Source: Mytilus edulis
Lineage: Eukaryota
Direction: 5' to 3'
DNA: 64,000 nucleotides
Assembly: GCF_963676685.1 (NCBI RefSeq)
Contig: NC_092344.1
Span: 88,226,001-88,290,000, forward strand
The position numbers and the translations under genes are program-made. Each line of letters starts with the position of its first letter. The first letter of the stretch is position 1. A model generated the notes under the pieces. That model was not told where the DNA came from and searched no databases. It saw only the letters and a program-made list of their open reading frames with translations. Of this stretch, positions 1 through 64,000 are shown one piece after another.

Positions 1-886
1 GGTTTTCTACAGCAGTTGGTTCAAATTTCTGACCAGTTGAACAATTTGATTTTATAAAACAAATTGCAATTTGGTCAAAATTTTGAATGAGTTGCAATTG
101 GTGGAGAGCAACACTATCAGTCAACTCACTGTAAAAAGAAATCCGAGTCCGATATATCAGAATAGGTAACAAAAGAAACTAATATTTCTCGTTTAAATTG
201 TTTTACTTTGTCATATTGGGGCCTTTTATAGCTGACTATGCGGCATGGGCTTTGCTCATTGTTGAAGGCCGTACGGTGACCTATAGTTGTTAATGTCTGT
301 GTCATTTTTGTCTCTTGTATATTGTGGACAGTTGTCTCATTGGCTATCATACCACATCTTCTTTTTTATAAGCACATTGACAATGCTAAATACATTAACA
401 AGGAGTACAAGCAGTTACTGACAATGCCCGCTCCAGACATCAAATAAACTGATTAAAAGAATACGTCTTCAGGCATCATACGAAAATCAAGCACAATCCC
501 TCCCATTAAAGGGTTTAGTATCAGAGCATCAAAAAATAGATGAGATGAACATAAACGGCGTATAATGCTAACAACTGGTTTCAGAATGATAAATGTGTTT
601 ATTTCCGATGCAAAGACACTATGAGTGAATTAATATTTATACAAAAAAAATGCCATCTTTATGCCCGCGTCACACTGTCCCGATTTTTATATACGATGGA
701 CACCCGAATGCGAAAATTGTAAGTTCGTACGAAGTTGGTCCCGATCTCGTTAAAATACCAAAAAGTGACCGAAGAAAGTACGATGAATAACGAAGTCTAT
801 ACGATGGTGCCGAAATTATATACGATAGCAACAGATGGACATACGAAGGTTAACCGAAGACGGGTATTTAAGCTTCATATCTCAGC

Positions 887-973
887 CGAAGCCTACACGA
901 TGGATCACGAAGGCTACACGATGGATTACGAAGGCTACACGATGGATTACGAAGGCTACACGATGGATTACGA
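887..973. repeat. 21-bp minisatellite x4 inside the Harbinger-like element
   Basis: Unit CGAAGGCTACACGATGGATTA. Confidence 0.9.
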
Positions 974-1060
974 TGATGGCGCGATGGCCATACGATGTCT
1001 AAAAGATACGAACAGAATTTCGACAACATATCGTTTCTGTACAAGTCTGCCATGCATGGC

Positions 1061-1842
1061 GGGAAATCGATCTTTTTGTCTAATTCTTATAAAACCTAGT
1101 TTGTTATCCCCTCGCCTACTACATGTAAGTTGCGTGTATATAAAATTGTTATTGACACTCTAGACCCAAAATGCTCAAAACTTGGTATGGTGTACTCGTT
1201 AAGAATATCTTAAGCGCTATTGACTTTAAAGTTCAAAGGTCGAGGTCACAGTGGCAGTTGTAATACAAGGCAATATCACCCTTGTGGACACTCTAAAACC
1301 AGTATGCTTCAAAAGATTTTAACCACATTTGGTATATTGTCCCTCCTTGTAATGATCTGACATTTTTTACGTTCAAGGCCAAAGGTCAAGGTCATGCAGA
1401 TGGACTTGTTTTTTCTCCTTGAAATAGCATAATATACAGGAATTGGTGGGAAATCGATCTTTTTGTCTAATTCTTATAAAACTTAGTTTGTTATCCCCTC
1501 GCCTACTACATGTAAGTTGCGTGTATATAAAACTGTTATTGACACTCTAGACCCAAAATGCTCAAAACTTGGTATGGTGTTACTCGTTAAGAATATCTTA
1601 AGCGCTATTGACTTTAAAGTTCAAAGGTCGAGGTCACAGTGGCAGTTGTAATACAAGGCAATATCACCCTTGTGGACACTCTAAAACCAATATGCTTCAA
1701 AAGATTTTAACCACATTTGGTATATTGTCCCTCCTTGTAATGATCTGACATTTTTTACGTTCAAGGCCAAAGGCCAAAGGTCAAGGTCATGCAGATGGAC
1801 TTGTTTTTTCTCCTTGAAATAGCATAATATACAGGAATTGGT
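1061..1842. repeat. Tandem duplication of about 390 bp (1061-1447, 1448-1842), probably part of a nested Helentron/HINE-like repeat ending near 2053
   Basis: Two near-identical copies starting GGGAAATCGATCTTTTTG and containing AAAGGTCAAGGTCA motifs. The family assignment is inference. Confidence 0.8.
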
Positions 1843-3267
1843 TGCTCATTTTTTTACCTGCTGGTTCTAAAGACAATATTAAAGGTATTTCCAGTTACTG
1901 AATGTTTTGGTTGATTTCTAGAAAAATAGTTTATGTATCAAATATGCATATTCAATTTACCATTTTCTGCATGTGTATATACAAATATAGTGTCCATATT
2001 TGTCCTCAATATGTTACATACGAGGGGATGCCACGCTCGGCATTGCCTTGTTTGAACTGTAAAATGTGTGCACTAGTCTGAATAATCACCAATAATTATG
2101 CCCATGTTTACTGATCTATCTTAAAGGTAAGGTAATGGGTTCGTTGATCCCTTTTATTCAAAAAGAGCTCTTTCCAGGAGAATATCATAATAATATAGAC
2201 AAAAGGAAGGATGTTGGGAAAGCAACTAATGCGGCAAAATATGACATATAGAAAACAAAATGGTTATGGAGTAAACATTCGTGTGACAACAACTCAGACG
2301 ATACATAAAAAAATCAGAATAATGAAGAAAAAGTTGGTTTCCCTATATATACGTGTACCTGCAGTGTTGGTGTACGAGGCGCGTTTATGATTTTCATAAT
2401 GTTACTTGATATGGAAAATTGACAAAAAATAATATTTTATTTGTAAAAGTAAATCCTGAGCCTGTAATAGCTGCTCTTCTTGTTCCATTTGAATTAATAG
2501 AAACAACGCTGTCACCTTTCTTGTTCTCATAGAATCATATGATATGAGCTCCATGTTTTGTGAACGTCTTTCTTAACTGTCATATTAGACTGACCAGTGC
2601 ATATCGCACATGGCACTTTAAATGTATTTTAACGCGAAAATTAACTTACATTTAGCTGGATTTATTGCCGTCGTAGTTCCATCTTGTCGCCTTCGTACTT
2701 TTATTCGATGGCAACACGACGGGATTACGAGGTCTTCACGAAGTCGTGTTGCCATCGTAAGACCTTCGGGTATCTTCGTGATTCATTCGTGTAGACATCG
2801 TAATGTCAAAACTGCCCGATGGAAACGATGGAAACACGAATGCAATACGATGTGCAAAGATGCATTCCCGGTGACATTACGATAGTGAGGATGGTGATAC
2901 GAACTCAATACGAACCCTCAACATCGGACGCACCTTCGGGGATTTTTTAACATGTTAAAAAATTTAGAACCCTTCCCGAAGTTGTCCCCGAAGGCTAGAA
3001 AAAGTGGCCGATGGTTCTACGATAGTTAAAGATGGCACTACTAATAGCCCGATCTGGTTACGATCAGTCCCGATTTTGAAAATTTTCATTATCGTGTTGC
3101 CATCGGCGTAAAAATCGGGACAGTGTGACGCGGGCATTAATGACTTGACAACCGTATCGTACCGTATCCCTTCTGCAATTATCAATTCCAGATTTTGATT
3201 ATATCGGCAAAGGTTATAGTAGGTGAAAATTGTTTTCACTCATCTTCATTTATCATCAGTCTTTAAA

Positions 3268-3750
3268 TAAGAAGATGCGGTATGAGTGCCAATGAGACAT
3301 CTCTGTATCTAAGTCACAATATATAAATAGTTAACAATTATATAGATTTAAGCAGATGTGGCATGGATGTAATTAGGCAACTCTCCATCTAAGTCACAAT
3401 TTGTAAATTAAACCATCATTTGTCAAAGAACGGCCTTCAACACGGAGCCTTGGCTCACACCAAACAACAAGCTATAAAAGGTCCTAAAATGAAAATGACT
3501 AGTTTAAAACCATTCGAACAGGACAACCAACGATCTAATCCATATAAACCGAAAATCGAGAAACACTTATGAACCACATCAACAAACAACAACCACTGAA
3601 CAATAGGTTCCTGACACAGGCACTTGTCTCAGAAAAACAATCCTATATACCTTAATGATTTTCTGAGACAAGTGCCTGTGGTTCCTGACTTAGGACCAGT
3701 GCAAACAAATGCAGAGTTGTAACGTTTTAAACATCACCCTAACCTGAATA
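3268..3750 (+). repeat. High-copy interspersed repeat (AAGAAGATGTGGTATGAGTGCCAATGAGACAACTCTCC family), representative copy
   Basis: Related copies near 180-370(-), 4545-4670, 15330-15700, 17225-17365, 33040-33125, 36410-36740(-), 37465-37670 and 56250-56515. Confidence 0.75.
3615..3680. mobile_element. 66-bp miniature TIR element with 8-bp TSD
   Basis: 22-bp perfect TIR CACAGGCACTTGTCTCAGAAAA (3615-3636 / 3659-3680); GTTCCTGA at 3607-3614 and 3681-3688. Confidence 0.85.
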
Positions 3751-5051
3751 TATGATCACATCATAGAAAAAAGGAAAATCACAAAAATACCAAACTCCGA
3801 AGAAAATTCGAATCTGCAGAAAAGTCCCTTACCAAGGGCAAAATCAAAAGCTCAAACACATTAAATGAATGTACAACAATTGTCATATTCCTGACTTGGT
3901 TCAGGCATTTTCTTGTATAGAAAAGTCACAATATAAAATATCAATTAAAATGGGACAACTCAATCAAAAGACAACAAACAGTATACAAACCACAACGAGA
4001 GGACATTTGTACAAACAAATGAACCGACACAAACAAACGGACCTCTCAGCATGGGTCACAACATTTACTGCTGAATGATTTGGTGAACCTGCTATATAAG
4101 TAATACAAAATGGTAAGTAGTTCCCACTCTTAACTCATTGGCACCCGTCGTGTTTCTTTTTACGAATACAAGTTCGGTGATAAGTCTATTTGATGGTAAT
4201 TAAGCCATACACGAAGAAAGGGAGACGAGAAAGAGACTACGACAAATGCAACCGTTGAACGTATCCGTGTCTTATCTGTGAAATCCATATTTTGCATTAG
4301 TTAACCAAGTGAAATTGCCGAGAAAACAAGCTGTATTGTAGAGAAATATGAATTGTAGTTGAAAATCTGATTTCTTAACAAAAAACTTTATAAAACCTAA
4401 AAACTAAAATGGGTACATTATAAGATCGAAGTAAAGAGACATTATAATGTCATTATACGTAAACCATTATTTGTTCAAACCGTAGCTGCTTAAGTTGAGT
4501 TTTCACAATCCCAATTTTATAAAAAAAAATAATAATCTGTTATAAATGCCAATGACACAACTCTACACTATAGAGACAAAATGATATAGAAGTAAAACAA
4601 CTATAGATCACTGTACGGCCTTCAATAATGAATAAAACTCATACCGCACTGTCAGCTATAACAGGCTCCGGTTGTGTCACCATCTTGAGAATTTGTCGTA
4701 AACAGATGATTGTTTAAAGTTTGACATGTTTCATACTTTGGGCGATTAAACCTTGGGATATATATTGCTGAAGACCATGTTTTTAGTAGAACTGGGTTTT
4801 TGTCTCATGTAGGTCACAAATATTTCATTCAGAAAAGAAAAAGCAAAAAAACAACAAAACAAGCTAGGCATTCCAAACGTGTTCTAGCCCCAAGGATCAC
4901 GGGTACAAATTATGTCACCATTTATTTAGATACTTAAAGATTATCGTTGGTTATCTGGTTTATTCCCTATTGTCCCACTTTTTAAAATATTAGAGTTCTG
5001 ATTGTCTCACAAGTACGACGAAAGTGAGAAAAGCAATCGAGTTGAGATAAC

Positions 5052-5092
5052 CATGGAAGTATTATATTGACGGTCAATATAATACTTCCATG
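5052..5092. mobile_element. 41-bp perfect palindromic insertion with 7-bp TSD
   Basis: CATGGAAGTATTATATTGAC-G-GTCAATATAATACTTCCATG flanked by AGATAAC at 5045-5051 and 5093-5099. Confidence 0.8.
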
Positions 5093-5510
5093 AGATAACC
5101 AATGATAATCTGTTTATCGCTATTTTACCTATGAAGACGTTGTTAATTTTCTTGACAACGGCACGTGTTCCCTTATTTTCTAACGAAAATTTTCATATAA
5201 GTCACTCGACTCCACTGACAAAGGAAATTATCAGTCAACAAGATCAAAGGAAAAACTCGTAAAATAGCGATAAACTGCAATATAAACACAGGCAATTATA
5301 ATTAATTGAATAGAACTATTTTCATGTAAACATCTATTTCACTCAACATATTTGTACTCATTTATAACACAGTTCTTTTTAAGTATTTATTGTATTATAG
5401 AACAGATAACAGAAATACAAAACATCTATACAATATTGAAACTAAATATAAAGTAGAACTACATAAAGTCAAAATAGAACGGGTCGTCATCACTCCATTG
5501 GATCTTCCCT

Positions 5511-7316
5511 TTATATGCCAGTTTCACCTTGTTCGGTTTCTCCTGTGGGCATGTCTTGGCCGAATTCAGTGTTCTCATTTTCATTCATCTGTGGCATCAT
5601 GTCAGATGGAGATGATCTAAAAATAAAATAAAGAAAGAAATAAAGAAAGAAAGGAAAGAAATAACTGTAGTAATTATGGCTAGGAAGTTGATTGTAGTAC
5701 AAATCTCAGGCTGATAGACCTGAAGTGTTTGTCACTGTTGTCAAGACTATTGTCAACTATGTAAATAACAGGTTTTACTAATAGAAGACCAGTTCAAGGG
5801 TAGGATCAAGAATCGAAATTGTTTTATCTGATGCAAAAATATCTTTTAAATAAATTCTTCATTGTATCTTTTGAATGTTAGTAAGAAACACTCAAGACTC
5901 GTTTTGACTAATTAAGGATTCTAAATACAATGTATATGTTTGAGAAGGCTTTATTATATACATGTTAACAATTGTTCCGTATTTATTACATTGCAGTTAC
6001 CAAACCAACATTTACAAATCAACCTAATTTCAAATCCTGTCCACTGATGTATGAATAAAATACATAAGTCAGTAAGATAATACTTAATTTATTATTATTT
6101 TAATTGCAACATACCCTTCATTTACAGGAAATTTCATGGCATGTTCACTGGCACAAAGCAGACATCTGCAGTAGCAACGTCCATGATAGAGGACTGACAT
6201 AAAATACCCACATCTTCTAAATGTGCAATGCGCTTTACATAATGAACCACAAGTAACTACACTCTCAGCCTCGTGAACTAAAACAAAAGAGCATAGATGT
6301 AACCAATTACAGCGCTTAAGCTTTGATAGGTTAAGGTTGAATTTCATATTTGTTAATATTTAATGGAACCGTTATCTCATGTATATCCACGCCGTAATTT
6401 TTCTTTTGACACAACTATTTAAGTTTTTGTCATGTAGAAACACTGACCACAAAAAGAATAGCACAAACTTGAAATATAAATAGTTATGACCAAATATGAC
6501 TAACATAGTATTGAGTCTATTAGGTAACACATGTATCTTTTGATCCTAAATTAATAGTTTAAACATTTCACTTAGTTTCACTCGCTGAGATTATAACATT
6601 GGTTTCCATAGTTTCCATAGTTAACATACATTTATTTCTTTAGCCGCATTAAATTAATTGTGTTTTTTTAGTAGTCATTTAGTTATGATTTCGGCATCAT
6701 GAACGTAAAATCAGGACAAAACCATAAAACATGGCTATATTTCCGACAGAAATAAGAATATTCTTTTTGTCTTTTTTTCGAGATGAAATTTTTAATACGG
6801 TATAACTTCATCAAATAGTTAGAATTATATAGAGCAATTTTACTTTGAATTTTTGTAAACATGATTAAAATATAGAGATTTTTTAAGTTCATGTGAACTA
6901 GCGCGGCAAATAGATATCTGGTCATACCTGCTTTGTAATTTTCATAAAGGTGTCAGAATACCAGTCTAAAATCCTTATCTATTCAACCAAATTTTGCAAC
7001 TTTTACAGCTAGCTTTCCAAATATTTATACCATAAGATTAACTTTATAAAAACAAGATTTATCTTTAATTGTAAATGTATCATCTTTTTTATGCCAATTT
7101 TCAAACGTGTAGCAAAGTACTGCCGTTTAAAAGTCAAGTCTTAAATAAAAGATCCCTGGTTTTCGGAAAGTCTTAAGTAAGTATGATATGCAAACGCAAC
7201 AAGACCATAACATTTCACTCTGGTTTTAAAACATTTAATATTACTTTAAATAAAAGTAACAACATACCTGCAATAATTGCTACAAGAGCAGTAGCCAGAA
7301 TAATTGCTGCCTTCAT
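5511..7316 (-). CDS. MytG1: Mytilin G1-type antimicrobial peptide precursor (105 aa), coding exons 7316-7268, 6277-6115, 5616-5511
   Basis: Manual splicing with canonical GT/AG sites (phase 1, phase 2) gives MKAAIILATALVAIIAVHEAES-VVTCGSLCKAHCTFRRCGYFMSVLYHGRCYCRCLLC-ASEHAMKFPVNEGSSPSDMMPQMNENENTEFGQDMPTGETEQGETGI. Signal peptide, 8-Cys mytilin array and anionic pro-piece are present. Exon 2 acceptor at 7342-7341, exon 1 donor at 7783-7782, AATAAA at 5391-5386. Matches recalled mytilin G1 except FRRC versus recalled FRKC. Confidence 0.96.
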
Positions 7317-7783
7317 ATTGGATCAAAATTAGATATTGGTCTGAAATGGAAAGAGATGTAACATCATTAACATAAATATGAGAAGGTATGGAATTAAAAG
7401 GGCGAGCGCTAAGAATATGTTATATTAACACAATAAACTTTAGGAAAGTATTAAATACGAAAATTCCGCGATATATATCAAGGTAAAAATACCACTTTAT
7501 TTTTATATTTGAATATCTAGATCTATATAAGCATCATTGCAAAAATCAGGACAGATATGACACCACTGCTAGAGTGTTATTCATTTAGAATCAGATTTCT
7601 TAGTAATAAACTTAGCAGCTGTTCATTGAAATCTGCATGTTCAATTTGTTTCTGGTGCCAGTGCTGAATTATTGGAAACTTGACTGAAATAAGACATAAA
7701 AAGAATATTTCTAAAGATTGTCACTTTTTGATTATTATGATTTAAATACAGTAATATAGTTTTAAGTTAACAAAGCTACATAC

Positions 7784-7950
7784 CTTATACCTTCAGCTAG
7801 TCAACAGGCTGTGTATTTTTTTTGTTTTTTTACAAATTAAGCAGTTTTTATAACATTTGATCCAGAAATGACAGTTCCGTAGGAGGATGTTGGTTTGTGC
7901 AACTAAATTGCGTGTTATTTTTACTGTATTATGTACGAAATCTAGGGCGT
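7784..7950 (-). promoter_or_regulatory. Non-coding exon 1 and core promoter of mytilin G1
   Basis: TATAAAA at 7852-7846. A block (TTCCGTAGGA, TTGCGTG, AAATCTAGGGCG read on +) shared with the paralogous promoters lies upstream. Donor AAG|GTATGT at 7784/7783. Confidence 0.8.
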
Positions 7951-8646
7951 TTAAATTACAAGTATATCTCAGAATAACCACATTAGAAATAAACATTAAA
8001 AATAGAACAGACAACACGAACGAGGCAAAAACAGGGACAAATACTTGGATCCCATGCGACATACGTCTTACTTTAAGTATTATCCTATTCTTACGTCAAA
8101 ATATGCCCCTAGCAACACTTTCAAAATTGATGAAGTAAGAAGACACGAATGGACGATGAAAGGAATAAGTCAAGAAAAATCAGTTGGCCAGTATTAAGAA
8201 AAACAATACCGACATGACATAGATTCAAAGCTAAAGACTAAGCAACACAAATACTACTGACGCCGTCAATTCATCTTTATGATTATTTGTAAGTGCTTTC
8301 TAAGAATACCCCACGATTAAAGATGATGATGAGACACATATAGATTTTCGTAGTTTGTTGTGTGATCTTCATTATATTTAATATAATAAATCATTTCAAT
8401 GAGATAGCGGCCAAACTACAAAAACAAACTCCAAATTCACGAATTGAGACCAGTATCGTCGACAGAATCTCCGTTTATAATCATAAATTAACTGGTCACA
8501 GAATTGTTTGAATTTTTGAAATACTAAAGCTTTTCTACCCAAGGAATAGAATACCTTAGCTGTATTTGGCAAAACTTTTAGGAATTTTTGGTCCCCAATG
8601 CTCTTCACTTCGTACTTTATTTGACCTTTTAACATTTTTGATTCGA

Positions 8647-8690
8647 ACGTCACTGATGAGTCTTTTGTAGACGAAACGCGCGTCTGGCGT
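8647..8690 (+). ncRNA. Type I hammerhead ribozyme, intact core, in a partial retrozyme repeat (~8480-8730)
   Basis: Stem I ACGTCA/TGGCGT; CTGATGA at 8653-8659; stem II GTCT-TTTGT-AGAC; GAAA at 8673-8676; minimal stem III within the palindrome ACGCGCGT; GTC cleavage triplet at 8682-8684. Confidence 0.85.
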
Positions 8691-9569
8691 AAATATAAAA
8701 CTTCAATCTGGTATCTATGATGAGTTTATTTATACATGCATCACTCTCATAAGATTCTATAGGCATCAAGTTTAAAGATATATTTAAAATGTAAGTCAGA
8801 TTAAGAAGAATATTTTTTGTAGCCAAATGTTTCATAAATTGAATACAGACCGATGATTATTAATAGGAGTTTCATTTGAATATTTAAATATGGTATTTTT
8901 GTGCAATTCATTAATTTTTTGCAAAGAACAAAAAAAACCTGAAGATACCGGTCTGGCCTATAATTAAGGACGCCAGACTCACGTTTTATCTATATACATA
9001 AAATTTACAAGTGGCGCTCGACTCATCGCCAGGTATGCCAACTCAAAACAGTAGTCGAAGAGCGTTATAAAGCAATCATTCAAAAAGTTGTGACCGAAAT
9101 GGATACGACCATCTATGCATGAAGGAAGACCAATCTAAACGACTCGAATAATTTTAATAAATTGTGAACTGCAAATCTGCAGAATATGACCGTAATAATT
9201 AAATCTCGTATTTGTTTACTTGTTAGTTGTTATATGACATTTGAGGTTATGATTAAATAAGTTTCCGAACAGGGGAAATACATTAACTGTATCCGCATAA
9301 GTAAATATGTAGTTTATCAACCTTGTATTGTAAGGTCCTTTTATCTAAATAAGGACGGACAGATTACTTCTGTTAGGTGTAATTTATTAATGGGATTGGA
9401 AGTGTGTATTTCAAAACTCAGTTTCTTAAACCAATTTGTCATAAAAATCTTGTGAAAGGAATACTAGTTATATGTCATTATCACACAATGAAACAGATTG
9501 CTCTCAGTTATATGTCAAACCAGGCCGTAAATTATACAATTAAAAATAAGAACGCAAACAATAGGTGTA

Positions 9570-10595
9570 TAAGCAAAGACCCATCGAAACAACATCTGAT
9601 AAACAAATTTAATAATACTTTTAGATATTTGGATGATATTTTGGCTCTCAATAATGACGACTTCAGTATGTATATTAATGAAATTTATCCTGTTGAACTT
9701 ACTTTAAATAAAGCTAATACTAACAATGACCACTGCCCTTTCCTCGATCTTGATATCTATATCATTAACGGAAAGCTGAATACTAAAATTTATGATAAAA
9801 GAGATGATTTTTCATTTCCTATCGTTAATTATCCATTTTTAGATGGTGACGTTCCCTTGTCACCATCTTACGGTGTTTATGCATCTCAACTTGTACGATT
9901 CGCTCGTGTATGTAACAATGTTTTAGATTTTAACGAGAGAAATTTATGTATTACTGAAAAATTATTACACCAGGGTTTTCGATATCACAAACTAGTCAAA
10001 ACATTTACTAAATTTTATTATCGGTATAAGGACATCATTCGTAAATATAGCTCAACATGCAGACTTCTTATACGTTCAGGTATTTCACATCCAATTTTTT
10101 ATGGAAATATTCTTTATAAAGCACAAAGGTGTCAGTATTGACCTCAAAAACTAACAAAACCTTTGAATAGACTTATTAAGAAGGGATATAGTTACGATAC
10201 TGTTGTCAGGTCATTAAAGATTGCATATTTTGGCGTTAATATTGATTCACTTATAGGGTCTTTGCATCGGAACTAAACACATTTATTCAAAAACCAGTTG
10301 TTGGCATGACACGGGTTATGATCTTCTCATATATATGGTATGATACTAAACCCTTAACGGGAAGGATTGTGCCTGATGTTCATATGATGAAATCCTAATC
10401 TTTCAGTCAGTTTAATTGAAGTCTTGAGCTGGCATGTCAGTTAACTGCTAGTAGTCTGTTGTTTTTTTATGTATTATTGTCATTTTGTTTATTTTCTTTG
10501 GTTACATCTTCTGACATCAGACTCGGACTTCTCTTGAACTGAATTTTAATGTGCGTATTGTTATGCGTTTACTTTTCTACATTGGCTAGAGGTAT
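9570..10595 (+). mobile_element. 5'-truncated Penelope-like retroelement (Naiad-type): C-terminal RT/thumb plus 3' tail
   Basis: Motifs FRYLDD, PFLDL, YDKRDDFSF and GVYASQLVRFAR. The frame continues past TGA 10139-10141 to TAA 10274-10276 with no C-terminal GIY-YIG domain. Confidence 0.82.
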
Positions 10596-11151
10596 ATTTA
10601 TGTCTTCACGCTAGAAACTAAGAAAATATATGATATTTTGGGGATGATCATCAATTCTTCAATTTATAGTTTGAACTAGATTTAACATATTCTAAAATTC
10701 GTATGAATTGAAATTCACTGCGTATAAAAATATATAATTGGAATTGGACAATATCGTGTCTTTCAAACATAATCAGACAGCTACAGTTATAACAATGTAG
10801 GACGACATGACTATATACCACCAGTTTAAAGATAAAACATCGTATTCAGTTCTAACTTTGCTTTTTCTTAAAATTATATGTAATTGTTTTTCCAAATATG
10901 AATATTATTTGAATGTTATCTAAAGAGTCAAATGGTACAGTAATACTGAAACAACCAGCAAAACTTCTACTTGTCATGTTAAACAATAGATGTGTATCCA
11001 TCTATGAAAGATTAAGGAGTTGAAGATTCTTGGTGTTTTGATCTTAAAAAGTATAATTCATTTTATGCCCGCCAAAAATGAATTTTAAGAATGAAAAACG
11101 TTTCCAGTATTAATCAATATCTACCAGTGATTTAAAGAAGTAAAATGTGTC

Positions 11152-11520
11152 GGGTATATATGAAGAGTTTATTTACAACCACTGGGTCGATGCCACTACT
11201 GGTGCAGCTATTATTTCTCCGAGGGTATCACCAGCACTTCTGTGTTGACATGACATATCATTGATATGGTCATAATTATTAAGTCACTGTTTACAAAACT
11301 TTGACTTTTGAAATACTTAGGCTTTCCTACCTCAGGAATAGATTACCTCAGCTGTATTTGGTAAAACTTTTTTTTTATCCTCAATGCACTCTAACTTCGT
11401 ACTTTATTCGGCCGTTTAAACTTTTTTTTTATTCGAACGTCACTGACGAGTCTTTTTTTAGACGAAACGCGCGCCTGGCCCAAATACAAAATTTCAATCC
11501 TGGGATTTATTATGAGTTTA
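11152..11520 (+). mobile_element. Retrozyme repeat unit with mutated hammerhead (11437-11480)
   Basis: Aligns to the 35745-36137 unit. The core CTGACGA..GAAA is present but the cleavage triplet is GCC. Confidence 0.78.
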
Positions 11521-12657
11521 AATATAACTGCTTTATTATCCCATTATATACAAGCTATCACGTTTATGTATCATTATTTGTCATTCTGTTGCCGTACATA
11601 ACTAGCTATCATGAACGTCGTCCGTTGAAAGGGGTCTCTTGAAATGTAAAATCGTTCGAAATCACAATATTCTCTACCTTAAAAATGAAAATTTTGTTTT
11701 TGCTACCGTTCAAAAATATTGATAATTAATAGTAATCCATCTACACACATAAGCATTTTGAACATGATACGGTGTTTATCATTGTTTTGCTTAAACTTGT
11801 GTTAAATTTTGTATCACAAATATGTTTCCCCTCCCTGAATATGATTTTACAGTCCGTACTTTTGTTATAACTTCTCTTTAGTTTGTTGATCGATAGTTAA
11901 AGCAGGAGGACTGAGAAATGATAAAAAAGTTTAGCTCAACTTTTATTTTGCTGTATGGTATATTTTTTTGGGAATGGGAAATTATCAATCAGATCTTTAA
12001 TTGATTGTATCTGTCTAATTTATTGGTAACTATTTATATACCCTTGACGATTTACACTTTGTCATATTATAAAAGTCACTATGTATTGTTGGAAGCTGTA
12101 TAATCTCCTCAATATATTACTTTTATTTTTCGTTCGGTTGCTGTCTCATTGATGTAAGCAACAATTACTTTATTTAAATTGGAAACACAAGGAAAAAAAC
12201 CCCACCTAGAAATCATAAAAGTGAGTTCGCTTCCAGGATGTATTTTCATGGGCACCAACTATGTTATCAGTTATTTAGATACATTGCAATATAAATAAAG
12301 GCAACAGTAGTATGATCTAGTATACCGCTGTATCGAAGGTCATAAACCGATTGAGAGAAAACAAATCCGGTTTACCAACTAAAACTGAGATAAACACATC
12401 AAATAAAAGAGGAAAGCAACAAACAACAGAAACACTAAAAAACAGGCTATTGATACTATTAGTTAAATCTACTCTTTCCATGTTATCAATTATAAATTAA
12501 GCAACGATACACATTTCTATTTAAGTTTTTATTCAGATAAGAGCTACAATTTTAGAAATCAAAAACACCTCTTAAACAATTAAAAATACATTGAAGAATT
12601 ATATAATGTCAAACAGAACGGGTCATTTTCACTTCTGAGAATCATTGGATCATCTCT

Positions 12658-14677
12658 TTAAATGCCAGTTTCACCTTGTTCGGTTTCTCCTGTGGGCATG
12701 TCCTGACCGAATTCAGTGTTCTCATTTTCATTCATCTGTGGCATCATGTCAGATGGAGATGATCTAAAAACAAAAACAAAATTAATACTTAAAATGTGTT
12801 TTACATTATGTGAAGAAGTTGATTGAAGGTTGGTTGACAGTTCTTAAGTATCTCTGTCACTGTTATTAAGAAAAAAATTCAACCAAATTTATTGTAAGTT
12901 AAGCTATCCAGATATAGATATTATTATATGGCATGTTTAGAAGAGATGTGAAAAAGTCGGAATTGTTTTTATCTAACGTAAGATTATAAAAAAAATGAGT
13001 CTTTCATGTTTTTTTTTTTTTTAAATCAGCGTACGGTATAATATTTTTAGACTCGTTTGGACTAATTACGTGTGCTCAATCCACTACATATGTTTTTAAA
13101 CGACTTACACTTGTATATGTTAGCGAAATGCTGTTTATGTAACACGTTGTTAGCCAGTTAACATCTGAAATCAACCTGAACATAAAATCCTATCCAATTA
13201 TGTAAGAAATATATTGACCACTATACAAGAGCAAAACAAAAACACAAAACAAATCATTATTTCAATTGCAAGTTCAACATACCCTTCATTTTCAGGGAAT
13301 TTCATGGAATGCTCACTGGAACAACGAAGACATTTGCAGTAGCAACGCCCTCTGTATAGGACTGATACATAATATCCACAGCGTCTTGCTCTACAATGGC
13401 CTTTACATCTGGAAGCACAACTTGCCTCTGCCTCATGGACTGAAACATAAAAATAAATGTAATGCGTTAATAGTAAATATAGGAATTCGTTAATTGCTAT
13501 TTTGTCATTTTATTCAGCACTAAGTTTTTAAGTAATTTTCATTGAAAACATAAAACTGACAACAAAAAGAATAGCAAAAACTTAAAGGGAGAATATTAAT
13601 GACTGAATATGGTGACATAGTCGGAATTCAAAGATATCTCCGGAGATCACATTAATAAATATTATTTTGATAAGAATAATTGTTAATCTAAACCTAAATT
13701 TAAGATGAAACGTTGAGACAATACCAATGCTGTTGGCAAAACTGAGAAATGGGTAAATCTTCATAATCATGCTGTTGTAGGGTCTGTTTTGATTCAATAC
13801 TAATACCGGTAGTTTGAATATAAAAAGTTGTTTTACTCGCTGAGATAAAAAAACAAACAAAAACAACATTGTTTTCCATTATCCTACGTTTTTATTTTTA
13901 TACGTCTCTGGTAATTTTTTTTAAAGAAATCAACGTGTTGGTCATGATTTTGACATCACATACGTCAGGTACGGATTCAGTAATTTTAAAAGGAGGGGGG
14001 CTCCTAACATAGGATAAAGGGGGGGGGGGTTCAACCACATGTCCCCATTCGAATGCATTGATCGTCCAAAAAAAGGGGGGTTGCAACCCCCGGAACCTCC
14101 ACCCTGGATCCGCCACTGTACGTAAAATGAACAAAACCATAAAACATAGGTATATATTTTATTCATTTTTAAGACGAAATGTTAAATACGATATAATTGA
14201 TCACATGCAGTTTTAAACTTCTTGCTTATTGATGAAATAGTCAGAAATATAAATCATTTTAACTGGAAATATTTGTGAACTTGGTTAAGATATAGAGATT
14301 TAGTAAATGTCACGTGATCTATCAAGTTAAATAATATTAAGGGAATTGATCATTCGTCTCCACTCGGCCGATTCCGTACCCTCATTTAACAGAAGGAGAG
14401 TAGTGGATTCCACCGGGGATTGTCGAATGGGGAATTGATCATACCTATTTTGTAAATTTTGTAAAAGCTAATTTTAAAATCCCTTAAAAGCTAAATGTCT
14501 TCATTGGGACACAAATACTTTACCGAAGTCGTTCTGAAAGAGAGTAAGCCAACGTAGAAAGGACATTTTAATTTGCATTTGAAACATTTAAATGACTTTA
14601 AATTATAGTAACAAAATGTTGTACATACCTGCAAGAATTGCTACAAGAGCGATAGCCAGAATAACTGCTGCCTTCAT
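12658..14677 (-). CDS. MytB: Mytilin B precursor (103 aa), coding exons 14677-14629, 13439-13283, 12763-12658
   Basis: Spliced product MKAAVILAIALVAILAVHEAEA-SCASRCKGHCRARRCGYYVSVLYRGRCYCKCLRC-SSEHSMKFPENEGSSPSDMMPQMNENENTEFGQDMPTGETEQGETGI, matching the recalled mytilin B precursor. All junctions GT/AG; AATAAA at 12533-12528. Missed by the ORF track because it is spliced. Confidence 0.98.
13966..14118. mobile_element. 153-bp GC-rich MITE-like insertion in mytilin B intron 2
   Basis: Imperfect TIR CAGGTACGGATTCAG / CTGGATCCGCCACTG, flanked by TACGT on both sides; absent from the paralogous G1 intron (~6685-6730). Confidence 0.75.
14351..14429. mobile_element. 79-bp insertion with 10-bp TSD in mytilin B intron 2
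   Basis: GGGAATTGAT at 14341-14350 and 14430-14439; termini CATTCG/CGAATG. Confidence 0.7.
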
Positions 14678-15136
14678 ATTGGATCAAAAATAGATGTTGG
14701 TCTGAAATGAAAAGGATTGTAACATTATTGACATACACATGAGAAGGTATGCAATGAAAAAGGAAAACACAAAAAAAAATAAAAAAATTTATACACATTT
14801 AAACTTTTGGGTAGTATCAAATACGGAAGTTTGACATATCTGGCGTTAAAAAAATTTACGGTAACAATTACAGCACTTTATTTTTATTTTGGTTTGAAAG
14901 CATCACTGAAAAAAATAAGAAACATTTTTAACCCCACTGCGAGAGTGTTATTCATTAAGAGTGTAGATAAATAAATATAGCAGATATGCATTAAAAATAT
15001 GCATAATTTATTAATTTTTGAAATAATTTTGATTTATTGAAAAGGTAAGACATAATACGTCTATTTCTAAAGATCGTCGTTTTGATTATTTTGATTTTAA
15101 TACAGTGATACAATTTTTATTTAAAAAAATACTTAC

Positions 15137-15312
15137 CTTATGTGTATGATTCAGATAGTCAGCAGGCTGTTAAAGTAAATTGATAAATTGGCAGTTTTTA
15201 TAACATTTGATTTTGAAATGACAATTCCGTCGGAGGGAAGTAGGTTTGTAAAACGGATTTGCGTCTTGTTTTTCTATGTTAAATCTGTGTTATGTCGGAA
15301 ATATAAGGCGTT
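15137..15312 (-). promoter_or_regulatory. Non-coding exon 1 and core promoter of mytilin B
   Basis: Donor AAG|GTAAGT at 15137/15136; TATAAAA at 15202-15196; conserved TTCCGTCGGA block upstream. Confidence 0.8.
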
Positions 15313-16315
15313 TACAAAAAATAGATATCAGAAGATTTGGTATGAACACTTCTTCATCCCAGTTACAATTTGTAAAAAGTAAACCATTATAGGTCAAAGT
15401 ACGGTCTTCAACACGGAGCCTTGTAAAACCAATTAATCAGAACGACCTTTGGTCAAATCTATATTAAAAAAAGATAAACACTGATGAACCACACCAACAA
15501 ACGACAACCAGTATACAACAGGTTTCTGATTTAGAACCGGTGCAAACCATTATGCAACTGGTTTAAACTTTTCAACAGGCGCTAACATTCACTCTAACAT
15601 GAAATAGTAGTGTAACATTACAACATAGAAAGACACACTATAACATATAAATTGAAATGACTTATCTAAATCAAAACACTTATTAAAAAAACAAGTAAAC
15701 TAACACTGACCATATAGATTTATGACACAACTTAGATAAAATAATAATAAAAAAAGGGGGAGATGTCAAACAATATCAGAAAATACAACTTTAACAATGG
15801 ACGAAATAGCGTTAAATAAACCCCATTATATACAAAAACATAAAAATTAGAAAGGACTACTAGTATATGAACAATTTTAAAACAGGAACAGTTATTTGGA
15901 TCTCATGCGACATCCTTTATATTTTCCTGCGCTCCTATCAACAATATGTCGAAAGTAAGAAGACACGAAGGGAAAAAGACTAACAAAGAAAAAGATTAGG
16001 CCATGCTTTAGAAAAATGATTTGGGTCATTTGCAAGTGCTAATTACAATAATTGATTTTTACAGCTTGATATTGTTCTTTTTTGTTAAAGTATATATAAA
16101 TGATACAGTGAAAAGGCTAAAAACAACGACCAAAAAGATCATTTTTCAGTTCTTAGTTGGGTGGAATATTCATTACCTAAATCCTATTCTTTCAAGGAAA
16201 GTCAATAATCAGTTGGTTGTCCACATTTAAAAGAAAAACAATCTCACTAGAGAAATAATCTTATTGGTCATTATACCACAGCTCCTTATTTTCATACCGA
16301 CACGAAATGTTTGTT

Positions 16316-16457
16316 TGACTGTAATTTTTTTTCTGTCTATGAAGAAATAACATAAAAAATTTGGTGCACACTGAATAACGCGCGTAGCGGGATATTTAAT
16401 AGTGTGCACCACATTTTTTTATGTTATTTCGAATAGACAGAAAAAATATTACAGTCA
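16316..16457. repeat. Long imperfect hairpin (about 60-bp arms), MITE-like
   Basis: TGACTGTAAT..TTCTGTCTAT..AAATAACATAAAAAAT..GGTGCACACT is mirrored by AGTGTGCACC..TTTTTATGTTATTT..ATAGACAGAA..ATTACAGTCA. Confidence 0.75.
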
Positions 16458-19400
16458 TTATAATTTAATTCTAAATTCCATTTTAAACTGTAGAAAACCA
16501 TGAAAAAACGTTGATGACGTCACGGTCACATGACTAATTATGTCTATGGGCTGATAACAAAATAACGCCAGCCAATCAGAAGACGCGTTACATCCAAAAT
16601 TAAATTATATGTACCAAGCATGAATGATAAAAGAATAATACAGCAAAATGTATTTTCATGATTGAAATGAAACTATCCAGTGACACCCAACACAGAAATG
16701 CATTTACATGCCATAATACATATTATATTTTCAAGCTATCTTGTAGTAAACTAAATTTATTCTTTTAAATTTTATTCACAAACTAAGTCAAATTAAAACT
16801 TTTCTGATTATATTTTTGAATATAATCATTGTTTGTAGTTTGGCTAGCATAAAACCAGGTTTAAGCAACCATCTTTTTCTTGAAATGTTCTGTACCAAGT
16901 CAGTAATATGACATACATTTATCAAATAGTCCGTTTCTATATATGTTGGCGTTTGTTTTTGTTGCAGTTAACTATTTCTGTTTTCCCTTTTATAGTTGAT
17001 TTGTTGCCGATGGTTTTGATTTGTGACCCGGAATCTTTTCGTTTAATCGATTTATGACTATTGATCAGCGGTATACTACTGTTGACTTTATTTTCATATT
17101 CGAAATGGTACTTTTATACTCCGAATAGTTTATTTCGTAAGTTATCATAGAAGCGGATGCATTCTCAAATATATTTAATGGCAAGTTACGTATCATTGGA
17201 TAGTTCTTAATAGAATTATGGAAATAAAATGATGTGGTAAAATTGCCAATTAAACAAATCTCCAACAGAGTCCAAATAACATAGAAGTTATTAAGTGTAG
17301 GCCATCGTATGACCTCCAATAATAAACAAAACCATTTATTGCATAGTCAGCTATAAAAGTCGTCAAAACCCCCCTTACAACAAAAATGATCATTATATGT
17401 CTTCTACAGACTCGGCTGTGTATTCAATAATGTCAAAGCCTAACCTATCGTAATGCATTTCTATTTCCTCTTGGAGACATATATGTCTTATTTTCTTATA
17501 ATGCATGCAGTAATCATTTTGAGAGTGAGTATGTCTGTCTATTTGTGTGCTTTCTCAACGAAAGAAAGTGTCTCCTTTCATAATTTTTTGGCATCCTGAA
17601 AATAAGTTGTTTGTAAATAATAAAAGCAACAGTAGTATATCACTGTTTAATAATTATAAATCGATTCAACGAAAACAAATCCGGGTTACAAAGTACAACC
17701 GAGGGAATAAAACATCAACTATAGGAAGAAAAAACTTACAACAGAAACACTGAATTGCAACAAAAACAAACGTCCACATACATAGACACGGGCTATTTTA
17801 TAACAAAAGCATATATGACGTTAGCCGTATTTAAAAGCACATCTTTTTTTAACTTTAGATTTTCACTTCGTATTCGATCGGCTTTCTGACTGTTAAGATT
17901 GGAGTGCCAATGAATATGAAGACAACTCGTGTCTCTGTCATACCAAACTTTATTTAAGATTTCGTCTAATACCAGAAGTCTTTCGACATTTTAAATAAAT
18001 AGATTCATTGTTGATTTAATAGATAAAAAAAATTAAGGGTAATTGGTAATATTAGGTCCCAAAATGATCAATTTAAATATAAGGGATTTTCGGTTTCTGT
18101 ATTCTATTTTAGACCTTTCCATGGTAACGGATTGAACTGAGAAAAACAACACTAACAAGTATCAACTTCAAAATAAACACATAGATCAACGATGTAATGT
18201 ACGCTATAAAAAACATCTAAAACAACATGTGAAACATTAAATGTAAAGAAGATACTACAAGAAGAAAAACAAAACTGTACTGTAGCTTCCTGTCCTTTGA
18301 AAGCCTTAAGTATACAGGGGTAGAGTAAAATTATAAGATTTGTGGTATACTTTAGTTCAACCCGATTAAACCAAAACCGCTCTCTTAAAATATAACCCTT
18401 CCATATGTATTTGTTATTTGTTATGTTGACCCGGTTATTTGATGTTATTGATTTAATAAGTTTCCGATCGGAAGGGAAATAATTGTTGCTGAACAACTTA
18501 ATTGTATCCGAATCAGTAAACAAACAGTTAATGAACCTTGTATCGTTTATGACCCTTTTAATCCAAATAAGAACAGACTATTGTAAGATGTACATTATAG
18601 ATGTTATTGAAAGAGCATTTTACAAATGACAGTTCACTTCCTAAAATGTCTATCTCTCATAATCGGGAAGACAAGGGAAAGGATTGTCTGTTTATCGGCT
18701 ATGTCTTTATCTGGGATTTATCAAGCAGATTTGCTGGTTTTAGTAAAAGAGTAGCTTTTTGTTTTAGTCTTTCCTGCTTAATATTTTTCTGGAAACAAAT
18801 AATCTTGAAGCAGCGCACATTTGAAATACCGAATTATACTTGTTACCGTATTTGTCCTTCATATGAGCAACACGACGAGTGGCACATGTGGATCAGGATC
18901 TACTTACCCGTCCGGAGCACATGAGATAGGTCCCGGGTTTTGTTGGGGTTCTGGTTGCTCAGCTTTTGTTTTATTTGTTGAATTTCATATACTGTCTTTT
19001 GGTCCTTTTCTTTAGTTTTGCCATATCGTTGTGAGTTTATTTTCGGTTAATAATGTTTAATGTTCCTTTCGTGTCTCTTTTAATGTCATTGGAGAGCCTA
19101 CTGTCTCTTGATGGACCAGTTGACTAACTTATGCGAATATCATTAACAACGTTTTTCTTGTATTACATTTTTGAAAAGGCATGCCTTCAAACAAGATACT
19201 TTTAGATAAGAAACTTATAAAGATTGATACTTTGGGAATGACCATGAATTCACTAATTCATTGTTTGAAACAGATCTTACATGTTGTTTTTGTTTATTTT
19301 TTCTGAATAAAAACAAACGCTTTATAATTTCATGCTTTTCTACCTTTTCTTGATTAACCTTCATAAGGAGGCATCAAAGCCCAATATTTGATGGTATTAA

Positions 19401-19559
19401 AGGGACCTCAAAATTAAAACCAAATTTATCTAATGTGAATATCGACTAAGGGAGTTGAAACCTAAATTTCTTAGTAATTTCGAAATCTATCAACGGAAAA
19501 TTTACAATCTGTTTGTTATCAATCTTGTTAGCAACAAAGAACTAAATACTTAGCATAAT

Positions 19560-20962
19560 GAGGACCACTATATGAAATTGTGCAATCGGGGTATGGCATC
19601 ATCAAGATGGATGCCGTTGCCATGGAAACTGATAAAATGTGAATAAAAGGCAAATTCTAAATCTTTTGTTATAAGAGCCAACCTAATGAAACTTTATGTA
19701 AATGTTGGCAGTGGTGCCCTGAGGTACCAACGGTACTTAGCTTCTGCAAAATCTCTACCATTGCCATGGAAACTGGAGAAAAGTTTAAAATTGAACCTAT
19801 GGGAAAAAACATCAAACCAGCCTTTTCTAATAGAATATACTAAGATCAAACTCAAAGAAACTTCATAGATATATAACATGGCATAAGTCAATGTTGCAGC
19901 TGTTATTGGAATTTTCAAAATGGATACCGTAACCATTGAAACAGCAAAAATTTCCAAAAATTTCATAATGGTCTAAACTATATGAAACTTATAATAAATG
20001 GTAATTGACAATTACAGATAAGAATTTGGATTTTGGAATTTCCAAAATGGTCGCCGTTGCCATGGAAACTGCAAAAATAAAAAAAAATACAAATGTTAAA
20101 TTTTTGTGATGTATTTAAGTGCTTTGGCTGCTTTAAATTTTCAAAATGGCTGCAGATTAGTGGCAATATGGGAAGGGTGCCATCCGCTATTGCTTGCAAT
20201 GGCAAATCTAGTAATTATTATATTTATTTTTCCACACTTTTTTTGTCCATGCTATTTCTCAGAATTAGTTAAACAATTTTAATGTAACTATACCATAATG
20301 TAGACCACTGCATGCAATGGTGCAGTGGGGTATGGCATCATCAAGATGGCTGCCGTTGCCATGGAAACGAAACAAATGTGAAAAAAATCCAGTTTTTTGT
20401 TTTGGTGAACTGTTTGGATATGCTTGAACTCAGAATCATTATAATTTAATACAATACTATATACAGGTGTTGGATGATTTTGGCACTCATTAAAACTGCA
20501 ATATTGCCATGGAAACTACACCAAAAATTTCAAAAAAAATAAAATGCTCCAAACTTCATAAAACTTCACAGTAACGATGAGCAACATTGGAAGATGTGGC
20601 ATTTGGAGTTGGAATTTCTAAAATGGCCGTTGTTACCATGGAAACAATGCAAAAAGGTCAAAATTTTCAAAAAATATAAAAATGCTGCAAACTGGATGAA
20701 ACTTGGTCACTGGCAAAAGCAGACTTTATGAATGGAAGATGTGGCATTTGAAGTTGGAATTTTTTAAATGGCCGTCGTAACCATGGAAACAGCAAAAACG
20801 TCCATAATTTTAAAATGTTCCAAACTTAACGAAACTTTGTTAAACAGATAATTTGTATGTGTAGATGCACTCTTTGACTTTGAAATTTTCTAAATGGCTG
20901 CAGCTCGCCTGGCAATGGGGCAAGGGTGCCATCCGCTATATTGCTTGCAATGACAAATCTAG
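19560..20962 (+). mobile_element. Two adjacent Helitron/Helentron-related non-autonomous repeats with internal GCCGTTGCCATGGAAAC subrepeats
   Basis: About ten CCATGGAAAC motifs. Both units end in AAGGGTGCCATCCGCTA(TA)TTGCTTGCAATG.CAAATCTAG (near 20210 and 20961), a short hairpin plus CTAG. The superfamily is inferred. Confidence 0.6.
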
Positions 20963-21637
20963 CTGTAATTGCTTTTACATGTGTCAGCTTTAATATTGGC
21001 ATTCAAGAGACGAATGTTTTCCTGAATATCCCTGTCCCTTCTTTTGTATACCTATTGTTAGACGACTGATCAAGGATAAGGGTTAATCTTCAACGCATGT
21101 TTTTGCTTTATCGTATATTTTGTCAAGCTATAATATGGTATTGAGAGCAGATGTTGAATAGTATCTATTAAATTTACTGCTAACCTTTTATAGGTTAGAC
21201 GATAAGAACAGGGCATTTTGTAAAGACCACCATCTTTTGTAGAACGCCATACATTGTCATTCAGATGTTTGTTATTGTAACATTTATTTTTAGATTGTTG
21301 TCTCATTGATGTAGATCCCATAGATTTTAGTCGTAAAAGTAAAAAAAAAATTAGAGTTAAGCATCAAGTCAGTTAATTGGAGGGGTGTTAACGGGACTTT
21401 CTACGTTACATACTTAAATCCATTAAAAAATAAACACAAGTAATTGGTTTTGATGAAATATACCATTGAATGTAAAATACTGTCACTAAATATGCCTTTG
21501 AACAGTTCGTTTTATAATGAGTATTTATTGTTTCTGAACTTCAATAACAGAAATTAAATTAAAAAAAAATTGAAAAAAAGTAATACTATATAATGTTTAA
21601 ACAGAAATGGTCATCATCACCTTATTACACCTCCTTG

Positions 21638-23942
21638 TTATATGCCAGTTTCACCTTGCTCGGTGTGTCCTTTCGGTGTATTCTCTACGAATTCATTGTT
21701 CGCATTTCCATCCATCTGTGGAAACATCTGAGATGATCTAAAAAAGAACGTAAATTTATATATATAAAAAAAGAAAGAAAGAGTTAAACTTTTAGATCTA
21801 TGATGTTGATTGAAGTATTCTTCACAGTTTGGCTGGCAGTGTTTATCTTCTTTACTCTTGCCACGTAAACAATCAACCAGATTTAGATTCTGAAAGATGA
21901 TGACTCATAGAAAACCAACGTTTGAAGTGATACCGGTAAAAATACTATTCATTATAATGTATGTGTATCCATAAGGGGCCCTTTAATCGCCTATGAAGTT
22001 TATAATACGTATTACTTACATAGTGATGCAGTTATCATTTCAAGGCAATAGAGGTCAATAGAAAATTGATCAAGAATCGAATCGATAGTTTTTGGATGCA
22101 AAAGGTTTGATTAAAAAAAATCAAACTTATCGTCTAGTGTGTTGTTTTATATGCAAATACACTGATTCGAAATTAACTGAGAAAAGAGGCTGAATCCACT
22201 GCATATGTTTGCTAAAGACCTCCATATGTTTATATTACAGAATTTGATTGAGCTCTTTGGATGGTTCCGTACGGCAAGATATCTCATCTATCCTTCTATT
22301 TCACATTTACAATGGAGCCTCACTTTCATTTTTTGAAACTGATGTATGCATACAATATTTTTCTTAGTGCATTTTATTCAAACTGCAACATACCCTTTAT
22401 TTTCAGAGAATTCCATAGTTTGCACACTTGCACAATCTAAACATCTGCAGGAGCATCGATTTCCATAATGTTTTGCTGAATAACATTTAAAGACTTTGCT
22501 TCTACAAAGATATCTACATTTGGTATGACAATCTGCTTCTGACTCGTGAACTAAAATAAATTACAACATAGATATATCAATAACATGTGCTTATATTGTT
22601 GTCGAATGTATAACTAACCCTTAACTTTTATAATTAGTTATCAAAGGTACCAGGATTATAATCTAGTACGCCAGACGCGCGTTTCGTCTACATCAGACTC
22701 ACCAGTCACGCTCATATAAAAATATTTATAAAGCCAAACAAGAACAAAGTTGAAGAGCATGGAGGATCCAAAATTCCAAAAAGTGGTGCCAAATACGGCT
22801 AAGGTAATCTATGCCTGGGATATAAGCTACTTTACAGGGTTTTTAAAAGCACATTTGGGATGTAGATTCTTCTTGAAGGTGACAAATCACATGAAAGAAA
22901 TAATGATAAGGAAACTGGGTTACCTCCGTGTAAATTTTATAAAAGTTTTTTTTTTAAACCGCTGAATCAAACCGTCTATTTTCGAAACCAAGATCCAGTC
23001 CTTTTTTTATTTGGTTCTGACTTCCCTGAATTTGTTATAGCCATATTCGATACAATATGTTCCACATGTTGAGCAGACCTGCAACTCCTTCAGAGCACAC
23101 GAGATTACCTTTTGGGTCTTAATTAGGCTCGTCTTGTTCAGTCTTTAGTCTTTTATGAAGTGTTTTGTAGCCTGTCGTTGTAGTTGATGTGTTTCCTTCG
23201 GTTTTAGTTTGTAACCCGGGTTTGTTTTCTCTCAATCTATTTATGACTTTTGGACAGCGGTATACTACTGTTGCCTTTGTTTTTTTTTCGTCGTTTTTCG
23301 TGATTTATCTTGGTATTGCCGTTTTTTTTATTGACTTGTTTCTTGTAACTGTTTTCGCTTTGAACACGATTTTGTTTATTCTTCCGGTCACAATTTGGTT
23401 CATCCTTTTCATTCACAGTTTTGTTGATATTACGTCTCGTTAATACCCATACTTCAATGTGCTGTGTCAAATATTTTGCCGTTATCGTTCATTATAGATT
23501 TAAAAAAAAATATCTTTGCAATATACAGTAGGCCAAAAAAAGATATGCCACGCAAAAAAGAAACAAAGAATATCAAATTTTAACACAGAAGACGCTATGG
23601 TGGTATCAAATACACAATCTCTAGCAAAATTAAACGACTCAAGTAAACGGTAAAGCATACCACACTTTTATAACTTTTTGTTCTAAGCATCAATAAATAT
23701 ATCAAGAGAGATTGCCCGGATGTTATTTATTTAGAATGCACATGAATCAATTTATCAAGTATCTTGTTTTAGGGTTGATGTATTAAAAAGGTATTTATTA
23801 AGATTAACACGTTTTGATTATTATAATATCATCGTCTTCATACGTTAATACAGTTGATTTTGACAAAGTTACCTACCTTATGTATATGATTCAGAAAGTC
23901 AACATGCAGTTAATGTAAATTGACAAATTGGCGGTTTTTATA
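21638..23942 (-). pseudogene. Divergent mytilin locus lacking the start/signal-peptide exon 2; exon 3 (22550-22394), exon 4 (21737-21638) and exon 1 (ends 23877) intact
   Basis: Exons 3+4 read open: (V)HESEA-DCHTKCRYLCRSKVFKCYSAKHYGNRCSCRCLDC-ASVQTMEFSENKGSSQMFPQMDGNANNEFVENTPKGHTEQGETGI*. Splice sites, TATAAAA (23942-23936) and AATAAA (21529-21524) are intact. No MK..-type exon 2 was found in 22551-23876. Similarity to the mytilin A/D gene stops near 22610 and resumes near 23534, already inside intron 1. Confidence 0.82.
22636..22825 (-). mobile_element. Partial retrozyme repeat with mutated hammerhead (22668-22711) in the intron of the exon-2-less mytilin
   Basis: Reverse complement of ~35950-36137; the core reads CTGGTGA instead of CTGATGA. 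Confidence 0.8.
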
Positions 23943-26678
23943 ATGTTTGATCCAGAAATAACGATTCCGGCGGACGGGCTTTGCTTTTTATTTTAGTTCT
24001 GCGACGGAAATTAGTCTTGTTGTTTACTATATTATTTCTGAAATCTAGGGCGGTTGTATATAAAGTTTAACATATAAGGACTAATCAACACCAATTGCAC
24101 TAAAAGCAGTGAATGACGATCATGAAATCCGAAAAGTAAGCAGTAACTCAGACCACTTCAACACCCGATTAGATGCTGATTGAAATTAAATGAAATTTTG
24201 AATAGTAATCTACAAGATAATATTCGATATAGGTGTCTTGGTAAATTTAACGAAGATGTGAAATGATAACTTTATTTAAAACTGACTACTTGTTTATCCA
24301 TTACACTCCCATTGTTCTCATAAGGGATGATCATGAATAGTTAAACAAGTCAGTAAATGCTCGTAAATTTCAATCTAAGAATCAAATGCTTTGTTTAATG
24401 TTAGTCCTTAATTTAAGAGTGTAAGTACAACGCCTTTAGATCTTCAATAAATAATCTGTAATTGATGACTGTCTATCACAAAAAAAATGAGTCCCGGCCC
24501 AGAGGATTTCCACAGTGTTATTTGCGTTGATATGGAATTCCATTTTCCCTAATAAAGCTAACGCACATAGACTATACAACTGTATACACATTACCATAGT
24601 CTCGTTGATGCTTATAAAAACCTATTTAAGGTTTCGAGGAACATAACATTTTTAACTGAGCTACACGTCCATTCGACTTAGCTGTATAACAGATAGCAGA
24701 ACAGGAACGTGTCCGCTGATTCAATTCTTTCGTGAGTTCTAATTATAAATCAACTAATAATTAATGACCAGTCCAGTTGCAAATATTTCATGAATGTTAA
24801 GTACGAAAACGCAATTATACGTTGAATGAACGGTTCCATAGGTAAATTTAACTAGGGTTTATGGACACATAACAATGGGTAGTTCACCGGGAGAGGCAGG
24901 GAATCACTGCAAGTTATTAAACGAGCCCCGGCATATGTTTTGGAAGTCATTGTTTTCCATTTTGAGTTGCAAATGTTTTCATTTAGGAAGTGTATTTTAA
25001 TTTTATTTTATCCAATGTTTTATGTGAGTAGAGATGCAATGCATTTGCCTTGTTATTTATTTTCCAGGGTTAAATACTGTAGCTGTAAACAAAATTAAGG
25101 GTGGGGTGAGCACATTTATTTTTTTTCCTTCTGACGAACATGTATTTAGATTTTTTTTTATCTCCTTCCCACTGGTGGTATTATATTTTACCTTTAGTAC
25201 GCCCCGAAATTCCTATATCTCTCGAAAATCCAACTTAACACGGTTGATTGCATGCAATGCAATGGTCCTGAATAGACATACATTAAGGTGAAACACCATC
25301 GAAATTCCATGACGCTTCGATTAAGATTTCATAAATATGTCAAAAGAAAAAAAATCCTATAACGAATCTTGCGTATAATTTGCCAATCGAGCGTACCTTT
25401 CGTCAGTCAAATTGTAAGAAAGATCTATTTTCACTTGAGTGCCTATAGTCTGTTGATATACCTGATTATTAACTTATGCGAAAGTAGAGACCTCAAACAC
25501 TATTTGTCTGATATAACTTGCTTTATAGATATGTCTTCAAACAAGATACTGTTAGATAAGGAACTTAATAAAGATTAATAATTTGGTAATGACCATCTAT
25601 TCGCTCATTCATTGTTTAAAACAGAAGTAACATGTTGCTTTTATTATTTCTGAATAAAAAAAACCTGCTTACTATTTCATGCACTCGAAGCGCTTTTCTT
25701 TGTGTACCTTCATCAGGAACGCATAAGGCAGCATGTTTGATGGTCATTGACCTCAAAATTATAATCAAATCCATCTTATGTAATATTTTGATTTAGGGAA
25801 TTGAAACATTACTCTCTTAGCAATTTTTTAATCTATAAACGGACAATTTACAACCTGTTCGTTATAAATCTTGTCAGCTCCGACGTACCAACCACTGATC
25901 TATCGAGTTCTTCAAACCTACTCTAAAGCATTGTCGTAGGTATAAGAATGTAGGACGACATGACTATATACCAGTAGGTTAAGTACTTTGCGGTTGCCTC
26001 CAGTAACTGTGAGCTTTTTTTGTGCGGTACTGTTTATCATTAAAATTGCTTTTATTTGTGTAAGCTTTAATATCGGTTTCAAAGATTAATGCTTTTCCTG
26101 TTCTGAATTTGACTTTTCGTCCTTTTGTTTAGCCTTTGTTAGTCCATTGATCGAGATGAAAAATGAAAAAACTTCAGGGCATATTTTTGCTATATCGTAT
26201 AATTTGTCATGTTGGGAATTCATTTGATGTTGTTTGTTTAATTTTTGGACAACTTTTTATATTGTGGGTGATTGAGACCAATACATGTTCTAAAGATCAC
26301 TTTATTTCGTTGAAGGCCATACGTTATCGTGTATTTATGTATTGTTCCGTTTGATTGCTGTCTCATTGGTGTAGATCCCACATATTTTATTCATAAAAGG
26401 AAGTGAGGCATCACGAAAATTCAGTTCGGGTAATTACGAGCATGTTTATCATTTATTTGAATCAATTGTAACCTTAACACATGTAAGCTGCTCTCTCGGA
26501 TATAATATAGTATGTTACTAATAATATTTTTGAACTGTAAGACTTGTACGTATTTGAAACACAGTTCTATTAATAATTAGAATTTATTGCATCAGAACTA
26601 CAAATTGGAACAAAAAGAAAGTAAAACTATGTAATGTTTTAACAGAACGGGTCATCATCACTCCATTGGATATTCCCT

Positions 26679-28391
26679 TTATATGCCAGTTTCACCTTGT
26701 TCGGTTTCTCCTGTGGGCATGTCTTGGGCGAGATCAATGTTCTCGTATTCATTCATCTGAGATGATCTAAAAAAAAAAAATAAAAAAAAATGAATTACTA
26801 AATAAAGATTGGAAACTCTTAAAAGGTAAATAGTCTATTATGTTCAGGAGCATACCAGGAGTATAGGGTCCACTAGAAAGCCAACGTTTGGAGCGATACT
26901 TGTAAAAACAACTAAATATTTTTAATTCATGTATCATAAGGGGATCCCTAAACCCGCCCTTGAAGTTAATACTATGTATAACTGTCATAGTGATGAAACT
27001 ATAATTTCAAAGTACGAACAGCAGAGATGAAAAATAATCAAAAATCGAAATTATTTATCGAATGCAAAGGTGATAAAATCGTCTTGTGTGTCTTTTATAT
27101 GTCGTTTACTAGTATACGTGCATTTATTTGTAGAGATAGAGTTAACTAAGAAAGGAGTCCACTGCATATATTTGGAGAGGGATTACATGAGAACATCTTA
27201 AATAGTTTAATATAGCTCTTAGAATTGTTATGTACGGCAAGACATCTCATTTATCATTGGCTAATTCAATAGAACTAAAAGAGGGAGATTAAACAAATTA
27301 CATTGACAATACGACCTCACTTACAAATAAACAAATTACATTTACAATACGACCTCACTTACAAATTGTGTCAACTGATGTATGCATACACTATTTATCA
27401 TAATTCATAAGGCAGCCGAAAAGTTAAATATTTAGTATTACTTAAACATACCCTTCATTTTCTGGGAATTGCATGGTATGCTCACTGCCACAACGGAAAC
27501 ATTTGCAGTAGCATCGTCCTCTAAAACTGGCTGATGCCCAACCTTTACATCTTCTGCCTGCACATTTAGCTTTACATCTGGAAGCACAACCTGCTTCTGA
27601 CTCATGAACTTAAAGAAAACAAAACATAGATGTATTAACGAAATATGGTAATATTGCAGGGGATTGTTACCAAATGCATTACAAATCCATAAATGTTTGG
27701 CTATTTTAACTGTCATTATGTTTCGACCATTTTCTTAGCACTATTTTTTTATTTAAAGTATTTATCATTGAAGAAGCGATACGCACGGCAGGAAGAATAG
27801 CATAAACTTAAAAAAAGAATATTTATTACTTATTATCGCTGGTAAAGTCTTCATTCGCAGAGATATATAATATTTGTTTATATAATTTTGATAAACGTTA
27901 TAAGTCTACATAAACTTTAATTGAAAATGATATGTCTTGACAAAAACAATGGTTTGATACAATGGAGGAACATTAAGGTTTTGGTCATGGAAGCATGAAT
28001 TAACGTAACAGGATTGATATATAACATAATCATAAAACGTTTCAATACTTCCAATTTGGTATAGTCGGTTTTTTCTCCGACTTATATATTTCATTGTAAA
28101 GTTTGTTTCTTTTTACACGCTTTTATCTATTCATCAAGTCACAGTTAAGTTCTTTCTTTCATTCACTGATTTGTTCATATTACGCGTCCCTATGAACACT
28201 CGTATTCCAATCTGTTGTATCACATCTTTTGCGCTGTCGTTCTTTGTAGATAAAATAAAACGCAGACATGACATAACATTTTACTCAGCTTTTGAAAAGT
28301 TAAAATGTCATTTAATTATAGATACCCAAATTATGTACATACCTATAAGAAGTACTGCAAGAGCAATAGCCAGGATAACTGCTACCTTCAT
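26679..28391 (-). CDS. MytA: Mytilin A (A/D locus) precursor (97 aa), coding exons 28391-28343, 27608-27452, 26766-26679
   Basis: Spliced product MKVAVILAIALAVLLIVHESEA-GCASRCKAKCAGRRCKGWASASFRGRCYCKCFRC-GSEHTMQFPENEGSSQMNEYENIDLAQDMPTGETEQGETGI. The mature peptide equals recalled mytilin A (mytilin D recalled as FRRRC). GT/AG junctions, with an AAG acceptor for exon 3; AATAAA at 26588-26583. Confidence 0.96.
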
Positions 28392-28835
28392 ATTAGATCT
28401 ACAGTTACGTTGATATCAATCTGAAATTGGAAGGGCTGTTACATCTTTGTCAAAAAAGATAAGCAATGCAAAAAGGAAGCACAAAGAATGATAGATTTTA
28501 AAACATTAGACTCTTTGGATGTAACAAGTACTAAATATAGCAAATAAACAAAAAGACTTAAGAAAACGTTAAAGTACAGAATTTAAAAAGTCATTTTTGT
28601 TTTAAAGCATAAATGTGATTTTCTACACCTGACTTTGAGATTATAAATTTAGAATACAGGTGAATAAATTATTCAGCTGATCTTAGAAATTCTGCATGTT
28701 CAATTTGTTTTACGTTTCAGGGCTGACTAGTTGAAAAGGTAAGATATAATCTTTTCTAAAGATTGTTACGTTTTGATTATTATAAAATCGCCGTTACGAT
28801 ACATTAATACAGTTTACTTTGATAAAGTTACCTAC

Positions 28836-29013
28836 CTTATGTATATAGTTCAGCAAGTCAGCAGGATGTGAAAGTAAATAGACAAATTAGCGGTTTTTAT
28901 AGTATTTGAATCAGATATAACGATTCCGGCGGACGGGCTTCGGTTTCTATTTTGGTGTCTACGACGGAAATTCGACTTGTTTTCGTAGTTTTTTTTCTAA
29001 AATCTAGGGCGTT
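28836..29013 (-). promoter_or_regulatory. Non-coding exon 1 and core promoter of mytilin A/D
   Basis: Donor AAG|GTAGGT at 28836/28835; TATAAAA at 28901-28895; TTCCGGCGGACGGG and AAATCTAGGGCG blocks. Confidence 0.8.
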
Positions 29014-31279
29014 GAAATATTAAGTTGAACATAGAAAACACATTAAAAATAAACGTTTATAATAAAAACAATTCATCGTGTTAAAAGCAAAACTTTGACC
29101 TATAATTGTTAACGTATTATACATTACAATTTGTTGTCCCATTGACACTCATTCCAAATCTTCGTATGTATATCCACGAACGAGATTGAAACAATGAGCA
29201 TTATTTTGGATTACTTGCGATATTCGTTATCTTTCTATGAAGACTCTTAGTAACATTTGTAAATTTGAAGAAAGTAAATAAAAATAAAATATAAAGGGAC
29301 TGCAATCTTTTAATCAAAGATCAGAACAAAGGCATGCTGAATAAAACATTAAAAAAACCCAAATAATACACATAAATTAGAAATATTAGGACAAGACAAA
29401 TCGAATCTCACTAAAACTAGAGAATGATCTGAAGTTAACCGAATAAACTCATCATAGATACCAGAGTTGAAATTTATTACACGCATGTTTCGTCTACAAA
29501 AGAATCACCAGTGAGGCTCGAATCAAACAAGTTAAAAAGCCCAAATACAGTACAAAGTTGAAGAGCTTTTTAAGACCAAACATTCCTATTTTTGTTTCCA
29601 AATACAGCTAAGGTAATCTTCTCCTGAGGTATAAAAGCCTTAGTATTTCATATATGAAAAACAAGTCAGTAACTCTGTTCCGTTAAACACCTGATGAATT
29701 GCTGATCGGACATGTAGGATTTCTTATCAAAGTAATATATACAATATAATTTCACGTGTCTCGGTTAAATTAACAAAGATGTGAATAGATATTTATTCAT
29801 TATCAAAAACTTCATTCATTACACATCAATTGTACATAAATAGTTACTATTCTTAGTTATAAATACCAAACTAAAATTCAAGGAAAATATTTTTTTCAAC
29901 TGTGATACACGTCTTTTCGAGTCGACCCTGTCGTTTTGAATGATTATATCACATGAGACACAGGAACAAAACCGCAACGGTTTGTGGACAAACAACTAGA
30001 AGAAATTAATTTCTGTCTTATTTAGTTCCTTTAATAATTTATAATATCAATTCACTAAGAAGCAAACAACTATGTCAACAAGGAAATTCAAATGACATAT
30101 AGGCTCTCTTTAAACAAATCACGTACTAGTAATATAAAACGAAAGACAAAAATATAAAAAAGACCATAGCACAATAACGCAATGGCGGGATGCATAAATA
30201 CCGAGCCACGCGAAAAAGGTTAAAATAAAGAAAACCAAAGAGAAATAAACAAAAACCTATAACACAAAATTAAGATCATAAACAACGTCAGTACCTAGAT
30301 TTATACTGTAATGCTAATATATGCACTTAACAATATGTAAAGTTCTAATTTATATCAATTTTCAGTAAATACAGTCGTTATTAACATCATTTCTTTTCGG
30401 TGAGGTTCGTGTGGCTCAGTCTTTAGTTTTTTATGTTGTGTTTTGTATACTGTTGTTTTTTCTTATGATCTTTTTTCTTTTTTGCCATGGTGTTATGAGT
30501 TTGAATAACACTTGGGTATCTTTTGTTTCTCTTATATATAGAAGTACCACGACAAGTGTCACTTTAAAGCAGGATCTGCTAAATTTTACGAAGCACATGC
30601 CATCCGCCACGTTGTAGAAAAAATAATTTGTTGCCCAGTTTTTGATGTTCGATCTTATGTTTTGTAGACTGTTATTTGCCTTCTGGTCGTTTTTCGATTA
30701 AAAAAAAAATTCTACAGTTGAGATTGAATGTCCGTATGGTATTATTTGCTTCTCTTTAAAATGTAGATAAGTAACGTTCTATCGTCTATGCCCAACACTT
30801 TAAATGACGAACAATACCGTATTCAGAACGCAACACAATATTTCGAACAATATGCTTCACAAGGTAAATAAGAGAATGTACAATGAAATTGAAACGTTGA
30901 AAGAACTAACCCGAAATCGACCAAAAAAGTTGTAAATACACAAGTGCAAGCAAAACAAAATCAGAAAGGATAAAATCTACTAAAGAATAGCTCAACGTGC
31001 TTAACCTGCTGATTTGAAATCATGTCAAGCTTTAAACTAATATTTTTATATTATATATTAACTCAATTATTACGATATTTCTAGATGGTATGCAAGTCCA
31101 AAATTCTTTACAAAAACACAACAATAGCGTTTAATATACAGGCCATCATATTCTCTGAAAATAAGTAAAGCACCATTATATCAGATAAGGTATAACAAGT
31201 CTTTAGAAAACTAATTGTATAAGTTAACATTTATCAGGAAGAACATCATTGTTCTACTTCAGCAATACAAATATTTGTG

Positions 31280-31789
31280 GTATAAGTCAGGGTCGGCTAA
31301 TTGCACCCTACAAGCCCTCTTCCAAAAAAAAAATAAGAATGAAGAAAAATTGAAAAATTTCAAAAGAAAGTATCTAATAGCATTTGAAAGTTGGCCGTTG
31401 AATAAAGCATGTCCAAAAACTATCGTCACTTAATCATTCCATTTATATGTTACTGTACTTTTACAGTATAAGTTAGGGTAGGCCAATTGCACCCTACAAG
31501 CTCTCTTCCAAACTATCAGCAATTGAAAGTTGACCGTTGAATAAAGCATATCCAAAAACTATCGTCACTTAATCATTCCATTTATATGTTACTGTACTTT
31601 TACAGTATAAGTCAGGGTAGGCCAATTCACCCTACAAGCTCTCTTCCAAAAAAATTAAAATGAAGAAAATTTGAAAGATTTAAAAAGAAAGTATCTAATA
31701 GCAATTGAAAGTTGACCGTTGAATAAAGCATGTCCAAAAACTATCGTCACTAAATCATCCCATTTATATGATACTGTACTTTTACAGTA
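31280..31789. repeat. Three tandem copies of a ~185-bp unit (middle copy 139 bp)
   Basis: Units start GTATAAGT(C/T)AGGGT at 31280, 31466 and 31605. Confidence 0.88.
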
Positions 31790-32439
31790 AGCATAGTACC
31801 CTTGTCCTAATACTCGTATTTGTTTACTTGTTATGTTGACCCGGTTATTTGATGTTATTGAGCCAATAAGTTTCCGATTGGGAGGAAATAAATGTTTCTG
31901 AACAAACAAATTGTATCCGGATAAGTAAATACGCAGTTTATAAGCTTTGTATATTTATGCCCTTTTAAAATCGATATATGACAAATGCTAGATGTTAAAG
32001 AATGAAACTTCAGTTCCTGGAAACAATTAGTCTTAGCAAGGAAATACCGAGATTATAGGTCTATCTCCCGCAGTGAAACAAAGTTTATTGTTTCTAAAAT
32101 ATCAAAAATTTTGCATCTTTGCAGCTGTATATTTTTTTTGAACAACTCTACATGGACCAGCGCATATTTCAATAGCATTTTAATCTTTGTAGAGCATAAA
32201 GTTTATTACTGAAAGTCTCCATCGACTGCAGCAAACATTTTATTATCAAAGAAGTTTCAGTGCACAATTAATATTCATCCCAATAACTAAGTATTAAATT
32301 AAAACTGTAATTCATAATTTTTTTAGTAGAAAACATTTTCAGATATCTTAGATATATAATACAAGTTAAACGAAAGAAAATAGAATATTAACAAACGTCC
32401 GATCAGAATATATCATCGTCTCTTCATAAATCCGCATCC

Positions 32440-34390
32440 TTACATCACAGTTTCACTTTGCTTGATTTAACCTTTCTGCATGTCCTGTAATTGGTCAGTG
32501 TTCTCGTGGTCTTTTTGTCTGTGCTTGCATCTCAGATGGTAAGGAGATAAAATATGATAAATAACAAAATGGAGGAATAAATAGAATTTCAATATCATAA
32601 CACTGAGGATGTCGAAGTAGAAATCATAGCCTTTTACTGTCAGCCATTCTCTCTTTTACCCTTATCAAGACTATTGTCAGATCTGTTCATGATAGGTTTT
32701 ACTGACATGGTGTGGTGAATTTAACATGTTGCAAAATCAACATAATTCTAAAAACCTACAAACTGATGTATGCTTATAATATTTACCAATGTAAAGCAGG
32801 CAGTCAAAACTACATAATTGATAAATGTTTTACTAGTAATTTTAACAGGCCCTTAATTTTCAGAGAATTTTATGGTACGCTCAATGGCACAACTGAGACA
32901 TCTGCAGTCACAGGACCATACATAACTGACTGCCAATTTTATATACAGCGTCTGGCCGTCCATTGGTATTTACAACTGGAAGCACAACTTGCATTTGCGT
33001 CTTGGACTTAAACAAAATATCATAGATGTAATGTATGTATAAAAAAGAAAATGTGGTAAGATTGCCAATGAGACAACTGTCTACAAGAGACCAAAATGAC
33101 ACAGAACTATAGGTAACCGTACGTTATTTGTTATTATTTCAATGTATTTTTCATTCATGTTGAAAAATCCCATGTATTTCATTCATATTCAATTATGTGT
33201 GTACTTTTTTAAAGTGTTTTTTTAATTTTTTTATGATACGAACAGGATAACAAATACAAATACAATTGTCATTTGATTTCTGGACTTTCTGTTCTTTTTC
33301 CTCGGAATTCGGTAATTTTGTTATTTTACCTTTTAACAAAAAGGGGGTAAATTTTTGGGAAACCAATTGTTAACTAGAAATAAATTAAATTCGTTTTAAA
33401 AAAAAGTTTAAGTTATACAAAAAATATTGTAAAAAGTATTGTTATATCATACTTGATAACGTTAAATTATTAGCAAGCTAAAGTTAACATTTAGGAGACG
33501 TGATATGAAACAACAAGACAACAGTACAACAGAGATCAAAGGACCAAAATTGTATTAAATTAAAATGAATCATCAATTTGTTTAATCCTTGCATATGTAT
33601 CCGTCGGCCTTTTAAATTTTTTTTTTTATTATTAAACAATTATAAACTAGGAGCTACTATATTGGTAGTTCTGTTAAATACGGTTATTTGTCTTGGCAAT
33701 CATCCCCATCTTTTCATTTTAATTTAGGAAATATTTCTCTGCTTTTTTAAATGTTTATCAGTCATTAATTTGTTTAAATAAAATTATATCCCTATAAGAT
33801 GTACTGCAAGGCCAATAGCCAGAATAACTGTTACCTTCACATTGGATCTTAATATGGTACCATAAAATTAGACGAGAAAAACAATACAGTTAACTATAGG
33901 GTAATATCAAGAACGAAACTTTGTAAACTATAACCTCAAAACAAAATTCAAATGAATTTAAGAGGAACATGTGTTTATGTATGTTTAACCAAGTCAGGAA
34001 TATAATAGTTCTTGTCCATTCGTTTTTGATGTGTTTTATTATTTGATTTTGCCATGTGATTATGGACTTTCCGATTGGATTTTCCTCTAAGTTCAGTATT
34101 TTTGTGATTTTACTTTTTAAAGCATTGCTGAATTTAATAACATTTGGAAAGAGTGTTATTTCATAACTATTAAAAGTAATAGATGTATCAAGCAAGCTTT
34201 GCAATATTGTTTGTACAATATACTTTTCTTATTCATTGAAATGATCAAAATCAAAATATAATCACCCTTTTTTTCATAATGATACAGTGATACGATTTTA
34301 TTTTTACAAAGTCACCTACCTTGTATAATTATTTCAGCTACTCAGCAGGATCAATTAAAGGAACACTAATTTGCAGTTTTTACACATAGG
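32440..34390 (-). pseudogene. Decayed mytilin C-like pseudogene (exon remnants 33840-33792, 33006-32851, 32540-32440; exon 1 ends 34320)
   Basis: Start ATG is changed to GTG (33840-33838) and the exon 2 donor to GG. Exon 3 reads QDANASCASSCKYQWTARRCI* (TAA 32941-32939), followed by a 1-nt deletion and a second stop; its donor is GC. The exon 4 acceptor AG is lost and the exon is frameshifted. The TATA box is changed to TGTAAAA. Exons and flanks align best to mytilin C. Confidence 0.93.
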
Positions 34391-35744
34391 TTAATAAATG
34401 ACATTTCGTTGTTAAGTTGGTGTTACGAATTTGCGTATTTCCTTTACTGCATACTTTCAAAAAGTCACGGTCAATATTTTACTACGTTATTTATATAAGA
34501 TGTAAACCATAGTGGCAGTTTATTCTTACGTTATTTTCGATTAATGAGTCTGAATGTACCTTTTGTATCTTTCACCCCTCTCTATGCTGTTACAATACTG
34601 TTCAATGTTTGGAGACGGGTTGATCCCTTAAGCTTATAATCATGTTTTATCTCAACCAGGTTCTTTATGTGCATGTCTCAAGTTTGCAGTCTGTTATTTA
34701 GTGATTGCGGGTTTTTTTGTCCGTTATATTTGTCCGTTATATTTTTTTTAAATTTTTTTTCTTTTTTTTTTATATAATTCAGGCTATTGGTATTCTTGTT
34801 TGAATTTTTACGTACTTGTCATGTCTGGCGTTTTATAGTTAGCCTTACGGTATGGGTTTTGCACATTGTTGAAGGTCGTTATTGACCTACAGTCGCTTAC
34901 ATCAAGGTCATGTGGACTCGGACTTCTTCAAAACAAAGTTTAACTCTTCGTGCTGCTGTGTTTATTTATTCTACATTGACTAGAGGTAATGAGAGAGTAT
35001 TTGGATCACACAAAACAGGGTTATCCCCCCGTATTCTTGCGACTGCCCCAAATCCGGAGTCTTTTAATGTTGTTATTAAACGTTTTAATTCATTTGTGTT
35101 TTTGAGTTTAGTGTACATTTTTGTTGAACCGTAGGGTGTTTTCTGCTCTTTGTTCTGGTTTATTGAATAATTCATATATAACACACACAACTAAAAACTT
35201 AAAAAGAAACCTTAAATATCGGAAATACAATACTCGGACTAAGCAAAATAAGGACAATTTCCAAAAAAAACCAAACCAGAACAATAACCGTCGTTTTATG
35301 CTATCGTTCTCGAGAATAGTTCAACAAAAGTTCCCTTAACAAGAGTTTAAATCATTTTAAATCAGAGAAAAGTATGAAGACACATAACTTAAACAACACG
35401 AATGCATATTTAAGTAGAGACATTATATATTGATGTCGGTGCATCTGTTTGTTCGTCCGTCCGCCATATTACAAGTTGAAATAGTGATTTTAGGAAAGTT
35501 AGTTTTTTATGGAGTTAATAAATTTTATTTAAGATTTAATAACAGTGGGATCTTTATGATATGAACTTTTTACAATATTCGAGAAAATCAAACACATAAA
35601 CGAATAGAAAACAACTGTAATTTTCCTGACTCGGTACAGGCATTTGCCCGTCTGAAAGAGACGTTTTTTGTGTACATATACGACATTAAAGGATACATTA
35701 AAATACATGAATTAAAAAAGGCTCATCTCATCATAAACAAACAT

Positions 35745-36137
35745 CTGGCGTACTAAATTATAATCCTGGTACCTTTCAGAACTATTTACACCACTGGGTC
35801 GATGCCACTGCTGGTGGACGTTTCGTCCCCGAGGGTATCACCAGCCCAGTAGTCAACATTTCGGTGTTGACATGAATATCAATAATGTGGTCATTTTTAT
35901 AAATTTCCTGTTTACAAAACCTTGAATTTTACGAAAAATTAAGGATTTTCTTATCCCAGGCATAGCTTACCTTAGCCGTATTTGGCACCACTTTTTGGAA
36001 TTTTGGATCCACAATGCTCTTCAATTTGTTCTTGTTTGGTTTTATAAATATTTTGATATGAGCGTCACTGATGAGTCTGATGTAGACGAAACGCGCGTCT
36101 GGCGTACTAAATTATAATCCTGGTACCTTTGATAACT
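35745..36137 (+). mobile_element. Complete retrozyme monomer (354-nt period) with terminal direct repeat
   Basis: CTGGCGTACTAAATTATAATCCTGGTACCTTT occurs at 35745 and 36099; intact hammerhead at 36062-36105. Confidence 0.85.
36062..36105 (+). ncRNA. Type I hammerhead ribozyme, intact core
   Basis: GCGTCA-CTGATGA-GTCT-GATGT-AGAC-GAAA-CGCGC-GTC-TGGCGT. Confidence 0.87.
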
Positions 36138-37156
36138 AATTAATCCGAGGTTCAGTGTTTATGGAGAACCACGATCTCTGCACGATAAAGATCCTTCTCA
36201 GCAAACTCTTTTTGTGGTCTATAAGTGACCAGTTGTTTGGAAAATTTATTTCATACTGGTTTTGGCTTTGATATATTTTTCTGAGGTTTAAAATTTCACT
36301 ATCTGGTAATTTGGTGTTCATGGTTTAACTTTTGTTTATGATGAGATGAGCCTTTTCAATTTATGTATTTTAGTGTATCCTTTAATGTCGTATATGTACA
36401 CAATTGTTTCAGGTTAGAGTGAAGGTTGGCGCTAGATGAAAAGTTCAAACCCGCTGCATTTATATGTACTTTTCCTATGTGATGAACCTAATTTTCAGTA
36501 GTTGTTGATTGTTGATGTGGTATATAAGTGTTTCTCAATTTTATACAGATGAGAACATTGGTTTTCCTGTTTGAATGGATTTACATTTGTTATTTTGGAG
36601 CCACTTATAGCTTGCTACACGGTGTGAGACTAGGCTTCGCGTTGAAGGTCATACTTTGACTTATAATTGTTTTCTTTTACAATTGTGACTTGGATGGATA
36701 ATTTCCTCATTTGCATTCATACTTCATCTCCTTATATATATTACCTTATGAATAAAAGGTGAATTAAATCTGGTTTTACAGCTTATTAAACAACCTCTCC
36801 CATAAATAACAGTGGCATACAATTCTTTTATATTGAACAATGTGAGAGGAAAACAAACAGACTTAATTGGTGAACATTTGTGATAATGCGAGTTGATGGT
36901 GTCCTACGGTCAGATACTTTTACTTAAGTCTGATATATCATTATTGAAAGCATATTATACATGTCTCGATCAAAACAAATAATGAATTGTGTATGTTTGT
37001 ATGAATATAACATACATTTGCTATAACAGACAAATGGCCCTTTTATAGAGCTGTGAGTAGGTTTGTATGACTAAATCAGTATTTTTCATATGCATTTTGG
37101 GTCCTAAATGCTCTTCAACTTTGTACTTGTTTGGCTTTAAACCTATTTTGATCAGA

Positions 37157-37200
37157 GCGTCACTGATGAGTCTTATGTAGACGAAACGCGCGTCTGGCGT
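37157..37200 (+). ncRNA. Type I hammerhead ribozyme, intact core, in a short retrozyme fragment (~37090-37235)
   Basis: GCGTCA-CTGATGA-GTCT-TATGT-AGAC-GAAA-CGCGC-GTC-TGGCGT. Confidence 0.87.
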
Positions 37201-38131
37201 ATCAAATTGCAATCCTAGTACCTTTGATAACTATTATCGTTACTTTTGTCTAAATCCGACAATTAAAAACCTGGATCTGCAACCGAATTTCAGAATTTCT
37301 TTTTTTGAAAACCTAAATTTTTATCATTGATTTATATCGGCCTTTTAATTTGAAAAATGGAAAATTGAAATCAGAATAACCGAAAATCATGAAATATGAA
37401 CTGCATGTTTAAAATGAGAATTTCGATGATACGTCAGTAACTATTATGACAGAAATTACTTATCCATAGATGTAAGAAGATGTGGTATAAGTGCCAATTA
37501 GACAACTCTCCATCCAAGTCGCAATTTTTAAAAGTAAACCATTATAAGTCAAAGTACGGTCTTCAACACGGAGCCTTAGATCACATCGAACAGCAAGCTA
37601 TAAAGGGTCCCCCAAAATGACTAGCATAAAACAATTCAAACTGGAAATCCAACAGTCTAATCTATATAACCATGCAGGTTTCTATGTAAGTCTTTTCATT
37701 CAAACGTTTAGTTAGAAAAAAACCCAAACAGGTGACGATAAAATGTTGAACTGTTTCATGTGATCTTCTTCTTAATATAAAACACTTGTACTATAATGTG
37801 GACATGTATGGCATGTAAGTATGATATTAGTAGTACTGACCGTTTTAGGAAAAGTGTGCTACTTCAATCTTATTTCTAAGTGTCCTACATTCTAATTTGT
37901 CTATCATGATCGTCTCCATCCATTTGATTTGCGTATAAAACAATAACTATTAACTAAGTACTGAGTTGAAACACAATTTTATTTAGTATTTATGATATTA
38001 GATAACAATTACAGAAATCTAAGACATTTTATACAAGTGAAACGAAAGGGAAAGGTCTATTAACACAGATCGAATCAGAATATCACTCCAAAACAGAATG
38101 TGTATCAACGTCACTTTATAAGGCCTTCTCT

Positions 38132-39614
38132 TTACATTCCAGTTTCACCTTGTTCGGTTTCTCCTTTCTGCATGTCCTGGAATTGCTCATGGTCATTCAT
38201 CTGTGCTGGCATCTCAGCTGGTCTGAAGATGAAATATGATATATAAGAAATTGGAGGAATACATCTAGATTTAAAAATTATTAAAACGTGTACGATGTTA
38301 AAGTTTACTGTCAGTCTCTTTTAATTTTCTACTCTTGTCAAACATACTGTCAACCTTTTCGTAATACATGATACAGGCATTATGTAATGACTTTAATACA
38401 TTAAGATGAACTTATTTTTAAAATCATCCCAATTGATGTCTATATAGAAGGCAGTCAAAACTACTTAATAAATAAATGCTATAAATGTAACGTACCCTTC
38501 ACTTTCAGGGGAGAATTTCATGGTATGCTCGCTGGAACAACGGAGACATCTGCAATAGCAAAACCATCCATATCTGACTGACACGTAATATCTACAGCGT
38601 CTGGCTCTACAACGAGATTTACATCTGGAAGCACAGCTTGCATCTGCGTCTTGCACTAAAAAAAATATCACGGTTGTAAGAATACAATAAAAAAAAAGTA
38701 AAAAGAGGGATATTTCTGATGCGTTATTTGTTTACATATCACGAGGTGTTTTTTTAATGCATATTCTTATATGACATGCTTATTTCTCTTTGTAAATAAC
38801 ACCGTGATAAAATTCTCGATATATCTATACCGAGCAATGACTCAGATGTTCACATAAATCACTGTTACAATATACCTCACAAGTAAAAAGCAATTAGGTT
38901 TATTTTGTCACAGAATTCAAATAAGTCATTTCAGGAAAAGTGTTCTGTTGCTTGATAGTCAGCGCATTTGTTGAAAATAAGAAATAGCATTTGCACGCGA
39001 GTAGACACAAGACGTGTTTAGATCCTCAGAGTTCATTATGATAGGAATTTCTAAATCAATTATAAGTGAGAAAAAATTGAAATAAGAATGTAAGGGTTTA
39101 TTACAAAATAATTAATATGTTAACTTTATTTGTTTACTGTTAATGTTAATAATTATCAAAGGTATCAGTCTTATAATTTGATGCGCTAGACGAGCATTGC
39201 CTATGCGGCGAAAAAAACCAGACTTATTTGAAGACATTATGCACTCCTATTGGGCGTTCACTTTGTCTTCAAACTTGGGAAAAATTTTTTCATAGTGAAG
39301 CTATGCTAAACACACTATTATTCAATAAATAGGTAGTATTTATTTTACTAAATAGCAAAATTTAACAAACAACCATTTATTTTAAAACTTAATCTTCAGT
39401 TTTTGCATCCCGATTTTTTTTTATAATTTTGGCAATTTGTGTTTCTTCATTTTGGGAAGAATTTTTTTCCCGGGTGAAGAAGGGTTGTGTGCTATTTACA
39501 CCCGAGTAATTAACCAATCAGATTGTATGATATTTGCTGCATCAGAAATAAAATTATGTACATACCTATAAGAAGTACTGCAAGGGCGATGGCTAGGATA
39601 ACTGCTAACTTCAT
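38132..39614 (-). CDS. MytC: Mytilin C precursor (99 aa), coding exons 39614-39566, 38655-38496, 38222-38132
   Basis: Spliced product MKLAVILAIALAVLLIVQDADA-SCASRCKSRCRARRCRYYVSVRYGWFCYCRCLRC-SSEHTMKFSPESEGPAEMPAQMNDHEQFQDMQKGETEQGETGM. Canonical junctions; AATAAA at 37983-37978. Confidence 0.97.
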
Positions 39615-39914
39615 ATTGGATCTTAAAGATGTAGATATTGAACTAAAATTGGAAAGTTATTACATAATCAAAAAACCCCGAAAAAAAACCAAACAAACAA
39701 AAATGTACACACACAAACAGTATATGTAAATATAAGTTAAAGCCTCGCAGAAAAAAAAATCAACATTTAAGAAGAGAGTTAGCTCATTATAAATTAAATT
39801 AATAAATATAACAAGACAGCTTTGAATTATTTCTTGTGCAATATTTCTTGAATAACAATCACATTTTGATCATAATAATACATTGATACGATTTATTTTT
39901 ACAAAGCTACTTAC

Positions 39915-40050
39915 CGAAGGTAAACAATTCAGCTAGTCAGCAGGATGATAACCATCAATGACAAATGAACGGTTTTTATACACATGGATCCAGACATGAC
40001 AATTCCGGCGGACGGGAGGGTTAGGTTACAAATTTGCGTATTTCCTTTGT
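39915..40050 (-). promoter_or_regulatory. Non-coding exon 1 and core promoter of mytilin C
   Basis: Donor TCG|GTAAGT at 39915/39914; TATAAAA at 39980-39974; TTCCGGCGGACGGG and TTTGCGTA blocks. Confidence 0.8.
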
Positions 40051-40940
40051 TGTCAATATTTTTTAGAAATCAATGTAAACTTGTTTTGTTTAGGATTTTG
40101 TAATTTACTTTTATTTTAAAACATATAATTATAATAGTTCGAGTGGGTCTCCTACCGTCACACGCTTTTAGTTAAAGTATGATATATAATTATTGAGAAT
40201 ATATAACACGTGATTCGCTAATAAAATAATTGTAAAGAATTTTGTATGTTTTTATGAATATTACAGAAGTTTCGCTACATCATTCATTTGGCCTTTTTTT
40301 TTTTTTTTAGAGAGAATGACCAAAAAACCTGCCGAATTTTGGAATTTACTTTTCATAGATGATTTATTTTCCTCAGTTAACATCAGTTAAAAAAATACTG
40401 TGCCAACATTTTTTAAACCAGAATAAACCGAAATTATAAAATATAAACTGAATGTTTTAATAAGAATCTAGGAGATAGGTCTTTAAATATTAGGACAATT
40501 TTATTATTCATGTAGCTTTCTATCTTCTATCTTTTTATGTCAAACGATTATTGGTAAAATGTATAAACAGCTCAACATAAAAATGTCTAATTCTACAGGA
40601 GATCTTCATCATAATGGCAAACAGCTGAGGAAATTCTACAGGTGAATATCGTCTTTAAATACTAAAAGAATTGTATAATAACTAAAATGACATTCTATTA
40701 CGATCTTACTTGTGGATTTGGGACGAAAAGTGTGACACATCAAGTTTCTATCTATGTTTTCAACTATTGTATATGTCTTTCCTGGTTGTATGCAGTCATG
40801 TTTTGTTACTATTGATTTGCAAGTTTAGTGTTTTGACTATATTTAATTTGTGTAGCTGTTCATGTATTCTATTTGTATTATATTTTTAAAAAAAAGACGT
40901 CATAATCTCATCATAGACACGAGGATTACAGTTTGTATTT

Positions 40941-40984
40941 ACGCCAGACGCGCGTTTCGTCTACAAAAGACTCATCAGTGACGC
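40941..40984 (-). ncRNA. Type I hammerhead ribozyme, intact core, in a retrozyme fragment (~40900-41060)
   Basis: The reverse complement reads GCGTCA-CTGATGA-GTCT-TTTGT-AGAC-GAAA-CGCGC-GTC-TGGCGT. Confidence 0.87.
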
Positions 40985-43900
40985 TCGAATCCAAAAAAGT
41001 TAAAAAGGCCAAGTAAAGTACAAAGTAGAGCATTAATGACCAAAATTCCTAAAAGTGTTTATCATATATCCATAAAATTAGTACTAAAGATATAAACAGA
41101 TCAAAGATTTATATCACCTTAAGTAATTTACTTTTCATAAACCAAAATATAATGAACTGAACTCGAAAGGCGTGTCCAGTTTAAATAACTGAAAAAAGAA
41201 CTCCCCTAGTAAAAAAACCCAATCATGTACGGATGAATATACTTAGGAGAACAACATTTGCAACGGAGTTTATCTGTGACGAGTAAAATATGATATTAAT
41301 ACTGCTCATGCTAGTACTTCTCTTGCCTGTCATCAGGGGTCATTTATAATTTTTTGATTGAGTTTGTCCTCCACAATCTCAAGTTTTCAGGTTAATGTTT
41401 TGTTGACTGTTATTTGTAATTTCGTCTTTTTTGCCGAGATAATTTTAAGTAGAATTGTAAAATTGAGCGCGTCAGACGAGCTTCATGTATTTCTATAGTA
41501 TAAGTTCAATGTTTTGTCTGTTTATTACTACACTTGGGACTAATGTGATTTTTAAAGATTTTGTTTTTATAATCGATGGTTTACAAGAAACTAAAAAGTA
41601 ACATTCTCCGAAGCAATGAAGATAAATTACTTTGATTTAACTTTCATTTAGAAATTAAGTTTTAATTTCAATAAAGGATAAAGTTCGTTTCAACTTTCTA
41701 CTGATACAATTTATTAATTTGACGAACTACTTTCCGCTCTAAAAAAAGTATCCGTTGAATAACATTAGAGCTTCCGTCGAGCATGCAATACATGTAATCA
41801 AATCAAATATCGGCCAGCAAAAGTAATCCTTTTTTTAGGACAGTATGTTATCAAGATAAACATATAGTACATGAATATTTTATCATTTCTATCTCCATTT
41901 CTGTTTCTGCTATCCTTTTATAAGATTTATAAAGCTCGAAATGTTTATAATGTCCATTCATATGAAAGACTTCGTTAGCGAAATATGCAATGAAGCTTCA
42001 TATTATATTCTTTTATGCATACTAGTGATAAAGGTTCTTAATTACCTTTTATCACCTGTTATCCACATATGAATTTGGTAAAAATACCTTTGAGAATGAA
42101 ATCTAATTCATTTTTATCTAAAATATTCATATTAAATTATTATTTTAATGATTTGATATATTTTGATTATCCTCATCCTGTTTGACAATAATTTTAAAAT
42201 ATGTTCTGCTGTCGTAGTAGAGAAAGGTTTTGGGGTGTTAAATCTATGAAAGAAATTGTTGATGAATTACTTCACATAGTCAGGACTATAACTACTTTTT
42301 CCATGTCACGAATTATGTAATCAAGCTTTGAAAGCTTTTACCAAAAAAACAATCTGCATTTTAGGGGTTCCTGGTGATGCTTTATCTTGATATTTATTAC
42401 CATCGAACGTTAAAAGTAGAATGTCACAAACTTTCCATAATAGGAGGAATTTGATTCTTTAAAACGACTTATCATATCCGGATAAGTAAACATGCACTTT
42501 ATATGTCTTTTTACTAGTATGTCCATTTCGGTCATATGCCTCTTGAAATGGATCTGTACATGTGTATTTAGTTTGGTTTTTTTTTGTGTGTTTCCAGATA
42601 AGCGCCTTGGATGCATGCAATTTTTATGGTGTTATTTTCGTTTTGTAAGCCCTCGTATTAATATTTTGATTTGTACTTTATGGGAAGGTGTGTATATTTA
42701 TTAATCTATGAAGTATAATTTCTTAACTTTGGTTGCTGGGTCTTAATTATCGTAACGTTAACTATCGTATCTGTTTAATTGCTCAAACAATTTTGTCAGA
42801 ATAACGGAACTTTCATACAAGTGGGATATTAAGCAAGATACAAAACCAATTTTAACCCACCATTTTATTCATATTTACTATAAACAACAATAACAAAAAT
42901 GTACTTGTTTGATTTAAATATATTTGTGTCTGAACTATCAAATTTAGTTATGTTGAACAAATTTATGTTTATGGTGCATGTTTTCGTAATTTTGGTACCA
43001 ATTATTGTCACGTTTATAACTAATGTTTGTTTGGTTTGCTCAAACACTTTTGTACCAATTATGGAACTATCATAAAAGTGAGAGATTTAGCTAGATATAA
43101 AACGAAATTTTAAACAACTATTTTTCTACAAAAATGCATGTTCCAGGTCAGGAATATCACAGTTGTTGTCCTGTCGTTGCATTGGTTTTGTCAGTTGTAA
43201 TGGGCATTATGAAATTTTCTTGGAGTTAATTATTTTTATTCAGACTTTTTTTTAAGCTAAAAGAAAATGGACACAGTTGAAATGAGTATTTTTTCATAGA
43301 GAATAATACGTCAGTTCTTTCAAAAAAAAATAACATTTTGCCTGAGTAGACCAGAAAAAACTAAATGTGTCGATTTTTGTCTTTTCACACTAAGTAAGCC
43401 TTATACCAAACGAATCTCACATTCCATTTGTTAGATTTTTACTTCTAAGTAAAATAGTATTGTTTATTAGTACTATCCAACTAGAAGGTGTTGGGTTATA
43501 AATCAAAAAAGTAGTCAATAGAGGAAAAATTTGAGTTTCGTTATTGTTTCAGACGTCACTATTTATATAAAAATCACGAAAATGCATCACTGTTAAGGAT
43601 TTAAAAAAATAAAATAAATATCAAAATAGATGATGTTAAATAAAAACAAGAGAATAATTCTCTTCTACGTCGGCTTAACCTTATTTGTCTCGCTAGAATT
43701 GGTCGTCGTTCTTTCATGAAAGTCTCGAAGAAAATGACAACAAAAATAATTGATCGAACTAACGGCCAGATTCTCACTGTTCAATAATTATTTAAACCGA
43801 TTTATTTGAAATCATGTAAAAGTTGCATAAATGGCAGAGGTTTCGTTCTGGATTTGTTAAGACAGGATGCTAATCTGAATAAAAACAGTCTCATTAGTCT

Positions 43901-44681
43901 GTGTCCTTTGGCCTCTGGTGGATATAGTTGTCTCATTTGAAATCATACTACATAAACTTGTTTTAATACTTTAGAAGTTTTAAGTAATAAAACTGATAAA
44001 TAGTACTGTAGCGTGTATACCGAGTAGAATTATAACGTATATCTTTTATAATATTGTTTTAAATAATTCACAATTTGATTGAATTAAAAGATAGGGTTAA
44101 GAATTAATCGATAGTCGTTTTCCTTTTCATTGTGCATAGTGTACCACGCCCTGCTTATTGAGATAATGAATATTTCTATTGTCAACAAATAACAACAAAA
44201 TTGCAGCAGTCGACGTGAGAATACCTGCTTTTTATTATAAAGATATAAGAAGACGAATTATCATGCGTTGTTAAAATCTTGTTTTTTTTTAAATTTTATT
44301 TCAGATGAGAGCTGATTAACTCTGATCTTTTAAATCCAGAAATACTTTAAAACTGTTTACTCCCGTAGTGTTTAACCATTTGTTAAGTAATAACAAAAAC
44401 GCTACTTAAGAACATCTGCATAATTTTAAATCTCGATTTTTCTCTATAATAATTTATATCAAAACTTTTCAACCTTTTATACCACATTTCCCCATGTGAA
44501 ATTGAAAAATTGTCTAAAAGAAATAATCCACTTTGCTTTTTAATATAGGAATGAAAGCTTGCGCTATAGATGTATTGCTTTGATGCCTTACGGCATATTT
44601 TGTTAATAGTGAAACAAAAATATTAAACATGGTATACCGAGGAACAAGTGATCAGTGTATGCCTTAGTTTCTTCTTAAAAC

Positions 44682-45877
44682 ATATTTGTTGATTTAAAGT
44701 AGGCCTTTCAACACATTTTCTACAATTCCTTTGGGAAAGGACTGTACGTCTCTCCTGCGTACCTCTTCTTATTTTTCATATGAGTTAGAGTTCCTTCAAA
44801 TACTTGTCAAATGATGAAAAAAGCTAGATCATTTAATTTCTATTTCAGATATATTGATGATGCTTTATTTAATATTTGTTGATTTGAGGTAGACCTTTTC
44901 AACACCTTTTCTATAATTCCTATGGGAAAGGACTGTACGTCTCTCCTGCTTACCTCTTCTCTTTTTTCATATGAGATAGAGTTCCTTCAAATACTTGTCA
45001 AATGATGAAGGAAGCTAGATCATTTAATTTTTATTTCAGATATATTGATGATGCTCTATTCAATATTTGTTGATTTGAGGTAGACCTTTTCAACACCTTT
45101 TCTACAATTCCTATGGGAAAGGACTGTACGTCTCTCCTGCTTACCTCTTCTCTTTTTTCATATGAGTTAGAGTTCCTTCAAATACTTGTCAAATGATGAA
45201 AGAAGCTAGATCATTCAATTTCTATTTCAGATATATTGATGATGCTCTATTTTATATTTGTTGATTTGAGGTAGACCTTTTCAACACCTTTTCTACTATT
45301 CCTATGGGAAAGGACTGTGCGTCTCAACTGCTAACCTCTTCTTTTTTCCATACGAGTCGGAATTCCTTCAAATACTTGTCAAATGATGAAAGAAGCAAGA
45401 TCATTCAATTTCTATTTCAGATATATTGATGATGCCTTTTCCATTATAAACAATCCACACTTTTCTAATTGTGTTCCATTAGTATGTTCGTCAGAACTAG
45501 AAATTGAAAAAAAACAATGGACTCAACCGCCTAATTTCTAGACGTATACCTCGCATTTGACATAAACAGTCATCTCAGTAACAGAATATATGACAAACTA
45601 GATGATTTAATCTTGAAATTATCAATTACCATCACTTTAGCAGCAATATACAATTTCACCTACATATGAGCTATTCATTTACAATTAATCATTCGGTTTT
45701 CAACAGCTTGCAGCTGCCATTTAGACTATATAAAACGTCACCAGGGTCTAAGCAGAAAGTTGATGAACCAGGGTTATGCCAAAAACGTCTTATTGATAAA
45801 TGTCCCGTATCAACATCAAAACTAGTTCATGATGGTATTGCAGTAGAGATTATAGATACTGACATGTTTAGCATATT
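44682..45877 (+). mobile_element. Degenerate Naiad-type Penelope-like RT whose catalytic segment is tandemly repeated x4 (~191-bp period, 44682-45435)
   Basis: Units start ATATTTGTTGATTT at 44682, 44872, 45063 and 45254. Each contains decayed IPMG..C..LL..LF..SYE.EFLQ and FRYIDD. A single decayed thumb region follows. Confidence 0.78.
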
Positions 45878-47840
45878 TGTAGGACTCGGAACCGCGATGG
45901 TACTACGCTGAAGTGCGATGGTTAACACGCTGAAGTGCGATGGTAACATTGTGACGTTAACTTGTTGATATTTACGCTGAAGTGCAATGGTGGTTACGCT
46001 GTAGTGCTATGGCCAACTTAAGACTGAGTAAAAGCAAAATGCACATGGGCTTTTGTAATAAAATAACGCCATTAATATTTGGCTGCTAGCCTCTTATTTG
46101 GAAGATGTTTTAACTTCTGTTTAGATCAAACCAAAGACTTTTATTTTTGTTTTTGTTTAATCTAATTTTCCAAGTCTCAAATTATTCTTTTCGCACGCAA
46201 GAGTATGGAATAAGGTGTTCAAAGGAGAAATAAAAAAAAAAGATTTAGCGTGTTGGTCTTTATAATAGTACTAAGAAGTGTCCATCTCATTTACTTAAAT
46301 ATTATGATAAACAATTTATATTTACATGTTTTACCTTGAATGTCGGAACAGTATCAACGAAGTATCAGACAAGTAAATTTATGCTGTACTAATAGCGAAG
46401 CTTGTCAATTATTTCACGAAAAAGAAAAAAAATGACAATGATAAATTGGGAAGTACACGTAGGATTTAGTGAGGTTAATTTCTGTCTTCTTCTTCTACCA
46501 TATAGTGACCGCCTTCAACAAATTGAAGATTATGTCACAGGAGGAAACTTACAACAAGACATAGATTGAAAAAAATGTACAAGTTTAAAAAAAAAAAAAT
46601 ATGAAAAATGAAAAAATATAAAATGTTTTGTATAATAAAGTAAGATGTTGTAATTAATATTGATGCTTTGAGATTGAAGATTTGAAAGAGTCTACTGAAG
46701 TGCAATTTACAATGTTATCTGGTAGTTTGTTCCAGTCGGTAATAGTTCTTGGAAAATATGATTCTTTTCTGTACTGTGTTTTGCAGGATGGAATTTGGAA
46801 GCTGTTCGAATTAGAATGTCTTGTTTGTCTTTTTTGAGGAATTAATTTATTATTTTTAGGGATTGCAACCTTTTCGTGTTCAATTTTGTAAAGCATTACC
46901 AATCTGGAGTCTTTTCTTCTGTCAGAGAGACTGCGCCATTCAAGATGTTGTAACATGTTACCAACGCTTGAGGTGTTTCTGTATTTGTTGGTAACAAAAC
47001 GTGCAGCCCTCCTTTGAACTTTTTCAATGCTATCTATGTCTTGTTGTAAGTATGGATCCCAAACAGAGCAAGCATACTCTAGTGATTGTCTTACTAGGGA
47101 CTTATATGCTTGCTCTTTAATGGATGTTGAACTTATGTTCAGGTTCCTCCTTAGAAAGCCTAGTGTGCTATTAGCTTTCTTGCATATGTTGTTAATATGC
47201 ACATCCCATTTAATGTCTGACATGTTTTAGACTGAAACCATAAAAAAACAAGAGCGACGGTGTTCTTTTCAAAACAAAACAAACATACTCGGGTATAAAA
47301 CAACATTATATGAACTTGATATAGCAAAATCATTCATTGAAACATTACTAATAATATCATATTTTTTTAAAATTTTTAAATTGCCCACATAAAATCATGT
47401 GACGCTTACCGTAGGATAAATTAAGATTAATATTTAGATTAGTATACTGTATTTATCGTACAAAAAGTCTGCGGCATAATTCAGAATACTGGTTAGCCCA
47501 TTTGGTGACCAAGTTCATCTTTCAGCCGCTTTGCTGCCTAAAATGGTTTAACATATTTTTTTATAACCTCAACATGTAATGCTTAAAACTGTTCGGGACT
47601 TGAATTGTTTGTTTGTTTCTTATTTCCTTGCTTTTCTTTGTTAACATGACACCTTCATCTACAAAACCCTATTTTCCTGCCTGCGAATCCATGTTGTATT
47701 TTGAAAACGCCATATTATTCAAACGTCACACACAAAACCATCGCACTTCAGCGAAAGGACCATCGTACTTCGGCGTAGACCATCGCACTTCAGCGTGACC
47801 ATCGCACTTCAGCGTCCCCATCGCACCTCCGAGTCCTACA
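45878..47840. mobile_element. Non-autonomous TGT...ACA TIR element (Ginger-like) with 4-bp TSD and subterminal repeats
   Basis: TGTAGGACTCGGA at 45878-45890 / TCCGAGTCCTACA at 47828-47840; TATT at 45874-45877 and 47841-47844; repeated ACGCTGAAGTGCGATGGT motifs in opposite orientation near each end. Confidence 0.78.
46486..47223 (-). mobile_element. 5'-truncated CR1-group non-LTR retrotransposon (ORF2 C-terminus, 3' UTR, (GAA)n tail)
   Basis: ORF 46654-47223 has KW..HI..I.KKAN..LGFLRRNL, LEYA.SVWDPY, IEKVQRRAARFV and PRTI.DWN.LP. It ends in GAAGAAGAAGAC on the minus strand. Confidence 0.88.
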
Positions 47841-49169
47841 TATTAATTACGTGGTTCTTTTCATTTATCTTTGTATATTTTTAATCTTTACTTTTTAGTC
47901 TATTTTTAGTAATATCCTATTGTCGTGGCTTCGCTATTTATGCATCCCGCCAGTATCTTATTGTGCTAGTTTCATTTTCTGTATTCTGTTCTTTCATTAT
48001 TACTTATGTGCTTTAGAATGAGTCTTTAAGCCATTTTGTTTTTCGCTGACATAGATGTTTGTTTTTAGATTGATTAAACACAAGACTAGAACAAATAATT
48101 GTATTCCATTACGTTTTATTTTTCATCTTTGTAATTTATAATTTGTAATTTGTTACTATTCTTATGCTAATAACAGATAAACTTTAACAAATAAAACTGT
48201 GTAGTACTAATTTTGGTTGAGAACTCCTTTACAAGGCATGTTCAGATTTCCATGAATTTGTTAAAAAATCATTAGCATTATATAAAATAGTTTTTGTGCT
48301 TTCAAATTTGATTCTGACACCGACACAAAACCAGAAATACGCACGACCCTCCCACCGTCAGTGATAGGTTAGGGGACAAATCTTAGCATATTCAGTCGTT
48401 ACAATCTCTAACAATAAAAAAAAAAAAAGAATTATTAGAATACATATGTATGTACGGTATATCTTAAAAACAATGTCATGGTGTCTTGTCAAAAAGTAGT
48501 GTTTGCTGACCTAGGTTTACATTTGATTCTGTTTACTTGTTTTGTTTCGGAAATCTCAATGTCATTAAGTGGGGTATTTGTTCCTGAGCGGAAATTACTT
48601 TTTAGTTAAATGGAGAAATTTGTATCCGTTGAAACAAAAACGCAGTTTATCATACATTTAAGATTGATTGAGAGCTAATTTATTTTTGTATTCCGGAAAA
48701 TGTTACTTTTATGTTTTCTTGTAAATCTTAGGAGACTAAAAGATATCACAAAACGTACAATAGGTCATCTTACAAACAGAAAAAAAATAGAACCATAATA
48801 CAAATAATAATAACAATAAATGTATGAATACAAATTGGTATAAAATTATAGTTGATTAAACCATCGATTTGAACTTGTCAACATTTCAAACAAAGATATT
48901 CACTAACTGAAACGAAAATAATCAAACAAAGCCTGTTGATCATGATAGCACAGACTTTTAAAAATAATATTGAAAATAAAAATAAAATAACATTCTCAAT
49001 CTGTAAATTTAGATAAATTTACCATTCAAGAATATAGTGACATTTTCAATTTTAAACTGTTCACAATAGAACATACATGTGTTTCCTTTGCCTTCTTGTA
49101 GTAATCCTGTGTGTGGGTGTGTGGAGGGAGGGGATAACATAAGAAGACCTGACCATTGAGTTTTTATAC

Positions 49170-49480
49170 AATTTTCAGATAAAATTCACTTGCACTTTCA
49201 GATATATTGATGATGTCCTGTCACACAATACCCCAAATTTCACTGAATTTTTGATTTTCATTTACCCCAGTGAACTCTTCAGTATGAACACAGAAAGACG
49301 ACTTAAAACTAGAATAATTCCCATTTCTTGACAGTAACATACCCTCTGTCCAATCGAATGGTGTTTATACGTTATGATTGTGTATTTGTGTATGTTCACT
49401 TTTAACGGACTGCATTAGCAGGGCTGTGCTCCTTATACCGTTAGAGTTACGAGAATGAATGGCCCAAATATATACTACAA
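49170..49480 (+). mobile_element. Highly degenerate Penelope-like RT fragment
   Basis: FTCTFRYIDDVLS...IYPSEL and downstream NFPFL/GVY remnants, with stops and deletions. Confidence 0.6.
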
Positions 49481-52099
49481 AAATGTAAGTGTTGTGGTCA
49501 CTATACCATGACCAATTGGTTGACCATTACTTTTTGTATGTATCTCAACTCAATACAGTCATCATGATGTAGTCATGTTATCGCAGTCTTAAGATATTTA
49601 GATGTTGGAATTGTCGTCTTATCTGTAATTTAACTGACTGTGTGCTATTCCGGAATGTGACATTGTATCTCAATGGATTCGCATGACAGGTGATGCATAA
49701 ATCAAGAAACGCTTACCCTGTTAACGCATCGGGCTTGTTCCTTTTGAAGTTCATACTGCCACTTCTGTTTTTGTTTGTTACCTTGGTGGATAATATTAAT
49801 AATATTCCAGAATATTTCTTCCTTTTGGAACTTATATTATGAAGGAACTTCTATTCCGTGACAGTGTCTCTTCATAATTAATTTATGAGAAATGAACATC
49901 GGTGAACAACTGGTGCCTTTAACTCGTGTAGACGAACGCGCAACTGTCGAATTAAACTATATAACGAGTTTTTGTTTAAAACCAACAAGGATATGCCATT
50001 GTTGGTGGATGTCTTTTTTTCCACTAGAGTATCACCAGCCCAATAATTAGAGCTGTAGTTGGAATTCAACTTTTTTTTTATTGATTTTTGTTTTTGATTC
50101 CAGCGACCTTGAAGCTGACAAATAAAGTTAAGAATGGGAATAGGTAATATGTTAAAGAAACAACGACCCGACAAAAGCAGAAAACAGCCAAAGGTCACCA
50201 ATGGGTCTTCAAAACAGGGAGAAAATCCAGCACCATGAGGTGGGCTTCAGCCGGCTCTTAAACACAATGTATACTAGTTCTGGAAAAATGGTCGTCAGAT
50301 TAAACTCCAAAACATATAAAAAAACTAAATTAAAAAAAATTAAAAGATCAATAAAGGCCATAGGCTCCTGACTTGGGGTAGCCACAAACTTGCGCTGTTG
50401 TTAAACATGTTTAGAGGTGTCACAAATACATATAAGATTAACAAAGTCAAGAGGATCCTTATTTGGGACATGCGCAAAATTGCGGCGGAATTAAACATGT
50501 TTTGATATTTGTGAGATCTGAATCATCCCCTATACATCTAGCCAATGTAGAATAAACAAATAAATAGCAATAATCACAGTAAAGTCTGTTTGAGAGAAAT
50601 ATGAGTCCGATTTCAGAAAAAAAACCATTCATCTTGCATCTTAAATAAGTTGTTTTGTATTGGTTTTAAATTTTACTTGTACAATTCGTTGTCATGAGTA
50701 TGGAACTGAAACTCGTATATTAGTAGTCAAAGAAAATATTTGTTAGAACCCATTCACGAGTCAAATTATGTCAACAAAAATTTACTCACACAGTTATACC
50801 ACGATTTTAGTGTGCATAGCACTTTAACTGGAACAACGTTTTCCTTATTATTATATACCCACAAGCCAAATACAATGAAACGTTGGGTACGTGAATTTGA
50901 AAATGTCTACAGTAAACAGCACAGCAAACACTTTTAAAGCAAACTTTGCATTAGAAACTAGTATCTGTGTCAATCTTTTTTCAAAATGTATGACCCCCAT
51001 TTTATAAACTAAGTATTGGGCTTCTTTCACTTTTAGTCTCAAGAATACAGGTCTGATGTCTGGAAAAACACATGTCACAAACTTCTTTATATCATAATTA
51101 TCGGTCTCTTTGCGACTAAGGAATTTTGATTGTCCCTTTGGTATTTGTCGCATTTTTTCGTGGCGCCCATGTATTGATATGTTATGTGTAAATAACTGTA
51201 TCTATAATTGTCTGATAAATAGTAGCATAAGTTATATTTCTAGACTGAACTTCTTAGAGCTTGACATTGTATTGATAACTGCTTACTGTTGAAAGCCTTT
51301 GAATGACTCATTGATGACCGTTGTTTATTTTCTCGCCCGGTTTCTGTTTCAGTGACTTATAGCCCACATGACATTTTATTTTTTAATTAGACAAAACTTA
51401 TTGTATTCAAATTGGTTTTCTTTTTTATAATACTATAAATATTACTTCTGCTGACCTGACTATCTTTACATTGTGGACGGAAACTTTGATATTACTGAAC
51501 GGATATGTTTTTTTCTGTGGCTTTTGACAACGGAAAACAATGTTTTGCTGTACTATTCAATTGCTTCCTTCGAAAATCAATACGAAGTTTAACATATATA
51601 GGAGAGTAACATCTTACAATTGATTATTGGTCACATGACGGAAAAGATAATGTTTTAGCCAATTAAACACCTCAGTAAATGGAGAAAAAAAAGCGTCAAG
51701 TTAGAAAGTTAGTTTGATTCTAGCAAATGAGTTATTTGTAAATTTAAAATTATACAATAAAAAATCTTTTATCTTATTACAATTTGTATGTTCCATGTTA
51801 CCTATCTGGTGGTTTCATGCTTTCTAAAGGGCACTCCCGTGTGGGATTTAAAACTTAAATATAAAATTACTTGTTCAGTAACAACATTTAACTATTGAAA
51901 TGTCTTTATAAATGTATAAATCACATCATTGTTACTTCAATAACAATAGGAGTGAAAAGTAAAAGGTTTTTTAAGACACTATATGTCCCTGTGGTGTCAT
52001 GTTTCAGCCAAAAGATATGTTATATATTGTTTATGATAAATCTAGAACAAATTGTTGTAATAAATTCGTTTTTTAGTCTACAATTATATTTTTGCTACA

Positions 52100-53140
52100 G
52101 TTTTAACATATGCTTTTCAGCTTTGTACTTTATTTTGTCTTTTTAACTATTTTTTTTATTCGAGCGTCACTGATAAGTCTTTTGTAGACGGAACGCGCGT
52201 CTGGTGCAAATACAAAATTTCAATCCTGGTATCTATCATGAGTTACCATATAACCATTGGGTCGATGCCACTGCTTGTGGAGTTTTTATTCCCCGAGGGT
52301 ATCACCAGCCAAGTAGTCATCACTTCCATGTTGACATTAAATATCATTGATAAGGTCATTATTATAAATGAACTGTTTACAAAACATTGAATTTTTGAAA
52401 TACCAAGGCTTTTTTTTTTTACCTCAGAAATATATTACCGTACCTATATTTGGCAAAACCTTCAGGAAATTTTTGTCCTCAATGCTCTTCAGCTTCGAAC
52501 TTTACTTAGCTATTTTGTTTTAACTTGTCAGGATTCGAGCTTCATTGGGCAGTCTTTTATAGACAAAACGCGTGTCTGGAGCAAATACAAAATTTAAATC
52601 CTGGTATCTATGATGTGTTTATTTACAACCACTGAGTCGATGCCACTGCTGGTGGAGTTTTTCCACCCAAGGGTATCACCAGCTTACTTGACATGAAATA
52701 TCATTGTTCAACTTGTTGCCTTTTGATGGCTGTTGTTCGTGTGTTTCTTTGTCAATTGTATTCTCCAATTTATTTATATTGCAGTGTTGAGTTGTCATCT
52801 TAATGTTATACCCCGATTTTGTTTTTTGTCCATGGATTTATGAGTTTGAACATCGGTATACTAGTACTGTTGCCTTAATTGACATGGTCATAATTATAAA
52901 TGAACTGTTAACAAAAATTTGAATTTTTGAAATACTAAGGCTTTTCTACCTTATGAATAGATTACCTTAGCGGTATTTTGCAAAACCTTTAGAAAATGTT
53001 TGCCCTCTTCAACTTCGTTCTTAAATTGGTCTTTTTAACTTGATGTGATTTGAGCGTCACTGATGAGTCTTTTGTAGATGGGACGCGTGTCTGGCGCAAA
53101 AATTAAATTTCAATCCTGGAACCTATGATGAGTTTATTTA
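52100..53140 (+). mobile_element. Tandem retrozyme array with three mutated hammerhead cores (near 52164, 52538, 53054)
   Basis: Repeated ACCACTGGGTCGATGCCACTGCTGGTGGA..GAGGGTATCACCAGC units. Cores read CTGATAA/GGAA, TTGGGCA/AAAA and CTGATGA/GGGA. The second unit carries a ~170-bp foreign insertion. Confidence 0.8.
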
Positions 53141-53809
53141 TACTTATTTTTTTAATTCTATATAGATATTTTTCTTCAATTTCATCAAGCGCATCACACT
53201 ATAATATGACCGATTCCAGTCACCTTTGTATAATTTTTGATTCGATACAGCATGTATCTTTAATTATCTCCCCCCCCCTCCCAAGTTGGAAAAAGGCATG
53301 TATACGAATGCTTGTATAGGATCCGTTCTAAATATAATGTATTTTGCAGCTTTAGTTGTTAGTGCTGTTAAACCCTGTATTCAACATATTTAAGTTGATT
53401 TCGCTCTAATTTCATAATATCAGCAGATCGGTAGTTTAGTACATCATTACCGAAGAGACATCTTGGTAGAACATAATGTCTGCTAAAGCTTAGCGGATAC
53501 TAACAGTAACAGTCCCTTGCGAATTTGTAATCATTGTCCCATAAATGCATAGATAGTCCCCCCAATCCCCCCGGTTTCAGTGAGGTTCGATTCTGATAAA
53601 AAAAAGAGGGACGAAAGATACCAAAGGGACAGTCAAACTCATAAATCTAAAACAAACTGACAACGCCATGGCGTCTTTAGGTTTATGTTTTATGTTTTGT
53701 TTTTCTTTCCCACTTTTGTTTTTTTTTACCGTGTACTCTATAGTTTATCTTGACTTATGGCAGTTTGCTGTCATTTGATATTTCCGTACTTCGAATTTCA
53801 GAATGTTTT

Positions 53810-54075
53810 CTATTTAGTCTTGTTGAACAGAAATATGGTTACCAATGTGATATCTCATCTGTATTATATATCTGCCTATTTAGTCTTGTTGAACAGAAAT
53901 ATGGTTACCAATGTGATATCTCATCTGTATTATATATCTGCCTATTTAGTCTTGTTGAACAGAAATATGGTTACCAATGTGATATCTCATCAGTATTATA
54001 TATCTGCCTATTTAGTCTTGTTGAACAGAAATATGGTTACCAATGTGATATCTCATCTGTATTATATATCTGCCT
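53810..54075. repeat. 66-bp minisatellite x4, about 440 bp upstream of the C1qDC start
   Basis: Unit CTATTTAGTCTTGTTGAACAGAAATATGGTTACCAATGTGATATCTCATCTGTATTATATATCTGC at 53810, 53876, 53942 and 54008. Confidence 0.95.
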
Positions 54076-54515
54076 TTTGGCGAACGGAGACATTATGCTT
54101 TAGCAGTGTTTCATCCTCTTTTGGTTCTTCCCATACAATCTTGTCCACATAACTTTTTTGTATTTATTTACCCCACTGTCTATTCATATTGGACATGTCA
54201 ATTTTAGATGAAAGTAAATAAATGAGTAAAATTCAATATTGTTTAGCTCATCGCATCGACCTCACAGCTTACCATTTGCTATACATATTAAATGTGGAAA
54301 ATAAACATGTTGTATATACTCCTGATGTTCGTTTTGTCTATTGAATTTAATAAAACTATAAACAAACCACTGGGAACGTTCTAAATATGATATAGATAAG
54401 ATAATGTTAAATTAGGAAATAACTGTCGTTCTACCTTATCTTGAGGACACGAGGTATTCAAATATCAATGACACACTGTATGTAATATAGTGCTCATTAA
54501 AACAAACAAAAAACC

Positions 54516-55962
54516 ATGAAATCATGTTGGTATGTATTTTGGAACGTTTGTCTCGTGTTTGCAACGTTTAAAACCTGTTCTACCTTGCCGGAAAGCATAG
54601 AGACAGTGTATAATTCTGGGCCTTCAGAATATAGGAATATACAAGCGGCATTAAAAGACTTAGAAGATAAGTTAACTGCGCAATTTCATTTTAAAGTCCT
54701 GGAATTGGAAGAAAAATATGATAAACAAATGCGAAAAATGAAAGAAGCTATTGTTCAGCACGAAATTGAAATCAGGCGTCTAAAGAAAGTGGAGGAATTG
54801 TCTAAGATAGAAAAAGAGCAGGCAGTAAAAATACAGGATGATGTGGAACATTTGAAGTTAATATGTAACAAATGGCAGACATTTTTCAACGAAAGTGATT
54901 TTGTTTCGGGACAGACTGACGCTGAAGGCTCTGTGTTTAACCATGAGACACCCCAGAGAGTAAGAAAAGATGAACAAGAACAGATTTATGGTGATGATCG
55001 TGGTAAAGGTAGATATTCAATATGACTGGTTTTGCTCATGGTATAATCCTATTACAACATATAATGCGAGCCTACAATTATAAAAGAGAGCGAAAAATAC
55101 CAAAGGGATATTCAAACTCATAAGTCGAAAATAAACTGACAATACAAACTTCCGATTCGATTTAGTAGGTACCGCTCGGTTTGAAAAGTCAATCCTCGCG
55201 GATACTATTCGCCTTACTGTTGAATTAGTATGATTTAAAAACATTTTGACTTTATCTTCGGTATAAATACGTAATTTGCAGAGTTGAGCTAATGATTATA
55301 AGACCCATGTGGTTATGATTTTTTATAAACTAAACGTGTTATGCATTTTGTATACATTGAATGTCTATAAGATAACGTATTCATTATATTAGTATAATTC
55401 AGTTGTAATCCGTATTATACATATTGAACAATGAAATATAATGTCAAACGTATGAAGTATAAAACGTAATGTATGATTAATGTTTTCTTTTTCGTTTATA
55501 GCAAAAAGACTTCTCCTTGGAACTACTGCACCGACAACAGAGTCAACAGTGGCATTTTATGTCTATCTGAGCCACAGCGAGACGAAAATTGGACCACACC
55601 ATACGTTGCTTTTTGACTATATAGAAACAAATGTCGGTAACAGTTACAACAAGCATACTGGCGCATTTATTGCACCAATGAGGGGTGTTTATCTATTTTC
55701 TTACACCGTGTTTTCTGAACGACAGGGATACGGTTCATTTGAGATTGTTGTCAATAGTGCAAGTCGCGGATCAATATTTGTTGAAAATGGGGGAGCACAA
55801 TCTGTCTACACAGGTTCAACTGGAGTTGCTGTCTTGCTTTTAAACCAGGGAGATGCATGCACTATACGCACTCATTCTACATACGCATCTACTGGAACAA
55901 TCCGTAGCGGGAAATTAATGCGCACATCATTTAGTGGCTTGATAGTTGGACATATGATGTAA
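54516..55962 (+). CDS. C1qDC: Secreted C1q-domain-containing protein (signal peptide, coiled coil, globular C1q), about 317 aa; exons 54516-55008 and 55502-55962
   Basis: Exon 1 has a hydrophobic N-terminus and a heptad-like charged region. The phase-1 donor AAAG|GTAGAT (alternative G|GTAAAG at 55002) joins acceptor TTTATAG|C in frame. Exon 2 carries the C1q motifs VAFYVYL, LLFDYIETNVG.SYN..TG.F.AP..GVYLFSY, L.LNQGD and TSFSG. AATAAA at 56023-56028. Confidence 0.92.
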
Positions 55963-57879
55963 TGAAATGAGAACTTATCACATTATGTTTGAACAATATG
56001 TGTTCTTATGATATATAGACAAAATAAATAAAGTATATTACTGTATAGTATATTATTATTTTCTTCTTTTACTTAAACCTTAAATGATCTGTTTTCAAGT
56101 GGGAATGTGTTCTACTTCTTATAGTCTGAAAACACGTATTTATGTAAATGCAAAATTCCTGAAGTTTTTTACATGTATATCTAATGTAAAATCTTTAGGG
56201 ATGTTTTTTTTTTATTCAGAACACTTAATCAACCTTTCTTTAGTTTATAGATATACGGAGATGTGAAATGAGCGCCAATTAGACAACTCTCCATACACGT
56301 CACAACTTGTAAAAGTAAACCATTATAGGTCAAATTACAGCCTTCCACACAGAGCCTTTGCTCTCACCAGACGGCAAGCTATAAAGGGCCCCAAAAATAA
56401 CTAGTGTAAATAAACCATTTAAACAGGACAACCAACGGTCTGGTCAATTTAAAAAAAAACGAGAAATGAGACACTCTTAAGAACGAAATATAAAAACGAC
56501 AACCACTGAAGATCAGGCTTTTCTTTGTGTTATTGAGAAGTATACCAGGTACAAAAATAAATACTTGAAGATTGATTGATTGCAGTTTGCTATACGCCAC
56601 ATCAGCACAAAAAGGTTATATATCGGAGCGAGAATATACATCAAGACCATCGTGTATTATTTGTTATGCTGATACAGAAAATTTACAGCCATTGGTATCT
56701 TCCGATGAACCTTTTTAAAAAGAAAAAAGACGAGGCGTTGATTCATTGGCTTTTTGCTCAGACACTGGTGACGGTCGATAAAGTCTGCCTGCAGCAGCTG
56801 CAAGCACTTGAACATCGAATAATGACCAATTCATTATCGTCGCATTATAATTCTTATTGACGATATGACTACTTACTTGTTGTAAAAGAATATAGACACA
56901 GGAAAAGACTACTGCTTTGTCTCTCGCTATCGCTATGATGAGACGGCAATCCGTCGATGACTTTATACATAAGAAATAAAAATAACACATTATACACGTT
57001 ATTCGTCCGAAGCATTTTTCTTGATTTACCTTTATCAGAAACGCTCAAAGCCGAATATTTGATAGCCAATAATGCGCAAGAACCGAAACAGCTAAAGAGC
57101 TTTATAAAAATAGATGTTTCAAAGCGACACGAATGGCCCGTCTCAAAAAGTTGAAAAATCTGCAATTTTAATAACACATGATGTGGACACAAACATGATG
57201 GTGGTCTCACATATCAAAAATCAGCTTAATATCTGATGACGTTTAGAAAAAAACTCCGTGGAATTACGGAATTTCGGACAAGGGTAAAACTATATGGAAC
57301 AGACAACTTCGTTGCGGGGCCATAAAAAGCACATAAGAAAGACAAATCCATCTGAGGTCAACTTTGCCTGAGGGTTTGTTCGTCCGTAACATATTACTCT
57401 TTTGAGCGATAGGCATGTTTATGCTTTCTATGTTGCTACTTTATGGAAAATTCTGGATATCTGACGTAAATTGGTAATCTATCATTATCGAAACCTTCGC
57501 ATAGTTCTATTTACTTGTTTGTAATTTATAGACAAACTGCCATGTAAAACAGTAACTATAAGGGCAAAAGATAAACCGTGGTATAATTCAGAAATGAAAA
57601 ATCAAATATAAGGATACCAGATCATGTGCACACCATGACTAGCCATTGTTCTATCCACCAACTGATTGAAATTTACCATATAAACATATGTTTGGCCCTT
57701 GAAAATTGTTATACTGTATCTACTGATATCGAAAAATTTACACTTGAAAACCTGGTGATTTTAAAAGCGGTGTCCCTCAAGGATGTGTTTTGGGTTCTCT
57801 TCTTCTCTCAATATATAAAAATGGTATTGCAGATCACTGCAAATGGTTATCGCAGTTATTTGCCTCACTTTCGCATTCA

Positions 57880-58420
57880 TATCAGTGAAATGGAAATTAA
57901 CTAAATTCTGACTGTCTGAACAATGGAAAGTGAATTTCAATCCTCAAAATACTGAATCATCGGCATGATATTTGCAACCTTGTGATTAACTGAGAAACAC
58001 TGATATTGTTTTTAAAGGCGAAGAAATACACTATAAAAAAATCATAAACATTTGAGTATTTACATTAAATGTAGATTTTCAATGGAGTTATTACATTTAC
58101 AATTTCGTTAAAAACACGACAAAACAAATCTCTTTCAGCGGAAAATTACATTTGCTCTCCAGAGAGAACTCGGGGAAAATGTTTTTTATCTACGGTAATA
58201 ACTATTAATTCTAGAATATGCTTGTGAAGTATGGGATGGTTGTACCAACCAGAACATCATAAAACTGGAACAAGTTCAAAATGAAGCCGCCTGGTAGTAT
58301 TATTACTAGGTTACAGAAAATTTCAAGTGATGAATCGTTATATTTTAAGACAGGGTGGGAATCTTTACAATCAAGAAGAAGCAGGAGAAAATTTTTTTTT
58401 TTATAAAATAAAAAAAGGAA
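57880..58420 (+). mobile_element. Degenerate CR1-group LINE ORF2 fragment
   Basis: WKVNFNPQ.TE, HKHL and LEYACEVWDGC......KLEQVQNEAA...GWESL..RR, with stops and frameshifts. Confidence 0.7.
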
Positions 58421-59090
58421 CAAAACACAATGGTTTCTAATTTTTACTGGAAACCGGATGACTTAAGTGTAAGCTACTTTTTAAAAATCTCTTGCAATTT
58501 TTTTCACGAGACAATCGACGTATATCTTAAGGAATACATGTGATTATAGATTGATTGATTGGTTGAAAATTGCGTTAAACACCAATAATACCAATCAATC
58601 CATAACAACTTTGGTGTCTTTTTCATGTAAAGAGTCTCACTGGTAGATGTTGTTTATATTTGTGCTTCATCCACCACTGCTTTAATTATTGGAATGAGGG
58701 TGTATCGTGAGATAGTGAATAGCTAATCATTAATTTTGTACAAACCTGCGTGGACCGATTTTTATTCTTTTCGTTATTTGTATGTTTTTTTAGTGGATAC
58801 GTTGTTTAAAAGTGCTGGTATGTGCATTTTGAGAGTCCTGATGATGCAAGTTTACAGGCAGTGAATGTTAAAGTTCTAATGCTGATCAGGTCAGAAAAAA
58901 TATATAATTAAGAGTTATATTTTGTAACTGGATAAGGAAATACTTTGTCTCATGTTACGAAATATTTTGCAGACAGTTACATTAAAAGTATACAGTGACT
59001 ATCATATAAAGTGGGAATAAATCCAAAAACTTATCATGAATAAAACATAGGTTACCTTTGACAAAACAAAATAATCAACAACAGTTACAC

Positions 59091-60553
59091 TTATTGCGAC
59101 TCTGCTTCTCCCGTCCATGTGTTAAAAGTAAATTCTTGTATTTTATGTAGTATTCATACTATGTAGGAATATAGATAGGGCATCAAGTCTGTAAGGCTAG
59201 TTTTGAACTTTAAATGTTAAATTTATCATTGATTAATGCCCATATGCTAAATGGAGGTGGGAACAGCCTCTTTTATATGAACTTTTATAACTTAACATAG
59301 AGACGTCCTAATCCGTTAAAGATATAATAGTGCTTATCTAATCCTATTAAAGAATCAAACATACCAATTTAACTTAACTCTAAACAACAATACTTTCATT
59401 TAAATGTTATTGTTTCTGGTTGGTTGCAAGTAAAGAATGGTAGAGAAAAAGACATAAATATACTTAAATGTTATGATCCGTTTTAAATATTAAATTTCAT
59501 TTTAAGGAATCTAACTACGATTCAGGTAGAAAAATTGTTAACGTGTATGTTTGTTCGTAAAAATCAAAGTGCGGTGATAGTGGTATAAGAAATTTTGATT
59601 TTAGTTTCACACGGTTTTCTTATGCATACCAAAGTATGTTTCATTTAAATTGAATCTACATTTTGTATCTAATTCAAATCAAATTTAGCCAGTTCAAATA
59701 TACCTATGAACCAACAATGGGCGGACATACAGTCTTTTTCCGTCATTTAAAATATAATGAGTCTTAGTTTATTTATAAAAAAACGGCACTCGGAAAAAGC
59801 AAATATTATTTTTCTGATGAATTGCCGAAATCAGAATTTGTTTACATAACGTTATTGTTAGATTTGCTTTCAATGAATTTAAACACTCAAATTGACAGAA
59901 AGATTATTAATTAAAAGGGTTTGAAGTTTAAGCGATAAAGAATAAAAGAAATAATCTGAAAAATGAAAGATTAACTTATGGATTATATGAACCGAGCAAT
60001 GACACTACACCATAAAAGTGAATTAGTGCTATTGTCGTCGGGCAATGAGACACCTAACAACAAATGTTAATATGAAAGTGAGAACTTCAATATAACATTA
60101 TTATTCAAACATTTTAAAATCTCGAGTGTTATAACCAGGATTCCGTATAAGATCGGATATTGATAAATAAACATACATAATACTTGACTTCAAGGAGAAC
60201 GAAGATATGAGTATATGATCAGATTTATTAGTGCTTTCCTTAAATAATTTACAAATATACCTCTTGGATAAATTTTGAATACTTACTCAAATACACAATG
60301 GAGAAATGGACATGGAATTTCAGAAATATGGATCATCTTCATGTAGCAGTAAACTCTACTATCAGACATATTATGCAAAATGAAAGAAGTAAAAAATGGA
60401 GCAAGGTTAGTTGTTTTAAATATGTTCAAATCTAAAAAATACATTCAACATATAACATTAGTTATTTTATTGCGACTCTGCTTCTCCCGTCCATGTGTTA
60501 AAAGTAAATTCTTGTATTTTATGTAATATTCATACTATGTAGGAATATAGATA
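59091..60553. repeat. 87-bp direct repeat pair (59091-59177, 60467-60553), one mismatch
   Basis: TTATTGCGACTCTGCTTCTCCCGTCCATGTG...GGAATATAGATA occurs twice, 1376 bp apart. Confidence 0.9.
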
Positions 60554-63500
60554 AACTCTAATGCCCTCAGATTGTAAAAATGCATTGCTGGTCACCGTTA
60601 ATTTTCAAGCCTATTGGCAGAAGTACATATACTAATTATGGTAAGTTTAAGGAGCTCTAGTGGTAGATTGATTGATTGATTGTTGGTTGCCGTTCAAACG
60701 TCCAGTGCCGAATATGTCATGCATGTTCAGGACGAGAACAAATTAACAATAAATACAATGGATAGGTCCTATTATAGAGGCCGTTCGGGATGAAGGCTGG
60801 GAATTGTATACTGCCACTGGAAAACGGAGAGCATGGCAACATTGAGAGGTTGTAACTACCTTGCAAAATCACGAATAAATGGGCGTACAGATGATCTTCA
60901 GTGTAGTTAGTTAAATCTAATACTGAAAATTAAAGAATTAGTATTAGATTTTGTATAATTAAGACATGCAATGTAGAAAACAAACCGATTATAAAGTCAA
61001 GGGATTGGTTTGGATTTATTTCGTATAAAAAGTTGAAAGTAAATAAAGAATAAAATATCATACACTCCATTCCTAAGCTTACTGTGGCTGTAACTACAGA
61101 AGTGTTTATGAACGCTTTTAACTTTAGAACCATAATATCAGCTAATAGAAGCTAGGAGGCAATAAACTTGACACTTGAAATAAATTAAATAAAATGACAA
61201 AGTATACTTGTTAGAAAATGTAAAGCCGAATAAATACATGCTGATAACGGATTAAATAAAATCAAAATTTCACTTTTATCGTTAAAGTTTTATTACATTG
61301 GCGTGTTTACATATAATAATACCTGGACACTTTTTATTCATTCAAACAGAGTAGCATTAACATATGAAATATACAAATTAAATTCTCTATGTCAGTGTTT
61401 GATTAAAGATTTTATATTTCTATACATGTTTCGTTATGATGTATTAAAATATGCTTTCTCCTATTAAATTTATACACATTTATGAGTTCTCTATTGAAAT
61501 CGATGATGTCTCTTTTCAAAATAAATGATACTTGACATAAATCTCAATAATAATAACGAAAACAATATAAAGTTTGGTGGCATAAGCTGAATAGGTGTTA
61601 AATGAACATTGGCACATATTACATAAATATTAGAACAATAATGTGTATGTGCTTTGTACTTGACCAACACACCAGCCAGAGTTTTACGTGGTATTTTACT
61701 GACAATATAATATCGTAGGAAAGCAAGCCCTCTCCCACCAAAGCAATGCATCCACAGTGATTTGACTTGGTTTTCATTATTTAAAATAAATAAAATGAAA
61801 AAGGGGTAAAATAGTGTGATGATGATGCGTATTATTATGTACATTGTAGAGGATGAAATCCGTTTGAAATTACCTTTAATTACATTTTTTATCCAATTTT
61901 ATTTTACGACAGAAATATACCACTATCAACCTTTTGCCAGGGTTTTTGGAAGGTGTTTATTATCAGTATGGAGATAGAAATATTCTTTTTTTGAAAGAAA
62001 AATATGAATGAATATATCACATGGATATCCAATCGATTTTCGTTTGGGGTTTCATAGTCGACGTCAAAATCAAAAGACTTCAGTATAAACCCTACTTTTT
62101 TGCTGATCTTGTAGGTATTGTGTCTTTTCCGAATTGATTATTTTCCTCGTTGAAAATATAGACATCTAATTATTAAAAAGATGGTTCCTATTCAATATAA
62201 TTCTATAACTGTCAATTTCATTTGCTCTAGGTTATAGAAAATTATAAGATACTGCTCTTTATGGTTAGCAAAAAGAACCTCCCTGAAGATTACGAACCAC
62301 CGCCATCATACAATATGCTGGTGAGTACATTGCATTGATTGCACATTTATCATTAGGCTCTCTATGTGCTAAAGTTCTGGCCTACTGTTTGGTAAAAGAG
62401 GGACGAAAGATAGCAAAGGGACAGTCAAACTAATAAATCTAAAACAAACTGAGAACGCCATGGCTAAAAATGAAAAAGACAAACAAACAACAGCACACAT
62501 GACACAACATAGAAAACTAAAGAATAAACAACACGAACCCCACCAAAAAACTAGGGGTGATCTCAGGTGCTCCGGAAGGGTAAGCAGATCCTGCTCCACA
62601 CGTGGCACCCGTCGTGTTGCTTATGTGATAACAAATCCGGTAAATAGTTTAAATTCGGTAGAACGACGTAAGGAACATATCCGATATCATTTGTGAAACG
62701 GTTATTCCATAACGGTCAACCAACTCGTGATGGCGTCCGTAAAATTTACGAAGGGAAGATTTCAACTTCACCATTTGGAGCAGCAACCCTCTATCAAGTA
62801 AATCATGATAGGAAAGGCTAGCACGGAAATATCGTATCAATTTGGAGATATATTCTGCTGGAATGTTGCTACTTAGAAATGGAACTTAGGCTATAGCTTC
62901 AAAATAAACCGATATAAAATTCTTAAAGTTTGCCGACTATTTGACTATTTAGAGTGCCAGAAGCAATACGACTGTTAAAATTCATTTATTTTTACAAAAA
63001 TGTTTCAGTGCTTAACATAAAACTATACATATACGATGAGAAATTATTCTTAAAAATTCATTGTAAGGAATTCACATGGACATTGATTGCATCAACAAAG
63101 TTTCCGAAATGTCGTTATGTTTGTGCATGTTGGCATACCTTTATTTCTAAAATGCTGATACATATATCCTGAAAAAACAATTATTTATTCCGAGAACCTC
63201 GTTTTTTAGTTAATTGAACATGAAAAAAAGGAAGTTGACCATTAACACCAAGACTTTTAATATCTCGAAAGTAGATATTTTTTTATTTTAAGGTGCAATT
63301 AAAGACCATTGGAAACAACAATTATTTTTAAACAAAATGAACAATCAAAAATAAAAAAAAATACGTTATTGTCGTATTGATGATCATGCACATGTGTATA
63401 TGTAATAGCTGTACTTGTTTACTTGTTTTTTTGACTATGGTAAATAATGGATTTATTCACATTCGTCCCCAAATCTCTTTATTTCATAATGCATTTGATG

Positions 63501-63629
63501 GGTTTTCTTTCTTTTTTTCAGTTGTATGAAATATACTATCATTTAGGTGTAGCTTATCAACATTTGAAAAATCCTAGAAAGTCCGCTGAAAGTTTTACTA
63601 ATGCAATTTCAGCTGTTTCAGCTCCAAAG
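60298..63629 (+). CDS. 5' part of a multi-exon TPR-like protein gene (exons 60298-60405, 62231-62320, 63522-63629), continuing beyond the window
   Basis: Three phase-0 exons with good sites (AAG|GTTAGT; CTCTAG|..CTG|GTGAGT; polypyrimidine CAG|..AAG|GTAAGT) join in frame: MEKWTWNFRNMDHLHVAVNSTIRHIMQNERSKKWSK-VIENYKILLFMVSKKNLPEDYEPPPSYNML-LYEIYYHLGVAYQHLKNPRKSAESFTNAISAVSAPK. YYHLG.AY......A...F..AI fits the TPR consensus. An in-frame stop lies upstream of the ATG. Confidence 0.68.
62393..62885 (-). mobile_element. 3' end of a Penelope-like (Naiad-type) element within an intron of the TPR-like gene
   Basis: QLIRY.RA..SYHD.LDRGLLL..KLKSSLRKFYGRH thumb-like remnant, followed by a tail also seen near 18840-19080, 53600 and 55083. 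Confidence 0.65.
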
Positions 63630-64000
63630 GTAAGTTTGGGATTTTATATAAAAAGACATACATTTGATTAGACTGTCCGGTTTGATAACAAAAAACCAAA
63701 ATCAATTAAATTCAAATTCCATGTTATGTTGTTTACATAATTCTACAGTCTCTATTTATCCTCTGAGGAAATGTGAAGTAGACTTCAGTTAAAGAGCAAC
63801 ACATCAACGTACAAATCTACAAAAAAAGTAGTTCCTAAGTTCATCATATTAGCTTTTAGCTTCTAAAATCATATGCATATATAACAAATATTCCAATTAT
63901 CTTCCCTACTCTTGACTAATAGACACGTTCTGTAAATAGAGAGGACACACATTTCAAAAATAGACACAGAAAAGTTAGAACGATATATTTTTAACCAAAA

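What the first reader, a model, noticed from the sequence alone, without database searches (positions are those of the whole stretch)
21638..23942. Hidden sixth mytilin: a divergent peptide with a relocated cysteine and an open frame, but no signal-peptide exon
Seen: exon 3 encodes DCHTKCRYLCRSKVFKCYSAKHYGNRCSCRCLDC, which shares only 9/34 residues with mytilin A, its closest paralog by HESEA motif, intron 3 and promoter. It has no stop or frameshift and still has 8 Cys: canonical Cys15 became Phe (TTT) and position 17 is Cys (TGT). Net charge is about +6 plus two His. Exon 4, splice sites, exon 1, TATA, the TTCCGGCGGA box and AATAAA are intact. Known: mytilin B pairs C2-C27, C6-C29, C10-C31 and C15-C34, so only the fourth bridge would be re-registered. 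Inference: the gene diversified as a functional AMP and lost exon 2 only recently or only on this haplotype, so complete alleles of a possibly undescribed mytilin may exist. I cannot exclude that it is an already named divergent mytilin (F, K, N or a pseudomytilin).
Basis: partly seen in the sequence, partly recalled or inferred. Interest (0 to 1): 0.85.

Follow-up and report, generated by a model that had tools for sequence, protein, structure and literature searches.

The report
Mytilin pseudogene missing its signal-peptide exon
This is a mussel antimicrobial-peptide (mytilin) gene that lost its start codon and signal-peptide exon through a small deletion; it is almost certainly one of the two pseudogenes already reported in the mytilin cluster, and a complete relative survives in Mytilus trossulus.

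Summary
On the minus strand lie an intact promoter, exon 1, an open exon 3 (22550-22394) with eight Cys, the fourth moved two residues, and an open exon 4. Exon 2 is absent. About 191 nt of the mytilin A/D paralog, including exon 2 and both its splice sites, are replaced by 27 nt at 23535-23509, and no remnant is left.

The reading is only partly right.
- The loss is not private to this haplotype. Independently assembled DNA contigs from two other organism labels cross the same junction, one bridging it fully and one overlapping it.
- Gerdol et al. 2020 (PMC7653742, Additional file 1) describe a 35-kb M. galloprovincialis cluster with C, D, B, G1 and two core pseudogenes, mytilin J and P, present in all 16 genomes. 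This window has the same layout, so the candidate is very probably J or P. The other is the decayed copy at 32.4-34.4 kb.
- RNA gives no clear spliced transcript.
- The lineage was once a working peptide. Non-synonymous change far exceeds synonymous change against mytilin A/D. A complete 102-aa M. trossulus protein (XP_063407324.1, unnamed) is 76% identical and has the same moved Cys.

An open frame is expected by chance at this age. Verdict: an ordinary, already catalogued pseudogene. The modest new point is the intact M. trossulus relative.

The parts
23935..23977 (-). Core promoter: conserved box CCGTCCGCCGGAA (23965-23977) and TATA box (23942-23935)
   Evidence: The exact box occurs only three times in the window, upstream of the candidate, A/D and C. 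The six-promoter alignment shows the candidate keeps the motif, while the decayed copy g5 has lost it.
23877..23912 (-). Exon 1 (5'UTR). The start is inferred from TATA spacing; it ends at 23877 before a GT donor. It carries a lineage-specific upstream ATG at 23905-23903 that opens a 4-codon uORF.
   Evidence: 82.5% identical to exon 1 plus promoter of mytilin A/D over 183 nt. Sequence read.
23509..23535 (-). Deletion junction: 27 nt stand where the paralogs have the intron 1 acceptor, exon 2 (start codon and signal peptide) and the start of intron 2
   Evidence: Flanking homology to mytilin A/D is given. No exon 2 remnant was found. The junction is fully bridged by record 16 of X5 (23250-24060). 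It is covered by record 22 of X6 (23322-23559), which overlaps record 23 (23530-23746).
23181..23282 (.). High-copy repeat fragment inside the former intron 2
   Evidence: Summed contig depth is about 1e5-1e6 in the DNA runs, against 8-20 on the flanks, with loose ends at 23181, 23239 and 23282.
22631..22822 (-). High-copy repeat with a degenerate type I hammerhead core at 22668-22711. It holds a chance ORF (ATG at 22760) that ends at a phase-1 GTGAGT.
   Evidence: Depth is in the millions in DNA runs and high in RNA runs. RF00163 scores 20.2 bits against a gathering score of 34, E = 0.11.
22394..22550 (-). Exon 3: end of the signal peptide, mature peptide (22533-22432) and start of the C-terminal extension. 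The frame is open, with 8 Cys and the fourth moved by two residues.
   Evidence: Pfam PF10690 scores 18.9 bits, below the 28.5 cutoff. The AlphaFold model has pLDDT 81.8 and superposes on mytilin B (2EEM) at rmsd 1.5 A over 34/34 residues, Z 4.4.
21738..22393 (-). Intron 3 (GT...AG)
   Evidence: Read. One low-depth X18 contig runs unspliced from exon 3 into it, at 22465-22320.
21524..21737 (-). Exon 4: acidic C-terminal extension, stop TAA at 21640-21638, 3'UTR and AATAAA at 21529-21524
   Evidence: It is 75% identical to the C-terminus of the M. trossulus protein.

Best explanation
The locus is an exon-loss pseudogene inside the canonical six-gene mytilin cluster of a Mytilus edulis-complex genome. 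It is most probably the gene already listed as mytilin J or mytilin P. It descends from a distinct mytilin sublineage that split from an A/D-like gene and diversified under positive selection. That sublineage moved its fourth cysteine two residues along the first beta-strand. I infer that the side chain stays on the same face, so the C4-C8 bridge could be kept. An intact member survives in M. trossulus. In the lineage of this window, a net deletion of about 164 nt removed the intron 1 acceptor, all of exon 2 and the intron 2 donor. With the deletion went the start codon and most of the signal peptide (the first 16 of 22 residues in the A/D paralog). The promoter, exon 1, exon 3 and exon 4 remain. 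Any exon 1 to exon 3 transcript has no in-frame ATG before the mature peptide: the first one is the Met just after it. So no secreted peptide can be made. The open frame and the eight cysteines are leftovers of a fairly young loss, not evidence of present function.
For: Shown: exon 2 is absent between conserved flanks. The same junction is present in DNA contigs of two other organism labels at single-copy depth. The window holds six mytilin genes over 35 kb in the order C, decayed copy, A/D, candidate, B, G1. This matches the published cluster of C, D, B, G1 plus the core pseudogenes J and P (PMC7653742 supplement). Raw RNA reads of X21 give zero depth on exons 1 and 3. In X18 the candidate's exons sit at depth 2-4, with an unspliced intron 3 piece and a piece upstream of the promoter. 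The bin holding the conserved end of exon 4 reaches 544, and loose ends there look like paralog transcripts. All four exon differences seen among the three organism labels change an amino acid (my codon mapping). A past working phase is supported by pN 0.45 against pS 0.10 versus A/D. By my count, 16 of the 25 mature-peptide differences from A/D are shared with the complete M. trossulus protein, including the moved Cys.
Against: The J and P sequences appear only in figures, so identity with either could not be checked by sequence. Only one raw RNA run was sampled (6% of it), its tissue is not known, and it comes from another organism label. One 151-nt X18 contig of exon 4 carries 21 further letters that do not continue into intron 3; it may be an exon 3 to exon 4 splice, so trace transcription is possible. 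The promoter is fully conserved, which is unusual for an old pseudogene.
Confidence: 0.8

Rival explanations
1. Exon 2 presence/absence polymorphism: complete, working alleles of this gene still segregate in the same species, and the assembly happens to carry the deleted allele.
For: Mussel AMP genes show extensive presence/absence variation (PMC7653742). The promoter, splice sites and frame are intact. A complete relative exists in M. trossulus.
Against: The window and the two other organism labels examined all carry the deletion, with junction contigs at the same depth as the flanks. The own genome holds only one copy. No protein with this peptide, other than the M. trossulus one, is in the 15-billion-protein collection. 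The published cluster lists two core pseudogenes in all 16 genomes.
Confidence: 0.08
2. The gene is still coding through a replacement first coding exon. One possibility is the repeat-derived ORF at 22760-22703, which starts with ATG, is hydrophobic and ends at a phase-1 GTGAGT that would splice in frame to exon 3.
For: Sequence only: the ORF and donor are in the same phase as the lost exon 2.
Against: The supposed donor is the mutated catalytic core of a high-copy hammerhead repeat. Raw RNA reads cover the repeat heavily but give zero depth on exon 3, and no joint to exon 3 was listed. The leader has no basic n-region.
Confidence: 0.03
3. The locus is kept as a non-coding or regulatory transcript, which would explain the conserved promoter without a peptide product.
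For: The promoter motif is as well kept as in the expressed paralogs. Low-depth RNA-labelled contigs touch exon 1, exon 3 and exon 4.
Against: The same run also covers an intron and the region upstream of the TATA box at the same depth, as DNA carry-over or nascent RNA would. The promoter may simply be young, or kept alike by gene conversion with A/D. No test of function exists.
Confidence: 0.05

Closest known systems
Mytilin J / mytilin P, the two core pseudogenes of the M. galloprovincialis mytilin cluster (Gerdol et al. 2020, PMC7653742, Additional file 1, Data Notes 17.2 and 21.2)
   Same: It lies in a 35-kb cluster with C, D, B and G1, in which six genes include two defective ones. It was found in every individual examined. 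It shows raised variation between individuals, all of it amino-acid-changing here.
   Different: The published text gives no sequence and does not name the defect, so it is unknown which of the two this is. The exon 2 deletion and the open exons 3 and 4 are described here from this window.
M. trossulus XP_063407324.1 (LOC134691053, 'uncharacterized protein')
   Same: 76% identity over exon 3 and 75% over exon 4. It has the same array C-X3-C-X3-C-X6-C-X9-C-X-C-X-C-X2-C and the same Asp-Cys start and Leu-Asp-Cys end of the mature peptide. It scores above the Pfam PF10690 cutoff.
   Different: It is complete, at 102 aa with a start codon and signal peptide. It comes from another species, and its synteny and expression were not checked.
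Mytilin A (M. edulis) / mytilin D (M. galloprovincialis), the neighbouring paralog at 26.6-29.0 kb
   Same: It is the closest paralog by promoter and exon 1 (82.5%) and by intron 1, and it shares the His-Glu-Ser-Glu-Ala end of the signal peptide.
   Different: Only 9/34 mature residues are shared. A/D has the canonical Cys15, an intact exon 2 and a higher positive charge.
Mytilins K, L and N, with an alternative cysteine array (Greco et al. 2020, PMC7168163)
   Same: They are mytilins in which one cysteine has moved while eight or nine Cys and the CS-alpha-beta scaffold are kept.
   Different: In K, L and N the C1-C2 loop is lengthened to 7 residues and C5 is displaced. Here the C1-C2 loop is canonical and C4 is displaced.
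Pseudomytilins
   Same: They are divergent mytilin-like peptides with the same exon structure.
   Different: They have the canonical array and a weakly acidic C-terminal extension. They are encoded in a separate multi-copy cluster, here on another chromosome (L005-L008).

Membership tests
Mytilin gene family (functional member) | [quoted passage not shown] | tested here: not met
   Exons 1, 3 and 4 are present with canonical splice sites. Exon 2 is deleted with no remnant.
Mytilin gene family (functional member) | N-terminal signal peptide with a start codon | tested here: not met
   Only the last residues of the signal peptide, which exon 3 encodes, remain. The first in-frame ATG lies after the mature peptide.
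Mytilin gene family (functional member) | Eight Cys in the array C-X3-C-X3-C-X4-C-X11-C-X-C-X-C-X2-C | tested here: not met
   Eight Cys are present but the spacing is X6 / X9, so C4 is moved by two residues. The complete M. trossulus protein has the same variant.
Mytilin gene family (functional member) | Cationic mature peptide followed by an anionic C-terminal extension | tested here: met
   Counted from the translations: the mature peptide is +6 and the extension about -5.
Mytilin gene family (functional member) | Match to Pfam PF10690 (Myticin-prepro) above the gathering score | tested here: inconclusive
   Exon 3 alone scores 18.9 bits against a cutoff of 28.5. Exon 3 of mytilin A/D scores 36.3 and the M. 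trossulus relative 62.9.
Mytilin gene family (functional member) | CS-alpha-beta fold like mytilin B (PDB 2EEM) | tested here: met
   The AlphaFold model has pLDDT 81.8 with a helix and then strands. 2EEM is aligned over all 34 residues at rmsd 1.5 A, Z 4.4, rank 4 of 48,161 chains. Caveats: it is a prediction, and the input alignment contained mytilin B. Foldseek gave no match.
Mytilin gene family (functional member) | Abundant spliced mRNA, as for hemocyte mytilins | tested here: not met
   X21 raw reads give depth 0 on exons 1 and 3. X18 gives depth 2-4 with unspliced pieces, against 544 in the bin holding the conserved end of exon 4. The tissues are not known.
Core pseudogenes mytilin J / P | Located in the 35-kb canonical cluster with C, D, B and G1 | tested here: met
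   Six genes lie at 5.4-40.0 kb of the window, with the candidate between A/D and B. Published description read.
Core pseudogenes mytilin J / P | Cannot encode a precursor | tested here: met
   Loss of exon 2.
Core pseudogenes mytilin J / P | Present in all individuals | tested here: inconclusive
   It is present, with the same deletion, in the window and in single runs of two other organism labels. Twenty runs from 10 studies hold part of the stretch, but only four runs were laid.
Core pseudogenes mytilin J / P | Sequence identity with the published MytlJ or MytlP exon 3 variants | not testable with these tools
   The sequences are only in Fig. S133 and on scaffold mg10_s00171, which are not held as text. 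No paper text holds the peptide strings.

The most novel reading that the evidence does not exclude
The candidate and M. trossulus LOC134691053 define an undescribed mytilin subtype whose fourth cysteine is re-registered by two residues. On this reading the subtype is a working, secreted antimicrobial peptide in M. trossulus and was silenced by exon loss in its sister species. That would give a natural pair for asking how a disulfide can move within a CS-alpha-beta scaffold, and why one species keeps the peptide.
Probability: 0.45. Interest if true: 0.4.

Novelty: already known. Interest (0 to 1): 0.25.

Why it matters
For annotation, it explains why no gene model exists here. It also links an unnamed RefSeq protein of M. 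trossulus to the mytilin family and to a named pseudogene. For AMP evolution, it is a tidy case of birth and death in a tandem cluster. One paralog diversified quickly, with non-synonymous change well above synonymous change. It shifted one disulfide anchor and was then lost in one lineage by a single small deletion, while a sister species kept it. It is not a new kind of gene. The peptide encoded in this window is not expected to be made.

Tried and rejected
Synteny, its exon 2 and a codon-level dN/dS against the candidate were therefore not done.
- A word-based protein search with the exon 3 open frame found nothing. The same search with the M. trossulus protein found only that protein.
- The metagenome contig scan found no relative.
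- Single-sequence phmmer against PDB did not reach mytilin B. The profile search did, but that profile contains mytilin B itself, so it is not independent.
- Foldseek against PDB gave no significant match for the 51-residue model.
- Paper searches for the peptide strings and for 'mytilin J/P/O/H' in main texts gave nothing.
- The idea that a repeat-derived ORF supplies a new signal-peptide exon was considered and set aside.
The hammerhead-like core (20 bits, below threshold) lies about 800 nt downstream of the deletion junction, inside the former intron 2.
Exons 3 and 4 were concatenated only inside a local script for the drift simulation.

Full report
**What is there.** The window is a chromosome piece of a Mytilus genome (G000:C1). 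It carries six mytilin genes, all on the minus strand and spanning about 5.4-40.0 kb. Exon by exon matches to the A-type gene and a cysteine-pattern scan give this order:
- a C-type gene (exon 3 at 38.5 kb);
- a fifth copy, g5 (exon 3 at 33008-32850);
- the A/D-type gene (26.6-29.0 kb);
- the candidate (21.5-24.0 kb);
- a B-type gene (exon 3 at 13.3 kb);
- a G1-type gene (exon 3 at 6.2 kb).

**The candidate's anatomy.**
- The box CCGTCCGCCGGAA is at 23965-23977 and the TATA box at 23942-23935.
- Exon 1 ends at 23877 before a GT donor.
- Exon 3 is 22550-22394, between an AG acceptor and a GT donor. It is open and encodes the last residues of the signal peptide, a 34-residue peptide (window:22432-22533:-) and the start of the C-terminal extension.
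- Exon 4 starts at 21737 and is open to the TAA at 21640-21638. AATAAA lies at 21529-21524.
- The peptide has eight Cys spaced C-X3-C-X3-C-X6-C-X9-C-X-C-X-C-X2-C. Seven are invariant across the paralogs and the fourth sits two residues later.
- It shares 9/34 residues with the A/D paralog.

**Exon 2 is deleted, not hidden.** blastn with exon 2 of the A/D gene finds the homolog in all five other genes, including the decayed g5, but not in the candidate.
- Local alignment of the exon 1 to exon 3 interval shows candidate 23887-23536 matching A 28846-28452, and candidate 23508-23310 matching A 28260-28056.
- The 191 nt of A between these blocks hold the intron 1 acceptor, exon 2 (28420-28343, ATG at 28391) and the intron 2 donor. 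The candidate has 27 unrelated nt there (23535-23509).
- A Smith-Waterman scan for any remnant scores 13, equal to the shuffled mean of 12.9. The paralogs score 36-49.
- Further downstream the former intron 2 holds two very high-copy repeats (23181-23282 and 22631-22822). The second contains a degenerate type I hammerhead core at 22668-22711, scoring 20.2 bits against a gathering score of 34.
The hammerhead-like element is real but decayed. It lies about 800 nt downstream of the deletion junction, so it did not replace exon 2.

**Consequences for coding.** An exon 1 to exon 3 transcript would have no in-frame ATG before the mature peptide. The first one is the Met just after it. Exon 1 has also gained an upstream ATG (23905-23903) that opens a four-codon uORF, where the paralogs read CCTG. 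No secreted peptide can be made from the structure present.

**The deletion is shared.** Twenty public runs from ten studies hold part of the stretch. I laid two DNA runs from two other organism labels.
- Record 16 of X5 runs unbroken over 23250-24060.
- Records 22 and 23 of X6 cover 23322-23559 and 23530-23746, overlapping across the junction.
- The bridging records have depths of 7.8 (X5) and about 17-18 (X6), like their single-copy neighbours. The X6 bin that holds the junction also draws other contigs. Only a 1-nt difference is listed near the junction.
- These contigs differ from the window by about 2-3%.
- Mapped to codons by me, the exon differences listed are Lys to Thr and Val to Gly in the mature peptide, and Ala to Glu and Glu to Lys in exon 4. 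All four change an amino acid, and none is a stop or a frameshift.
- At two of these sites the other organisms carry the residue of the M. trossulus protein, so the window's residues are the derived ones.

**Expression.** In the raw RNA run X21 (another organism label, 6% of the run read), depth is zero on exons 1 and 3 and at most 0.33 on exon 4.
- In X18 (the window's organism label; its RNA status is a guess), the candidate is touched by contigs of depth 2-4. These include one running unspliced from exon 3 into intron 3, one inside the former intron 2, and one extending upstream of the promoter. DNA carry-over or nascent RNA would look like this.
- In the same run the bin holding the conserved 3' end of exon 4 reaches depth 544. 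Loose ends there resemble the exon 4 of the A/D paralog read.
- One 151-nt contig of exon 4 has 21 extra letters that do not continue into intron 3. It might be an exon 3 to exon 4 splice; I could not read those letters.
- There is therefore no clear evidence of a mature mRNA, and trace transcription is not excluded.

**It was once a working gene.** Nei-Gojobori counts for the mature peptide against A/D give pS 0.10 and pN 0.45, a ratio of about 6. A Fisher test on rounded difference counts (2 of 20 synonymous, 37 of 82 non-synonymous) gives p = 0.004. Neutral decay cannot produce this excess.
- A full scan of 1.84 billion representative proteins found one real relative, P0001 (E = 1.7e-16). 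It is RefSeq XP_063407324.1, 'uncharacterized protein LOC134691053' of M. trossulus.
- P0001 is a complete 102-aa precursor with a signal peptide. It passes Pfam PF10690 at 62.9 bits. It is 76% identical over exon 3 and 75% over exon 4 and has the same X6/X9 cysteine spacing.
- By my count, 16 of the 25 mature-peptide positions where the candidate differs from A/D are shared with P0001.
- The divergence and the moved cysteine therefore predate the split of the two sequences and are features of a sublineage, not decay.
- An AlphaFold model of exon 3 (pLDDT 81.8) puts the moved Cys at the start of the first strand. It superposes on mytilin B (2EEM) at 1.5 A over all 34 residues, Z 4.4.
- That a two-residue shift in a strand keeps the side chain on the same face is my inference. 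The disulfide itself is untested.

**The open frame is not informative.** In a simple neutral simulation of the 84 codons, the frame stays open with all eight Cys in 54% of trials at 1.2% drift, 27% at 2.5% and 8% at 5%. The alleles compared here differ by only 2-3%.

**Comparison with what is known.** Gerdol et al. 2020 (PMC7653742, Additional file 1, Data Notes 17.2 and 21.2) describe the M. galloprovincialis mytilin cluster.
[quoted passage not shown] They call these six core genes, found in all 16 genomes.
- J has 7 and P has 10 exon 3 variants. The authors ascribe this variation to relaxed constraint.
- The window reproduces that picture: four genes with open exon 3 and an exon 2 match, plus two defective ones, over 35 kb.
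- The other defective copy, g5, has stops and a frameshift in exon 3, GTG in place of the start ATG, a GG in place of the exon 2 donor and a deleted promoter box.
- So the candidate is very probably J or P. I cannot say which, because the sequences are only in figures.
- It is not F (an allelic variant of B), nor K, L or N (long C1-C2 loop and displaced C5), nor M. None of the 30 peptides in Table 1 of Greco et al. 2020 matches it (PMC7168163).
- It is not a pseudomytilin either. Those have the canonical array and lie on another chromosome here.
- Pseudogenisation by exon loss is stated to be known in mussel mytilins (PMC7356231).

**Verdict.**
- the exact lesion, and the evidence that it is shared across three organism labels;
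- the selection signal from its working past;
- the link to an intact, unnamed M. trossulus gene with a re-registered fourth cysteine.

**Limits.** The tool that would have fetched the M. trossulus locus was closed, and only one reads call was allowed.

Noticed in passing
window 32440-34382 (- strand): A fifth mytilin copy (g5) is a fully decayed pseudogene. Exon 3 has two stops and a frameshift, the exon 2 start is GTG instead of ATG and its donor is GG, the promoter box is deleted, and TATA reads TGTAAAAA. It is probably the other of the two published core pseudogenes (J or P).
   Followed up: partly
window 8647-8690 (+ strand): A type I hammerhead ribozyme (RF00163) scores 35.7 bits, above the gathering score of 34, between the G1-type and B-type mytilin genes. 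It is probably part of a retrozyme or Penelope-like repeat.
   Followed up: no
window 22631-22822 and 23181-23282: Two repeat fragments in the candidate's former intron 2 have summed contig depths of about 1e5-1e6 or more in DNA runs. They are also heavily covered on both strands in raw RNA reads. The first contains a mutated hammerhead core (CTGGTGAG in place of CTGATGAG).
   Followed up: partly
G000:C10:45755500-45815396 (L005-L008): There is a separate cluster of at least four pseudomytilin exon 3 copies on another chromosome, two of them with identical peptides. This agrees with the published multi-copy pseudomytilin locus outside the mytilin cluster.
   Followed up: no
window 23903-23905 (- strand): The candidate's exon 1 has a private upstream ATG (four-codon uORF) where all five paralogs read CCTG.
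   Followed up: no
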